Positions 1 to 64,000 of a stretch of DNA of 64,000 bases are shown in pieces (the first letter of the stretch is position 1; every line of letters starts with the position of its first letter). The translations under genes and the position numbers were made by a program. The notes under the pieces were generated by a model. The model had not been told where the DNA came from. It ran no database searches and was given only the letters and a program-made list of their open reading frames with translations. Source of the DNA: Botryllus schlosseri (lineage: Eukaryota); assembly GCA_051294905.1 (NCBI GenBank), contig CM119371.1, forward strand, positions 29,576,001-29,640,000. The letters are read 5' to 3'.

Positions 1-772
1 CACGTCACATACTTCTTATCAAAGTAAATAATCTTTCACAAGTTAATACGATATGTTGAATGTCACACGAAAGGGACTACAACATAAAATTAGGACATCA
101 CAGTCATATTACGTCGGTAAATAATGGGTAATACGACGCCAAATAAAAACGCTTCGCAATATCCTGTCGCGACGAGGGACATGTCGCTGCTCCACTTCAC
201 TTTACACAATGATTACGAGAAGTCTCCAGTCATTAAGACAAAGTAATATATGGAGCACCCGTATGCAGACTTTATACAAGAGGGCCTGATATGAATAACA
301 CTGAAAAGCCTATAGGGCCGCGTATAGAATTTGAAGTAGCCGCCAAGTATCCACATCATAAAGAGATCGTCATCAATGATGGCGATACTTCTCAATAAAT
401 GTCAATATCACAGATCAGATAGCGATCGTAAACATATTAATCCAGAACATTGTTTTCAGAATATTCGGTGAAATATGCCAAGAATATTCAAACGCCAAGG
501 TAACATATGCATATCTCAGTGTTTGGCTCTTCTCGTAGCCCAAATCAGCCGAGCTAAAGAGTATCGAACTAAGAGAAATTGGAAAGTCATTTCGCGAGAT
601 ATCATATACCATTACCAGATGTATTTTTCTTCTAGAGAAGAAAAATGTACCTCTACTGGCTGCTATCGACAATTGACTATTATTGGATGCTCTGTTTCAA
701 TGTACAGTGTAAATAAATATGTTCCACTTTTTTGTAAACCAGGTGGCGAGCCGCGGGATAAGTAATTACAGT

Positions 773-854
773 TTCGAAATTGATGATTAAACATCTTCTG
801 CATATGAATTTATTCGAAATTGATGATTAAACATCTTCTGCATATGAATTTATT
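773..854. repeat. Perfect 40-bp tandem duplication
   Basis: ttcgaaattgatgattaaacatcttctgcatatgaattta occurs at 773-812 and 813-852, just 3' of the first ZNF gene. Confidence 0.95.
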
Positions 855-899
855 GCCATAATGCAAGAGTGTCGGGAATCGCCCACAATAACGCGTGTA

Positions 900-2150
900 T
901 CAATTTTTTAACGACCCGACGCCGGAGTGCAATAGTGCATGGGACGTTAACCTTGACTTGCGATAAAATTCCATCCCGCATTCGTCACATCTAAATTCTC
1001 TGAAACCGAAATGAATATTCATGTGCGACTTTAAATCGGATTTCCGACGAAACGCCCAGTTGCATATTTCGCAGTTATGCATATTTACATCGAAATGAAT
1101 AAGCATGTGCGACCCTAGGCTAAATTTACTGCGAAACTCCAGCCCGCATACATCGCATTCAAACATTTTGATGCCGAAATGAATTCGAAAGTGCGTCCGT
1201 AAGTTTGATATAGAAGTGAACGTCTTGTTGCAAATATCACAGCGATGCTGTCTTGCGTCGATGTGAATCAGTGAATGTGCAGTTACATCGTGTTTTCGAT
1301 GAAACGCCTTTCCGCATATCCCACATACATATTCTTTGTTCTTAGTATGAATTCTTAAATGCAGTTTCAAGCTACGGCGAGCTGCATATACTTTTCCGCA
1401 GATCTCACAACTGTAGGTCGCCTGATCCCAGTGAACTGCAGCGTGCGTCTCCAAATACTGCAGTAGACGAAACTCTTTTCCGCAAACATCGCATTTATAT
1501 TCTTTTGCATTTGCGTGATTCAAGACATGGTCTTTGTAGTTCGCTTTCCTTCGGAATCTTTTGTTGCAGATATCGCATTTATATGCCTTGACGTCCGAAT
1601 GAATGGAAACATGGCTTCTGTAATTTGCTTTAGATCGAAATCGTTTGTTGCAGATAGCGCACTGATATTTTTTATCATTGGTGTGAATCAACGAATGTTG
1701 TTGTAAGCGATACTTTCCCATAAAAACCTTCCCACATATATCACACTCGAACGTTTTGTTACTTGTGTGAATTTTCATGTGAAGCCTCAGGTTGATTTTG
1801 TTAACATATATTTTCCCGCATATTTCACACTCGCACTGTTCACGCCGGACGTGAATTTTCAGATGCTTTTTTATCCTGGTTTTTGAAGCGAATGCTTTTC
1901 CGCATACATTACACTCATAGTCTTTAACTCCAGCGTGAATTTCTATGTGCTGTTTCATGTTTGCCTTCGTAGCGAATGCCCTTCCGCAAACATCGCACTC
2001 GTGGTCTTTCACTTCGATGTGGAACTTTATATGCATTTTCAGCTTATACTTGCTTCCGAATTCCTTGCCACAGATCTCGCAGACATTTTGGTGGTCCTGG
2101 GCGCGACGTTGCAAATGCGTTGCATAATCCACAACTTCAAGTAAAGGCAT
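900..2150 (-). CDS. Tandem C2H2 zinc-finger protein ZNF-A, 416 aa, 14 fingers
   Basis: 14 consecutive C-x2-C-x12-H-x3-H units with 28-aa period. The ORF track starts at a TTG (2219). The ATG at 2150 (MPLLEVVDYATHLQRRAQDHQNVC) puts the first Cys at residue 24, as in the paralogues at 23310 and 48303. Confidence 0.9.
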   Translation of the reverse strand: MPLLEVVDYATHLQRRAQDHQNVCEICGKEFGSKYKLKMHIKFHIEVKDHECDVCGRAFATKANMKQHIEIHAGVKDYECNVCGKAFASKTRIKKHLKIHVRREQCECEICGKIYVNKINLRLHMKIHTSNKTFECDICGKVFMGKYRLQQHSLIHTNDKKYQCAICNKRFRSKANYRSHVSIHSDVKAYKCDICNKRFRRKANYKDHVLNHANAKEYKCDVCGKEFRLLQYLETHAAVHWDQATYSCEICGKVYAARRSLKLHLRIHTKNKEYVCGICGKAFHRKHDVTAHSLIHIDARQHRCDICNKTFTSISNLRTHFRIHFGIKMFECDVCGLEFRSKFSLGSHMLIHFDVNMHNCEICNWAFRRKSDLKSHMNIHFGFREFRCDECGMEFYRKSRLTSHALLHSGVGSLKN

Positions 2151-4479
2151 TTCGACCACAGATCGCGATGTACAGGGAACAGAACAAGACAACCACATTA
2201 AATGATATCTCAAACTCAATTAAAACTATAGTCTGTGTAGACATTTAACATCGAAAAGTACAGTAGAGAAATATTATGCACTAAATCATGGTATAAATAT
2301 ATGGATTCTTAAAATTTAATTTATTTGCGAAATATCTCAAACAATTAAGCCAGACGCTTTGGATTAGGTCAATTTATCCTATACTTTAGGCCAGCAGCCT
2401 AAAATTACTATTAAGCACAGTATCCATGCCATATTTCCATTCGTGCTGGTATTTTTTTGAAGCTTGGTTTGAATAAGCACGTGAAATTTTTGAGTCACCG
2501 ATTTCCATGAGATATCTCAGCTAATTTTATCCATTAGCGGATTTTTAGTTGGATAAGGACACGATGCGATAAGAAATTATGGATTCGGTAGGAATATCGC
2601 ATGGATTAAAATCTGGAATCAAAATCCGCAGAAACGCATTTCCACATATTTATTACTCTCATTTCTGGTTTCTCGAACCCACGGATAATTCCGTCACTTC
2701 CACGACTCAGTTTTAACGACTGCAACGACGAGCTAAAAGAGTTCCATTTTTTCGGATGATCCCTCAAAACTCGTCTAGGACAGAGATCTTAAGGTTAGCT
2801 TATCCTGGAGAATGGTATTCGTCTGGTTAAAACTATTAATCGTGGCGCTGAAAGTTTGATTGGATTTTGTGCGAGGATTATCACGAGTCGTCTGGTAATA
2901 CTTTTACTCAAGCGAAGTAGTTTCCGAAGATTAGTTGTTTTAATCCGAAGATTAACACTCTCCCGAATAAGCTGAGTGTATGAGCAGTGAGCACCACCCT
3001 CGGCGTCATCACGTGTATGGCTATATACTGCGTAACTTACGTCAGAATTTTGAAACGGACGCTCTGTTCACAAAATGAATAACGCCAATCGATTACATAG
3101 CTAATAATATGACGGAAAATTCCAAACACATGACTAAGAAGAACAGCACCCCCAAAATATAGCGTGAACATCTAGATTATATAGGTGCCTCAAAGCGAAT
3201 TAACCAAAGCGCCGATGTCTTTGTGTCTAGTATACCTCGTTTTCACTTAACTCACTTAACAAATTGTATTTCACTCTGAAATTGTCCTGTCCTTAATCGG
3301 AATACATTATCTCGAATCTACGCATCGACTCCCTATAGTTGGAAACATTCATGTTCAACAGCTATATCATGTGTCAAGTTATATAATACTTACTGACTAG
3401 TAGCATCTACTAAATCAGTGCTGCTTAGCGAGTGACTCACCAGTGAAGCTATTTCAGGTGGGTCGCCTATTCGAATTGCCTGATCTGCCAAACACCTCGA
3501 TTATACCAGCAAATACACATTATACTCCTCTAAAAATAAATTGTTTAGCGCTCATGCGCGCCGCCAGCCACATTCCCGCGCTCACAATTCGTGAGGGTAT
3601 TGGAATTCACTCCTTCCTGCCAAGGCGTTGGAAACGCTGATCGGGAAATACGGCAATCCATCGCCATTTGCTGACATAATCATTGAACAATGAACATTCG
3701 CGGCGACGGGAGCTACCCAAACAGCGTTTGTCTGACGTGAATGACGAAATACCGATTGAATACGCCCGTTCTCGTTTGTAATGCGTATATTCCTGTCTGC
3801 TTGGTACACTCTTATTCCCAAATCGTCGCGCAAGGGCCGCCATCTGGTTTAATTCGTTACTGACACGAGACACTGCGCGGTAAATTACGTTTGAATTCGA
3901 TTGGTTATATCATATCTCATTGTGGGTCGCGCAACGTAACTTTGGTAAAAGGCGGATCACGAACTGAAAAGGTTGGGAACGAAATTGATCACTAAAAATT
4001 ATGCGATATCAATTTTTTGTGATACATCCGCCTCAAATTATCTCCATACTGCGATAAACGTTGACTAATACGCAGTCGGCACCACCCGTTTAGAATCGGA
4101 ACAAAGTTGACTCAGATGATTTGTATCGCAATGGTCACGTTTTGGCCACGCTACGTAGTATATGTTCCAGCGAGAAAATTGTTAGCTTTGAAATGACGTC
4201 TATGTTGTAATTCCTGCTAACTAATGCAAGCTATTATCTTTCTTTATCATCTACATGCAACAGCAGTGTATGCCATGTAACAACGCGGCAGTATATCATC
4301 AAATTTTGCTTTCAACTTCACCGGAACCATCCACCAATAGCTACAATAATAACATAATTCACACTTGATATCACCCATGAATGAATGACTAACTATTGAA
4401 CTGATGATAATTAACAGATCATATCATACGTCACGGAGGCGATTTCATCATGGTATCAGTGTCCTTTCTGATGATAATT

Positions 4480-5280
4480 TACTCAACACGTCATCAGCCA
4501 CGGCATAGAAAGGAAATTAACGCAGAAAAACAAACAGAGCCCACCGAACGAACAATAAAAGATGTTTATATCCATCTACCTTGGATTGGCCCTATTTCCA
4601 CCCGCTTTGAAAAACAGTAGATGTCTGCGGTCAGTAAGTGTTACGAGTCTTACGACACAGTCAAAACCAATGTGATTTTTACCACAACACAACTGCTCCC
4701 TTCAACACGCAAAGACGTTCTCCCGGCGCTTCAAAAAAGTAATGTAGTGTACGAATATAAGTGCCACTGTGATTGTGGCTACGTGGGAAGGACGTCAAAA
4801 CGTCTGCAGGAACACATAAACCAACATGTCCCCAGATTTATCAGAACACGTGCATCACGCTAAGTGAAAAGCTCACCCTTAATTCATCCGCTTAAGATTG
4901 ATGCTGATCGACCAAAGGCTATTAATTCTGCCGTTGGCCAACATCTGTTAGATAATCCGATTTGTGCGAATAATTATCGATACGACCGATTTCAAATCAT
5001 TGGGCGGGGCAGTTAACAATTCCATTTGTGTGCCTTGGAGTCGACTTTTATCAAAATACACCGACCAAAACTCTGTCAACAAAAGGAGTTCGTGTACCAC
5101 CTAAAATAGCACATTGAACGCTCTCTCTTGCATGCTGGTGACGTCATATTTTGTGATACGATTGTTGATATACAATGTTCTTTCTAATTCTCTACTAGTT
5201 GCTGACGATTACCCCATGACGAGTGTCAGCCGAAAATATTCGGGTTCATTTCAATATGAATATACTATTCAATCAAATAA
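4480..5280 (+). mobile_element. Penelope-like element 3' fragment (GIY-YIG endonuclease pseudogene plus pseudo-LTR)
   Basis: Translations LPWIGPIS, NVVYEYKCHCDCGYVGRTSKRL..H and SAVGQHLLDNP...LESTFIKIHRPKLCQQKE, with in-frame stops. The 3' end carries a hammerhead-like motif (5211-5245) with a disrupted core. Confidence 0.85.
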
Positions 5281-5670
5281 ATCTCCACATGAGCATACAA
5301 TCCTATATCAATGCCTCTCGTGACTTCCATAGCTGCTTCCCATCTCAACGCTAAACGCCCAAAGACTCTGCTGAGTCTATTGTTTAAGCATAGGAATGAT
5401 TCTCTGACTTACGAATGAATCGTGACAGAGAACGAAATAACTATGTGAATAAGCGCGTATCGCCGCTAGGCAATGTGACAACCAGTTATCAAGGTTATGT
5501 TTATTCTCGTCTTCGTCTGAACAATCTATGTTCACTTCTGGCTGATTACTATTAAATATTATCATTTACGATAGACTTACATGTCTACAGGACCCGAGTT
5601 ACCGATTAGACCTCCTATAGCACTGGTTCCGAACCGTTTCTTAACTTGGTGAACACTTATGGCCGGTATA

Positions 5671-5905
5671 TGTGCAACTTTGCATTTATTCATAGGTTAA
5701 ATACCGTAATAAATGATCAAACTGAAATACAAAAGAACAGTTGCATCGACTAGCCTAATCCCTATTGCTCCAACAACTCACAAGACGTGGGTGCCAATAC
5801 ATACATGCACGCACGTCGCACAATCACAACAACAAGAAGACGAGATCGCTCATGCGTTTAGGGAAACTACTAGAGAGAGAGATAGTAGTAAGAGATAATC
5901 ACACA
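5671..5905 (-). repeat. 3' LTR (235 bp)
   Basis: Direct repeat of 10647-10881, TGTG...CACA termini, adjacent to the PPT. Confidence 0.97.
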
Positions 5906-5920
5906 TCCCCCCCAACTCCT
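5906..5920 (-). other. Polypurine tract
   Basis: Minus strand AGGAGTTGGGGGGGA immediately upstream of the 3' LTR. Confidence 0.9.
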
Positions 5921-6010
5921 AACGAAATCAACGAGCATTGAGTGAGGAGTTCAAAATACAGCGTGTAGAGAACGTCCAACCAAATACTCTAATGGCGATT
6001 GAATCGGGAA

Positions 6011-9000
6011 TCAACATAAAATTTGTGCCCCAATAACGTAGTCCTTGTGCCATACTGGCGGGGTAACATTTCTGCCTGAGCGCTGGCGTCTATTGTTAGA
6101 CGGTGCGGGTACACTAGTGTCGTCGATCGGTACTTCAGCTGGTAGATGATCTTCTGCACTCGATTCGGTGGATCTCAGCAAGCCAGGGTCTACCTCATTC
6201 GACTGTCCACTTAGAGCGGGTGGCGAAACGACTTGAGGTGACGTAGCTGTGCTGGGAGACGAGACCGTTGGCTGAAAATATGTGTGCTTTTGGTTCAGGA
6301 AGTACGGCTCAATCTTGCGTAGAAATTTCCTGTTACGTAGCGTCAATCTGCCGGAACCGTCCACTTTCACGAGGTACTGGTCATGGTCTCGGCACTGAAC
6401 CACAGTGCCGGTTCTGTCCCAGCGAAGGGGGTAACGACCGTTTTGGTTTTGAATGCGACAGACATCACCTTCAAGAAGTGGTGATAATGGCTTAGTGTTC
6501 AACGACAGAGATTCCAGCTGCTTCGCAAATCTGGTACGTAACGTTTGCTCGCGACTCTGCCAGAGATTCCTCCATAATGGCCTGATGTTGCGCTGTGTGA
6601 AAACTGGAACCCATGCTTTGATCGGCAACGCATCTTTCAAAGTCCTGCCAAATACTATTTCTGCAGGGGAGAGTCCATTCGCAGGGTCGGGGCAATTGCG
6701 AAACTGTAGCAATGCCCGAGTAATTGCATCGGTCCGGATGCTGCCATCCTGCGAAATGTTGCCGAGAAGGAGTCGTTTCATCGATTTCACCGCAGCCTCC
6801 GCGCGGCCATTTGACCTGGAGTGGTAGGCTGACGACAGCCTGTGGCGCACCCCCCATTTTCGAAAAAATTCCCGAGTGCTGTGCGCAGCAAACTCGGGTC
6901 CCCCGTCACTGCTAAGTTCTTCGGCCACACCAAACGTGCCGAAGTAACTTCGTAATGCATCTTGGAGTCCGAGGGCTCCAGACGTTTGCCCACCGTGCTT
7001 CACATGGAATATCTCTGGCCAGTTGCTGAAGCGGTCAACAACGACTAAATAGTGGTGGCCTGCAGCGGTGCAATAATCAGCGGCAACAGCTTGGAAAGGG
7101 TAGGTCGGTATGAATGGCTCGGCCGGAGGCATGTATGCTTGACTCGGTGCCATTTTACTGCAGTTGTCACAACGTGCTCGTGTACGTGCTATACACTCAG
7201 TCATCCCAGGCCAAAATACTGTGGCCTGCGCCCTCTGTGACATGGCAGCAGTCCCTTGGTGTGCCGAGTGTAAGATTTCACAGATAACCCCTCGCAGCGG
7301 CGGGGGAACGACAATCCGGTCATTATACATGACAACATCGTCTACGATCGAAAGGTCGTCGCGGTACCGCCAATATGATTGTAGTTGAAAAGGCAGTTTG
7401 TCCGATTTGTCTGGGAATCCTGATATGATGTGATTTTTTAACTCACTGAGAACAGGATCGTATGCCGTACTGCGCTTTACATCGTCCCAGGAGACAACTT
7501 CAATGGCATTCAATGATGCTCGGGAGGCGGCCACGATGCTGATTTCAATCAGATTGGTGTCCTCATGAGAAGCCACGATACTGTCGCAGTGATCCAATGG
7601 CATGTCATCCGCTGGAGATGAGGAAGCAGGGTGCCTGGAGAACGCATCAGATGCAGGAATGAGTTTGCCAGGAACATGGACGACACGGAAGCGCCATGAC
7701 AATGTGCGCTGCTTCAGACGAAAAATCCTTGTGTTAGTAATTTCATCAAGGGAGCGGTCCCCAAAGATTTTTACCAAAGGTTTATGGTCAGTGCAGATGA
7801 TAAGATCGTCACATCCGAGGGTGAAGAACTTCGTATCTTCTAATGCCCATGCGATTCCAAGCGCCTCGCCCTCTATAGAACAATAACGTTGTTCGGCGGA
7901 TCGGAGGAACCTTGAGCCAGCGAGAGTGATTTTCCACCCATGGACGCAACAGTCAGGGGTCAAGGAAACGCATTTGCAGTACTTCTGTCGCAGCCAGTAG
8001 CCAATGCCAGACCTTGACCAGTCCGGGGTCAGGCACGTTCTTCTAGCGGGGTCAAAGATACGTACTCCATCTTTGATTGCGTTGATGAGCTCGAGCTTGG
8101 AGTTCGCGAATGCATCATCAAGTTCGGAAGTCCAGCAAAATGGAGTTTTCTCGCTTAGTAACGGTTTGAATGGTGCCATAATGGTAGAAAGCCGGCCATA
8201 ATGAGAAACCTGGTTGACCAGCCCAAACCATGCACGTATATCTGCGATTTTTGTTGGCCGTGGGAAGCACTGTATTGCTTCCAAGTATTTGGGCAGAGGG
8301 CGAACATTCTCGGCAGTAATTTCGAAGCCGGCGAACTCGATATGTCTGCGGCAGAACTGGAACTTGGAGGCGTTTAGGATGATACCTTCACGGCCCATTA
8401 ATTCTAGATAGTCAATCATCCTCCACCAGTGCGTGGCAAGGTCATCGTCCCAGAGGACCGTGTCGTCCACGCACTTCGTTTTGCGTGGTGTGTCGGCAAT
8501 GATGCTGTCGTAGCGGTAAGCGTACCCGTCGCCACTGGCTAGGTATCCCTGCGGGGCCACTCTATACCGATATCTCCCGAACTCAGTGATGAATGTCAGA
8601 AGGTGTCTGTCCTCTTCACGCACGGGCACGGAATGGTAGCCATTCCAGGCATCTGTGACAGACCTGTAAGTGTTTGGAGGTATCGAGCGTGCTTGTTTGA
8701 AAGGAGGCACAACATGGTGTGTTTCTCGAGAGCAGGAGCGGTTCAGCGATTGGAAGTCAACAACTCTCCTCGGGCTGCCATCTGCCTTGCGCACCCATAT
8801 GGCCCTATGACACCAGGTCGTTGGCGTGTTCGGCTCCACTTTTTCAATCACCCCTAATTTTACGTCCGCCTCCAACTGCTTCTCGATTTCCTCTTTCCAA
8901 TGAAGTGGAATGGGAGCCGGTGTGTGGACTGCAGTCGGTGTTGCCGACGGATCGATATGAATGGAAATAGGCGGCCCAGTCATGGTTGGTAGTGGGCTGT

Positions 9001-10621
9001 GTTTGCACTTGTTGAATGTGGATGATGCATACCTCTCAAGTAACCACTGCTTCATTTTATCCACATTCTCCGCACAAGGCTGGAATGGCAGCTGCTGGGG
9101 GCGTGGAGGAGGCGTGGACCTCCGTGGGCAGCTACATGTTTGATGCGGGTTACCCTCAAGGGTTGACTCTCGTGTTGCGTGGAGTGCCGCTGCCCCAATT
9201 TGAGGAAAATCGGGCCCAATGATGCCCAACTTCTGCATGGCATCTCGGCTAAGGTAGAAGAGTTTCGTAGAATCCGTAATGTATACCATCTCAGCGGTTT
9301 CTATGACATCGCCAGAAACTGCTGCACCCGAAAGTCGCAGAAACACAGCGCCCAGGATGTGGATACACTCATCATTAGCTGCAACCAAGCGTTTCTTTAC
9401 CGGGATGAGATGCTGGTCCTTGAAGCCGCATGCTCGAAACAGTTTCAATCCCATCAAGGATGATTGTGCACCAGTGTCTGATATCGCCTTTATCTTTTTG
9501 GGCGATATTTTGGGACGCTGGATATTGAACTGGGCATAATCGGCTTGCCGGGTGGAGACCAAAAGATCAATGGTCGGTTGTGCCTTGCAGTCTTTCAGCA
9601 GCCATCCGTATGTGCCATCGAATATGTGGTGGTCTAATATGATTTCCGAAGCATGAGATTCTACAGTGTTTTTGGTACGGTTGGATACTGAAGCGATATT
9701 GATACTAGAAGCGGTGCCAGTACTAGGTGTCTCCGATTGGTTGCTTTGTCTCCAGCAGGCTAGACATTGTTTAAACTCGCGCAACCTCGGCTTACCAAAC
9801 TTCCCATGCAAGAATTTATACTTCTTCATGACACTGCCACATTTTCCACATTTGATGACTTGAGAGAGATCGGGCAACGGCGTGCCAGTAGAAGTGCTGG
9901 CCGCAACGCTAGATTCATGCTGATTTCTCAATGTGGAGGAGGTGGCACGTAGAGCTAATTCCTTGTTTTCAATAATCTGGACAGTTTCGTCCAGCGATTT
10001 TGCATCGAGATTTGCAACACTAAGGACTTGCCGCTGAACCTCATCATCAGCCAGGCCGGCGATGACAATATGCTTAACAATTCTATCAGAAAAGTCATTG
10101 ACTTGGGTGCAGCCAGGCTTCGTGCAATTCATTTGAAATGAGCAAATTCTTGCAGACGCTTTCACCTCGGCTAGAAATGCACTGAAGGACTGTCCTTGAT
10201 CCTGCTGGGCCGAAAATAGAGCAACGGTGCGCATGCTTGTGGCGATTTTGACAACTGCTAGAGATTCAATAGCTTTCAGCATATCACCTTCACTGACCTG
10301 ATTGAAGTCACCGACTTGTTTGAAGAGGTCGTTCGATAAAGTGATCTCGCAGCATTGCCAAAGGTGGCTCTTGATTAGTATGTCGGGTATCTCGGTCCCT
10401 TTTTTAAAATCATCCCATTTTCTGAGGAATATTTGCCATTCCACGGCAGTGGAGCCACGCGAAATGACGGGTCGTTCCATGACAGGTGGTCTCGAACGCG
10501 AGACATGAGGACCTGTTGTGTGGATTGTAGCATGGATATTGAGCTGTGTGACGGCGCCGGCCGTATCTTCGGATTCAGTCTCATAATTGCAGTCTTGGAT
10601 TGGGCAAGAAAGCTTCGGCAT
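6011..10621 (-). CDS. Gag-Pol polyprotein, 1536 aa (Gag, aspartic protease, RT, RNase H, integrase)
   Basis: Protease AISDTGAQ; RT TDAWNGYHSV, APQG and CVDD; RNase H PDWS, EGEALG, TDHKPL, ASDAFSR; integrase HSAH...CDNC, AADY, SDGGPEF, GRAEAAV. No stops or frameshifts. Confidence 0.96.
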   Translation of the reverse strand: MPKLSCPIQDCNYETESEDTAGAVTQLNIHATIHTTGPHVSRSRPPVMERPVISRGSTAVEWQIFLRKWDDFKKGTEIPDILIKSHLWQCCEITLSNDLFKQVGDFNQVSEGDMLKAIESLAVVKIATSMRTVALFSAQQDQGQSFSAFLAEVKASARICSFQMNCTKPGCTQVNDFSDRIVKHIVIAGLADDEVQRQVLSVANLDAKSLDETVQIIENKELALRATSSTLRNQHESSVAASTSTGTPLPDLSQVIKCGKCGSVMKKYKFLHGKFGKPRLREFKQCLACWRQSNQSETPSTGTASSINIASVSNRTKNTVESHASEIILDHHIFDGTYGWLLKDCKAQPTIDLLVSTRQADYAQFNIQRPKISPKKIKAISDTGAQSSLMGLKLFRACGFKDQHLIPVKKRLVAANDECIHILGAVFLRLSGAAVSGDVIETAEMVYITDSTKLFYLSRDAMQKLGIIGPDFPQIGAAALHATRESTLEGNPHQTCSCPRRSTPPPRPQQLPFQPCAENVDKMKQWLLERYASSTFNKCKHSPLPTMTGPPISIHIDPSATPTAVHTPAPIPLHWKEEIEKQLEADVKLGVIEKVEPNTPTTWCHRAIWVRKADGSPRRVVDFQSLNRSCSRETHHVVPPFKQARSIPPNTYRSVTDAWNGYHSVPVREEDRHLLTFITEFGRYRYRVAPQGYLASGDGYAYRYDSIIADTPRKTKCVDDTVLWDDDLATHWWRMIDYLELMGREGIILNASKFQFCRRHIEFAGFEITAENVRPLPKYLEAIQCFPRPTKIADIRAWFGLVNQVSHYGRLSTIMAPFKPLLSEKTPFCWTSELDDAFANSKLELINAIKDGVRIFDPARRTCLTPDWSRSGIGYWLRQKYCKCVSLTPDCCVHGWKITLAGSRFLRSAEQRYCSIEGEALGIAWALEDTKFFTLGCDDLIICTDHKPLVKIFGDRSLDEITNTRIFRLKQRTLSWRFRVVHVPGKLIPASDAFSRHPASSSPADDMPLDHCDSIVASHEDTNLIEISIVAASRASLNAIEVVSWDDVKRSTAYDPVLSELKNHIISGFPDKSDKLPFQLQSYWRYRDDLSIVDDVVMYNDRIVVPPPLRGVICEILHSAHQGTAAMSQRAQATVFWPGMTECIARTRARCDNCSKMAPSQAYMPPAEPFIPTYPFQAVAADYCTAAGHHYLVVVDRFSNWPEIFHVKHGGQTSGALGLQDALRSYFGTFGVAEELSSDGGPEFAAHSTREFFRKWGVRHRLSSAYHSRSNGRAEAAVKSMKRLLLGNISQDGSIRTDAITRALLQFRNCPDPANGLSPAEIVFGRTLKDALPIKAWVPVFTQRNIRPLWRNLWQSREQTLRTRFAKQLESLSLNTKPLSPLLEGDVCRIQNQNGRYPLRWDRTGTVVQCRDHDQYLVKVDGSGRLTLRNRKFLRKIEPYFLNQKHTYFQPTVSSPSTATSPQVVSPPALSGQSNEVDPGLLRSTESSAEDHLPAEVPIDDTSVPAPSNNRRQRSGRNVTPPVWHKDYVIGAQILC

Positions 10622-10636
10622 GGTTAATCCGTATTA

Positions 10637-10646
10637 AGTTTGATCA
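10637..10646 (-). other. Non-tRNA primer-binding site (TGATCAAACT), putative self-priming site
   Basis: Directly follows the 5' LTR on the element strand. Lacks the TGG expected for a tRNA CCA end. Is the exact reverse complement of LTR sequence 10699-10690. Confidence 0.75.
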
Positions 10647-10881
10647 TGTGCAACTTTGCATTTATTCATAGGTTAAATACCGTAATAAATGATCAAACTG
10701 AAATACAAAAGAACAGTTGCATCGACTAGCCTAATCCCTATTGCTCCAACAACTCACAAGACGTGGGTGCCAATACATACATGCACGCACGTCGCACAAT
10801 CACAACAACAAGAAGACGAGATCGCTCATGCGTTTAGGGAAACTACTAGAGAGAGAGATAGTAGTAAGAGATAATCACACA
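10647..10881 (-). repeat. 5' LTR (235 bp) with Inr-like TCAGTT and AATAAA
   Basis: Element strand has TTTCAGTTTGATCA (A at 10699) and AATAAA at 10666-10661. No canonical TATA box seen. Confidence 0.95.
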
Positions 10882-11529
10882 GTATACAATGAGTAAAAGC
10901 TATGCAAAGCTCAGTACACACGCACTGCCGGCGTAAATCATTCGCAGCCAGGTGTGACCTGCGATTATTCCTTCATAAATACACATTCCCGGCTCCCGGT
11001 CAGGTCACTAGTCTGGTACGGTGTACTTGAGAAAACTTCGTCGATTGCTTACGAACTTTGATCCAAGCTATAAGGCAATGCCTGGCACTGTATGCAAAGT
11101 TGCGCAGCACAGTCTTCCATCAACGGATTTCGCAGCAGATGAATTAATCCGAAAAAGATACAACCGATTTCAAACCAATGTTTTTTTTTGATAGACTCAT
11201 CAAGATGACTAGGATTTCATCGTGATCAAAATATCAAATCTGCTCGCCTGTCTATACTATTCCTTACCAGTAGTATCCCTCTTGTTGTTGTAGAACAAAT
11301 GTGTATTGTAATTAAATTTTCACACAAAAACGAGAACAATTATGAATGTTTATTGTATATCGGCGTGACGCTTGCTGTTTCCTTTCAGAGACCAGTACAG
11401 AACTGCGAGGTTTCACCTTTGAAAGTGTTATCAATGTTAGCATATTGTTCGGTCGAAACGCCACAGCGGTATACCATGCAGTCGCCTAATTGCAAATTGC
11501 TCATATCTGTTGAGGATAGTTGCATTTCG

Positions 11530-12245
11530 GAAGGTGCCAATGTGACTGTGGCAGCGTGGGAAGAACGTCACATCGATCGCAGAAAGGCATAAAACAGCAT
11601 GCACATAGATTTACTAAAACACCCGCATCACGATCAGAGAAAATCTCACCCTTGACTCATCCCATGAAGCTTGATTCAGAACACGCAAATGCCATGAATT
11701 CTGCGATTGGCAAACATTTGTCGGATAATCCTGTTTGTGCGAAACATTATCTAGACGACAGACTTCACGTCGTCGGAAGAGGACTCTCACAGTTTCATTT
11801 GTGTGCCTTCTGCCTTGGAGTCAACTTTTATCAAATTGCACCAGCCAAGTCTGGGGCAACAGAAAAATTTCCTGTGCCGTCTGAAAATGTCACTGACATT
11901 GAGCTTGAACGGTGTCTTCGTCTCAAATTTTCGAAGGTTCGTTCCTGTGACGTCACATTTTGTGATACAACTGTTGATAATTGAATAGTTTATTCATATT
12001 GAAATGAACTAGTTGCTGACGATTAGGCTTACCCCTGACGAGTGCCAGCCGACAATATTCGGATTCATTTAAGTATGAATATACTATTCCATTGTATATT
12101 GGAGTTCTGTACCTCCTAGAAGATGTTAAATTGTTGATAAACAATAACTTTCAAATTCTCCACTAGATGCTGATGATTATTATTTCTGACCAAGGTCAGC
12201 CGTACATATTCACGTTCATTTTAATATGAATATACTATTCAATAT
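11530..12245 (+). mobile_element. Degenerate Penelope-like fragment (GIY-YIG) with two tandem pseudo-LTR copies
   Basis: CQCDCGSVGRTS...SAIGKHLSDNPVC...LESTFIKLHQP, homologous to 4480-5280. Two copies of the 3' motif (12010-12090, 12163-12245) with mutated hammerhead cores. Confidence 0.8.
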
Positions 12246-12484
12246 AGTTTGATAATAATAAATCAAACATATATCCGCGAAACCAGAATCATTTCAAAAG
12301 GAGTCATTCTAACCTAAACTATAAGTGACTTATCGCAAGAAACAGAAATACCGGAATATATCAAGGAATGGTAGGCTACTGTAAACAACGAAAACACCAT
12401 ACGTATATTGTATCCAACAGATAATATCTGATCCAAGTATTGAAACCAGTTATTCACTCAAGAATACAGCTGCTCGGTCTAGCG

Positions 12485-13774
12485 CAGTGGCTCCCATCCT
12501 TTTTCGTCTCATCGCCCCCTTTTGAAGCTCCTCACCGATCATCGCCCCCCCCCCCCCCAAATATTGGGAATGAAAAAAAATGGGCATACAATGTGGGATC
12601 ACCGGCGAGTTTACTAATAAAATAAGGACAACTTATCGGCTCGACCTCGAAACTACACTTCTACAGCCTACAAAAAGTCATTTCTCCGACTTGACTTCCA
12701 TCAGGACCGTAACAGCACTTCGTCACCCCCCCCCTCCCCCACAAAAAGAAAACGTTGGTCTTGGGCCCGATAGGGTGGTAAATCAAATCCCAGCCCCCTC
12801 ATCCAGTCGTTACATATAAGCCATGCCCTATTTCATGTGCTGTTTTGTGAGTCACTGTACTTCGCCTATATAAACGCGCGAAACGCGAAAAATTTATATA
12901 ATTCATACTTGAATCGGTCAATATGGTCGGGAATTGCATATATATTGCTATCAATTTTTTATCCTCTCTCTGCTCATATAATCAGATTTATTGGTAGAGC
13001 TAAGTGTGGTGTGTTGGAAACGTTAGGACCCATAAATAATATTTAAACATCTTCGAGCGGACCCTTTTTTATATTACCTTCGTTACATGATGCTATTTCG
13101 TGACCTCCTATATCTGCTATGTCGAAAGATATGGATATCGCCAAAACGTATACCAAACTAAAAGACGCATATTGTTTCAAATGGGTATTTCTTTAGTGGC
13201 ATATAATTTTCCCTGCGGGGTGGCATTTGTCTTGTCGGGTTCAGATCGCCAGGATAGGAACATTCGACGCTAGCTATTGAGGCGCCTAAGGACAATTAAA
13301 CATATATGTATATCGACGTTTTCGATCAGCACAAGGGCATTACTTTTCGTCCAAGGTCTTCTCGCTGCTGATCGTTCTGGCACACTTCTCGGAGTTGCAT
13401 GAGACATGGCATATAACCTCATATGTATTGGTGCGCCGTGGCGCAGTAATGGCCGACGGCGAAGTCTCCATTTCCATAAATCATGCGTAATTTTGGTGGG
13501 GTGACATGAATTTCCAAATTAAATACTCTATAATTTATGTTAATTCACGAAATAATTTTGGGCCCCTTCGAGTTCGGCCCCTAATTGGGGGTTTTGGGTG
13601 CGGCAGTTATGGTCCTGACTCCAATATAGCCGTTTTAACGCGCCATCGCCCCCTATCGCCCCATCGTTGTTTTCGCTCCCTATCGCCCCTTCGTCACTTT
13701 TCGTCCCCCCCTATCGCCCCTCCGTTATTTTCGCCCCCCAGGGACCGCCAATTCGCCCGCGTTGGGAACCACTG
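12485..13774. mobile_element. Non-autonomous hAT element (Buster/Charlie-type ends)
   Basis: TIRs CAGTGGCTCCCA / TGGGAACCACTG, perfect 8-bp TSD GTCTAGCG (12477-12484, 13775-13782), subterminal ATCGCCCC repeats. Confidence 0.9.
12702..13617. mobile_element. hAT MITE (CAGGACCGTAAC family) nested in 12485-13774
   Basis: TIRs CAGGACCGTAAC / GTTATGGTCCTG, 6/8 TSD (ACTTCCAT/ACTCCAAT). Ends match the copy at 45090-45898 in inverted orientation. Confidence 0.75.
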
Positions 13775-13794
13775 GTCTAGCGCATTCCGCGGGG

Positions 13795-14040
13795 AAATTG
13801 TCGCCAAAGCGATGGAAGATATTTATTTTTGGGAATTATTATAGCATTTGATTGTTCCACTTGATAAATTACGTGACGTTTAAAAAGTAAGCATGTTCTT
13901 CAGCTTTGTGGAATAATATGATCTTAGTCGTTGCTACTTTACAGAAATGTACGGTTGAAATTACAATATGACGAGACGTGACGTCATAGATTCACGTTCG
14001 TGTTCACTGTTCACACAGAACCATGTTCACACCATCCCTA
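13795..14040. mobile_element. Partial copy of the TAGGGATGGTGTGAAC hAT family
   Basis: Ends in GTTCACACCATCCCTA; internal sequence aligns by eye to 41945-42261. Confidence 0.75.
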
Positions 14041-15091
14041 GCAAAACGAAAGTTGCAATTGCCTGCAGTAAGTTCAGTATGCTTCGTTTCTTCACATAGT
14101 GTAACCCCTTTGCTCTTGGCTTCATAACTAATTGTGAATGTGCGAAATTTAGATGTTCCTTGCGCGAAATACCTTCGCAAGACTATCCCGATCACTTTCA
14201 TGTGACGTGACAGGACATCACTCCTGCCGAATCCTTTGCCGTAAAGCTCGCAGCTGAATCCGCTGATAACGCTGTGAACAAACATGCGCCTGTTAAAGAG
14301 TAGCAGTAATGGCATTGCTCTTTGTTGGCACCACACTGGCATTTCGGATGCTTTCTCTCACTTTTATTAATAGATATCATCTTCGCACAAATGTTGCACG
14401 CATATTCTCGGACGCCGGTATGAATTTTCAGGTGTGATCGCGCAAGCCGGTGCGGCTCATGTGTGCTGTTTTCACAGGTTTCACAAACGATTTTGTGTTC
14501 AGGACGTGCCAACAAATGCGACTTCGTGAGATGTGATTCCCAATTGCCGTGGTGACAAGACAACATGTGCAACATATATCGTGTCGCTGTGGTTTGGTGT
14601 CGCCGGTAGACCTTCAGTGCGATCGTAAGCCGCTCCGCCGGCGAAAATTCACGTCACACACCTCGCATGTGAATTCCCTAATATGTGATTATAAAGAGTC
14701 CTTCCTGCGAAGCTCACGTCTGCATGGCATATGTCGCATCGATATTCATATACGCCAAAACGAATGCTCATATCTGATTTCATGTTGGCATTTTGAGTGA
14801 ACGCCCGTCTGCAGATTTCAAAAACATATAAATGTATATTGTAATGAATTGTGAGGTGCCGTTGCCAAGTATGTTTATGACGAAATTCACTGTCGCATAC
14901 TTGGCGCATCGGTCCTGTTTGACGTCGCTGTGGACATGCATTTGCCCTTATAAACGTTTATCACTGCAAAAATCCGTGACACACACACCACATTTTTTTC
15001 AGAGCCAGTATAAATTTCCATGTGTTGTTTCATTTTCATGTGACACCTGAATTCCTTTCCACATATTTCGTGAACTGAGTATTATCTTACA

Positions 15092-15560
15092 ATTAAATAG
15101 TATATTCATATTGAAATGAACCCGAATATTTTCGGCTGACACTCGTCAGGGGTAATCGTCAGCAACTAGTAGAGAATTGGAAAGAACATTGTATATCAAC
15201 AATCGTATCACAAAATATGACGTCACCAGCATGAAATTTCGAATAAGAGAGCGTTCAATGTACTATTTTTAGGTGATACACGAACTCCTTTTGTTGACAG
15301 AGTTTTGGTTGGTGTATTTTGATAAAAGTTGATTCCAAGGCACACAAATGGAATTGTGAACGGCCTCGACCTACGATTCGAAATCGGTCGTCTCGATAAT
15401 TATTCGCACAAATCGGATTATCCAACAGATGTTTGCCGATGGCAGAATTAATTGCCTTTGATCGATCAGCATCAATCTTAAGTGGATGAGTTAAGGGTGA
15501 GCTTTTCACATCGCGTGACGCACGTGTTCTGATAAATCTGGGGACATGTTGGTTTATGCG
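15092..15560 (-). mobile_element. Penelope-like 3' fragment inserted in the ZNF pseudogene
   Basis: ORF 15255-15509 SAIGKHLLDNPICANNY...LESTFIKIHQPKLCQQKEF; near-identical to the reverse complement of 4815-5270. Confidence 0.9.
15120..15163 (-). ncRNA. Minimal type I hammerhead ribozyme (Penelope pseudo-LTR)
   Basis: Minus strand ACCC CTGACGA G-TGTCAGC-C GAAA ATAT TC^GGGT: intact CUGANGA and GAAA boxes, UUC cleavage triplet, stem I ACCC/GGGU, palindromic AAUAUU stem III. Upstream GCUGAC is complementary to loop II. Confidence 0.75.
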
Positions 15561-15995
15561 GTCCTATCTGGTCGGCGTGCATCAGCTGATGAGCTCTCAA
15601 AGTTGATTTGCGACCGAAATCCATTTCGCATATACAGCACATCGGTACTGTTTGACCTCGCTATGGACACGCGCGTGAGATTTTATAGCAATATTTTCAC
15701 GAAACGCCTTTCCGCATACATCTCATCCGTGTATCTTGGTGCCGAAACGTTTTGGCGTGCATAGTTTCGAAGCACATCGACAAGTGACATCGAAATATCT
15801 GATTGCATGCGGCACATCGGTGTTGTAAAAGGCCGCTGTGTTTTTCGGACTTCTCATTCAAAACACAACTGCATGCAAGTTGTGTACTGCATATGTTACA
15901 TGGATTCTCTGTTACCGCCATCTGAATTCCATATCGTAATCAAATCATTTTCAATATAGATTTGGTAGAAATCATCATCTGCATTTCTATGACAG

Positions 15996-16942
15996 TAGGG
16001 ATGGTGTGAACCTCTGAAATGTTCAGGTACGTATAAACGCGAACCTTTTTGAAAGGTTCTGTGTGAACGCGAACGTGAACCTAATGACGTCACGTGACGT
16101 CATATTGCTGATTATTTCAGTGAAGTGATATATTAAAGTACATATTGACTTTTTAAACTTCGCAAATGTACCAACTGGAGCAATCAAATGATATAATAAC
16201 CCCATAAAATCAATACCTTCCGTCGCTCTGCCAACAATTTCGACGAATACTTGCAAGGGAATATAAGCTTACGCCTTAACGGTCTGGGTCACACCGGACA
16301 ATGTATTCGGCGTCTGACAGTTGCTACGTTGATATTGAGAAGAGTGTAAAACGGGTTTCTATACTTACTAACGATATGACCCCATTACCAAGTTATATAT
16401 ACAGCAGTATCCAACATCCCCAATCGCACGGATTTGGTTTTTATGATCCGATAAACGTGAAATCGAGATGGAACCCGTACGCTTGCTATATTTTTTCACA
16501 GCAGACAACGGTATCAATTTCAGTGATTGATTGAATAAGCATCATCCACTGACTACCAACAGCTACAGGTAGCGTATTTCACTCTTGATGTTCTGTGATT
16601 ACGGGTCAAGCTCATAGTAGAGAGTCACTAAATATTTACAAAGATAAAGCCGATTATATCCAGCAAACCTTTGTAACAAAGCCAGTAAAGTTTTCGAGAT
16701 TGTCAAGGTACATGCTTGTTTAGTGTTATTTTTTTTATACGGCCAGCGCCATGCATAGCGTGGTCCGAAGGTGCAATGCAAAGAATTTCAATCAAAGATG
16801 TTTTAGTGATATGAAAATTGTAATATATGAAAAAGGTTCACAGTGCAGAACCTACCAAGGTTCGTCTGTGAACGTGAGCCTCTAAATTTCGGAGGTTCAC
16901 ACACAGAACGCGAACGTGAACCTCACATTCACACCATCCCTA
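15996..16942. mobile_element. Non-autonomous hAT element (TAGGGATGGTGTGAA family)
   Basis: TIRs TAGGGATGGTGTGAA / TTCACACCATCCCTA, 6/8 TSD (TATGACAG/AATGATAG), subterminal GAACC/GGTTC repeats. Inverted homologue at 41343-42261. Confidence 0.85.
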
Positions 16943-17928
16943 AATGATAGTGCGTCGATATTTGTAGCTTGCTCAATTGCTTAACTATGGTTACGGGTAT
17001 TCCGTCCCAGATGTCCGCGGGTATTTAAAAGTATAGAATTCGGCAGCAATAAGTGAATTATGACAGATACTGCAAAATAATATATAATATTAAATTAGGC
17101 AATTCTTTTATCTAAATACAGGAGCACCTGGTTATTGAAATACACGAATCGTTGGCAAATACGGAATCATAATAGAAGAATATCGGTCCGATGTAAATGA
17201 CCATTGTAATCGAAAAACATCACGATTACCACAAACAAAAATCACTGTAATCTAACCATTTATTTGTTTCGATGCTTAAAATATCACGAAGCAAATATTC
17301 AATCAACAGGAAAGCGTTCTGGAAAGAGACTGAATGTCAGAATCATGTCAGTGACAACACGAAATCGCCTGATCCTTATACCAAATTCTCAGATTTGACA
17401 GATCATTTCCGGATTTCCATATGTGCTTATTGCTATCGCAAACTTTACTTTAGTACGGGAGGGGGGGGGGGTGAGAATCATCTACTTCGTTATCATTGGA
17501 TTGATCAATCAATATATTTACTGCATCCCCGGGTTTAGTTACTAAGGCCATTCCGTACGATTAAGCCTGGCCTTTCACGAGCCCGGTGGAACTAGTCCGC
17601 GAACCCATAGTTTCTTAGAAAGAGAAGCACTCAGGTATGCGATTTCGCTCAGATTTATTTATACTACAAATATACTAATTTCTATAAACGTATCGACAAT
17701 TATCCGCCGATTTCATACAGGATATAAGAGAAATTACGATATTTCCGCGATTTGCCTCATTATCTTACTGTGCATTTGCCGACTTAAACTATCGCTATGT
17801 CGTCCCACGTCTGTGAGTGTGATTTTGCCCCTCTCCTATCCTTCGCCTGCATTTACGAATAGGTATATTTTCTCAATGCAACGTTGAGTGCGTCTTACCC
17901 TTAATAGCATGTATCAAGGCTATAATAA

Positions 17929-18891
17929 GGGGAGATGTGGTACCGATGGATCACTGGGACCGAAAATACTTGAAAGATTCTCCATGATAATTCCATGATT
18001 ACACTCCGTGAATTTGTCTACAATTACATGCCGACAGAATCTTTCCTCACATTCAAAAAAATTCGACCTGCGTGAGTTATGGGGTCTGTGACGAATGATT
18101 TACGTTTTAGGGGGTGTAAAGTAAATTTATATCGACATTTGCATTTTTTTATATCCTCGTTCAGACTAACAAACCCGCCATAATTTTTAATGTGGAGTAT
18201 AGGGCTTGTATCAGGGAATATAACGGCACATATTTTTTTGAATCAATACCGTCCTCGAGTGGACTATTTTCAAGTAAATTACAATATTTGTAGGGTGGGG
18301 GACCTATGGTACCATATCCAAATCAAGCAAAATAGATGGACCAACTAATCACTTAACAACAGAAACTCGCCTACATATATATAGGCTGTTTATCATAGCT
18401 ACCTGTGGTGTTTTATCGCTATTACGAGGTATTTGAAAGTCAAAATGTCGATTTGCGAGTAATATGTATGTGGCGTCAATTTTGTAAGTTTAGGCGTAAA
18501 ACAAAACATGATTTTATGCCAACATTTGAGTTGATATATTCTATTTTCTTCTTGAAGGTCGCGATGAAACATTCTTCATTGGCTTGCTGTAGCTTAGCTT
18601 ATAGTACACAACAAAACAAGTTACCAAATTTGAGTTTTTGAGCGCATGTCTCATAGGTCCAATGGTCGTGTGCCTTTGGACCCACCGGGTGGGGACCGAT
18701 GACACGTTCGAGCAGCAAGTTTTAAACGCTTATAAATATTTTATGAAAAGGCGGATATTCATGTAAATGTCCGCGATAGGTAGAGCTTGTATTGAAGTGT
18801 TGAGACAGCAAAAGATCTGCTATTCTCGGCTGAAGATTTGAGGGCCAGAGATCATTTTGCAATTTTTGATCAATCGGTACCACATCCCCCC
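17929..18891. mobile_element. MITE with 25-bp TIRs (possibly Tc1/mariner-pogo type)
   Basis: GGGGAGATGTGGTACCGATGGATCA at left and TGATCAATCGGTACCACATCCCCCC at right (2 mismatches). Internal GGGGACC repeats. TSD not clear. Confidence 0.7.
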
Positions 18892-19230
18892 AACCTCTCC
18901 AATCAATTTATTTCTGATTAAATTCGAAATCTCCAAGTCTGAATTCGGCATGAGATACGTTGGTACTCTGGAACATCAGTTAAACTCAGCACAGTGAGAA
19001 TATTCGTCATTAAATGATAAAGCGGGCGCTGTAAGGTACTCGTAACGGACGAATTCAGACATCAAAACAAACATCCACATTTATTCGGCAACGCTGAGAT
19101 AGGTTAATTCGATTAGTACCGCTTTATTTCAGTGGGGATTGTGGTTTACTATCGATGTTTCAAATATTTATATGGTATGAAAACAAACACAAAATATCAT
19201 GTTTCTTGGTCTGTATAATAATTATTTGTG

Positions 19231-19487
19231 AATAATATACCTTCATATTGAATAAACCCGAATATTTTCAATTATCGTCGGCAACTATAGTAGCGAATTG
19301 GAAAGAACATTGTTATTCAACAATCGTATCACCAAACATGACGTCACGTGCAGGAAAGTTGAAACAATCGCTTAAGCTTAAAGTACTATTTTAGATGGTA
19401 CACGAATTCCTTCTGTTGGCGCGAGCGGTGACATCATATTCGGTAATACGATTGTTGATATACAATGTTCTTTCCAGTTTGCTCACT
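19231..19487 (-). mobile_element. Old Penelope-like 3' end with a short inverted duplication
   Basis: Matches 15095-15300 with the ribozyme core deleted. 19428-19487 is an inverted copy of the same 3' UTR segment. Confidence 0.65.
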
Positions 19488-22400
19488 CTGATGTGAAGGA
19501 GGTTTGGATTACAGAGGCACAAGCGGCACAATCGCCCAGTGATTATTAATAGGAACTCGAGCGTATCGCTTCCATGACTTGTTCGCAGTTATAACATCCG
19601 CTGTTTGCTTACTGTTTTCTTCGACTGAATAATCCATGTCTGCTACCAACATAGTGGTTGATGAGAAGTGGCCGGATATTATTTATGACAGCCGACCAAC
19701 CGGACTCAAGTAAACATTATAAAGGTTTCGTTCCTTATTTACTCAAAATTATTACATCAGAGAGAATCTTAATGAAAATACACTTGTTTATCTACAAGCA
19801 AATGAGAAATGAAATCATAAATTAATTCAATATATCGTGTGCAATGCATTTCAGAAGCAAGCAGTGGCAGACAAGAAACGAAAAAGACTGTCCGGTTCTC
19901 ATTTCAACATAGATATTTAAGTTTCAGGATGTCATTTATGGCTGTCCTCCATACGATATAGAAATGATTGTTGAACACCACTGCTGTAAAGACATATTAG
20001 GTCAAGGGGTGAACTCATTCTGAGTTGATCAAACTTGTTCATTACATTGACCATTAGAAAATTGGTTCCGAGTGCCGTCTCCGTTGTCAGTTCAGCATGA
20101 AAAGAGTGGCATCATCATGAATTTTTACCGAGTTTTTCCCTCCGGGAAACTACACGACAATCTGCAGAAAAAGAAAATGTATTCAAATCTGCCCAGTGTG
20201 TAACCTAATAAAGACTGATACTGAGCATTGCACGGCTCGGCTCTGTCGCGGTTTATTGTTACTGATTGGCGATGATCTGTCATAAATGCGTGTGTCTACA
20301 GCAGTCCCAGTTAAGCTTGGGGCCAGCGCCCGCCATACTGGGCGGTTTTGAATTTGGATGCTATGGGGGCGCCTAAGAAGCTTTAGCAGTCTACGGTTTC
20401 CACAGAATTGGTAAAATCTCCAAATTTTCCGTCGCGTTTCACAAAAAATATCAGCTGATATCAGCAATAATATATGTATCGACAAATGCGATGCCTGTAT
20501 ATGACTATATGCCTGTATGTGCTATGTAGGCCGTTGTTTACTTCCTCTATATGCGTAGTCGTGGATCTCGAAGTCTTCCTACGCACCGTTTTATCACACC
20601 AGATAGAAGTTTCCTCAACAAACTGCTTCGAACAAAACATCCTATGTTGCAGTACATGACGTGTTGAAATCTGGAAATCTGGATTTCTGGCCAAAATGTT
20701 AGCTGGTATTTGAGAGATTCAAGGTATGAGATCGTACCCGACGGTTATCATAACAACCATGGTTTGAACGCAAAAGTAATATATACAATTATAGATTGTC
20801 AATTATATGAATGGTCATTGGGCACGATTCTATAGCGCAAGATATCTCCGATCGTGAAATCCAAACCCGAATAGATTGACAGGACACCACCTTCCCACCG
20901 CCGTTGATACAATCCCTGAAATATGGGGAACACTGGATCATGATGGAATCTGCACCGGGGCACCCGAAGAAAAAAGTTAAAGCACCACTGGTCTACAAAA
21001 TAAAATCCGTAATCAGCTTATAAACATCGGGGCTGACAAGCTCTGATGCCAAGAATGACAAGTTGATATGTTTACCTAAACGCCGGCGGCTATACTGCTA
21101 CTAGCCCGCAAACTATCCGTTATAGTTATCGTCTGTATGTATATGTGCACGATTGTGCAGAAGATTGTCGGGTGAATATAGCGCAGAGTGTAGTAGTAAT
21201 TGTCGATAATGTTTGATTTATGCAGTATTAGTTATATTTTGATGTAGATATTACAAATCCTATGGTGCTTACTGCTTATAGCAGTGCATGGATGTTGAAA
21301 CTTGAATATTGCCGTATGCGAAGCGATTTATCAGCTGTATTTAAGCTAGCATTATCACAATGCTATACGTTACACTCACAGAAAACGGTTATCTGTGTTG
21401 AGCATTATATTTAGGCTAGCGTCAGTAAGTACATTTGGACATTTTACCTCGAGTTTGCTATGACGAACGCATTATGTTCTCTGGGTTTACATGCACGAGC
21501 TCGTCTCGTCGGTAGTATATATTTAAATAATTTAAGATTGGTTTTGCGTTTGACGATCCACGCAAGCACGTATTTCCTGTCTAAAAATATTTGTTCATAT
21601 ACTTGGAATAAAGATTGGAAATATCATGAATGTGACCGAAAGACTCGCATTAGCTTTGAAATCATTCCGTAAATAGAGAGTTGAATAACGACAGGGGACA
21701 AGGGGACAAAACAATCATAAAAGTATTTTTAGCATCCGATATTCACCGGCACAACAACATATCATCCTAATCGATTGAGTGTACATTGAGACGAACGTAC
21801 TGCGCAATCTTGTGCATTTATATCGGCACCGAGTGGGAAGTGTATAACCGTGTGATACTGTGGTCCGATTGGGTTAATCGTAATAAGTATACACAAAATT
21901 TCAATATGAAAGTGCCGGTTGATTCCGCAATCGGAATTTTTTTAGCGTTGGGTTATGCTACAAGTTTTACCTAGACCCTTTCTAATCACAGCCGCATTTG
22001 GATCACTTATATCAGGGGTGGGCAACCTGCGGCAGTACAAGGAAATTTGAGCGGCCGTGACACGTAATTTAATTAGTCTATGTTGGCGGCAGTCGACAGG
22101 CAAATTAAATTTTTGGACAATTGAATTTTAATATATCTTTCTTTGCGCGATTCAATGCTGTACCTGTAGCTCATAGACAGTTTCTGTATACGAATGCTAA
22201 AATGAGGGATATTAGTTATGTCTAAAGCGGTCCAAGGCCGCTTCTGAAAACCGGGGAAGAGAATTCTTGCAGACTAGCGTCAAACGCATGGATGAATACC
22301 CGTCAGACAAGGATGTATCTTGAGTTCTGCTGGTCATACTCTTTTATATGTCGTTTATGTGAAGAATGTGAAACTCCACACAACTTTACTAACATCAAAA

Positions 22401-23009
22401 TAACTGCTCACAGTCAGTATAAATTTCGATGCGTCCAACATTGCTCAGCGTATATTTCCCCGCAAATTTGTGCATTAAGTGAAGGAATGTATGAAGATCT
22501 ATCACATCACGGCATAATAGTGCTCGCCCATTTGCTTGTATCAATGCTATAGTAACCAATATAGAATCTATTGCAATATGTGCATTCTTTTGAATTGGTT
22601 GGATGGTGGGAGCAGAGGCAGGCTAGCTACCTTAAGATTTTCGTCATCAGTAGCCTATACTCGAGTGTTTTCATACGACTCCATTCGTACTCTGAAGTTT
22701 GATATGCGGTCCCGACATCCTAAAAGGTTGGAAACCACAGGTTTAGGTGATTCCAATATATTTCCGCTATAGGCTACCGACAATACTGATGGGCGATCAA
22801 GAAATAAAACATGCAACGAAGCATGCTTACGTCGTAACGGTCTAGCCGAGACCGGAAAATGTATTCTCATGGCGTCAGACTATTGCTACGTTAGTATTGA
22901 TCAGAGTAAAATACCGGTTCTATACTTGCTGCAGAATTGCCTCGAAACAAGTTGTACAGTAGCAAACACGACAATCAAGCGTATTTGGATTTTATGATAC
23001 AATATATAA

Positions 23010-23125
23010 ATGATGAAGGTTTACAGTGCAGAACCTACCGAGGCTCTTTCGCGTACGCGAACCTCCAAATGCCTGAGGTTCACACTCTGAACTCGAACGT
23101 GAACCTCACGTTCACACCATCCCTA
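23010..23125. mobile_element. Terminal fragment of the TAGGGATGGTGTGAAC hAT family
   Basis: Matches 16830-16942 and ends in GTTCACACCATCCCTA, about 185 bp upstream of the ZNF-B ATG. Confidence 0.75.
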
Positions 23126-23309
23126 GTCGCTATCTCGGAATTTTTACAATAACAGCGATTCAGATATATTACACATATTTCCATAATATATGTCTTAGTG
23201 TATAGACTTCGATGTTTGATCATAATGCAACCTTTGATTTCTAATTAAGTTGTAGCATTTTACCTGACTGTTTACTTTTAACTGTTTCACCTAAAGAACA
23301 GGCGGTGGA

Positions 23310-24641
23310 ATGGCTTTTAGTCGAACCGAGGCTTGTGCAGAGGATTTGCAGCGACGTGATGACGCCAAGAAAAATGTCTGTGAGATCTGTGGCATGGAAT
23401 TCAGTGCCAAGTATAACTTGCGAACGCACGTGAAGATTCACATTGGAGTGAAAGACCACGTGTGCGATATATGTGGGAAGGCATTCATATCCGCCAGTGA
23501 GGTGAAACAGCATATGAGATATCACACCGGACGTAAAGAGTGCATGTGTGAGATATGTGGGAAAGTATTCCCGGAAAAAAGAAACCTGGGACAACACATG
23601 AAAATTCACAGCACGGGTAAAAAGTTTGAATGTGATGTATGTGGAAGAGCATTCATTTCTGTTACTGCGACCAAAGCACACATGCGAGGTCACCACCGAC
23701 TCACGGATTTCATGTGCGAAATATGTGGAAAAGCATTCTCCAGCAGAGGAAAAATGACGAAACACGAGAGAATTCACACTGGAGTTAAGAGTTTTGTGTG
23801 CGAGATATGTGGGAAAGGATTTATTTACGCGGGTGATTATAGGAAACATGTTATAATTCACGTCGGACTTAAAGAATGGAAGTGCCAAATATGCGGGAAA
23901 GCTTTCGCTCAGAGGAGACATCTCAGACAACACATGAAGATTCACACTAGCGTTAAACGGTTTAAGTGCGAAATATGCGGCATGGATTTTACGAAAAAGA
24001 GCGGCTTAAAATGTCATTCGGTAATTCACACAAACGATCAAAGATATCGATGCGATATCTGCGACAGACGATTTCGTTTTAAAAATGTTTACAATAGCCA
24101 TATCTTGAATCATTTTGACGCAAAAAACTACAAATGCGATATTTGCGGCAATGAGTTTCGTCGAAAGGGGCAATTGGTTTCGCACGCCGCAATTCATTTC
24201 GTTCTGAAGGAAAAGAAGCATGGCTGTGAGATCTGCGGGAAAGTATATAGCACGCGACATTGCCTGAGACTGCATTTTAAAAGAACTCATACCAAGACTG
24301 AGGAATATCTATGTGAAATATGCGGAAGGGCGTTTCGCGTCAAACCCGACTTAAAAAAACATTCACTGATTCACATCGACCTGAAGCAGCATTCCTGTCT
24401 TATTTGCAACAAGGAGTTTCGTTGTAAATATAACTTGAAGAAGCACTATCGAATTCATTACGACATTAAAATGTTTAAATGTGATGCATGCGGGAAGAAA
24501 GTTCGTGAAAAAAACTATTTGAAGACGCATATGTTAATTCATTTCAATGTAAAAGACCATAAGTGCGAGATTTGCAACAGGGATTTTCGTCATAAGCACG
24601 GTTTAACGTCACACATGCTAATTCATGTTTCCAAAGACTAA
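23310..24641 (+). CDS. Tandem C2H2 zinc-finger protein ZNF-B, 443 aa, 15 fingers
   Basis: ATG start, 23-aa leader, 15 fingers with all Zn ligands present (finger 11 is H-x4-H). Confidence 0.92.
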   Translation: MAFSRTEACAEDLQRRDDAKKNVCEICGMEFSAKYNLRTHVKIHIGVKDHVCDICGKAFISASEVKQHMRYHTGRKECMCEICGKVFPEKRNLGQHMKIHSTGKKFECDVCGRAFISVTATKAHMRGHHRLTDFMCEICGKAFSSRGKMTKHERIHTGVKSFVCEICGKGFIYAGDYRKHVIIHVGLKEWKCQICGKAFAQRRHLRQHMKIHTSVKRFKCEICGMDFTKKSGLKCHSVIHTNDQRYRCDICDRRFRFKNVYNSHILNHFDAKNYKCDICGNEFRRKGQLVSHAAIHFVLKEKKHGCEICGKVYSTRHCLRLHFKRTHTKTEEYLCEICGRAFRVKPDLKKHSLIHIDLKQHSCLICNKEFRCKYNLKKHYRIHYDIKMFKCDACGKKVREKNYLKTHMLIHFNVKDHKCEICNRDFRHKHGLTSHMLIHVSKD

Positions 24642-24647
24642 ATATAA

Positions 24648-25050
24648 TAGGGTTACCATATTTTGGAAGTCTGAAAAGAGGACACTTTTTCAACATTTTC
24701 AGATTTGCGATACCGGAGGAAAATACCGAAAAATGGTAAATATTTTGCACTTCGCGGTCGGTTGACAAAGTCAACTTTCTGGTTCATCTCCAGAAATACA
24801 TGTTTTTCTTTCACATTATCAGTTGGTAGACTAAAAATAGGTCAACTTTCCGACTCGGATCCCAAAATAACCACCGTAGCGTTACTTCAATTCAATTCAA
24901 TTTACTGTATCTCAGTCGACTTTGCCTTATATTTAACCAAAATTCTCAAAAAAGATGACTAAATCTCAAGAAAGAGGACATTTGGGCGTCTTCCGAGGGC
25001 ACTTTCAAAAAAGTCAAAAAAGAAGACAAATCCTCTTAAAAGAGGACGCA
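24648..25050. mobile_element. hAT (Blackjack-like) MITE lacking its right terminus
   Basis: Begins TAGGGTTACCATA with AAAGAGGACA subterminal repeats at both ends; the expected TGGTAACCCTA end is absent. Confidence 0.65.
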
Positions 25051-25332
25051 TTGAAGAATTGATGCACGAGGTCGCGTGCTCGAAATTCGAAACATTTGAC
25101 GCATATGGGATTTATGGTTAGTGAAAGATATGATGCTTAGTCGATATTGTCGATTTATATATGACAAGGCGACGACCAACAGTAAGCCACGTTAAAACAT
25201 AACAATGGGTGTCATGTTTAGGTATGGTTTTCCGTGCTCACTACTATGATATATATTTCCTTCGGCGTCATGTTCTTAATACGATGTGTAGTAATTTTTT
25301 ACGCTTAAATTGGTTGTAACTATATTCTAGAC

Positions 25333-26541
25333 CAGTGGTTCTTAAACTGGGGGGCGCGAAGCTGCAGTCAGTCAACTGAAATATTCCCTTTGCGCTCTGT
25401 GCGATTTATCTTCATTTCATTATTATTGCTCTGTGTATAGTCCTAATTTCATATCTGAGAATTTTCTCATCGACAGTCATAACCTTCCATGCCATAAAAT
25501 TATTCGTTGGGATTGGTATCATTCTGGCTACATTCTGTGACATGACGATAAGAGGGACGAGCGCAAATGCTTCGCTATCATGAAGGGGCGTGTGTCTAAA
25601 AAAGAGAGAGTTTCTACCGTCAAAGTTAAATCCTAATCTAAATGTATAGACAAATTTTATGCGCCAAAAATGTATCCAAGTTTTCCAACCTGAGAAAGAC
25701 TATCATGAAACGACTTGTTCTGTTCGGGTCTACATATATATTTACGAACAAACATTTTCGACCATGAACAATTGAACATTAACACGACAAGGCTGCATAC
25801 CAATATAACTTGTGATATGAATTTCAGGATTGGAGCGTAATGCTTTGACAGCACCGAAACAGTCCTTGTTAATCAAAAAACCAGTCTTGTCAATAGGGTA
25901 TCCGCAATAAGAATGCGCCCAATCTGATAGCTGTGCTTTAAGAGTAGGTATATCATTGTCTGATTTATGACGAGTGTCAGCCGTAAATATTCGGGCTCTT
26001 TTCAATATGAATATACTATTCAATTGTATATTGAAGTTCTGTACCTCCAAGAAGCTGTTCAAATAGTGGTTATGTATATCACAGGATGAATGAATTTCGT
26101 GGCGAGGTTTCAATCCTGCATTGAGACATATTAGGGAAATACTTCGGAAATTTTTATTTCAGACGACTGTTCACTAATTTGATGACAACTGCAAATCGAG
26201 AAGGTTTCGCAGACATTACGACGTCCCCCTGATTGACGTTACTATCTCCATATTTATATTTTAACCCCAAACCCCAACAAAACGTCTCTAAACAGCAATA
26301 TGTTTGTATCAGCTGGTTATTGGAAAATGTACAATGAAAATGAATTTCCACACAACGATAGCTCATATCAGACGATTATTATGATAATATGAGTCATGCG
26401 GTTTTAGCAGTTGTGGTGCGAAACTGCCTTATGCTTTCTCAAATTAAAAAATAAAATAAAAATCAGGTTATCAATCATTTTAAAAATTTAGAGGTCTCGC
26501 GGACCCCTAGGGGTCCGCGGACCCCCGGTTGAGAACCGCTG
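25333..26541. mobile_element. Composite hAT insertion containing a Penelope-like fragment
   Basis: Outer ends CAGTGGTTCTTAA and GGTTGAGAACCGCTG with 7/8 TSD (TTCTAGAC/TTCTAAAC). Left part matches 34764-35034; right part matches the left end of 32166-33014 inverted. Confidence 0.65.
25640..26070 (-). mobile_element. Penelope-like fragment (RT-upstream region) with inverted pseudo-LTR piece
   Basis: Minus-strand LKAQLSDWAHSY...AVKALRSNPEIHIT abuts a plus-strand copy of the family 3' motif (25968-26070) also seen at 5217 and 12036. Confidence 0.6.
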
Positions 26542-26917
26542 TTCTAAACCTTTATATAGTTTGTAAATTATTGATTGATTGTTTGTTTGTTTCTGCGTTA
26601 TGTTACAGTGTAACGGCATTTGGTGTAACACTTTTACTCGGTGCTTTTTTAGGCTATACGGCCACCAACAATAAATGTTTACCCTGCAGGTACATATAGT
26701 CGAAATACATGTCGAAATACAAATAATTTCTTCTAAATCAATACTAGCCAGTCTTCAGGATTACCGGACCACGATCTAACATTGACATCGCCCTCCGCCA
26801 CATGCCACCCCATTTTGTCGCTTGCGTCTTTTATTCTCTGCAATACTTTTCATTCAGTGTACACTGCACATGCCTTTTATTTACTTCGCCTAGGCTAAGG
26901 TGGGTGTCTGATCTTAA

Positions 26918-29900
26918 CCCTTTTAATAGGGGGTCAGATTTTGCAGAACTAACCATCACTTTTCAAATTCATACCGTGACCTCACCAAGACCTTAATCTG
27001 AGCTGTTCCAGTTTAAAAGTGGCTGGAGTATAGCCGTCTACCGTTTCCACCCTCGATTGACACCCCATGCCAATTCTAGGGTTCTTTACACGACTAAATA
27101 TACAAACTTTTTCTCTGAAAAATCTCTCTCTCTCTCTCATTTTTCCCCGACTGACCCCCAGGATAGCGTCAGAGCATAGTGTCCTATATGGTGTCGACAC
27201 AAGCAAATCGCACGGTTCAATGAAATTGTATCACGTCACAGTTTCCATTTGGCTACAGGCAATTTGACGGTGAATTTTGACCGGCTTGCCGAGCATTAAA
27301 TTTGATGAATCGGGTATCAATCGAAAGCTGACTCTGCACTGATTACGAAAATATAAATTTTATTCCGCTCGCGGCCCTGGAACCCCCACAATCAGCCCCA
27401 AATTATTCATTGTCGAGTAGATTGGCAGTGTGACGCAACAATGATGTCTGGCGAAACGAGACACTAGCTCAAGAGCAAGAATGCGGCCGAGCGGCGAGAG
27501 TGGGATCAGCTGACGCGGCGGCAACAGCAATATGAAACCGCGCCACAGAGAAACGCTGCGCTGTTGATACTTTTTCTATGCGTTTCGGTACAAGCGAGCA
27601 CACACCAGCCTTTCCTTGACTTGTAAGGGTAAAACTGGGTCCACGGAATGTAGGGCCATACCAATTTTCGCGCAATATCCTTCAGCTGATAGAGATATGT
27701 AGGCTACGTCTAAGTAGTCTACATTGGATATGTCAGATTATTATGATATCGATTGCCTTAGCCCGCTTGTTGCGTAGGGCTCCAGAGATGCGTGGCGCTG
27801 TTGATACTTTTTCTATGCGCTTCGCTAAAAGCGAGCACACACCAGCCTTTCCTTGACTTGTAAGGGTAGAACTGGGTCCACAGAATGTATTTGGTCCCTA
27901 CCAATTTTCGCGCAATCCTTCAGCTGTTAGAGATATTTTTAGTAAGAAAAATATACTTTCAAGTAATAAGATTCACTCAAGACAGCAAATTTAGATAATG
28001 TAAAAATATCATATTGTAGTAATACAACTACAGTGTTGAGTTTTCACTCTAGTCCCCATTAGCACCACGTCGGTGACCTTGCCAAATTCCGAGGAGGCGA
28101 AAAAGTGCAAACTCTGTTGGGCCGAATGGACAATGGACATTCAGTTAATCACAGATGCAAAAAAATACTGCAAATCCGTTTTACGTAAGTTACATTAGGA
28201 ATATATATACAGGCTACAAAATGAATATAATTCAAATATCTGTGATACCACTGTATTACTTTTGACGCAAAAGGTCCACGGCATTCAAAAAAACTGTTTG
28301 GTGATTGAAAAATACTAAACCAAATTCCAACGTCAACGTTTATAGTGATATCAGATATATTTCAGTGAAAAACAAATGTATGAATTTGGTGGTAACATTT
28401 TGGAATCATTTGGCAGGTATGGCCCGCAAGGTTTCTAGTAACGGATTGAATCCGGACAGCGATACCAGTTTAATTCGACACTCCTGCTGTTAAACTTTAT
28501 TCAACAATCAACATTTTACCTGCAGCATTCGCGGACCAAGTCCTACCCATACGGATCAAATAAAAGCTGGTAATGTATGCTCATGCTCAATGCTCCTTGC
28601 TCACACTTAACCATAAAAGCGACTATAGAAAGTATCGACACCCGCCATCAACAGCGCGACGTGTCTCTGGAGCCCTACGCAACAAGCAAGCTAAGGCAAT
28701 CGATATCATAATAATCTGACATATCCAATGTAGACTACTTAGACGTAGCCTACATATCTCTATCAGCTGAAGGATATTGCGCGAAAATTGGTAGGGCCCT
28801 AAGACATTCTGTGGACCCAGTTCTACCCTTACAAGTCAAGGAAAGGCTGGTGTGTGCTCGCTTGTACCGAAACGCATAGAAAAAGTATCAACAGCGCAGC
28901 GTTTCTCTGTGGCGCGGTTGCACACTGCTATTGCAGCGACGTCAGCTGATCCCACTCTCGCCGCTCGGCCGCATCCTTGCTCTTGAGCTAGTCTCTCGTT
29001 TCGCCAGACAGCATTGTTGCGTCACACTGCCAATCGACTCGACAATGAATAATTTGGGGCTGATTGTGGGGGTTCCAGGGCCGCGAGCGGAATAAAATTT
29101 ATATTTTCGTAATCAGTGCAGAGTCAGCTTTCGATTGATACCCGATTCATCAAATTTAATGCTCGGCAAGCCGGTCAAAAATCACCGTCAAATTGCCTGT
29201 AGCCAAATGGAAACTGTGACGTGATACAATTTCATTGAACCGTGCGATTTGCTTGTGTCGACGCCATATAGGACACTATGATCAGAGAGTCAAAAATGAT
29301 GCCTCAGTGCGTAGCCACCGTTGCCTGGTTTCAAACAAGCCGTCAACCATGACCGTAAACCGCGCGGCTCGCCAGATATCGAAAAATCAATATTACATAA
29401 AAAATTTACATATAGGCGTGGTCAGTGAGTGGTCATAATGGTCAAGTTCAACATCAATACTGAATCGGACCCCTACCACCTAGTTAATGGCATGAAACAA
29501 CGTGGTATACTTTCTCCTGTCATATCCCACTATTTGCAGGCATAGTAAACCAGTTTATGACACATTTTCCGTCTTGAACTTGGGCTTGAACTTGGCTATG
29601 TTCTTGAAAATCACCGAAGGGTGACCACAATTAACAAACCCCCTCAGAAAACTCCCCAGAACAAGGTTTGATGTTCCAAATGGTGATTAATCACACAGAA
29701 TACCGTGCAAGTCGACTCCTTATGTTCTGGCAGAATTTCTGACTATATTTCCCACTCGGAAAATATCTGGAAATTTCAGGCATGGGTATTTTCAGCCGAA
29801 CTCTTCATGTAAGATCGTCGGTATTTGAAAATTTTCATGCCCTATACCTTCAAATTAGGTATCATATAAATCAGAAGATAGCAGGCTTTGCATAGAAACC

Positions 29901-29987
29901 AAAAGCAGTCCGCTACGACATATATCTACGGAGAAATTGAGAGATGAACTTGAACTTGGGTCACCAGTGACCCCCCCATTAAAAGGG
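26918..29987. mobile_element. Non-autonomous piggyBac-type element
   Basis: TTAA TSD at 26914-26917 and 29988-29991; TIRs CCCTTTTAATAGGGGGTCA / TGACCCCCCCATTAAAAGGG; no transposase ORF. Confidence 0.88.
27175..29280. mobile_element. Foldback element with ~630-bp inverted arms (P/Galileo-like, tentative)
   Basis: Arms 27175-27805 and 28647-29280 are reverse complements with scattered mismatches. Termini CATAG...CTATG, flanks GTCAGAG/ATCAGAG (6/7). Internal direct repeat ~27559-27698 / ~27795-27936. Confidence 0.75.
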
Positions 29988-31513
29988 TTAATGCCTACTC
30001 CAAGTTGTTTCGACACCTTCCTATCTTTTCAGTTTATCGCAGTCCCGGGATGTTTTGAAACGATGAAAATATTAATAAACCTGATTGATTGATTGATAGT
30101 GTCGAGTGATTGATGCGCATAACACACTTACGCCAATACTTCACAGACAGTTAACTTGGTTTTGACATCGGGAACAACTAATTTGATTACAATCGTCATT
30201 CAAAAATCAGATCAACAAGAATCGAGATTACTATATCTCGGCATCCAGCGCAGCGAATACATGACTTTATTTTTTATCACGTTAGATAATAAAGAGTCTA
30301 TAACATGTGTGCAAGTTGTTAAATCAATTTTGAATGATGCCCATCTCTAGAGATAAGTTGCCAATTTTCTTTAGTCAGATACCCTTGAGCATGAATATTT
30401 TGCACAACATTTATTGAGTTACCAGGATTTACGTTTCTATTACGACTGAAGAGATTTCCGTAGCTGTTACCTATTAGGGTCGGTAATCAGATATCGCAAT
30501 CCATTGATAAGCCTCGTCGCCTTTGTTATCAGTTCTGGATAACAAGGTATGCATCGCAACTAATTTACAAAGTATATGTATGTTGTGATGTTTTATGTGA
30601 GCTTTATACGGCATGGACACGAGCCGGACTGGATATATGTCCAGATTTCCACATCTTCTGGCCTCAGCTGGAAAAGATCCAGATTCATAGTTTTTCCGAT
30701 ACGATCAGAGCCATATCGGGCGGGATTCGTACTTTTTTGATACCACCTGAGTCGCTATTAAGGTTATGATGATGATGAGCCATGAGCATGGCTGTTGTAA
30801 TTACCAATCATGCACAGCACGCCAGTAGCCGCGAATACAAACCTGTGTTCAATACATACCTGTGAGTTTTTAATGCCATGTTTCTGTTGTTTCGATATAC
30901 AATATATAACCTGAACGAGTACCGTATGATCCATATTTTTAGTAGTTGAGTGGGAACAGTTACTCGTAGCTAATTTACTGGAGTTTTTCCGATCGGATCT
31001 TGGTCATTTGAAAAATTCGGCTAGGAGTCGCAATAGAGAATTCACCAATTCACAACTTACTATCTTTAATTAATAAGGTTCACATCACTTGAGGACCAGT
31101 GACAGAGCATGGGAATATCAAACTGAGCGATGTGGGGCGGCGGTCGATATTTACTGTGCGAATCCTGAGTTGTTATTTCATATTAAATATCTCAGGTTGT
31201 ATAACAAGATGCTGGAAGAAACATGTAACTGATATTACATCGTCTCATGTATGTCCATGTCCATTGTCCAGACCCAGACGTACTGATTGAAATGCTGCAA
31301 TTCAAGACATGTTTCCACTGCAATGATACTAATTGGGAGTGGCCAAATTGAGTGATTTCGAATCGAATATTAGACTTCGATTTGGGCGGAATATTTGAAT
31401 ATCGCTCCTTTTGACGTCGTGACAGCGTGAATGCTTAGTAGTTCAAACATATGTATTTCATCGACCACAGATAAACGAATCTACGCTACACAGCACATCT
31501 AAGAGATTTCCAT

Positions 31514-31794
31514 GTGGCGAGATGGCGCAGTGGTATAATCCGCGGCTGTAACTCCAATGGGTGCGGGTTCGAGTCCGACCGAGGTCGACTTCCGAATTCC
31601 GATACCCGAGGGTTGGAGGTTTACCTAGGCTCCTCCTCCTCACCTCGTCTGTGTCAGCGGTGTCTTACAAAAAGCCTAGATGTGGGTCGTGCTATAAGTC
31701 GGCAGTAACGAAAAATAAGAATAATATCGGCCTGGTGTAAATGACCATAGTAGTCGACAAACACCATGAATACCCAATAACAAACAAAGAAACA
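31514..31794 (+). mobile_element. tRNA-derived SINE, full length
   Basis: A box TGGCGCAGTGG (31523-31533), B box GGTTCGAGTCC (31566-31576), ~200-bp body, A-rich tail, imperfect 13-bp TSD (AAGAGATTTCCAT/AAGATATTTCGAT). Second copy at 41281-42521. Confidence 0.85.
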
Positions 31795-32165
31795 AAGATA
31801 TTTCGATATTCTAACGACTACTACACAAAAATATCAAAAGTGATTACTCACATACACGCTAGAGGTGTTATTGCCATAATGTTACACGTATTCTATTTGT
31901 TTGTGCTATCGGAAAGCTCTTTTACACTGTAACATTTCTGTTTCGGACATTGGGCCACCAAGCGCACAATATGCAGCACCAGTAATCATAAAACTTCTCC
32001 ATAACAAAAGCTATTTGCATCGTAGAGAGAAGTTGTTCAAAAAAAAGAGCCAGAAAATAGCTTGGTATGATGGCATGGAAGGAAGTAACGGTTGTGAAGC
32101 GAAACCTTGTAATTTTTATTGCTGAGAGACTTGAGAGCTTTAAAATATCGACTGATACTATAGAA

Positions 32166-33014
32166 CAGTGGTTCTCAACTGGGGGCCGCGAAGCATTCTC
32201 AGGAGGTCCGCAAAGCCTATCAATTTAAATAATAGTTGATAACCTAATTTGGATATTTTTATTTAGGAACACCACGAGGCAGTTTCGCTTCATTACTAGT
32301 GAAAATCCAGAACTGAAATCAACACAGTGGCCATCTGAGATAAAATATCCTACTGTGCAGACTAATTTTGATTGCTAAATTAGCAATAGTTTACTGATAC
32401 AAATATTTTGCTGTTTAGAGATGTTTTGTTTGGGATCGTGGAACAAATAGAAAAGGTTGGACTAGTAAGATCAATCACGGTGACTTCGATATGCTTGCAA
32501 AAATCCATTTTCTACTGCGATATACATAGCTATTTTCTATTATAACTTCAAGATGAGCTGCTAGATAAAAATAACCAGGTTTGACGTTATTTTTTCATTT
32601 TGAGAATTCTGGTGCCATATTTGTTGTGATCACACCCAAATGTGTCCTCAGAAGCGTTACGCGATATTGTTACGTTCGTCACCACCTATCTTCGTGGAAA
32701 TTGGTCTTCCTTGCTCGTTCATATTAAAGCGAAGGCGCGGATTTTTCAAGACACGATAATGCCTTTCAAGGAATGCAGTTGCAGAATTCGCTTTTAAATA
32801 ATCAAAGTCAACACTATTCCTACATGAATAGTATGGTGTTATTGTCAAGAAACGTCATTCTGCTGCTGTTTATCACTGGCCTACAGTGATTTGCACAAGA
32901 CAGATGTCGATTGCACGATAATCGAGATCAATTTGAACTGAAACTTTGGGGGTCTGCGGGGGTCCGTGACTGTCCAAAAGGGATCCGCAAAGACAAAAAG
33001 GTTGAGAGCCACTG
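32166..33014. mobile_element. Non-autonomous hAT element
   Basis: TIRs CAGTGGTTCTCAAC / GTTGAGAGCCACTG, perfect TSD CTATAGAA. Confidence 0.9.
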
Positions 33015-34584
33015 CTATAGAATAAAGTCCGATCGCGGTTACTTCGATCTATTTAAGGCCGATTGACATGGGTTTACACGCGAAACCTCTGTTTGAATAT
33101 TATATTTTAGAACGCATAGTTTCGCCAGACTACGCATCGCCGCATATACGGGACGGGGACTCGAGATTGATATGGTCGCGGTATCGGTGTCGTTGGGTGT
33201 AGGCGTCGCAAGGGCAAGCTACTGCCTTTGGCGTGAAATTCGCTACATCTGCCTAATTCCAAGTTACAGAAATGGTGATTGGTGGGTTTAAATAATATCG
33301 AAGAAACGATAACCTTCAGGTATATAGACATCGTATAGTCAGATGTCCAAGTGTCCTGCCCAAGTGTTCCGTCCTATCCAAAGTGTCATGTCAAATATTA
33401 TCGCTGTGCTGCATCACACTCGCTTTTACATCTTAGCAGCGCTATGTTTTATTCTTAATACAAAATTCCAAATCTTATCAAACTATACACTGTCATCCGT
33501 TCTGTCTGTCTGTCTGACACAGGTATAGATCATAAGTCAGTTTTGTACATTCAAGTTGCCAGCCATGTCAAGACAAGGGCTGGGCTCTTGACGGTTGTGG
33601 TACTCCATTGCGAGACGAATTGTCCGAGTGAGGCCTAACCAACATATTTCTATTTTCAACAGGAGTAATATTTTATAACCAGATAATATATTCTCAATAG
33701 TATATTCCAGCAACAGTCAACTGGACAGCAGTTGCGTCGTTTCATCCCTTTTGTTCAGCTATTGTGCCCGCGTTATCCAACAATAACATTGAAACAGATT
33801 TTGCATTCGTAGGAACGGACAAACCTTCACCACTGACTCCGACTCGCTATTGATACTTTAGAACCAAGAGTTAGAGAATTAGCAAAAATATACCACAAGT
33901 TTTCCAACCACAAGTTTTCCAGGCTGCGACCGACAGAAATAAATATATGTGGCTTATTGCTTTTGCTAATAACACTTTAACATATTTTATACATAGTTAC
34001 ACCGTATTACATTGGTATTTCATTAGAGGTATTACTACGAACCTTAGCAAAATTTAAACTCATGCGTATGTCTACCTTAGCTAAAATTAATTGAAAGTCC
34101 CTCGTTAATTCCCTCCCGCCTTTCACAATGACGACAAAGCGCTGCGAAATAGTAATATTTCATATAATATTTGCATCCAATAATCTCCTAGCCATTTCGG
34201 AGCGATTGTTGAAATAAATCTCTTGGAACTTTCACTCACGATGTGTTGGAGGGCATGGAGGCATTCATCGCAATCATAGCAAATAGTCTGGTAAGGTATA
34301 GTGGCAATAGTGCGTGCATATATTTTGGTACGGTATTAATCTATTTTGAGAGGCAAATGGAGAGGCAATGTAGCTCACGACACTCACCATATCACCAAAC
34401 CTCGAATAGTGCGGCAGCGCGACCGCGGCCTTGAGCGCTCACACCGAAACGACTGAATCGGCAACCTTGGCAAACTGAGGTTGGTTTTATCTTATCTTGC
34501 AATAGCACGTGTAAGGCCTTTAACAAAAGTTAACCAAAGCAGCATTCAGTTTCGTTTTGAATTTTACTTTGAGAGGCACTATCG

Positions 34585-35691
34585 CAGGGGTGGGCAAACT
34601 ACGGCCGGCGGGCAGCATGCGGCCCGCAACACCGTTCTGAGCCGCCCGCGAGAGTCTTAAGAAACTTGTCGAAAATATTGATGAAATGCGTACAAAAAAT
34701 CGAATTAATGCAAGGACTTGATGAAACTTGTTCTTAGTATATTTCACCATGATAATTCTGAGGCAGTCGTTTCCAACCCCCTCCCCCCCAATCAGGGCGT
34801 GAAAGCATCTGAATTGGGGCACGAAACTGAGCTCAACTGAATCCAATTCATAATTGTTGCTCTGTATTTAGTCTGAATTTCTTATTTGAAAAACTCCCAG
34901 CGACAGTCCTTACCTTCCATTCCGGCAAACTATCCGTTAGGTTTGCTAGCATCCTGGTTGTGTTTTGTGATAGAACGATAAAGGCAGGGGGGAGGCGAAA
35001 AGGGGGCGTGTCCTATAATGTTTGAGAACCACTGTTCTGAGGTAAATACTTCCTATATTTTTTTATGTTTAATTTCTGGCGCGACAGCCCGATCTCAAGG
35101 CCCACGCAGTTTTAAAGGTTTCAACTGCTAATCATCACGAAAATCCTAAACGAGACTGGCATTATTCGGATCACTAGTATGATTTCAGTTTGACCACTTC
35201 AGTTTTAATTACTTCAGTGACGTAGTTATTAAAAACGATTCACGCTTGTCTTAGGTAGATTCGTTCTCTGAATGCGAATAATTAGGGTATTTATGTTTTA
35301 TCTATCATAGTAGAAGCGTGTTTCAAGCTAGCATGCTTATGATACTGTCAGCATTGTATGTCCTGGAACTGAACCAAAAGTGGAATTAGTAAATCTATGA
35401 ACAGATCGGTTTTCACAGATTTAAATTCCAATTTTTTTCTAAAAATCGGGATAACCGACTTTCATCTCTATAGTTTCGACAAATTGGTTATTGAGGTAGA
35501 CCAGCCGATGAAATCTTGCCACTGTTTCTGACACGTGTACGATATCGTCAAATCAATGTTTGTTTTGATTCAAATAAGCATATGTATTACCTGAATGTCC
35601 TCCCTTTATAATCAAATACCAATATTGCGCTTTTGTTTATAATTGCAATTTTATATAGTGCGGCCCGAAAATGGAATATGGTTTACGCCCC
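34585..35691. mobile_element. Charlie/MER5-like hAT MITE, degenerate right end
   Basis: Left end CAGGGGTGGGCAAACTACGGCC with GCGGCCCG repeats; right end GCGGCCCG...GGTTTACGCCCC; no TSD recovered. Confidence 0.5.
34764..35034. mobile_element. hAT MITE (271 bp)
   Basis: Ends CAGTCGTTTCCAAC / TTTGAGAACCACTG, perfect TSD TTCTGAGG. Confidence 0.85.
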
Positions 35692-35800
35692 ACATGCTAG
35701 TTCTTTTCGGCACCAAAGAATAAGATATCGTATAAGCAACATCGACTTTCGCCCGAAAACAACATTGATATATTCTGGATTATGCACGTTGAAGAATCGA
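35691..35800 (+). pseudogene. 3' remnant of a sixth ZNF paralogue
   Basis: cacatgctagttcttttcggcaccaaagaataaga matches the ZNF-C end (40071-40105). Downstream SGLCTLKN resembles the ZNF-A end SGVGSLKN. Flank 35789-36057 is paralogous to 25051-25332. Confidence 0.75.
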
Positions 35801-36057
35801 TGCACGAGGCCGCTTGCTCGGAATTCGAACCATTTGACGTGTATGTGATTTGAGGTTCGTGAGAGATATGCTGGATGGTTGATATGGTCGATTTATGATG
35901 ACAACAGTTAGTCACGTTCAAACGTAACGATGTGTGCTATGTTTAAGTATGGTTTTCCGCGTTCATTACTCTGATATTTATTTCCGTCGGCGTCATGTTT
36001 TCAACATGACGTGTCGTAATTTTTCATGATAAAATAGATTGCATCTATACTCTAGAC

Positions 36058-36989
36058 CAGTGGTTCTCAACTGGGAGTCCGCAAATCATTTTCAGGGGGT
36101 CCGCTTAACCTCGAAATTTGCAGAATGGCTGATGATGAATACTCTAATTTTATATCGGAGAAATCACGACGCAGTTCCGTTCCATTACTACTAAAACTTT
36201 GTAACTCACATAAACAGAATGACTCCCTGAGATGAAATATTCTGCTCTGCAAACTCATTTTGATTTTCAAATTGCCAATAGCCTGATGGTACCAACATTT
36301 TGCTTTTCAGAGATGTTTTGTTGGAGTTTTGGAAAAAAATTATTCGAAAAAAATTTTCTCCTGTGATATGCATAACCGCTGCACCAGATTCATTACACTA
36401 AACTGAAGAAGCTCCATTTTGGTGAAATATATGTTGCCATCACACCCAAAGGTGTAATCGGAAGCGTTGCATGTTTTATTATCACATTCGCCACCAATAC
36501 TGGAAATGGATTTTTGACACTCGTTCATAGCAAATAGACTGCGCGGAGTTATAAGAGTGGGTTTAACAATACTTTAAGTATAAACTGAGCAGTCAACACA
36601 ATGACTTGGACTCGAGTCATAATACCATGACTCGGACTCGAACCTCTGCTCCATTACTTGGACTCGGAATTGACTCGGTGGTGAATAGAAAATGACTCGA
36701 CTTGACTCGAGTCAAATCCATAAAAGTGTGAATGACTTGTGACTCGGAGCTTTGCGACTTGGTTACAACCCTGCGTCTATCACTATCCTGCAGTTGAATT
36801 CACAGGATAGATGAAGGTTTGCTCGATAATAGAGCTAAATTTAAGCTGAAATATTTGGGATACGCTGGGTCCGTGACGGTTCAAAAGGGGTCCGCGAAGA
36901 TAAAAAGGTTGAGCGATGATATTATTTTTCGAACCCACGACCTACCGCTCGAGAAAACGGAAGCATAACTATTACACTATCTCGCACTC
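36058..36989. mobile_element. hAT element of the 32166 family with a nested GACTCGAGTC MITE fragment (~36545-36773) and a SINE head fragment (~36925-36987)
   Basis: Left TIR CAGTGGTTCTCAAC; TSD CTCTAGAC at 36050-36057 and 36990-36997; internal similarity to 32166-33014. Confidence 0.7.
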
Positions 36990-37067
36990 CTCTAGACCTT
37001 TATATAGTTTTTAGTGCACCAGACCTTTCACGGTGATATGTGCCACTTCATTTTTTACCCTCTATAA

Positions 37068-37260
37068 CAGAGGCATCAAACACGCGGCCAGCGGGATTAG
37101 AGTTAAGTATTACTCGCAGCGCATACCCAACCTAGGGTTTCCGCCAGATTACGACAAGAACAAAGGGGACATGGAAATATGCCTGGTTATATCGTCGTTA
37201 GAGTCAATGTTTTAATGGTATGAATACGGCCCGCAACGCAAGTTGAGTATGAGAACACTG
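37068..37260. mobile_element. Small hAT MITE
   Basis: CAGAGGCATCAAAC...GAGAACACTG with GGCCCG-type subterminal motifs; 6/8 TSD CTCTATAA/CTCTAGAC. Confidence 0.55.
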
Positions 37261-39044
37261 CTCTAGACGTTTTCTCAACTATGAGAGAATGGTGTCTCGA
37301 GACCGTTAGGTCGCTTTAGTTGAGTGGTGTGAAACCTAGTAGGGCGGGACCATCACACTCCCAGATTTCGGCACTGGCTGTAACTTCCACCAACATGTTA
37401 ATTTCAAAGTGATTGCATATACTTTCAAAATGAGATCCTATAACATGCCCTTTTAGTAACCGCATCGTTTCATAAAATGATCGAGGTTATTCATTACACT
37501 GGTCGGTCATTATCAGAGGGTACAGTATCAGGGGTCACTTATAAGTCATAATTTCGAAACCTCAGAAGAGCAACGCACTAGCCTATATCTCATGCGACTG
37601 CAATCGCCGACAGCAGCAAGCTACATCCCCAAACGTGACACTAACTAAAGTTGGTTTAGATACACGGCTTCTGCATCCCGTGACCGTTGAAATCGACGAG
37701 GTCCCTCTTGGCAGAAAACCGCGCAGTCGGCGGTAGCCTAGTTATCCATCGTCAGACGAAGCTGACAGCTACCGGATGTTGTTGAGGTGAACAAGTCGTA
37801 GCTGCGATACGCTCCAATTGCCGTTAAGGACTAGTTCTCTCCGCAGTCCATATGTGTCTTGGGTCGACGTATACTTGTAGAAGAAAACGCTCGGTCGCTT
37901 TGGGATTGGAACTGGGAAGGCACTTTGAAAATGTAAGAGTGGCAGTAGTTTGGTGGATCCAGGCATCATCTGACCAACATCATAAGATTCTTGTTGGAAA
38001 TGAGTATGTTAGTTTCAGAGAGGTATATCTGGAGATTTTATTTGATATGTAGGCCTACGCCACATTGGACAGGTTATTTCCGGTTGAAATATACGTTGTA
38101 GACCACGCGACGCGTTGTATGTAAAAAGGAAATCGGGATCTGGATAATAATTAAATAACCTTTCAGAACTGATTTCCTCTGGACACGTTCAATCAAGAAG
38201 TTGTAGAGTATATATGGAAATCCTTACTCTTCTATGCCTGGAGCGTGAAATTATTCTCACTTGTGACGAAATAAAAAGCAGCAAATACTACCCTGGCTGT
38301 TTCAAAAGTTTAAACAACATTCTACCGCAAATTGATCACGATAATTATTTAACAAAAACATATTAATATAACTTAAATTGCACCGTCTCACCACATGTCA
38401 GTGCTATGTAGCGGGACTGCAGCGTTATACTCCATTACCTGACTATTGAACAAGTAAACTCGTATTCCCTGTATGCGAGTATAGTTCAACTAATTATGTA
38501 TAACTTCATGTCGATATATTTACTGCATATATTTGGTAGTATAGTCCACGTAATCAGTGAGATTATTCAGACTGTATTTATTTTAACGATGGCCACTCGT
38601 CATTGCTAATATGACAAACGTAGAAGTCGTATAAACGTACTTGTATAAATAGAAGACGACAAATGAAGACGAAGCATCATGAAAGGTTATAATGTCAAAC
38701 CTGCCCTAGCGCGACTTCGGTGACCGCCATTTAAATGATCGTCGTAAAATTCAGATCAACCTGGTTGACAGGTGCAGATTTCGATAATACATAATACAGC
38801 TCAAACTTTTGACTCGACTAGCCTACGTGGGTCTACTTTCTACTTCGCATATGGGTCCTCGAGAAAAAAAAATATGTCTAACCCGTGTTCTATGCCATGC
38901 TGATTCAGAACTGGCTTTCTAGGATATAATGTCTTAAAACCAAAGGTTTGATGTTTATGCAGCACCATTTTTTTGCAAAAATTGAGATAGTCTTCAACCT
39001 AGCCTATTTTATCTAATTCCGTCACTTCAACATCTATCGCAATA

Positions 39045-40103
39045 ATGGATTTTCATAGGAAGCTATGTTATGAAGCGCAATGGCGGCGTCACGTCTGCGA
39101 GATATGTGGCAAGGAACTAACTACCATGTACAGCTTGCAAACGCACTTGAAGATTCACATCGGAGTGAAAGACCATGTGTGCGATATATGCGGGCGAACG
39201 TTCCGTTCTAAGGGTCAGGCGAGACAACACAGGAAAATACACACTGGACGTAAGGAGTGCATGTGCGATATATGCGGGAGAGCATTCGTTTACGAGTGGA
39301 CTTTGAGAAAACACCGGAAAACTCACTTTGCACGCAAGGAATTGAAGTGTGAAATATGCGGGCAAGCATTTTCTCAGCGGAAGATCAGTATACGACACAT
39401 GAAAATTCACAGCAGACCGGGAAATTCCGAGTGTTTTACGTGCGGTTTCGCATTTACTGAACGGCATGACCTAACGAAACATTTTCTAGTCTCCAACAGC
39501 GATGAAAAACATCAACGCGACATCTCTAAAAACCAATTCCGTTGTGAATCGGTTCTCAAATACCGCGCTTTGATTCATACAGAAGCAAGAGAACATAAAT
39601 GCGAAGTCTGCGGCAAGGAGTTTCGTCAGAGGCAGGATTTGTATACGCACGCTTCAGATCATTTGGATCTGATGAAGTATGGCTGTGGGATCTGCGGAAA
39701 AGTATATGCAGCGAGCTATATCCTGAAACAGCATATTTCAAGGACTCATACCCAGTTTGAGCAATATCTATGCGAAATATGCGGAAAAGCGTTTTGTGTC
39801 AAATCTGATCTAACGCAACATTCACTGGTTCACATCGACTCAAAACAGCATTCCTGTCACATTTGCAACAGGGGGTTTCACAGTAAATATAGTTTAAAGT
39901 CGCACTATCGAATTCATTACGACATCAAAATGTTTCAATGTGAAGTATGCGCGAAGGAATTTCGTGATAAAGCACATTTGAGGTCGCACATGTTAATTCA
40001 CTTGGATGTAAAAGACCATAAGTGTGAGATATGCAGCAGAGAGTTTTGTCATAAACGCACTCTAAACACGCACATGCTAATTCATTTCGGTACCAAAGAA
40101 TAA
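39045..40103 (+). CDS. Tandem C2H2 zinc-finger protein ZNF-C, 352 aa, 12 units (10 intact)
   Basis: ATG start, 17-aa leader. Units 5 and 6 lack Zn ligands (HFLVS; RDISK...YRALIH) but keep the 28-aa register. Confidence 0.85.
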   Translation: MDFHRKLCYEAQWRRHVCEICGKELTTMYSLQTHLKIHIGVKDHVCDICGRTFRSKGQARQHRKIHTGRKECMCDICGRAFVYEWTLRKHRKTHFARKELKCEICGQAFSQRKISIRHMKIHSRPGNSECFTCGFAFTERHDLTKHFLVSNSDEKHQRDISKNQFRCESVLKYRALIHTEAREHKCEVCGKEFRQRQDLYTHASDHLDLMKYGCGICGKVYAASYILKQHISRTHTQFEQYLCEICGKAFCVKSDLTQHSLVHIDSKQHSCHICNRGFHSKYSLKSHYRIHYDIKMFQCEVCAKEFRDKAHLRSHMLIHLDVKDHKCEICSREFCHKRTLNTHMLIHFGTKE

Positions 40104-41342
40104 GATGTGATGAACCCGGCATTAGGTGTTCACTGTAAATCAAGTTTAAAGCCTCGCGCATCGATTCATTCTGAGTTGAACGTAGCAAAGATTAATAATA
40201 TTAGTAGCATTCTAAAAAGCAGTAGGTAGGTAGTGCTCATCGCTCGTAAGGATGTAGTGCGCCTCGGTCTGTAACTGCCCTTAGACACTTTGTAACATAA
40301 TATTGCTGCGACTGATCAAATCAGGAAGTCCCATGCCCGATATTCAGAAGTTTATTGGGAATGAAAGCGTCATTGACAATTTACGCCGTTGGAAAGTTGA
40401 CATTATCAAGGCTGCGGCAACAGTTAACTTGCTTGTGATGGATAAAAGTTCTTTTACTAAAATGGATATTTAAAAAACCGTTACACAGACATTGTAATTA
40501 TCATATCTGTGACTTTTCATTCGATTGATAAACTACGTGGATTATATTTTCATGTCACATAAACACTCTTGTGTGTGTGCAATTTGTAAGTTAATTTCCA
40601 ATGATGGGTACCTTGCGATGTTAGTGACTAAATGTCCGTACTGTGATACGTATGATCGCAGATATTGTGTACAGAGTTTATCAAATAACTGGAAAAGCGT
40701 TTTGATTCCTACGATCTCGACGCTATCGTCATCAGTGCTACGTGATATCTCTGACATTTCAATTACTACAAAGTCGATGTGCAGCCCGGAGTTTTCATTG
40801 TTATTCATATCTGGCGCGTTTTTTTTAACGATTTACACCCACTCCAGCTCTATTAATTGTATATTTGACATAGGCCTACTTGGGTACTCTTCTCATGAAT
40901 CGTCGCTAAATAGTATTGGAATATCAGTGTATGTCTTTCGCGGACGGGATATTCCGAACTTCTCGTCGTCTCGCATCTTCTTGTGTTCGACGCTATATTA
41001 CATGGCGTCACCTCATCAATTTCAGCATGTGACATTTACTTGTGCATGTCTTCTTTTATCTATTTAATAATAATTAGATCAAGATGTACAAAAGTGTGAC
41101 CTCAAGCGAGCAAATTTGTGGTAGCAATTTCGCGTTGCATGAACAGGCTGACTGAAATTCGAGTCCTGATTGTTATGATACGAGTATAGGAATGGTACCT
41201 ACAAATCCAGTACAGCTGTTCAATTCCCTTTTCACTCGAGCTTGGAGTTGAGAATGCCATTCGAATATCACTCATTATGATGTTTATTTTTTTGTGGTAT
41301 TTATGGGATTTGTCGACTTCTATGGTGACTAGTCATTTACAC

Positions 41343-42261
41343 TAAGGATGGTGTGAGCGTGAGGTTCACGTTCGCGTTCTGTGTGTGAACCTCGGAAATT
41401 TCGAGGTTCACGTTCACAACAGAATCTTGGTAGGTTCTGCAATGTGAACCTTTTTCATATATATTGCAAGTTTCACTTCATTATAACTCATTTGGTTCAC
41501 ATTTATTACATTTGAACTGCGAACCGCTCTATGGATGGCACTGGCAGCATAAACAATCAACATCTTGACAATTTCAAAAATTTAAATTACTTTTTAACGA
41601 AAGTTTGGTCGAAATATCCAGCTTTCCGTTTCTGAATATTTAGTGACTCTCTTCTGTGAGCTTGACCGGCAATCACATAATATCAAGAGCGAAATACACT
41701 ACATGTACAAAGCGAATGTTGCTTATTCAATCGATATCGTTTTCCGATGTAAAAATCTAGCAAACTTACGGGGTCAATATTGTCTTCACATGTTTCATGT
41801 ATCATAAAAGTCAAACCCGTACGATTGGGATGTTGGCTATTGCTGCAGTGCATAACTTGTCAACGGAGTAATAGCGGTAGCAAGTATAGAAACCCGTTTT
41901 ACACCCGCAATATCCATGTAGCTTATATTGCCTGGCAAGTCCTCGTAGAAATTGTTGGCAAAGCGACGGAAGATATTGATTTATGGGATTATTATATCAT
42001 TTGATTGCCTCAGTTGATACATTTAGCGACGTTTAAAACGTCAATATGTACTTCAGCATTGTGCCATTATGTGGCCCGAGTCGTCGCTGGGTATCGAGTA
42101 CATTAATATAGGCTATCACATCATTGAAATAATACATGGTTGGAATTAGCAATAGGACGTCAGATGAAGTCATGAGGTTCACGTTCGCGTTCACACAGAA
42201 CCTTTCAAAAAGGTTCGCGTTCACACGAACCTGAACCTTTCAGAGGTTCACACCATCCCTA
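41343..42261. mobile_element. Non-autonomous hAT element (TAGGGATGGTGTGA family) inside the SINE
   Basis: TIRs TAAGGATGGTGTGA / TCACACCATCCCTA, perfect TSD ATTTACAC (41335-41342, 42262-42269). Confidence 0.92.
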
Positions 42262-42475
42262 ATTTACACAAAGCCGATATTCTTCATTGTTATTCCGTAA
42301 CTGCCGACTTATAGCACGTTCCACTTCAAGGCTTTTTGTAAGACACCGCTTACGCGGATGAGGTGACGAGGAGGAGCCTAGATAAAGCTTCAACACTTGG
42401 GTATAGAAATTCTGAAGTCGACATCCGTTAGACTCGAACCCACAACGCATTGGTGTTGCAGCCGCGGATTATACC

Positions 42476-42495
42476 CAGGGATATATACATCCCTG
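42476..42495. mobile_element. 20-bp hAT micro-element or excision relic
   Basis: CAGGGATATATACATCCCTG flanked by perfect 8-bp TSD ATTATACC; absent from the other SINE copy. Confidence 0.8.
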
Positions 42496-43158
42496 ATTAT
42501 ACCACTGCACTATCTCGTCACCTGTGATGTTATAACAATTTCAAAGAAGTACTGTTTAGCGACGACACAAAAAGCAGTCCGTCCCAGTTACGCAGTACAC
42601 TAAATATATTTAGATATTTTTTCGATCAGACGTATTTAATTGCGCTCTGTGAGAATGTTGTGGAATGAACGCTATTCACGTTATCGCAGGTTGTATTACT
42701 TCACAAAGTTATTGTTTACTCCTTAACCAGCGTTTCTGTGTGATTCATGTTTGGATGCTGCGTTGCAATCGATTTGATTTACCTAGATACGAGTCCAGCA
42801 TCGAGACTCAATTTTAGATATGTGACATCCAACACCTCTTTCCTTACAGGAAGATTTTATCAACGAGAGTTCGCGTGTCAGTTAATCGATTACTTTTCAA
42901 TTCGAGATTCTCAAAAACATGATAAATTCGCGCGACAAACACAGCCTCTGAAGCAATAATCACAGGGACAGCCGAAAAGACTAACCATTATTTGTAGAGT
43001 GCCTAAGAGTCCGCGGGACAAACGAAGTGATTTTCTTCATAAAGCTAGGCGCACCCGTCAGAGCAGAATCAATAGTGACTATACGCGGTGCTGAGTGGAT
43101 ACTACCCGATTATCGATTCGCCGATGTTATCGAGTTAGGAGTATCAGAGTCAAGTGTG

Positions 43159-43260
43159 CCTGTTTGATGCTGGGGGATCAGACCAGTTGACCTTCACGGT
43201 CGCATCGATCAATTCTCTCTGATACCGAATACTGTGTATGCATATCTTCTGTACCACCAT
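43159..43260 (+). repeat. Unclassified interspersed repeat (second copy 54443-54551)
   Basis: About 100 bp similar by eye (cctgtttgatgc...actgtgtatgcatat..tctgtacca). The second copy ends in (CAT)n, suggesting a retroposon 3' end. Confidence 0.6.
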
Positions 43261-43520
43261 AATTGCCGTCTGGTTTTTATGTATCTTGGTTGGATGAAAA
43301 TAACGACTGTCTCTCTCTCAGCAATTTTCGCGGCAGTAGGTAGGAAAAGACGTGTAGTCTACGTCCACAAGACTTGGAATATTTCCATATTTCTTATTGC
43401 CGAAAGGTTTCCAAGTGCAGCTTTTCTAGTGTATTTGATGCCCAATCATAGCAACGGATGGAAAGGTGTTCATGTTCAAACTTATACTCTGGCGTTTTGG
43501 AAATATACGTTGATCTAAAT

Positions 43521-43921
43521 CCATGGTTCCCAACGCTTTACAACTCATCGCGCCATCAACAAGCTCGAAACGGATTTTCGCCCCGATATAAAGGACATAC
43601 AAACGCGAAATTCATTCGCCTAACTCTGATCGCTGGTGAATTGACTGAAAAAATAGGAAAAAGTCACTTTTACGAGTAGGTGCTCGGAATACGGGTGTCC
43701 GCGTAAACTTACCATTGAGCGAAGTTCTTCTTTAGTCAACTTTCAAACCATATGCAGAATAAGCTTTCATCACTTGCACTTTTGGTCGTCCCAATTAAAT
43801 ATAGCCCACTGGACGTTCTAACATTCCCCCCCCCCCCCCGATCATGCCATTTGGTATTTTCGCCCTCTTGTTTCTCAAAATCGGTCATCGGTGGCGATAT
43901 CACCCACGTTGGGAAGCAATG
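43521..43921. mobile_element. Older hAT MITE related to 12485-13774
   Basis: CCATGGTTCCCAACG / CGTTGGGAAGCAATG ends, TCGCCC repeats, 6/8 TSD. Confidence 0.6.
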
Positions 43922-45089
43922 ATCTGTATCCCATTTATAATCAATATGTATACTGAATCTATCGTCGTTATCGGTGACGGTGCTAGTTATCGGATATATC
44001 GGTGTCGGCTCAAAAATCCGAGACAGGCCGGCCTCTAGAGTTGACCAAAACATAGCCATTATAATCATGCTTTTATAATTCGCTGGCCTGTGTGTCATGC
44101 CGGAAAGGTCATTTACAGTGTACTAATTCTGATTCAGACATCGGGAAAATATAGCCACAACGTGAAGCGAAACTACTTATACCAATGATTCTAAAACTGT
44201 CCGATAGTAGAAGCGATTCATCTCATCATCAGACCTAAAATTCGTAAAATCCGTGAACCAATCATAACGGAACTACGCTCCAATTCCCCCATCAGAAATC
44301 GGAAGTTCTCTGTAATCCTAATGTGCGTTAGGTCAGAGTATACGTGCCGAGTTTAAACGCTAGTTATCGTCTTAGCGTTGTGATTTGAAAGTTCCAAGGA
44401 AATACAAGAGTGTCAGTAATAGCGCATTTGATATATCAAACATACCGAGATTAATTCTAGAAACGCATCATCATAAAGGTCACTGGTACCACGATGCCCG
44501 GCTGCGCAATATTCAGGGTTCGTTTCAAGGTTGTTGGCAGGTGTGAATTACAATAATACGGCCACTGTGGAATATTTTCTTATGTGCTTTCGTTGCTCGT
44601 TTTACAAGAGAAAGCGCCAGCTTACTAAATGAGCGTGAGCAACAACGGCTTGGAAACGAACAAGAAGTAGCATCCTAATGAGCGATGGCAATCAATCATC
44701 AAGTAATCTAATTATATGTGGGATAGTAGTAGCAAGAAATGTAGGTTTTCAAGAAATAGTACATGGAATTACAAACGGAAGAGAGATCCATGAAAATTAT
44801 TGAAACGATGGATAAGAGTGCATTAGTAACGAGTAATTACAACATCCCTTGTGTTTCAATGCAATGGTTATGTCGTTGAATTGCGTCTAAATAGTCATTA
44901 ATCTCGAGACACCTATATGGCTGCGTATTTTATCTAGATAATAATACTCTTGCTTGGCTTGGAGTCTGGAGTTTTAAATTAGGATTGCAGGAAAGATGTG
45001 AGTAGACTGCTAAGATTACGTCACTGCTGTTTCAACTTTCCAGTTAAACGAGCAGTCCCTATAGATATAGGTATAGATATAGGTATTGA

Positions 45090-45898
45090 CAGGACCGTAA
45101 CTGCCGCACCCCAAGTCCCCCAATTGGGGGGAACAATCTCGAAGAGGGCCCGAAATTATTTAGTGAATTAGCATGAATTATAGAGCATTTTATAAAATTT
45201 TATGCAACTTTTTCAATTTTTTTCGCGCTGCGCGCGATTTCAAGTTTCCACGTACCTTCATTTTTGGATACTTTTCCCCCAAGATAAAATAAGCAAGATT
45301 TATAGAAGTGGGCATATCGGCGTTGGCTATTACCGCGTCACGACGCACGACGACATATAAAGTTTTAGGCCATGCGTCTCCAAGAAGTGTGCCAGAACGA
45401 CCGACAGCGAGAAAACCTTGGCCGAAAAGGACTGCCCTTACGCTGACCGGAAACTTCGTTATGTATATACAAAATACATATAGGTATAATTGACCATAAT
45501 TGGTTTATCACCCTATTGGAGCTCAAGACCTAAGTGTTTTGACAGGCCTGACGAAGTGCTGTTTCGTTCCTGCCAACAGGTATACGCCCGAAGATGTTTA
45601 ATTAATATTGAGTGGCTCTACCTATTCAAACACAACTCACTCGGCTCAACCGGTCAATCTGATTACGTGAGGAGAGGGAGGGTAAAAATTGATATCAACA
45701 TATTTTCAATTCCCGATTATTTGACCGATTCGATCATGAATTATAAAAAATTTTCGCGCTTGGCGCGATTAGTCGAGAGAAGCTGCTTAAAATGGACACC
45801 CGATTTAGATGATAAATAGCGGTAAACAGCCATCTAGCCTGCGGGTGTCAAGAGCAACGTTTGGGGGGGGGGGCTGACGAAATGCTGTTACGGCCATG
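45090..45898. mobile_element. hAT MITE (CAGGACCGTAAC family)
   Basis: TIRs CAGGACCGTAAC / GTTACGGCCATG, perfect TSD GGTATTGA. Confidence 0.88.
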
Positions 45899-47383
45899 GG
45901 TATTGATAACTAATTTACGGATATATGTGCAACAAGTGCCTCACGATTAAATACGCCGAGATGCGTACTGCTTAGCCGGCAAAAAACAGCATAATTGGTA
46001 GTCCTATAGCTCGCGACCCAAGCGTCCGAATAATTTGATATGACGGTGTTTATCGAAAGGAGGTGTCGCACTGATTCCAAAAATACGAATTGAAATCTCG
46101 CCAGGACAATAAAACTACTCCGAAATAGCCAGGAAAGGTTGATTGTTCTAAACAACAGGAGCGCGGCAACACAATGGCCAATGGCGTCAAGCGAATGATC
46201 GGAACAATGCGAATTTTCATATTTTGGTGACTATTTTGGGTTCCTTTCATTGCCGTGGTATTCGTGCGGCCCCGACCGTACTCTGAAATTCTAAATTTGG
46301 CCCTGCCACCGAAAAAGGTTGGGAACCACTGCTATAGATCCTTATCTGATTGCCTAGTTAATAATGCTTATTTCGTGGAATTGCGACGTAATATAATCTC
46401 AGGAAGGAAAGGATGCAGCTTTGCCTCCATATTGGTGTTCTCTTTCGCTGTTATCAAAGCAGAATGTGCATTATGCATTGTACATTGTGCACTGTGCAGT
46501 CATACTTCAGTGATATGCAGCTGTACTGTAGGGTTATATACGTCACCAACTATTAGCAGTGAAACGTGCGAAAGCTCTCTCGTTATACGCGAGCAGTTGG
46601 TCAGAGTATGATTTATGTCTATATATATTTTTATATATATATTCTACGATCGTATAGTCAACTTTATAAGCGGGATTATGAAGTCGGTATTTATTTAGAG
46701 GATGACTGACCATATTGTTGATAGGATAAATCAAGACGGCGTATGAACGTACTTATAGAGACAGACTATGAAAACGGCAAATAATGGGAAGTTATGATGT
46801 TAAAACTTGCTAAATGCGACACAATTGTCGCTGATATTCACATAGTTTAAAGGTCATATTAAGACCTAGGTCGCTCTAGGAGGCAGTGTGGCTTTGAATA
46901 TGCTGTCAATAACTTGAACGAGTGAAAAGTGTTACTATAGTCACGCGATTTCTCTGTAATAGTATCGTAATATTCAGGCTTTTATTGATATAGGCCAGTA
47001 CATGCTGCTCAAAGTTGACAGTTGAAAATAGGTATGAGCATTAATTTAAGCCGTTACTCTGTGCTGTAAATACATTATACAGAATTACGTTCCAAAAGTT
47101 AAATTGCGTTGATCAATGATCTGGATTACTGATTCACTTATCAAGTCAAGGTGTGAGACATCGACTAGCATGCCAATATTTCCCAGATGAAAGACTTACC
47201 TACGGGCTGCGATTTAAGACCCTGTAAATAAGATGGCCAGAATTGTATCCCTTTGCAATGACACCGTTACCTCAGCTCCCCCGCTCATTTATCATTTCTG
47301 AGTTCTTAATAAATTCCTTGTCAAGAGCATCATAAGTAGTTACTGCAGTGAAATGATGTTTGCAATACTTCGGTACTATGAAC

Positions 47384-47907
47384 CAGGTTTGTAATGACTC
47401 GAGTCATGACTGGACTCGAGTCAGACTCGTATCACGATTTTCTGGTGACTCGACTTGGACTCGAGCCATTGCGCATGGCTCGAACCAAGTCATATGTATC
47501 GAGACTCAGACGGCAAACACCGACCTTTCATTGTAATTTTGAAGATTAGTAGAGTAACCGCAGTATTGGGGTTTCGTCCATTGGTACTTGTACTTGAAAA
47601 TGCGACCAGAAACTGGTAAAAATTAGAAACATTAGTATTTTATAAATGCAAATCATTCGATATCACCAAACAGAGTTATAAAAAGTCGGTTTAGAAGACT
47701 TTAACTGGAAATTTAGCAGTCAACACGGTGACTTGAACTCGTGCTTGAGTCATAGTACAATGACTTGGACTCGACCCTCTGTTCGCTGCCTTGGACTAGG
47801 ACTTGACTCAGTGGTGAGTGGAAAATGACACGACTTGACTCGAGTCAAAACTATAAAAGTGAGATTGATTTGGTGACTCGGAACCTTGTGACTTGGTTAC
47901 ATCCCTG
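47384..47907. mobile_element. hAT MITE with GACTCGAGTC subterminal repeats
   Basis: TIRs CAGGTTTGTAA / TTACATCCCTG, perfect TSD CTATGAAC. Confidence 0.9.
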
Positions 47908-48302
47908 CTATGAACAATTAAGCTACAGCACTGTCTTATTAGTGATACGCTGTCAGTCACGAGAAATGCGGAATATGCGAATATACGTTGCCACGTTAAA
48001 AGCGAAGTTAGGATATGAAAATACAATCCTGATTGTAATATGGTCACAAAAATCTATGTATTTCGTTTTTTGGAAAAATGTCAATGAAAAACAGCAATTT
48101 ATGTGAGACTGGCAGACGAAAACACCGGGAACAATCAGTACATGTTACCCGATGATTCATATCCGACTCAACTGGGATTTGATGCCATCGAACCCAATGT
48201 GTGATGGTTGACCAATTTATTGTCTGCAGCTAAGATTGAGATAGAATTCGACCTCATAGCTGTTTATTCTTCAATTCTGTCACTTCAAAAGCTGACGTCG
48301 CA

Positions 48303-49730
48303 ATGGCTTCTCGTCCAGCTCGGGATTATGCGACATATTTTCCACGTCCAACCGACGCCGATAAAAATGTCTGCGAGATCTGTGGCATGGAACTCCGTGG
48401 CGGGAATATCTTGCAAAAGCACGTGAGGATTCACATTGGAGTAAAAGACCATGAGTGCGACATATGCGGGAAAGCATTCGTTTTCGAGAGTGACGTGAAA
48501 CAGCATATGAAATATCACACAGGACGTAAAGAGTGCATGTGTGAGATATGTGGGAAAGTATTCCCGGAAAAAAGAAACCTGGGACAACACATGAAAATTC
48601 ACAGTGCGGGTAAAAAGTTTGAATGCGATGTATGTGGAAAAGCCTTCATTTTTGTTACTGCGACTAAAACACACATGCGAGTACACCTCCGACTCGATTA
48701 TTTCATGTGCGAAATATGCGGGAAAGCATTCACTAGCAGAGGCAAAATGACGACACACGTGAGAATTTACGCCGGAGTTAAAACTTTTGTGTGTGAGATA
48801 TGCGGGAGAGGATTCATTTTCGCGTCTGATTATAGAAAAAACGCGAAAACTCACATCGGACGTAAAGATTGGGAGTGCCAAATATGCGGGAAAGCTTTCG
48901 CTCAGAGGAGGCATCTCAGACAACACATGGATATTCACACTAGCGTTAAACGGTACAAGTGCGAAATATGCGGCATGGATTTTACGAAAAAGTGTGGCTT
49001 AACATCGCATTCGGTAATTCACACAAACGAACAGAGATATCGATGCGATATCTATGACAGACGATTTCGTTCTAAAAAAGCTCACAATTATCATGTCTTT
49101 AGTCATTTTGTTGCAAAACAATACAAGTGCGATGTTTGTGGCATGGAGTTTCGATAAAAGAGGGTATTGGCTACGCACGTCGCAGTTCATTTGGGTCTAA
49201 AGGAAAATGAGCATGGCTGCGAGATCTGCGGGAAAGTATATAGCACGCGAGCTTGCCTGAGACTGCATTTTAAAAGAACGCGTACCAAGATTAAGGAGTG
49301 TATATGTGGAATTTGCGGAATGGCGTTTTTCCTCAGAGTCGATTTAAGACGACATTCACTGATTCACATCGACCCAAAGCAGCATTCTTGTCATGTTTGC
49401 AACAAACAGTTTCACTGTAAATATAATTTAGAGAAGCACTATCGAATTCATTACGGCAGTGAAATGTTAAAATGTGATGTATGCGGCAAGGAACTTCGTG
49501 ACAAAGTCAAGTTGAAGTCGCACATGTTAATTCATTTTAATTTAAAAGACCATAAGTGTGCCATATGCAACAGGGAATTTCGTCGCAAATACGATTTAAC
49601 GTTGCATATGAAAATTCATTTGGATACCAAAGAATATAAATGTGGGGCATGCGGGAGGGAGTTTCTCCATAAATCGAGTTTAAAGCATCACGCACTATTT
49701 CATTCCAGTGTAAATGCATCAGAGAATTAA
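48303..49730 (+). pseudogene. ZNF-D: 16-finger paralogue of ZNF-B with one in-frame TAA
   Basis: ORFs 48303-49157 and 49167-49730 share a frame; TAA at 49155-49157 lies in finger 10. Zn ligands are lost in fingers 5, 6, 9 and 11. Confidence 0.88.
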
Positions 49731-50414
49731 TACACGGGATCTTCTGCTCGAAATTCAGAACACGTTCTAATTGAATAGCCTTGCAAATGAATGAGTTCCC
49801 CGTTAATATTTATACCTGTAATCATATGGAACAGGGGTTCTCAAACTGTTGTGTGCGTACCCTAGGGTTACGATAAAATTAATGTGCTAGTCGATCAACT
49901 TCATTTTCAGGCACTGCGACAATTTCTGCTGTAACGATTTGAGGTTATGTACCGAAACGAGAAAAAAGGTCTAGGCCTACTCGATGCTGTGTTCACATTG
50001 TTGTGCGACGCAATAAATCGGTTTTGATATTGCTGTGTGACATTTGCGGTGCGTTAGTAAATTTCTGTTTCGCTGTGCAGCGGCTGTGATGCGCGATTTT
50101 CACAGCCTACTATAGATCGTATTAGTTCTACCTGAACCAGTGCCATTGGCTCGATATGAAGGCGTCCGTGCTATTTGAGACTTCAGTGTTTTGCTGGTGT
50201 GCATGTACTTGTACATGTACAATGTATACAATGATAAGCAGGCTATCGGACTGTCGAGAATCACAATGAAAATAAATTTCTGACAAACTGATTAGGCATT
50301 GCACCAGATCGTGGTCACTTCCACTACGCCACTAAGACTGCGCAATGTGCAGTGTATACCAAGCATCTATTAGTTAGATATACGTAAGTAATCGTATAGG
50401 ACAGGGGTCGGTAC

Positions 50415-51591
50415 CAGGGCTGTGGCGTCGGAGTCAGAGTTTCACTAATTTGTCCCTTAATGGAGTCGCAGTCAGAGTCTCAACATTTTAGCACACCTGA
50501 GAATCGGAGTCGTAAAACAAATACTGGGCGGAGTCTGGGTCGGAGTTTGTGTAAATGCTACTGACTCCGACTCCAACTTCTTCAATATAAAACCAAGTGC
50601 TTTCAAAGGTCTCTTAAAATTACTAATAATAAACAGAATAGTATTCGTATGTAGCAACAATCACTGTTATTAGTAACTATAATATTAAAATTATTTATCA
50701 ATTACAATGGGGTTGCACAGTTGAAAATAATTGCAGGATGCATTTCTGCGATCAACACAAAATCACTGATGCAGTCACAAACTATAGCGCAATTATTGGA
50801 ATTATACCATGGCACTGAGAAAGGGTAAATACATCATCTGGGTTTGTAAGTGACAACATCACTTTTATGCAACTATCACTTCTTACTTCACAAAATATAA
50901 AATATTTCTAGTAAGTAGGTCAGCCGCTAGTAAGTAGGTCACGCACAAGTGTGTGAAGAAAGACTGCAAGTATAGTCCTAGTCCATGTAGTGAGTAGGCA
51001 TATGCTATTTGAATATACTCCCCGTATTGCGTTTCTGACTACCGTTTATTAGTAGTTATAGAAAGTGTGCTTGTCATCAGTATAGTGCTAGTGAGAAAAT
51101 TTGTACATCTCAATATCAGTTGCTGACTCATACACAATGGCTACAATGGTATTGGTTTTATCTACATTGTAATTATAACGGATGTGGTATATATCATGTT
51201 CGAATGATTTAGACACATTCGAGTATCCATAGCTTGTCTATGTTATAATAACTGTACAGCATATAAAAAAAGGAAGGATATTTCGAAATGAAGACTTCAA
51301 TGTTAATTACAAATTGAATATTTCGAGCTATACCACAATGGAACAATTTTTCTTATGGTTAATGGTTATTAAAAGTCACTCAACCGCCAATGTGGCATAT
51401 AGTTTTCGTAGTAAACTTGTAATGCTGTTGGAGTCGGAGTCGGAGTTCTGTGAGGAAAATAGTCGGGGCCGGAGTCGGATTCGGTGCATTTGAAGACTTG
51501 AGAGTCGGAGTCGGAGTTGCAGTCGGTATGTTGAAAATGTCTAGTCTCTGAGTTCGAGTTGGTGGTCAAATTCACCGACTCGACAGCCCAG
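50415..51591. mobile_element. hAT-type MITE with GGAGTC repeats
   Basis: CAGGGCTGTGGCGTCGG / CCGACTCGACAGCCCAG ends, many GGAGTCGGAGTC motifs; TSD not found. Confidence 0.65.
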
Positions 51592-52311
51592 GCTCACGAG
51601 AACTATTTGGCAGTTCTAGGAATAAGGTTTCTTCCTCGAATTCGGACTGACTGCCAGGATATAAAATGTTGATGACTCGAGTTGAGTCGGGTTGACCGCT
51701 AAAATCAGAGAAGGACTTGTGACTTTGAACGCCGTAACCTTGTACGACCACGGACGCAACAAACTATCCATCTGGGGAACAGTAAGATATCAGAAGGTCG
51801 TAGCTGGCGTTGCGTAGGGTATACAGCTACCTGATCATTTCATGAAAACCACTGGCATTTTGTTGCCCTCATGATGCCTAGTTACATCCTTGGTGATCTT
51901 TTGTCTCCTTATCAATGTTCTTATCGCCGGTTGCGAGTAAGGTATAGTGGTACGCTCCCAAGTTGTAATCCCAATGGATTCATTCTATTTCAGAGCTTCT
52001 TAACCAGGGGTCCATGGATGCCTTCGTGGTACGAATCACTACATCAGGGGGTACGAGATGCATTGTGGAATTAGGCCTATATGAAGGGTTGCCATCGACA
52101 TGAATATAAAAATAAGGACAGCCGAAAAATTAGATTAGAATTAAAAACGCGTTTTTGCACATATTTTGTATTTATACGAGCCGTGTCATATCACATTCCA
52201 TTCTTTGCGCCAGAAATAATAATCTGCTCCAGCAACTTCTCGTTATTAGTAAGTGCTTCAGGGATCTCACGACAGCTCAGGTCTAGGTTTACCTTTAATT
52301 GTAGCTAGGAT

Positions 52312-52752
52312 TTCAATTCAATTCAATTTATTTCTCAAAATTTCATTATTTCAATACACCACAAGACTGCGTTACAATGAAAGATAGGAAGGAGTCGAAA
52401 CGACTTGGGGTAGTCTCTAAAATCAGACACCCACCTGGCCTAGGCGTTGTAGAATAAGATGAATGCACACTGATGAAAAGTCAAAGAAGATAATATAAAA
52501 GGACAGGTGACAAAAAAGGTGACATGTGTCATGCTGGTCACTCGCTGGTAGATAGATAGATAGGCAACCTTTAAATCCAGTGTGTAATGTGCATGCCTCT
52601 TATTTACATTTACATGCTATATGCCAAGATGGGTGTTTGATTAAAAGACTATTCCTAGTCGTTTCGGTATCCTCCCATCTTTTATTATATCGCAATCTTG
52701 TGGTGTTTTGATTTGATAAAAAAAATGAACGAATGATGAACGAGTGATGAAT
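52312..52752. mobile_element. Two oppositely oriented LINE/SINE 3' tails
   Basis: 52312-52500 (-) with (TTGAA)n tail and 52570-52752 (+) with TGAA-type tail; same family as 26830-30097. Confidence 0.7.
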
Positions 52753-52799
52753 TTTTGATCTTGAATACCGTTCATCTGAGGTTGTGGTTCACAGCAAGA

Positions 52800-53300
52800 A
52801 CTGGACAAAATGATTCGAGTAATAATTCTAATGATTCGATTCGAGTCGAGTAGTAAAAGACGATTTTTTTCGAATACTGAAATTAGACGCTTCTCACCAC
52901 TGATAAAGATAATTTATCAACGAGAATTATAGTTCGATAATAATTTTCACGGTTGACGCCTTGAAACCTCGATTGGCGGTATGTTGACATACAAAACATA
53001 TAGTACAAAGCTCCGAAGGTTACTGGACGTGACACATTTCTGAATTCATGATGATTCTACAACATTGTAACCAAGTGGAATGAAATCGGTATGGTACATA
53101 AAATAGCAAAGTATCATTTATGAGATGGATAACAGCCATCATTTTTTTTGTGGTGGCATACACGGTACATGTTTGAACTTTGACGTAATTCATTCCGTTA
53201 TGACGTTATAATGAGTGATAGTCGATTACTCGACTCGAATCGAAGCATATTACGTGATTCAGAATCGAATCACTCAGGTATTCGATTTCGCCAAGCCCTA
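52800..53300. mobile_element. Degenerate MITE with GATTCGA/TCGAATC subterminal repeats
   Basis: Right end ...CGCCAAGCCCTA; inverted GATTCGAGTCGAGTA motifs at both ends. Confidence 0.5.
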
Positions 53301-55194
53301 ACAACAATACTAAACTGCATCACTCTTTTTGGTACTATGAACAGATATGCTGACCTTTTAATTTTGCAGACGTTTCACTCTCAAAAGTGGCACACTGCCT
53401 CTTTCCCCGATTTAGACTCGCTGAAAGATTCAGTACCTAGTTCGAAACATTTTGTCGAAAATCAACCTATCTAGCTTGACGGAAGTGAGTTAAGGGAGAA
53501 TTTGTGATCTAAAAGTACACACATAAAAGATCTCAAAATGTATTTTACATGAATTATACTAAAGCACTGCATTTATAGAAACATCTTGCAAACGTCGATT
53601 GTATATGTAGAAAATTCGGGATTTGATATATTTTGTCGAGTGTAAATTTGCAACGAAAACGCGGGGATGTATAGAACTATTTTTATATTATATGGTCATA
53701 TGTCTCTATGAGTACTACTACACCATCTAGTGCGACGTCATTTTTCTTCAGCGCTCCAATACCACTCCCTGAGTCCAGCGCCACCATATCGCTACCTTTG
53801 TGTTTCCATTCCCCTCAAAATTGAAATCGCCGGTTGGGGGGCGCTGGAGACCAGGTGAAGAATAATAACTACCGGGCTTCATCGATATGAATCGGTAACA
53901 CTATACATGAAGTGCAGGATGAAAATTGAGTATCTCGCCACCACGCTAGGTAGGGGAAGGTTCAGAATATTTTGCTATCAATTTAAAGATATAGACGACT
54001 AGTCATGCTTTTGCGATGTCAGACTGGTTGGTGGATTAGCGCTATCGGTAATATTTATGTCACGTTGCCGCTACAGTAGAATGAACAATCATTGCTATGT
54101 TGATCAACGCACCATCTTGTTTGCTTGGAAAGCTGGACATTGAGAAATGAGAACATCTGGCGCAGATAATCTACGTCGAGTTTTCGTGAATTATTTTAAC
54201 TCTCTGGTTAGAAAAAATTGTTTTGTTCTAATTTCTTGCTCGTGGGATATTTCGCAATACGCAAAATTTACGCGATTAGTATTATCCGACCAAACAGTAT
54301 CGTATCTGCATTCGCCGTGAAGAATGTGTATTATAATCAGCCCTACCAATTGTTGCAACCCAATTCACATATTCTGTAATATCTGTAACTTGTCGACCGT
54401 CGTCTCTAATGGGGCAACTTATCATAATCTGACTAGAAACATACCTGTTTGATGCGGGTGTGATCAGATTAGTTGACCATCACGGTCGTATCTATCATTC
54501 CTATCTGATACAGATTACTGTGTATGCATATTTTCTGTACCATCATCATCATATCTCGTTTCGCGAGTATAGAATAGTCAGTGAAGTCCTTAATTTGGGT
54601 GACGTCTGCAATTTTGTGTGGTTCTTGGAAGTGGCATGTGTTATCTCAATATGGATTCGACCATTAGTAACACAATTTTTATTTAGTAAAGCAGTAGGCC
54701 TACCAAGTCAGTAAATAACGACGACTTTTTATCTCAAAACTGTATTTCGTGGTCAGTACTCATATTTCTCAGGGATGACATTGTGTATTAGAGATTGAAG
54801 TAAACTGATAGTTTTCCCGTCACCGTATTGTTTTTTTTATTATCACCGCATCTGGGTACAGGACCACGTTGTACTGACAGCTGTCTATACTATGATGTAA
54901 GTAAAACACACGTCTTCCTGAGTAATGTTGGTGTTTTTTGATGATACAATTTCCAAGAGACAGAACGACTGACCAAATGACTTATACCAATGAAATCAAA
55001 TACGACAAATTTAATACAATCGTCACATGTTATCCTCATTTCGAAATAAACCAATATATTCTTACTAATACACAACAAATCGCTCCCTTACACACAAAGC
55101 ATGGTATCAAGAAGCATACAGCACGTGCACTGTGCAGCAATTGATTTTCAAAGCATATTGAAGCTAGATACACTACAGCACGAAAACTCGGTGA

Positions 55195-58100
55195 ACGGTG
55201 ACAGTTATGGCAGAAAACGCCTTTGTTGTGTTAAACAATCCTCATTTGTTGAATTCTTACAAAATCAAGATTAACATCTCTTAACAATTAGACTATAGAG
55301 AGTTAAGGAATTTCGAAATGACAACAATGCCAGACAGTGAGGAAACCTACAAGGTATTGATATCCATTACGTCGAAGATTTTTCGTAATTACGACCAACA
55401 CTTTTCTATATGATCAATCAAAAACATAAATCCGATTACACGTCAATTGAATTAAAAGTTAACGATAGTATTCCCGGCATCATATTCTGGTTGCTGTGAC
55501 ATAATTCGCCTTCTTCAAATAGACATCTCGCAGTTGTTGGGTCATGCAAAATTAGGAATAGCATGGCTAAACATATCCATTGGGCTATAGATTGACAACG
55601 AATTTCGAAATGACAACAATGCCGGACGGAAAGGAAAATTACAATGCATTGAGGTAATGTTCAGAATTACCATCAAATATGTCATAAGTCGTTAAAACAT
55701 GAATAGTAATCAGATTACATGTAAATTTGATTCAAAGTCAACGATAGTCATCTTTTTATATTTGCCGTGACGTAGCATCGCCTTCTATCAAATAGATAGA
55801 CAGATAGGGATAACATGACTAAACCATCAGACGATAGGAATATCGGATGTTTGGAAATGACGTCAATGATCAACGGTAAGGGCATCTCCAAGGCATTGAG
55901 ACCCATCATCTCAGGGAGGATTCATAATTACTACCAAAACTTCAATAAATCTTTAAAAATAAACAGAAATCCGAATATATCTAATGTCTACTCAAAGTCA
56001 AAAGTAGTTAATAAATTCAAGTCATTTTTTCGGTATTTTCAACATGATTACGACCTAAGCTAATAAAGATTTTAAAAAGTAGGCAGAAATCCGATTACAT
56101 GTCAATTCAAAGTCAACAATTATGGCAATATTATGGTTGTTGTGACATAATACGCTTTCGTTCACCTAAACATGCCACAGTTGTTGGTTCTTACAAAATT
56201 AGCAATAAGCTCGCTAAACCATCAGACTACAGGGCGATAAGGAACTTAGAAATTACAACAATGTCAGACGGTAGGTAGTGTAACCGCAATTAATTTAGAA
56301 ACTATTGGACCTGGTGAGAAAGGCCATAGTGGCCACCAACCATAGTACAATACTAACAACAACAACAACAACAACAACGACGACGGAGAACTTCAAAGCA
56401 TTGAGTGATTGAGATACATCATCTCATTAAATATTCATATTTACGACGTACACTACTATCATTTAAAAAAAACAGAAAACCGATTACAGGTAATGTCGAC
56501 TGAAAGTAAAAAGTGGCTATTAATTCTAATCATCTTTTGGTATGATTCAAATAACGTGCCTTCTTTAACAAACAATGTACAACAAAATTACAAAAATGCT
56601 AAACTGTAATGAAATCTCAGCTTGGAATACCACCGCTAATTATATTAATAACACTACCGGGTGTTAAGACAACACTACCAGACGGTACGGAAATCTCCAA
56701 CACAATAGATGAGGCGAGCTAAGGACCGTTCATAATCACGACCAAAACTGCCCTGAATTATTTGAAAGAATCAGAGGTCCGATTACATTAATGTCACCTT
56801 AAAGCAGTGTTTCCCAACCTTTTTCCACCCACGTACCACTTCGAGGTCTTATGCAGTGCTCGCGTACCACCTACATAATTTACGCACGCCGTAGGCGGTC
56901 AAAAATGTTTTCACCACTTATGACGCCATGATCACGTATTTTACTTATGTGGGGTGTAATAACTAGGACTATTTTTTACCTAAAAATCTGAGGATGTTAA
57001 TATAAAAAACTTAATTTCGACCAACTTTTGACCTCACGCAAATCGACCAACTTTTGACCTCACGTACGCAAATTAGGTGTTTTCGCTCATAATGTTAAAA
57101 TTATACTACTTATAATCATTTCTGGTTAGGACTGTCTGTCCTTACGAAGTAGTTAGGCCTGAAAAAGCGTTTTTGACTTGAAAACTGACAAATTTTGATA
57201 TGAAAAAACTTTATTTTAACGATATCTGGTCAAATAGTTACACCGTGTATTATGGTACAGTTAATTAAAATTTGTTGCAGTATAGCGAACGATACTTTCT
57301 CACATTTATCGGGTAGAAAGTGTCTGTCCTTACTAAGTATCTTGCCAAGAATGGAGAAAAACCGTTCAATAGCAGTAGTTGTTGGCTGACAACGCTGGAG
57401 TTGTGCGTTCACTGCAGGGGACACACCATGTTGTTTCATTCTGACAAGGCTGTCACCAATCACAATTATTCATCATGCGCTTCTTGATAAAAGAACCATG
57501 CAAAGCCCTAGCAGCCTTGCTTTAGTTAGGATATTGCGGTACGTTGACCATAACAACATGTCAATTGTCAACTTATTTGTATCGTTCGACAGTTTATGAT
57601 CCACGATCAGCAGACAATGGGCCATCAACAACGGCAGGCCTATAAAGTGGGCTACACGCTGTAAAATATCAAAATCTACGATACTAACGAAATAGAGAGG
57701 TGAAAAAAATTTTGACTTTGTAAACAATTTTCACGATTTTTTTACTTGATGCTTCAATTTTGTCAAAAAACAAATCGCCCTGGTGATACCAAATTCTATT
57801 AAAGTAAGCATCATCAGCCCGGTTTGATGAAATGCATAGAATTATTTTTTCATCACTAGTCTAAAAACTTGACAAAATTCAAAATCAACCTCACCTGAAC
57901 TAATAACTTCCTTCGGTCGAAAAAAACAGAATCTACTCGCGTACCACCTGGAAGACCTTCGCGTACCACTAGTGGTACGCGTACCACAGGTTGGGAAACA
58001 CTGCCTTAAAGTAAGAAGTAGTTAATAATTATAATTATTATACATTATTATATCGTATTTTGTAACGAAATGTGGCGTCGACCAAAATTACAAAGTATTC

Positions 58101-58760
58101 AAAACATATAACATATCCGATTACATGTAAATTCAATTCGAAGTAGAAGAAAAATAGTTTTCACCCATCGTATTATGGTTGTTGTGACATAATAAGGCTT
58201 CCTTCAAATTGGCAATCTTCAATTATTTAATTCTTACAAAGTTAGGAACAATATCGCTAATCCTATATGATTATCGCTAAAAGTAATGACTATCGGGAGA
58301 GAAGGAACTCCGTAATGACTACAATGCTACGCGACAAGAAAAACTCCAAATCATTGACATACACCGTCTCGGAGAATATTCATAATTACGACTAAACCGA
58401 ACAGAAATCCAATTACATGTAAATGCAATTCGAAGTAAATGATAGTTTTCACAACATGTTAATGTGCTTTTTGGTGATATAATACGACTACTTTCAGATA
58501 GAGAAGCCTCAGTTGTTTAGGTCCAGCAAACCTGGGAAGAACATCGCTTGTCATATTATTCATATTATCGGAAGTTAAGAAGTTTGGAAGTGACAACAAT
58601 GCTATACGGCAAAGAAAATCCCAAAAGAAATGAATGCATTGTTGGGGCGGTTCATAATTACGAGCAAAACGTCCTCTAATTTGTAAAAACAGAAACTGTT
58701 CCGATTACACGATCACACTCAAAGTAAATAGTAGCTATCAATTCAAGTCATGTGCCGTCG
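55195..58760. repeat. Degenerate tandem array, ~260-300-bp unit, about 9 copies
   Basis: Anchor CCGATTACA-like motif at 55432, 55711, 55971, 56091, 56480, 56779, 58117, 58409 and 58701. Recurrent ATGACAACAATG and CATAATTACGAC motifs. Interrupted by hAT 56805-58003. Confidence 0.8.
56805..58003 (-). mobile_element. Internally deleted hAT transposon retaining the transposase C-terminus
   Basis: Perfect 16-bp TIR CAGTGTTTCCCAACCT, perfect TSD CCTTAAAG, CGTACCAC repeats. 57230-57463 (-) encodes PTTTAIERFFSILGKILSKDR, the hAT dimerisation-domain motif. Confidence 0.92.
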
Positions 58761-58837
58761 TTCACAATGTACAATTAAGGTTCAGCGATCTGCTTTTACT
58801 CAATTTTCGCGCATTTTATATTTCCAATGCACTCAGT

Positions 58838-58932
58838 TCAATTAATTTCCACATCGTCTCCATTGTTAACCTCGATCACATTCATCTCAAGCTTTTGTGC
58901 TTGGGGCGGAGGAGGTGTTTCGGCAGACGACA
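58838..58932 (-). CDS. GRL101/RXFP-like GPCR, probable last coding exon
   Basis: CAG acceptor at 58935-58933, phase 1, (V)SSAETPPPPQAQKLEMNVIEVNNGDDVEIN-TGA, after an 80-nt GT-AG intron. If unspliced, the protein stops at TGA just after the TM7 exon. Confidence 0.65.
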
Positions 58933-59012
58933 CTGTTGAAAGATGGATGAGCTTCGTTAATATATTGATAGTATCGAGATTGTATGGAAATTGTGAGGTT
59001 ATGGTCACTGAC

Positions 59013-59180
59013 CTCTACTTCTCCATCTGCGGAACGACTCCGCAATCCACGAAAATAACTTCTGTCTCTGGGTCGAGAGGAGCTCCGGAAGGTCGGAATA
59101 GAGGAAGGGATTCAGAGCGCTGTTTATCGGGATTATGAGCAAGCCAGCTGGTAGATAAGCGTCGGGTGGAATATCGATAC
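59013..59180 (-). CDS. GRL101/RXFP-like GPCR exon (ECL3, TM7, helix 8)
   Basis: Acceptor TCTCAG, phase 1, (G)IDIPPDAYLPAGLLIIPINSALNPFLYSD...; PINSALNPxLY is the LGR-class TM7 motif; donor GTCAGT. Confidence 0.9.
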
Positions 59181-59237
59181 CTGAGATGTAATAAAATGTG
59201 TTAGTATTATGCCTATATCGAGTCTAATGATGTAGGG

Positions 59238-60508
59238 CAGAAGTTCTTAACCTTGTCTCCAGCGCCCCCCCCCCCCGAGGGGTGATTTAAATTTTGAAAA
59301 TGGTGGGAACTCTCAGGGGCCGATACGGAGGGAGGCTGAGCTCAGGGGGCGATATGGGGGCGCTGAAGAAAAATGACGTAACAGTAGATGAAGTAGTCGT
59401 TCTCGCAAGGACATGTGATTTTATGGTAGAACAACAGTTGCATTGGCAATAGATATATCCCAGAAGTCTCGTTGCCCATATACATTCAACAAAATTTATC
59501 GCAACTCGACATTTTTTCCTCGTGCCTCGCGCGAGATGTAATGGCGTCAGATGATACATGTTTCCGACAATGCAGTACTTGTTATAATAATTCATGTAAA
59601 ACGAAGGTTACGTGCAACATGCGCGTACTTTTAGTTCGCTAGTCCCCGTAACACTGCTCCATCACGCTAGGTAGGGAGTTGATCAACAAAACTTCTTATA
59701 CTAGGTATTATATCTTGCATCACACTACAACGCGTCGACATTGGGAAATGAGGCACTATACCACTTTCAAGGGTGAGCGACGTTTGAATGCTTTTTAGCC
59801 AAAATTATAAATTTGTACTTTATCCTATCGTCACTGTATTTCATCAACGCACCATAATGAATTATTCTGTTTGAGACACACAAGCACACATGTACACTAT
59901 ACAATATGGGTTGCTTTGTTAGGAGTAAATGTTTGTACAGCTTGTACAAGTATCACAAGTAACAAGGAACTTGTACAAACATCACAAGTAACAAGGAACT
60001 TGTACAAACAGTACAAGTACCGTACAAGTACAAGTATAGTACAGTACAAGTGAAGAACTAGGTGCATTATTCCCAAAATTTTAGCGAACTAAATTCAATA
60101 TGAGCATTGAGATTGAACATACGTCGAAACCACATTTTCAGTTGATGTTGTAGTCGTACAATCATACAAAACAATAAAACAAAATCCAGTACAATAAAGT
60201 TTGCCTTGTCGCCATTCGTAGAGCACGATGCGGGATGTAAACATTAAACGGTTGTTCTAACAATCTTAATTTGATCTCGAACACAGTTCGTACGATTATT
60301 AGACCAATAACTAGTCGAGTCATTGGGTGCGTTACAAGCGGTAAATATTTTCAAATACTGAAGTTAACAACTGTAAATGCCAACCGGAATAATACGAGAT
60401 ACGACCTCTTTCCAATCGTTTTTCGTGCAATCCCTAAAATATTGGGGGCGCCAGATAATCTGAATTTCAGAAAAGAGGCGCAGGAGGTAAAAAGGTTAAG
60501 AACTACTG
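59238..60508. mobile_element. Intronic non-autonomous hAT-like element
   Basis: CAGAAGTTCTTAACCT / AGGTTAAGAACTACTG ends, weak TSD (5/8). Left end matches ~53730-53865 inverted. Contains TACAAG-rich repeats with a 29-bp duplication (59952-60009). Confidence 0.6.
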
Positions 60509-60518
60509 GTGTACGTTT

Positions 60519-61761
60519 ACTTAAATAATAGGAAACAATTTGTTCATATTGGAACAACGCGTTCACAATTACTACCCATACAGACTGGTGTACCTCAGGG
60601 ATCAGTTCTCGGGCCCCTGCTGTTCATAATTTACATCAATGATATTGGAAATTTATTTGACAATGACATCACACTGTTTGTTGATGACACCAGTCTAGTT
60701 ATACCCGGTAAAAATTTATCTGATGCATTTGATAACATTAACACTAAGCTATCGACAGTGTCAAAATGGATGGCATCTAACCAACTTCAGCTCAATGCCT
60801 CCAAAACCAAAACTCTCATGTTTCATACACAAGTGAATTGCAATGGAATTATAGTAAATAACGCACATCTTGATACACATAAAACTGTTAGATATCTTGG
60901 CATTATCATTGATGATAAACTCGTATGGTCTGATCATATCAACAATATAAAAACTAAAATCTCGCGTGGTGTCGGGGCTCTCCATCGCCTCAAAAATTTA
61001 ATTCCTCATCAAACTCTCAGATCAGTCTACTATGCCTTAATTCACTGCTATCTCATTTATGGGATCCTAGTTTGGAGACCTGCTGCGAATAAACATCTGC
61101 AGAAATTGCAAGTCTTGCAAAACCGAGCCATACGAATTCTCTGTCGGAAATCTAGATATGAGAATTGTAATAGCATGTATCGTAGCGTTAGAATATTGAA
61201 AGTGGAAGACATTTTCAAATTTGAGGTAATGAAATTCATGCATAGCTATCATCAGGGTGAACTGCCACTATATTTTGATAATCTGTTCAAGATACCTTCA
61301 GATACCCACCAACATCATACCAGATTTTCTTCTAACTTGTCTCTGTCTGTGCAACACCACTCTACCAGTCTAGTACAAAATTCAATCAGTTTTATTGGTG
61401 TCAATGTTTGGAATAAGCTGCCACCTAATCTCCGCAATTTAGACTCTTGTGCTTTTAAAAAACAATTTTTTCATTCTCTTATATCTAACTACCGGTAAAT
61501 TGTATTTGCACTGTATTTCAAATTGGTCCATGATACTGTGTCTTATTTTTCCTTTCGTTCGTTAGTTTATTTTAATTTTATTTTATTTTTCATTAGTTAT
61601 CGAATGTGAAAATTGCTCCTGTCCCGGGTGACTCGGCTCTGAAGACTATGTCATATCGAGCCTCCCGTCTACCTTGCATGTCGCATTTCACTGTTACATT
61701 TTTGTAGTGTTATGTTGATATGTAATGTATACGAATAAAGATTCTCTCTCTCTCTCTCTCT
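60519..61761 (+). mobile_element. 5'-truncated CR1/L2-group LINE (RT C-terminal half, 3' UTR, (CT)n tail), antisense in the GPCR intron
   Basis: YLNNRKQFV, GVPQGSVLGPLLFIIYINDI, FVDDT, LNASKTK, RYLGIIID, WNKLP; stop at 61498; stem-loop 3' UTR, AATAAA 61734-61739, (CT)n. Confidence 0.92.
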
Positions 61762-62843
61762 ACAGGGAACTTCACACTCGCACACCTATCACCATGTTAT
61801 TCGAAATTATGGAGGGTTGGTAATCTAACATAACTTCGCAGCCAAAATGTACACCATTGCAGGCTTCCCCGCGCCGTGAATGATATAATTATAGTCAGTC
61901 ATTGAATGGTTAGCTCGGGATCAATACAGCCCCCGCTGCAAGATATTATGATGTCGATATCTTCCGGAGGTTACCAAGCGGCTGAGCATTCGCCATTTGA
62001 AATGTCATATTTCACATTGCATAATTTTACTGCAAATGATCCCTGCAGACAAATATACCCAAAGCAACCCAGTTTGACGCACCAAGGACAGGGAATCAAT
62101 TAGTTTTGATACGCGCGATCGATCAATATCGATGGCGCTAGCTTCTCAGTATATACATATCTTGTTAGAACGCATTAGCATCACATTTGCATTTAGCGTC
62201 AACCGCGGAAGTAACATGAAGGATATTCCGGAGCGGGAAGATGAACATTGTCATTCTAAATATCAAACAAGTCTGAGCAGACACAGAGTGGTCTATCTAC
62301 CATTACCTTGTCTAGTACACATGCTCTTTTCTCATGGAGTGGTACCGTACCGTTTCATAGATGCAATGCAAACTATTTAAGTTCAGCGGACTTATGTACA
62401 AAATCGACCATATTGGAGCCTGTGCTTGAACTGAAAGCAGTAACGTATATAAAATGTGACTGACTCTCGGTTTTTGCTATAATGCTGGATTAATTACGAT
62501 CACTAATCCAATTTGCCGAGATAGAGATTCACCTACGGTGTTTTTCTAATGTATCGCACTTTTGTAGCAAATTTGAATCTTATAACGAAGCCGCATTTTA
62601 GCACAGTCTTCTCGACATGCATTTTGTTATTCTTAAGCGGATAATAGAGTACTTGTTGAATATATGACAGAAAATAATCAGATATCTAATACAAGTAATT
62701 CAGTCGACTATGTACTCGACAGTAGCTATGACAACGTCGTAGAAGATTCGCATTCCTACAATGCAATGCCAGACAATGTTACGCGTAAAGATACCTGTAG
62801 TAATCGCTAGGTAAATACGGTGTATGGAATCACACTACTATAC

Positions 62844-62998
62844 CTGATAATTGAATAAAACCCATGATACAGACTGGCATCCAGCAAAGAAAATCAGATA
62901 CAATAATCCTGGTGAGTTTACGTTGCATTGCAGCACGCCGTTTGTTTTTGTTGCTACCCACGCATGAAGATTTTGGGACCTTCCTATTGTTTGCCTTT
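62844..62998 (-). CDS. GRL101/RXFP-like GPCR exon (ICL3, TM6)
   Basis: Acceptor TTTAACAG, phase 2 in and phase 1 out: KANNRKVPK...RRAAMQRKLTRIIVSDFLCWMPVCIMGFIQLS; donor GTATAG. Confidence 0.9.
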
Positions 62999-63823
62999 CT
63001 GTTAAATACGATTCCACATTTTAAACTCTTCATAAATAATATTGCAATTTACAGCGATGCGATAATATATGCAGCTTGTACACTTCTATGCTAAGTTATC
63101 GTGGAATGCTATGAGCACAACGAAATGACTATATTTATTGCATATTTATCGCCCTATAAAAGAAGTTTCGTAAGGATATATCGAAATTTATCACCCCACA
63201 CGATAAATGTTGTACGACGCATCGTGCAATAGCTTAGGAAATATTTCAGTTATAGTCGACAACTCTGGATAAATAGTTAAATATTTTGATTCAATCGTGA
63301 AATACGATCATGCCTAGATATTGCTTTACTAAAAATATTGCTTTCGGCTAAATCTTTTCTTGTACTTATGCAAATGAAAATATATGTATTTGGGACTTGT
63401 AGGATATAAAATAGATCATTGCAAGTTCTCTTCTAGAATCATCTGTCACAATATACCGAACCATAAACGCAGTTGTTCAACCTTGCTCCGATAGAGTAGT
63501 TTGTTTGTCTTATTCACAACATTGGCGCTCATCAACTCATTAGGTCATTTGCGCCCACATAATAATTTTAGTAAGTAGTCTTTCGATGTATATTAGTCAG
63601 ATTACGGACTACTTCCATTCACACGCTCTTCTACCATCGGTCTCTATCGGTTTCCGTGCGTCCGTGCCTTGTCCTTTTGCTGCCAATTTCCGGCTCGGCT
63701 CAACTTCATTCTTTGCTTTTCGCAAACATTTTTGATATTTCTAATAAACCTCTTTCGGACAAGACAATGCCAATAAAAAGGGATCCTTATTGTGGGTATA
63801 TAAAAAACGTATTTACACTGTAC

Positions 63824-64000
63824 CTGTACAACGCGACGTAGCACACGAGCATGAAGAAAAATGCAAGGAAGTTGATCAACAGCAGAACAAACGAGTACAT
63901 CCATGATACGTCGTCTTGGTCAGGAAACAGCGTGGGGAGGCAAACGGTATGGGTGGAATAGAATCCGAATTCATATTCCGGTTTTATGGGATTGCTTGGA
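63824..64000 (-). CDS. GRL101/RXFP-like GPCR exon (ECL2, TM5), continues beyond the window
   Basis: PIKPEYEFGFYSTHTVCLPTLFPDQDDVSWMYSFVLLLINFLAFFFMLVCYVALY, donor GTACAG in phase 2. This frame is missing from the ORF track. Confidence 0.9.

Follow-up and report, generated by a model that had tools for sequence, protein, structure and literature searches.

Levin is said to have found, in 1995 and 1996, that the primer of the Tf1 element is 11 nt long and is freed by RNase H. In retroviruses and Ty elements, plus-strand strong-stop DNA may be copied past the primer binding site (PBS) into the tRNA, which leaves relics of the primer, and retroposed genes of dinoflagellates hold relics of the spliced leader (SL) that entered genomic DNA through reverse transcription. 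Parts of two papers (PMC4600332, PMC6317226) describe self-priming for Tf1 and Tf2 of S. pombe, Tj1 of S. japonicus and the Tf1/sushi group, and predict it for the plant Tcn1 and TAR lineages. Concerning the C. elegans element Cer1, parts of a third paper (PMC3315495) report that a spliced 2.4-kb mRNA carries SL1 and that the 8-kb genomic RNA is not trans-spliced, and a tRNA-Pro PBS is proposed there. No description of an SL as part of a retroelement primer was found in PMC papers or preprints, subscription journals, repeat-library or Repbase notes and supplements lying outside the search; neither a paper on Echinococcus TRIM elements (PMC4558846) nor one on errantiviruses (PMC13524379) links an SL to priming. 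The SL-chimeric primer proposed below is new, while Tf1-type self-priming itself was already known.

The DNA analysed here, called the window, is the whole stretch of 64,000 nt introduced above. Its minus strand carries a complete Ty3/gypsy-type LTR retrotransposon of 5,235 bp, the features of which are collected in Table 1. The domain order PR-RT-RNase H-IN, LTRs with TG..CA ends, a short target site duplication (TSD) and a polypurine tract (PPT) place it in Ty3/gypsy (Metaviridae). The direct repeat as computed is 236 nt long and 100% identical (5670-5905 versus 10646-10881), whereas the true LTR, TG..CA, has 235 nt; the 236th identical base is due to chance, since it is the first base of the TSD. 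In the 1,536-aa ORF product, Pfam recognised RT (residues 610-768), RNase H (857-966), the integrase zinc domain (1105-1159) and the integrase core (1190-1268), and the most similar solved structure was Ty3 Gag-Pol (7q5b, E 3.4e-42). No chromodomain (PF00385) was found in the last 296 aa at E up to 10, nor by Pfam in the whole protein. The element thus lacks the chromodomain at the integrase C-terminus that characterises Tf1/sushi chromoviruses, and it has the single gag-pol ORF that is a criterion of the Mag clade and is also found in Tf1. A preliminary description of the locus had called the element Mag-like, a label on which the LTR termini published for Mag A and Mag C (PMC3601003) do not decide. 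It had also reported a single ORF without visible chromodomain and a leader of 25 nt between the LTR end and the ATG, and our results agree on both points. Among the 32 best genomic protein matches, 8, including the copy in the window, span residues 1-1536 without a stop, at 95-100% identity; the family is young and the element was recently active.

As in Tf1/Tf2, Tj1 and the Tf1/sushi group, to the extent that the parts of the papers cited above describe them, there is no tRNA PBS, and a site after the LTR is complementary to the element's own RNA near its start, within the LTR. The R/U5 sequence enclosed by this pairing forms a loop, which the same sources give for the Tf1/sushi group.

Table 1. 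Coordinates of the element's features in the window.
Feature	Position	Strand	Basis
5' LTR, 235 nt, TGTG...CACA	10647..10881	-	direct repeat, 100% identical to 5671-5905
3' LTR	5671..5905	-	direct repeat and ends read
TSD TATAC, 5 bp	10882..10886, second copy 5666-5670	-	ends read in sequence
PPT aggagttggggggga, adjoining the 3' LTR	5906..5920	-	sequence; RNA reads link the tract with the LTR start
Single gag-pol ORF, 1,536 aa: protease-like, RT, RNase H, integrase	6011..10621	-	ORF and domain searches
PBS, 16 nt: TGATCAAA, complementary to where the element's R begins, + CTTAATAC, complementary to the final 8 nt of the host SL	10631..10646	-	
Element-encoded part of the proposed primer, TTTGATCA + T	10689..10697	-	complement of 10647-10639; co-varies in the sister family
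Splice-acceptor-like tract ttcttttgtatttCAG	10698..10716	-	CAG at 10700-10698; SL junction directly after AG in all read-through copies
Putative R region, 51 nt	10647..10697	-	first base past the acceptor to the LTR end

Pairing between the LTR and the post-LTR site

On the element strand the LTR ends in ...gttgcaca at 10647, and TGATCAAACTTAATAC follows at 10646-10631, with no TGG. Inside the LTR, AGTTTGATCAT at 10699-10689 is the exact reverse complement of 10647-10637, over 11 nt, the 11th pair involving A10647, the final base of the LTR. This 11-mer has 3 sites in the window, namely both LTR copies and the complement at the post-LTR site, compared to an expectation of 0.04 from dinucleotide shuffles; 0 of 100 shuffles attained 3. 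The preliminary description had pointed out a post-LTR site without TGG that is exactly complementary to the element's own LTR at 10699-10689, which both the sequence and the shuffles bear out. It had further described a closed loop of 43 nt, which is correct for a helix of 10 bp, the 11-bp helix enclosing 41 nt. Of the two pairings it had placed within the loop, TGCAA/TTGCA and TTTATT/AATAAA, both occur as sequences, but the first leaves a loop of just 2 nt and is absent from the predicted minimum-energy fold.

An AATAAA lies at 10666-10661, 14 nt before the LTR end, and the distance is the same 14 nt in a sister family of the same genome (see below). This position in both families suggests that R extends to the LTR end. 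The R stretch is conserved in the sister family, and U3 is not.

Genomic copies, primer relics and the spliced leader

We aligned 31 genomic copies of the LTR-PBS region of the element. The exact 16-mer PBS occurs 34 times genome-wide, each time directly after the LTR of the window's family: 33 occurrences are preceded by GTTGCACA and the 34th (L076) by a variant of the LTR end, this last copy being itself a read-through copy in the sense given below. Among these 34 exact occurrences, none was a separate host gene carrying the complement of the 16-mer. What follows the PBS is of two kinds. In 23 of the 34 copies it is the element's own leader (at most 1 mismatch), and in 10 it is the complement of the host SL, identified below; in the remaining copy, L084, the leader has diverged.

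The aberrant copies retain the LTR and TGATCAAACTTAATAC, and then read AACCAAATACTCC... instead of the element leader GGATTAACCATG. They contain 3 to 15 further nucleotides of SL complement, after which internal element sequence begins at differing points: in the integrase (L022), in the RT (L023) or in the linker between RNase H and integrase (L024, L026, L027), while in L025 and L031 the SL complement is followed by an inverted piece of the element. The joined ends share 0-6 nt of microhomology, and no read-through past the 5' end of the SL was seen, both in the copies read. L022 is short and complete, with both LTRs and a polypurine tract. The relic string TGATCAAA + CTTAATACAACCAAATACTCCAA had 11 genomic matches with at most 2 mismatches, versus 0 for the control. 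Its second part is constant, even beside a different LTR, and its first 8 nt vary among LTR families, matching in each case the LTR of their own family.

The reverse complement of the constant part, the 23-mer TTGGAGTATTTGGTTGTATTAAG, had 447 genomic matches with at most 1 mismatch, and its reversed control had 0. In the 30 loci read, the 5' edge lies exactly at TTGG every time; 18 of them have GT directly after the 23-mer, and in 16 an Sm-like site (AATTTTGG and variants) lies 33-59 nt beyond it, with a GGACC...GGTC hairpin behind that site. No Rfam family matched the six loci submitted. A table of SL consensus sequences, the part of PMC3795323 used here (Table 1), has the entry 'Chordata 1, GATTGGAGTATTTGGTTGTATTAAG, 25 nt, 7/7', a consensus common to seven chordate species, and the 23-mer is contained in it. 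By its sequence and genomic setting, the constant part of the relics is the 23-nt SL of the host.

Overcopying of the primer by plus-strand strong-stop DNA leaves just such a pattern, so that the extra sequence after the PBS should be the complement of the primer. Retroviral and Ty read-through relics are built alike: past the PBS come additional nucleotides copied from the primer, and then an aberrant strand transfer. Unlike in those relics, the extra nucleotides complement an SL and not a tRNA, and they are found in 10 of the family's 34 PBS copies. Upstream of TTTGATCA, as read from the relics, stands the SL (...GTATTAAG) and not the LTR (...GTATTTCAG). The relics consequently record an RNA in which the SL was joined exactly after the AG at 10699-10698. 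At least in the aberrant read-through events, the primer is, judging from these DNA copies, a trans-spliced 5' end.

The SL-R junction accounts for the whole PBS: the last 8 nt of the SL together with LTR positions 10697-10690 form the exact complement of 10646-10631. The 10-nt LTR match of the preliminary description arose because the AG of the acceptor coincides with the terminal AG of the SL. Pairing of the PBS with the 5' end of the element's own transcript rather than with a tRNA, as it had proposed, agrees with the LTR pairing and the co-variation, with the correction that the paired segment includes the SL. Its other proposal, an RNA that starts at 10699 and primes with its first 10-11 nt, conflicts with a 16-nt site complementary to SL plus R and with relics that carry the complement of the whole SL. 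In these DNA copies 23-25 nt of SL lie upstream of the complementary stretch, which is then not the very first segment of the RNA. With a pyrimidine tract in front of it, the CAG at 10700-10698 looks like a trans-splice acceptor rather than a proven start site. The CAG-containing tract at 10698..10716 is the sequence that had been taken for an initiator, TCAGTT.

When an RNA consisting of SL, R and PBS was modelled, an 18-bp helix was predicted (the 16 nt, the pair A10647-U10689 and one G-U), with a minimum free energy of −31.6 kcal/mol (z −3.8 versus 200 shuffles); the duplex alone gave −22.6.

A host tRNA, a tRNA fragment or some other small RNA priming at 10646-10631, the usual mechanism of LTR elements, is hardly credible here. 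The site has no TGG, the 64-kb window contains no tRNA gene, and 34 of 34 exact 16-mers stand in the element's own LTR context. Moreover the first 8 nt of the PBS co-vary with the LTR of the family, which is impossible for a common host RNA. Our first idea was a host small RNA that primes at a 16-nt PBS; we gave it up when 8 of these nucleotides proved specific to the family and the SL was recognised.

Pairing between the 5' end and the leader of retroviral RNAs is used for cyclisation, dimerisation, packaging and translational control. With this precedent, and priming being deduced here from sequence, the complementarity might serve one of these ends and the true primer be another. We regard this as very improbable. 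The whole complement of SL plus R sits directly after the sense LTR end, exactly at the position of a copied primer, and only the copying of a primer annealed to the PBS yields the order and orientation seen in the relics. A tRNA-type PBS and any other genomic source of the complement are both missing.

Five further copies (L036, L038, L041, L079 and L080) contain SL-complement relics and have no matching AG+8-mer in the 75-300 nt searched upstream of each. They may be old copies, or may have been primed by another RNA.

Sister family, third lineage and metagenome relatives

The same genome contains a sister family with 62% aa identity, of which several frames of 1,561-1,565 aa are open. Its LTR reads ...tttatttaCAG|CTTAATCA, the junction being at the same −53 position as in the window's element, and its post-LTR site is TGATTAAG+CTTAATAC (L075, L037, L039, L081-L083). 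Two compensating changes distinguish the R/PBS pairing of the two families. SL read-through was found here too (L037, L039, L077, L078, L081-L083), with 4-15 or more SL nucleotides. Three intact sister copies (L072-L074) have TGATTAAACTTCATAC, with 14 matches out of 16 and 2 mismatches.

A third, more distant lineage has frames of 1,581 aa and an LTR reading ctctacAG|ATCCTAGTCAT. After this LTR comes TGACTAG-CGCTC-TAATAC, that is 8 nt of complement to its own R, 5 mismatched nucleotides, and the SL hexamer in register; the mismatched stretch between the complementary blocks was seen in intact copies. The pattern TGACTAG-N5-TAATACAAC had 7 matches, versus 0 in the control, and every one of the 7 has an N5 ending in CT and so contains the full SL complement. 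In three of these copies (L168, L169, L171) the copy's own LTR agrees with the primer-derived 10 nt at 9 positions. It agrees at only 7 of 10 in L170, which suggests that the primer in that case came from the RNA of another family member. For L166, L167 and L172, no matching LTR sequence was found within the 90 nt examined. Because L072-L074 and the intact copies of the third lineage carry mismatches, the PBS is not always renewed from the primer.

Of 8,000 candidates scored in a search for protein relatives, 1,750 had E up to 1e-20. The best 120 of the 1,750, with 51-92% identity over RT-IN and mostly about 1,000-1,700 aa long, had no chromodomain in precomputed Pfam lists, in which they and the element differ from the Tf1/sushi chromoviruses. 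Metagenome contigs were scanned, and 78 loci obtained; 41 of them match from residues 1-5, and for 34 of the 41 the contig offers 150 nt or more of upstream sequence. Of these 34, 21 have a perfect inverted pair between LTR and post-LTR site that is 11 nt or longer, with a loop of 25-90 nt (compared to 8 of 1,700 shuffles); with 9 nt as the lower limit the count is 22 of the 34 (96 of 1,700 shuffles). At least 6 of the misses carry no information, since the contig is rotated and its 'upstream' part is coding. Between the 3' arm and the ATG there are 18-63 nt in 20 loci and about 190 nt in two. The arms comprise 17 different sequences; all end in ...AT, nearly all in ...CAT, and this AT pairs with the AT formed at the junction by the last LTR base and the first post-LTR base.

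The preliminary description had put forward, as a check, a look at R and PBS in related families: in the sister family the pairing is kept through two compensating changes, and 21 of the 34 metagenome relatives have such a pairing with differing sequences. Self-priming of the window's element is supported by this co-variation. It looks like a trait of the whole chromodomain-less clade, single-ORF elements of about 1,550 aa from marine samples, to go by the inverted pairs. The earlier suggestion that self-priming was possibly acquired independently is doubtful, the trait being common to so wide a clade. Two things are new: self-priming looks widespread in a large chromodomain-less clade (21/34 loci), and in an SL-trans-splicing host the primer probably includes the host leader. 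Evidence for the leader-chimeric primer is limited to the genome of the window.

In 21 of the 22 relatives with an inverted pair, whose contexts were read by eye, an AG preceded by T-rich sequence lies no more than 2 nt from the start of the 5' arm; an AG so placed would fit a splice acceptor or an initiator equally. No leader complement common to families was evident after the PBS in the metagenome relatives. L131 and L141 have their arms in common, and the sequence directly after the arms differs.

RNA reads and the proposed priming reaction

We think it quite probable that the element uses Tf1-like self-priming with an RNA whose 5' end is made by SL trans-splicing. What the DNA shows directly is that the two sites are complementary, that SL and R are joined exactly in genomic copies, that the pairing co-varies and that the leader is the host SL. 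The transcript would begin upstream, in U3 or in flanking DNA, and would be trans-spliced at the CAG at 10700-10698, so that the genomic RNA would start with the host SL of 23-25 nt and continue with R from 10697 onward. The last 8-9 nt of the SL and the first 8-9 nt of R would anneal to A10647 and the 16-nt PBS in a helix of 18 bp, either by folding back or by pairing in trans to a second RNA packaged alongside. The RNase H domain, if it acts as in Tf1, would cut after nucleotide 8-9 of R, and the 3' end produced would be extended. The plus strand, primed at the PPT, would copy the LTR and the first 16 nt of the primer, by which the PBS would be regenerated. A plus strand extended further, over the 5' segment of the SL that stays unpaired, would acquire a mismatched 3' end, which would land elsewhere by way of 0-6 nt of microhomology and give 5'-deleted or rearranged copies that keep the SL complement. 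We infer that the genomic RNA is trans-spliced in vivo, that RNase H makes the cut, that R extends to the LTR end, and that SL-bearing RNA is the primer in productive cycles too.

Such a reaction differs from that of Tf1 in several respects. The paired 5' segment is a chimera of host SL and element, the pairing extends over 16-18 bp and not 11, and the primer would be about 31-34 nt long, capped, and with an unpaired 5' tail. The host SL reaches genomic DNA via reverse transcription, as in the dinoflagellate relics, and the RNA of an LTR element can be a substrate of SL trans-splicing, as is Cer1 RNA in the part of its description cited above. In dinoflagellates and in Cer1 the SL has the sense orientation, or is a feature of the mRNA only, whereas here its complement occupies the position of the PBS.

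If the scheme is true, the acceptor inside the LTR fixes the 5' end of the genomic RNA whatever the transcription start, trans-splicing provides half of the primer, and the SL complement after the LTR is a DNA signature that records the primer. The element would be the first retroelement with a host-element chimeric primer RNA made by splicing, and its host-specific PBS a possible barrier to transfer between hosts with different leaders. If productive cycles use the SL-bearing RNA, then it is host RNA processing, and not the promoter, that sets the replication-competent 5' end; the PBS must track the SL of the host, and frequent read-through (10/34 copies) is a built-in cost. We lean towards the view that a chromodomain-less gypsy-type lineage, living in an SL-trans-splicing host, has tied its replication to the host SL, with a PBS that evolved to match the SL-R junction. 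For the annotation of elements in SL-using animals, this gives a rule: post-LTR sites without tRNA match are to be compared with the 3' end of the SL joined to the LTR sequence that follows an AG.

RNA data over 10400-10900 consisted of one raw-read RNA run, of which about 6% was read, and of contigs from three other runs. In the raw-read run, depth counted in both read directions was about 45-115 over the LTR and about 1-2 over the PBS and element leader. There, 34 reads link the polypurine-tract region with the LTR start, and 24 pass the LTR end into varied sequence; together with the thin leader depth, this indicates that most LTR reads stem from 3' or solo LTRs. The stretch 10689-10705 is covered by roughly 50 reads. 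At 10697-10699 they revealed no joint, no pile-up of starts or ends and none of the loose ends listed, a list from which 15 weaker ones were left off, at a leader depth of only about 1-2, and the contigs of the three other runs pass 10698 collinear with the genome. This means that most LTR-containing RNA in the sampled run is not spliced at 10698. With about 1-2x depth over the leader, the run has little power, and neither shows nor excludes the SL junction.

These reads bear on a simpler scheme, plain Tf1-like self-priming, in which the productive RNA starts at A10699 within TCAGTT and primes with its first 10-11 nt. Transcripts begun further upstream would on occasion be trans-spliced, and such SL-bearing RNAs, when they prime, would give rise only to defective copies. 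TCAGTT suits an initiator, the SL junction was not seen in the RNA run (at about 1-2x leader depth), and the metagenome relatives, with a 5' arm within 2 nt of AG in 21 of 22, display no common leader complement. Every SL relic seen sits in a defective copy. The long unpaired SL tail is also awkward for plus-strand transfer, which it would impede, and a mechanism that avoids read-through is not evident in the data; the SL-primed events could for these reasons all be dead ends. We nevertheless hold plain self-priming to be unlikely, though worth keeping in mind. A start at the A would leave unpaired 5' bases in those relatives whose complement begins directly after the AG. Furthermore, copies with a normal leader, that of the window included, have 6 extra PBS nucleotides (TAATAC) that match the SL and not the LTR upstream. 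A match of this kind at a fixed register arises by chance about 1 time in 4,096, and TAATAC stands in register in the sister family and in the third lineage too.

Source of the primer in L170

L170, a third-lineage copy that carries a relic of complementarity to the host spliced leader (SL) after its LTR, differs from its own LTR at 3 positions of the 10 primer-derived nt that follow the LTR, and is identical over these 10 nt to L168, another such copy. Being unlike the copy's own LTR while matching L168, this sequence hints that the primer may come from another co-packaged RNA, i.e. that priming may take place in trans.

Leader loci and leader-headed repeats

Thirty of the 447 matches of the 23-nt leader in the host genome (L042-L071) were read. 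The leader was flanked there by interchangeable conserved modules, one upstream block being paired with various downstream blocks, and the reverse: L063 joins an L046-type upstream block to an L054-type body, and L064 an L054-type upstream block to an L044-type body. The GT was mutated in several of the units. The units may represent scattered SL RNA genes that repeats have carried along or shuffled; alternatively, they may be repeats derived from SL RNA.

At L048 and L050, the leader stood in sense orientation at the start of a repeat, immediately 3′ of a (TAA)n-like tract. L067 was grouped with them as a leader-headed repeat, and L040 and L049 represent a different type from L048 and L050. 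Across the leader-headed families, the ∼10 nt directly 3′ of the leader were variable. These repeats appear to have arisen by retroposition of trans-spliced RNAs from a transposon, possibly a microsatellite-targeting non-LTR element.

Features of the element and its surroundings

Just 5′ of the CAG acceptor, the LTR reads TTGTATTtcAG (10701-10712, minus strand), compared to TTGTATTaAG at the 3′ end of the leader. The likeness could be due to chance in T-rich sequence, or to an old leader relic inside the LTR. A 1,931-nt contig (runs X1 and X3) has 30 nt of the inferred R in common with the element (10692-10663), departs from it within AATAAA and is unrelated to it from there on. Mean word depth was 12.3 for this contig and 8.67 for the one that runs from R into the element's gag.

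The Gag N-terminus holds a C-x4-C ... H-x4-H motif (CPIQDC...HATIH), whose Cys and His are retained in the consensus of seven relatives, and for which Pfam gave no named domain. The element itself is flanked by a 276-nt direct repeat, 74% identical (4761-5036 and 11534-11809, spacing 6,773 nt), and may have inserted in or near an older repeat.

Location of the L170 copy and of the Gag motif
Feature	Location	Strand	Residues
L170	host genome (G000), C12:5707722-5707861		
C-x4-C ... H-x4-H motif	window, about 10520-10609	minus	5-34 of P0001, the 1,536-aa gag-pol protein
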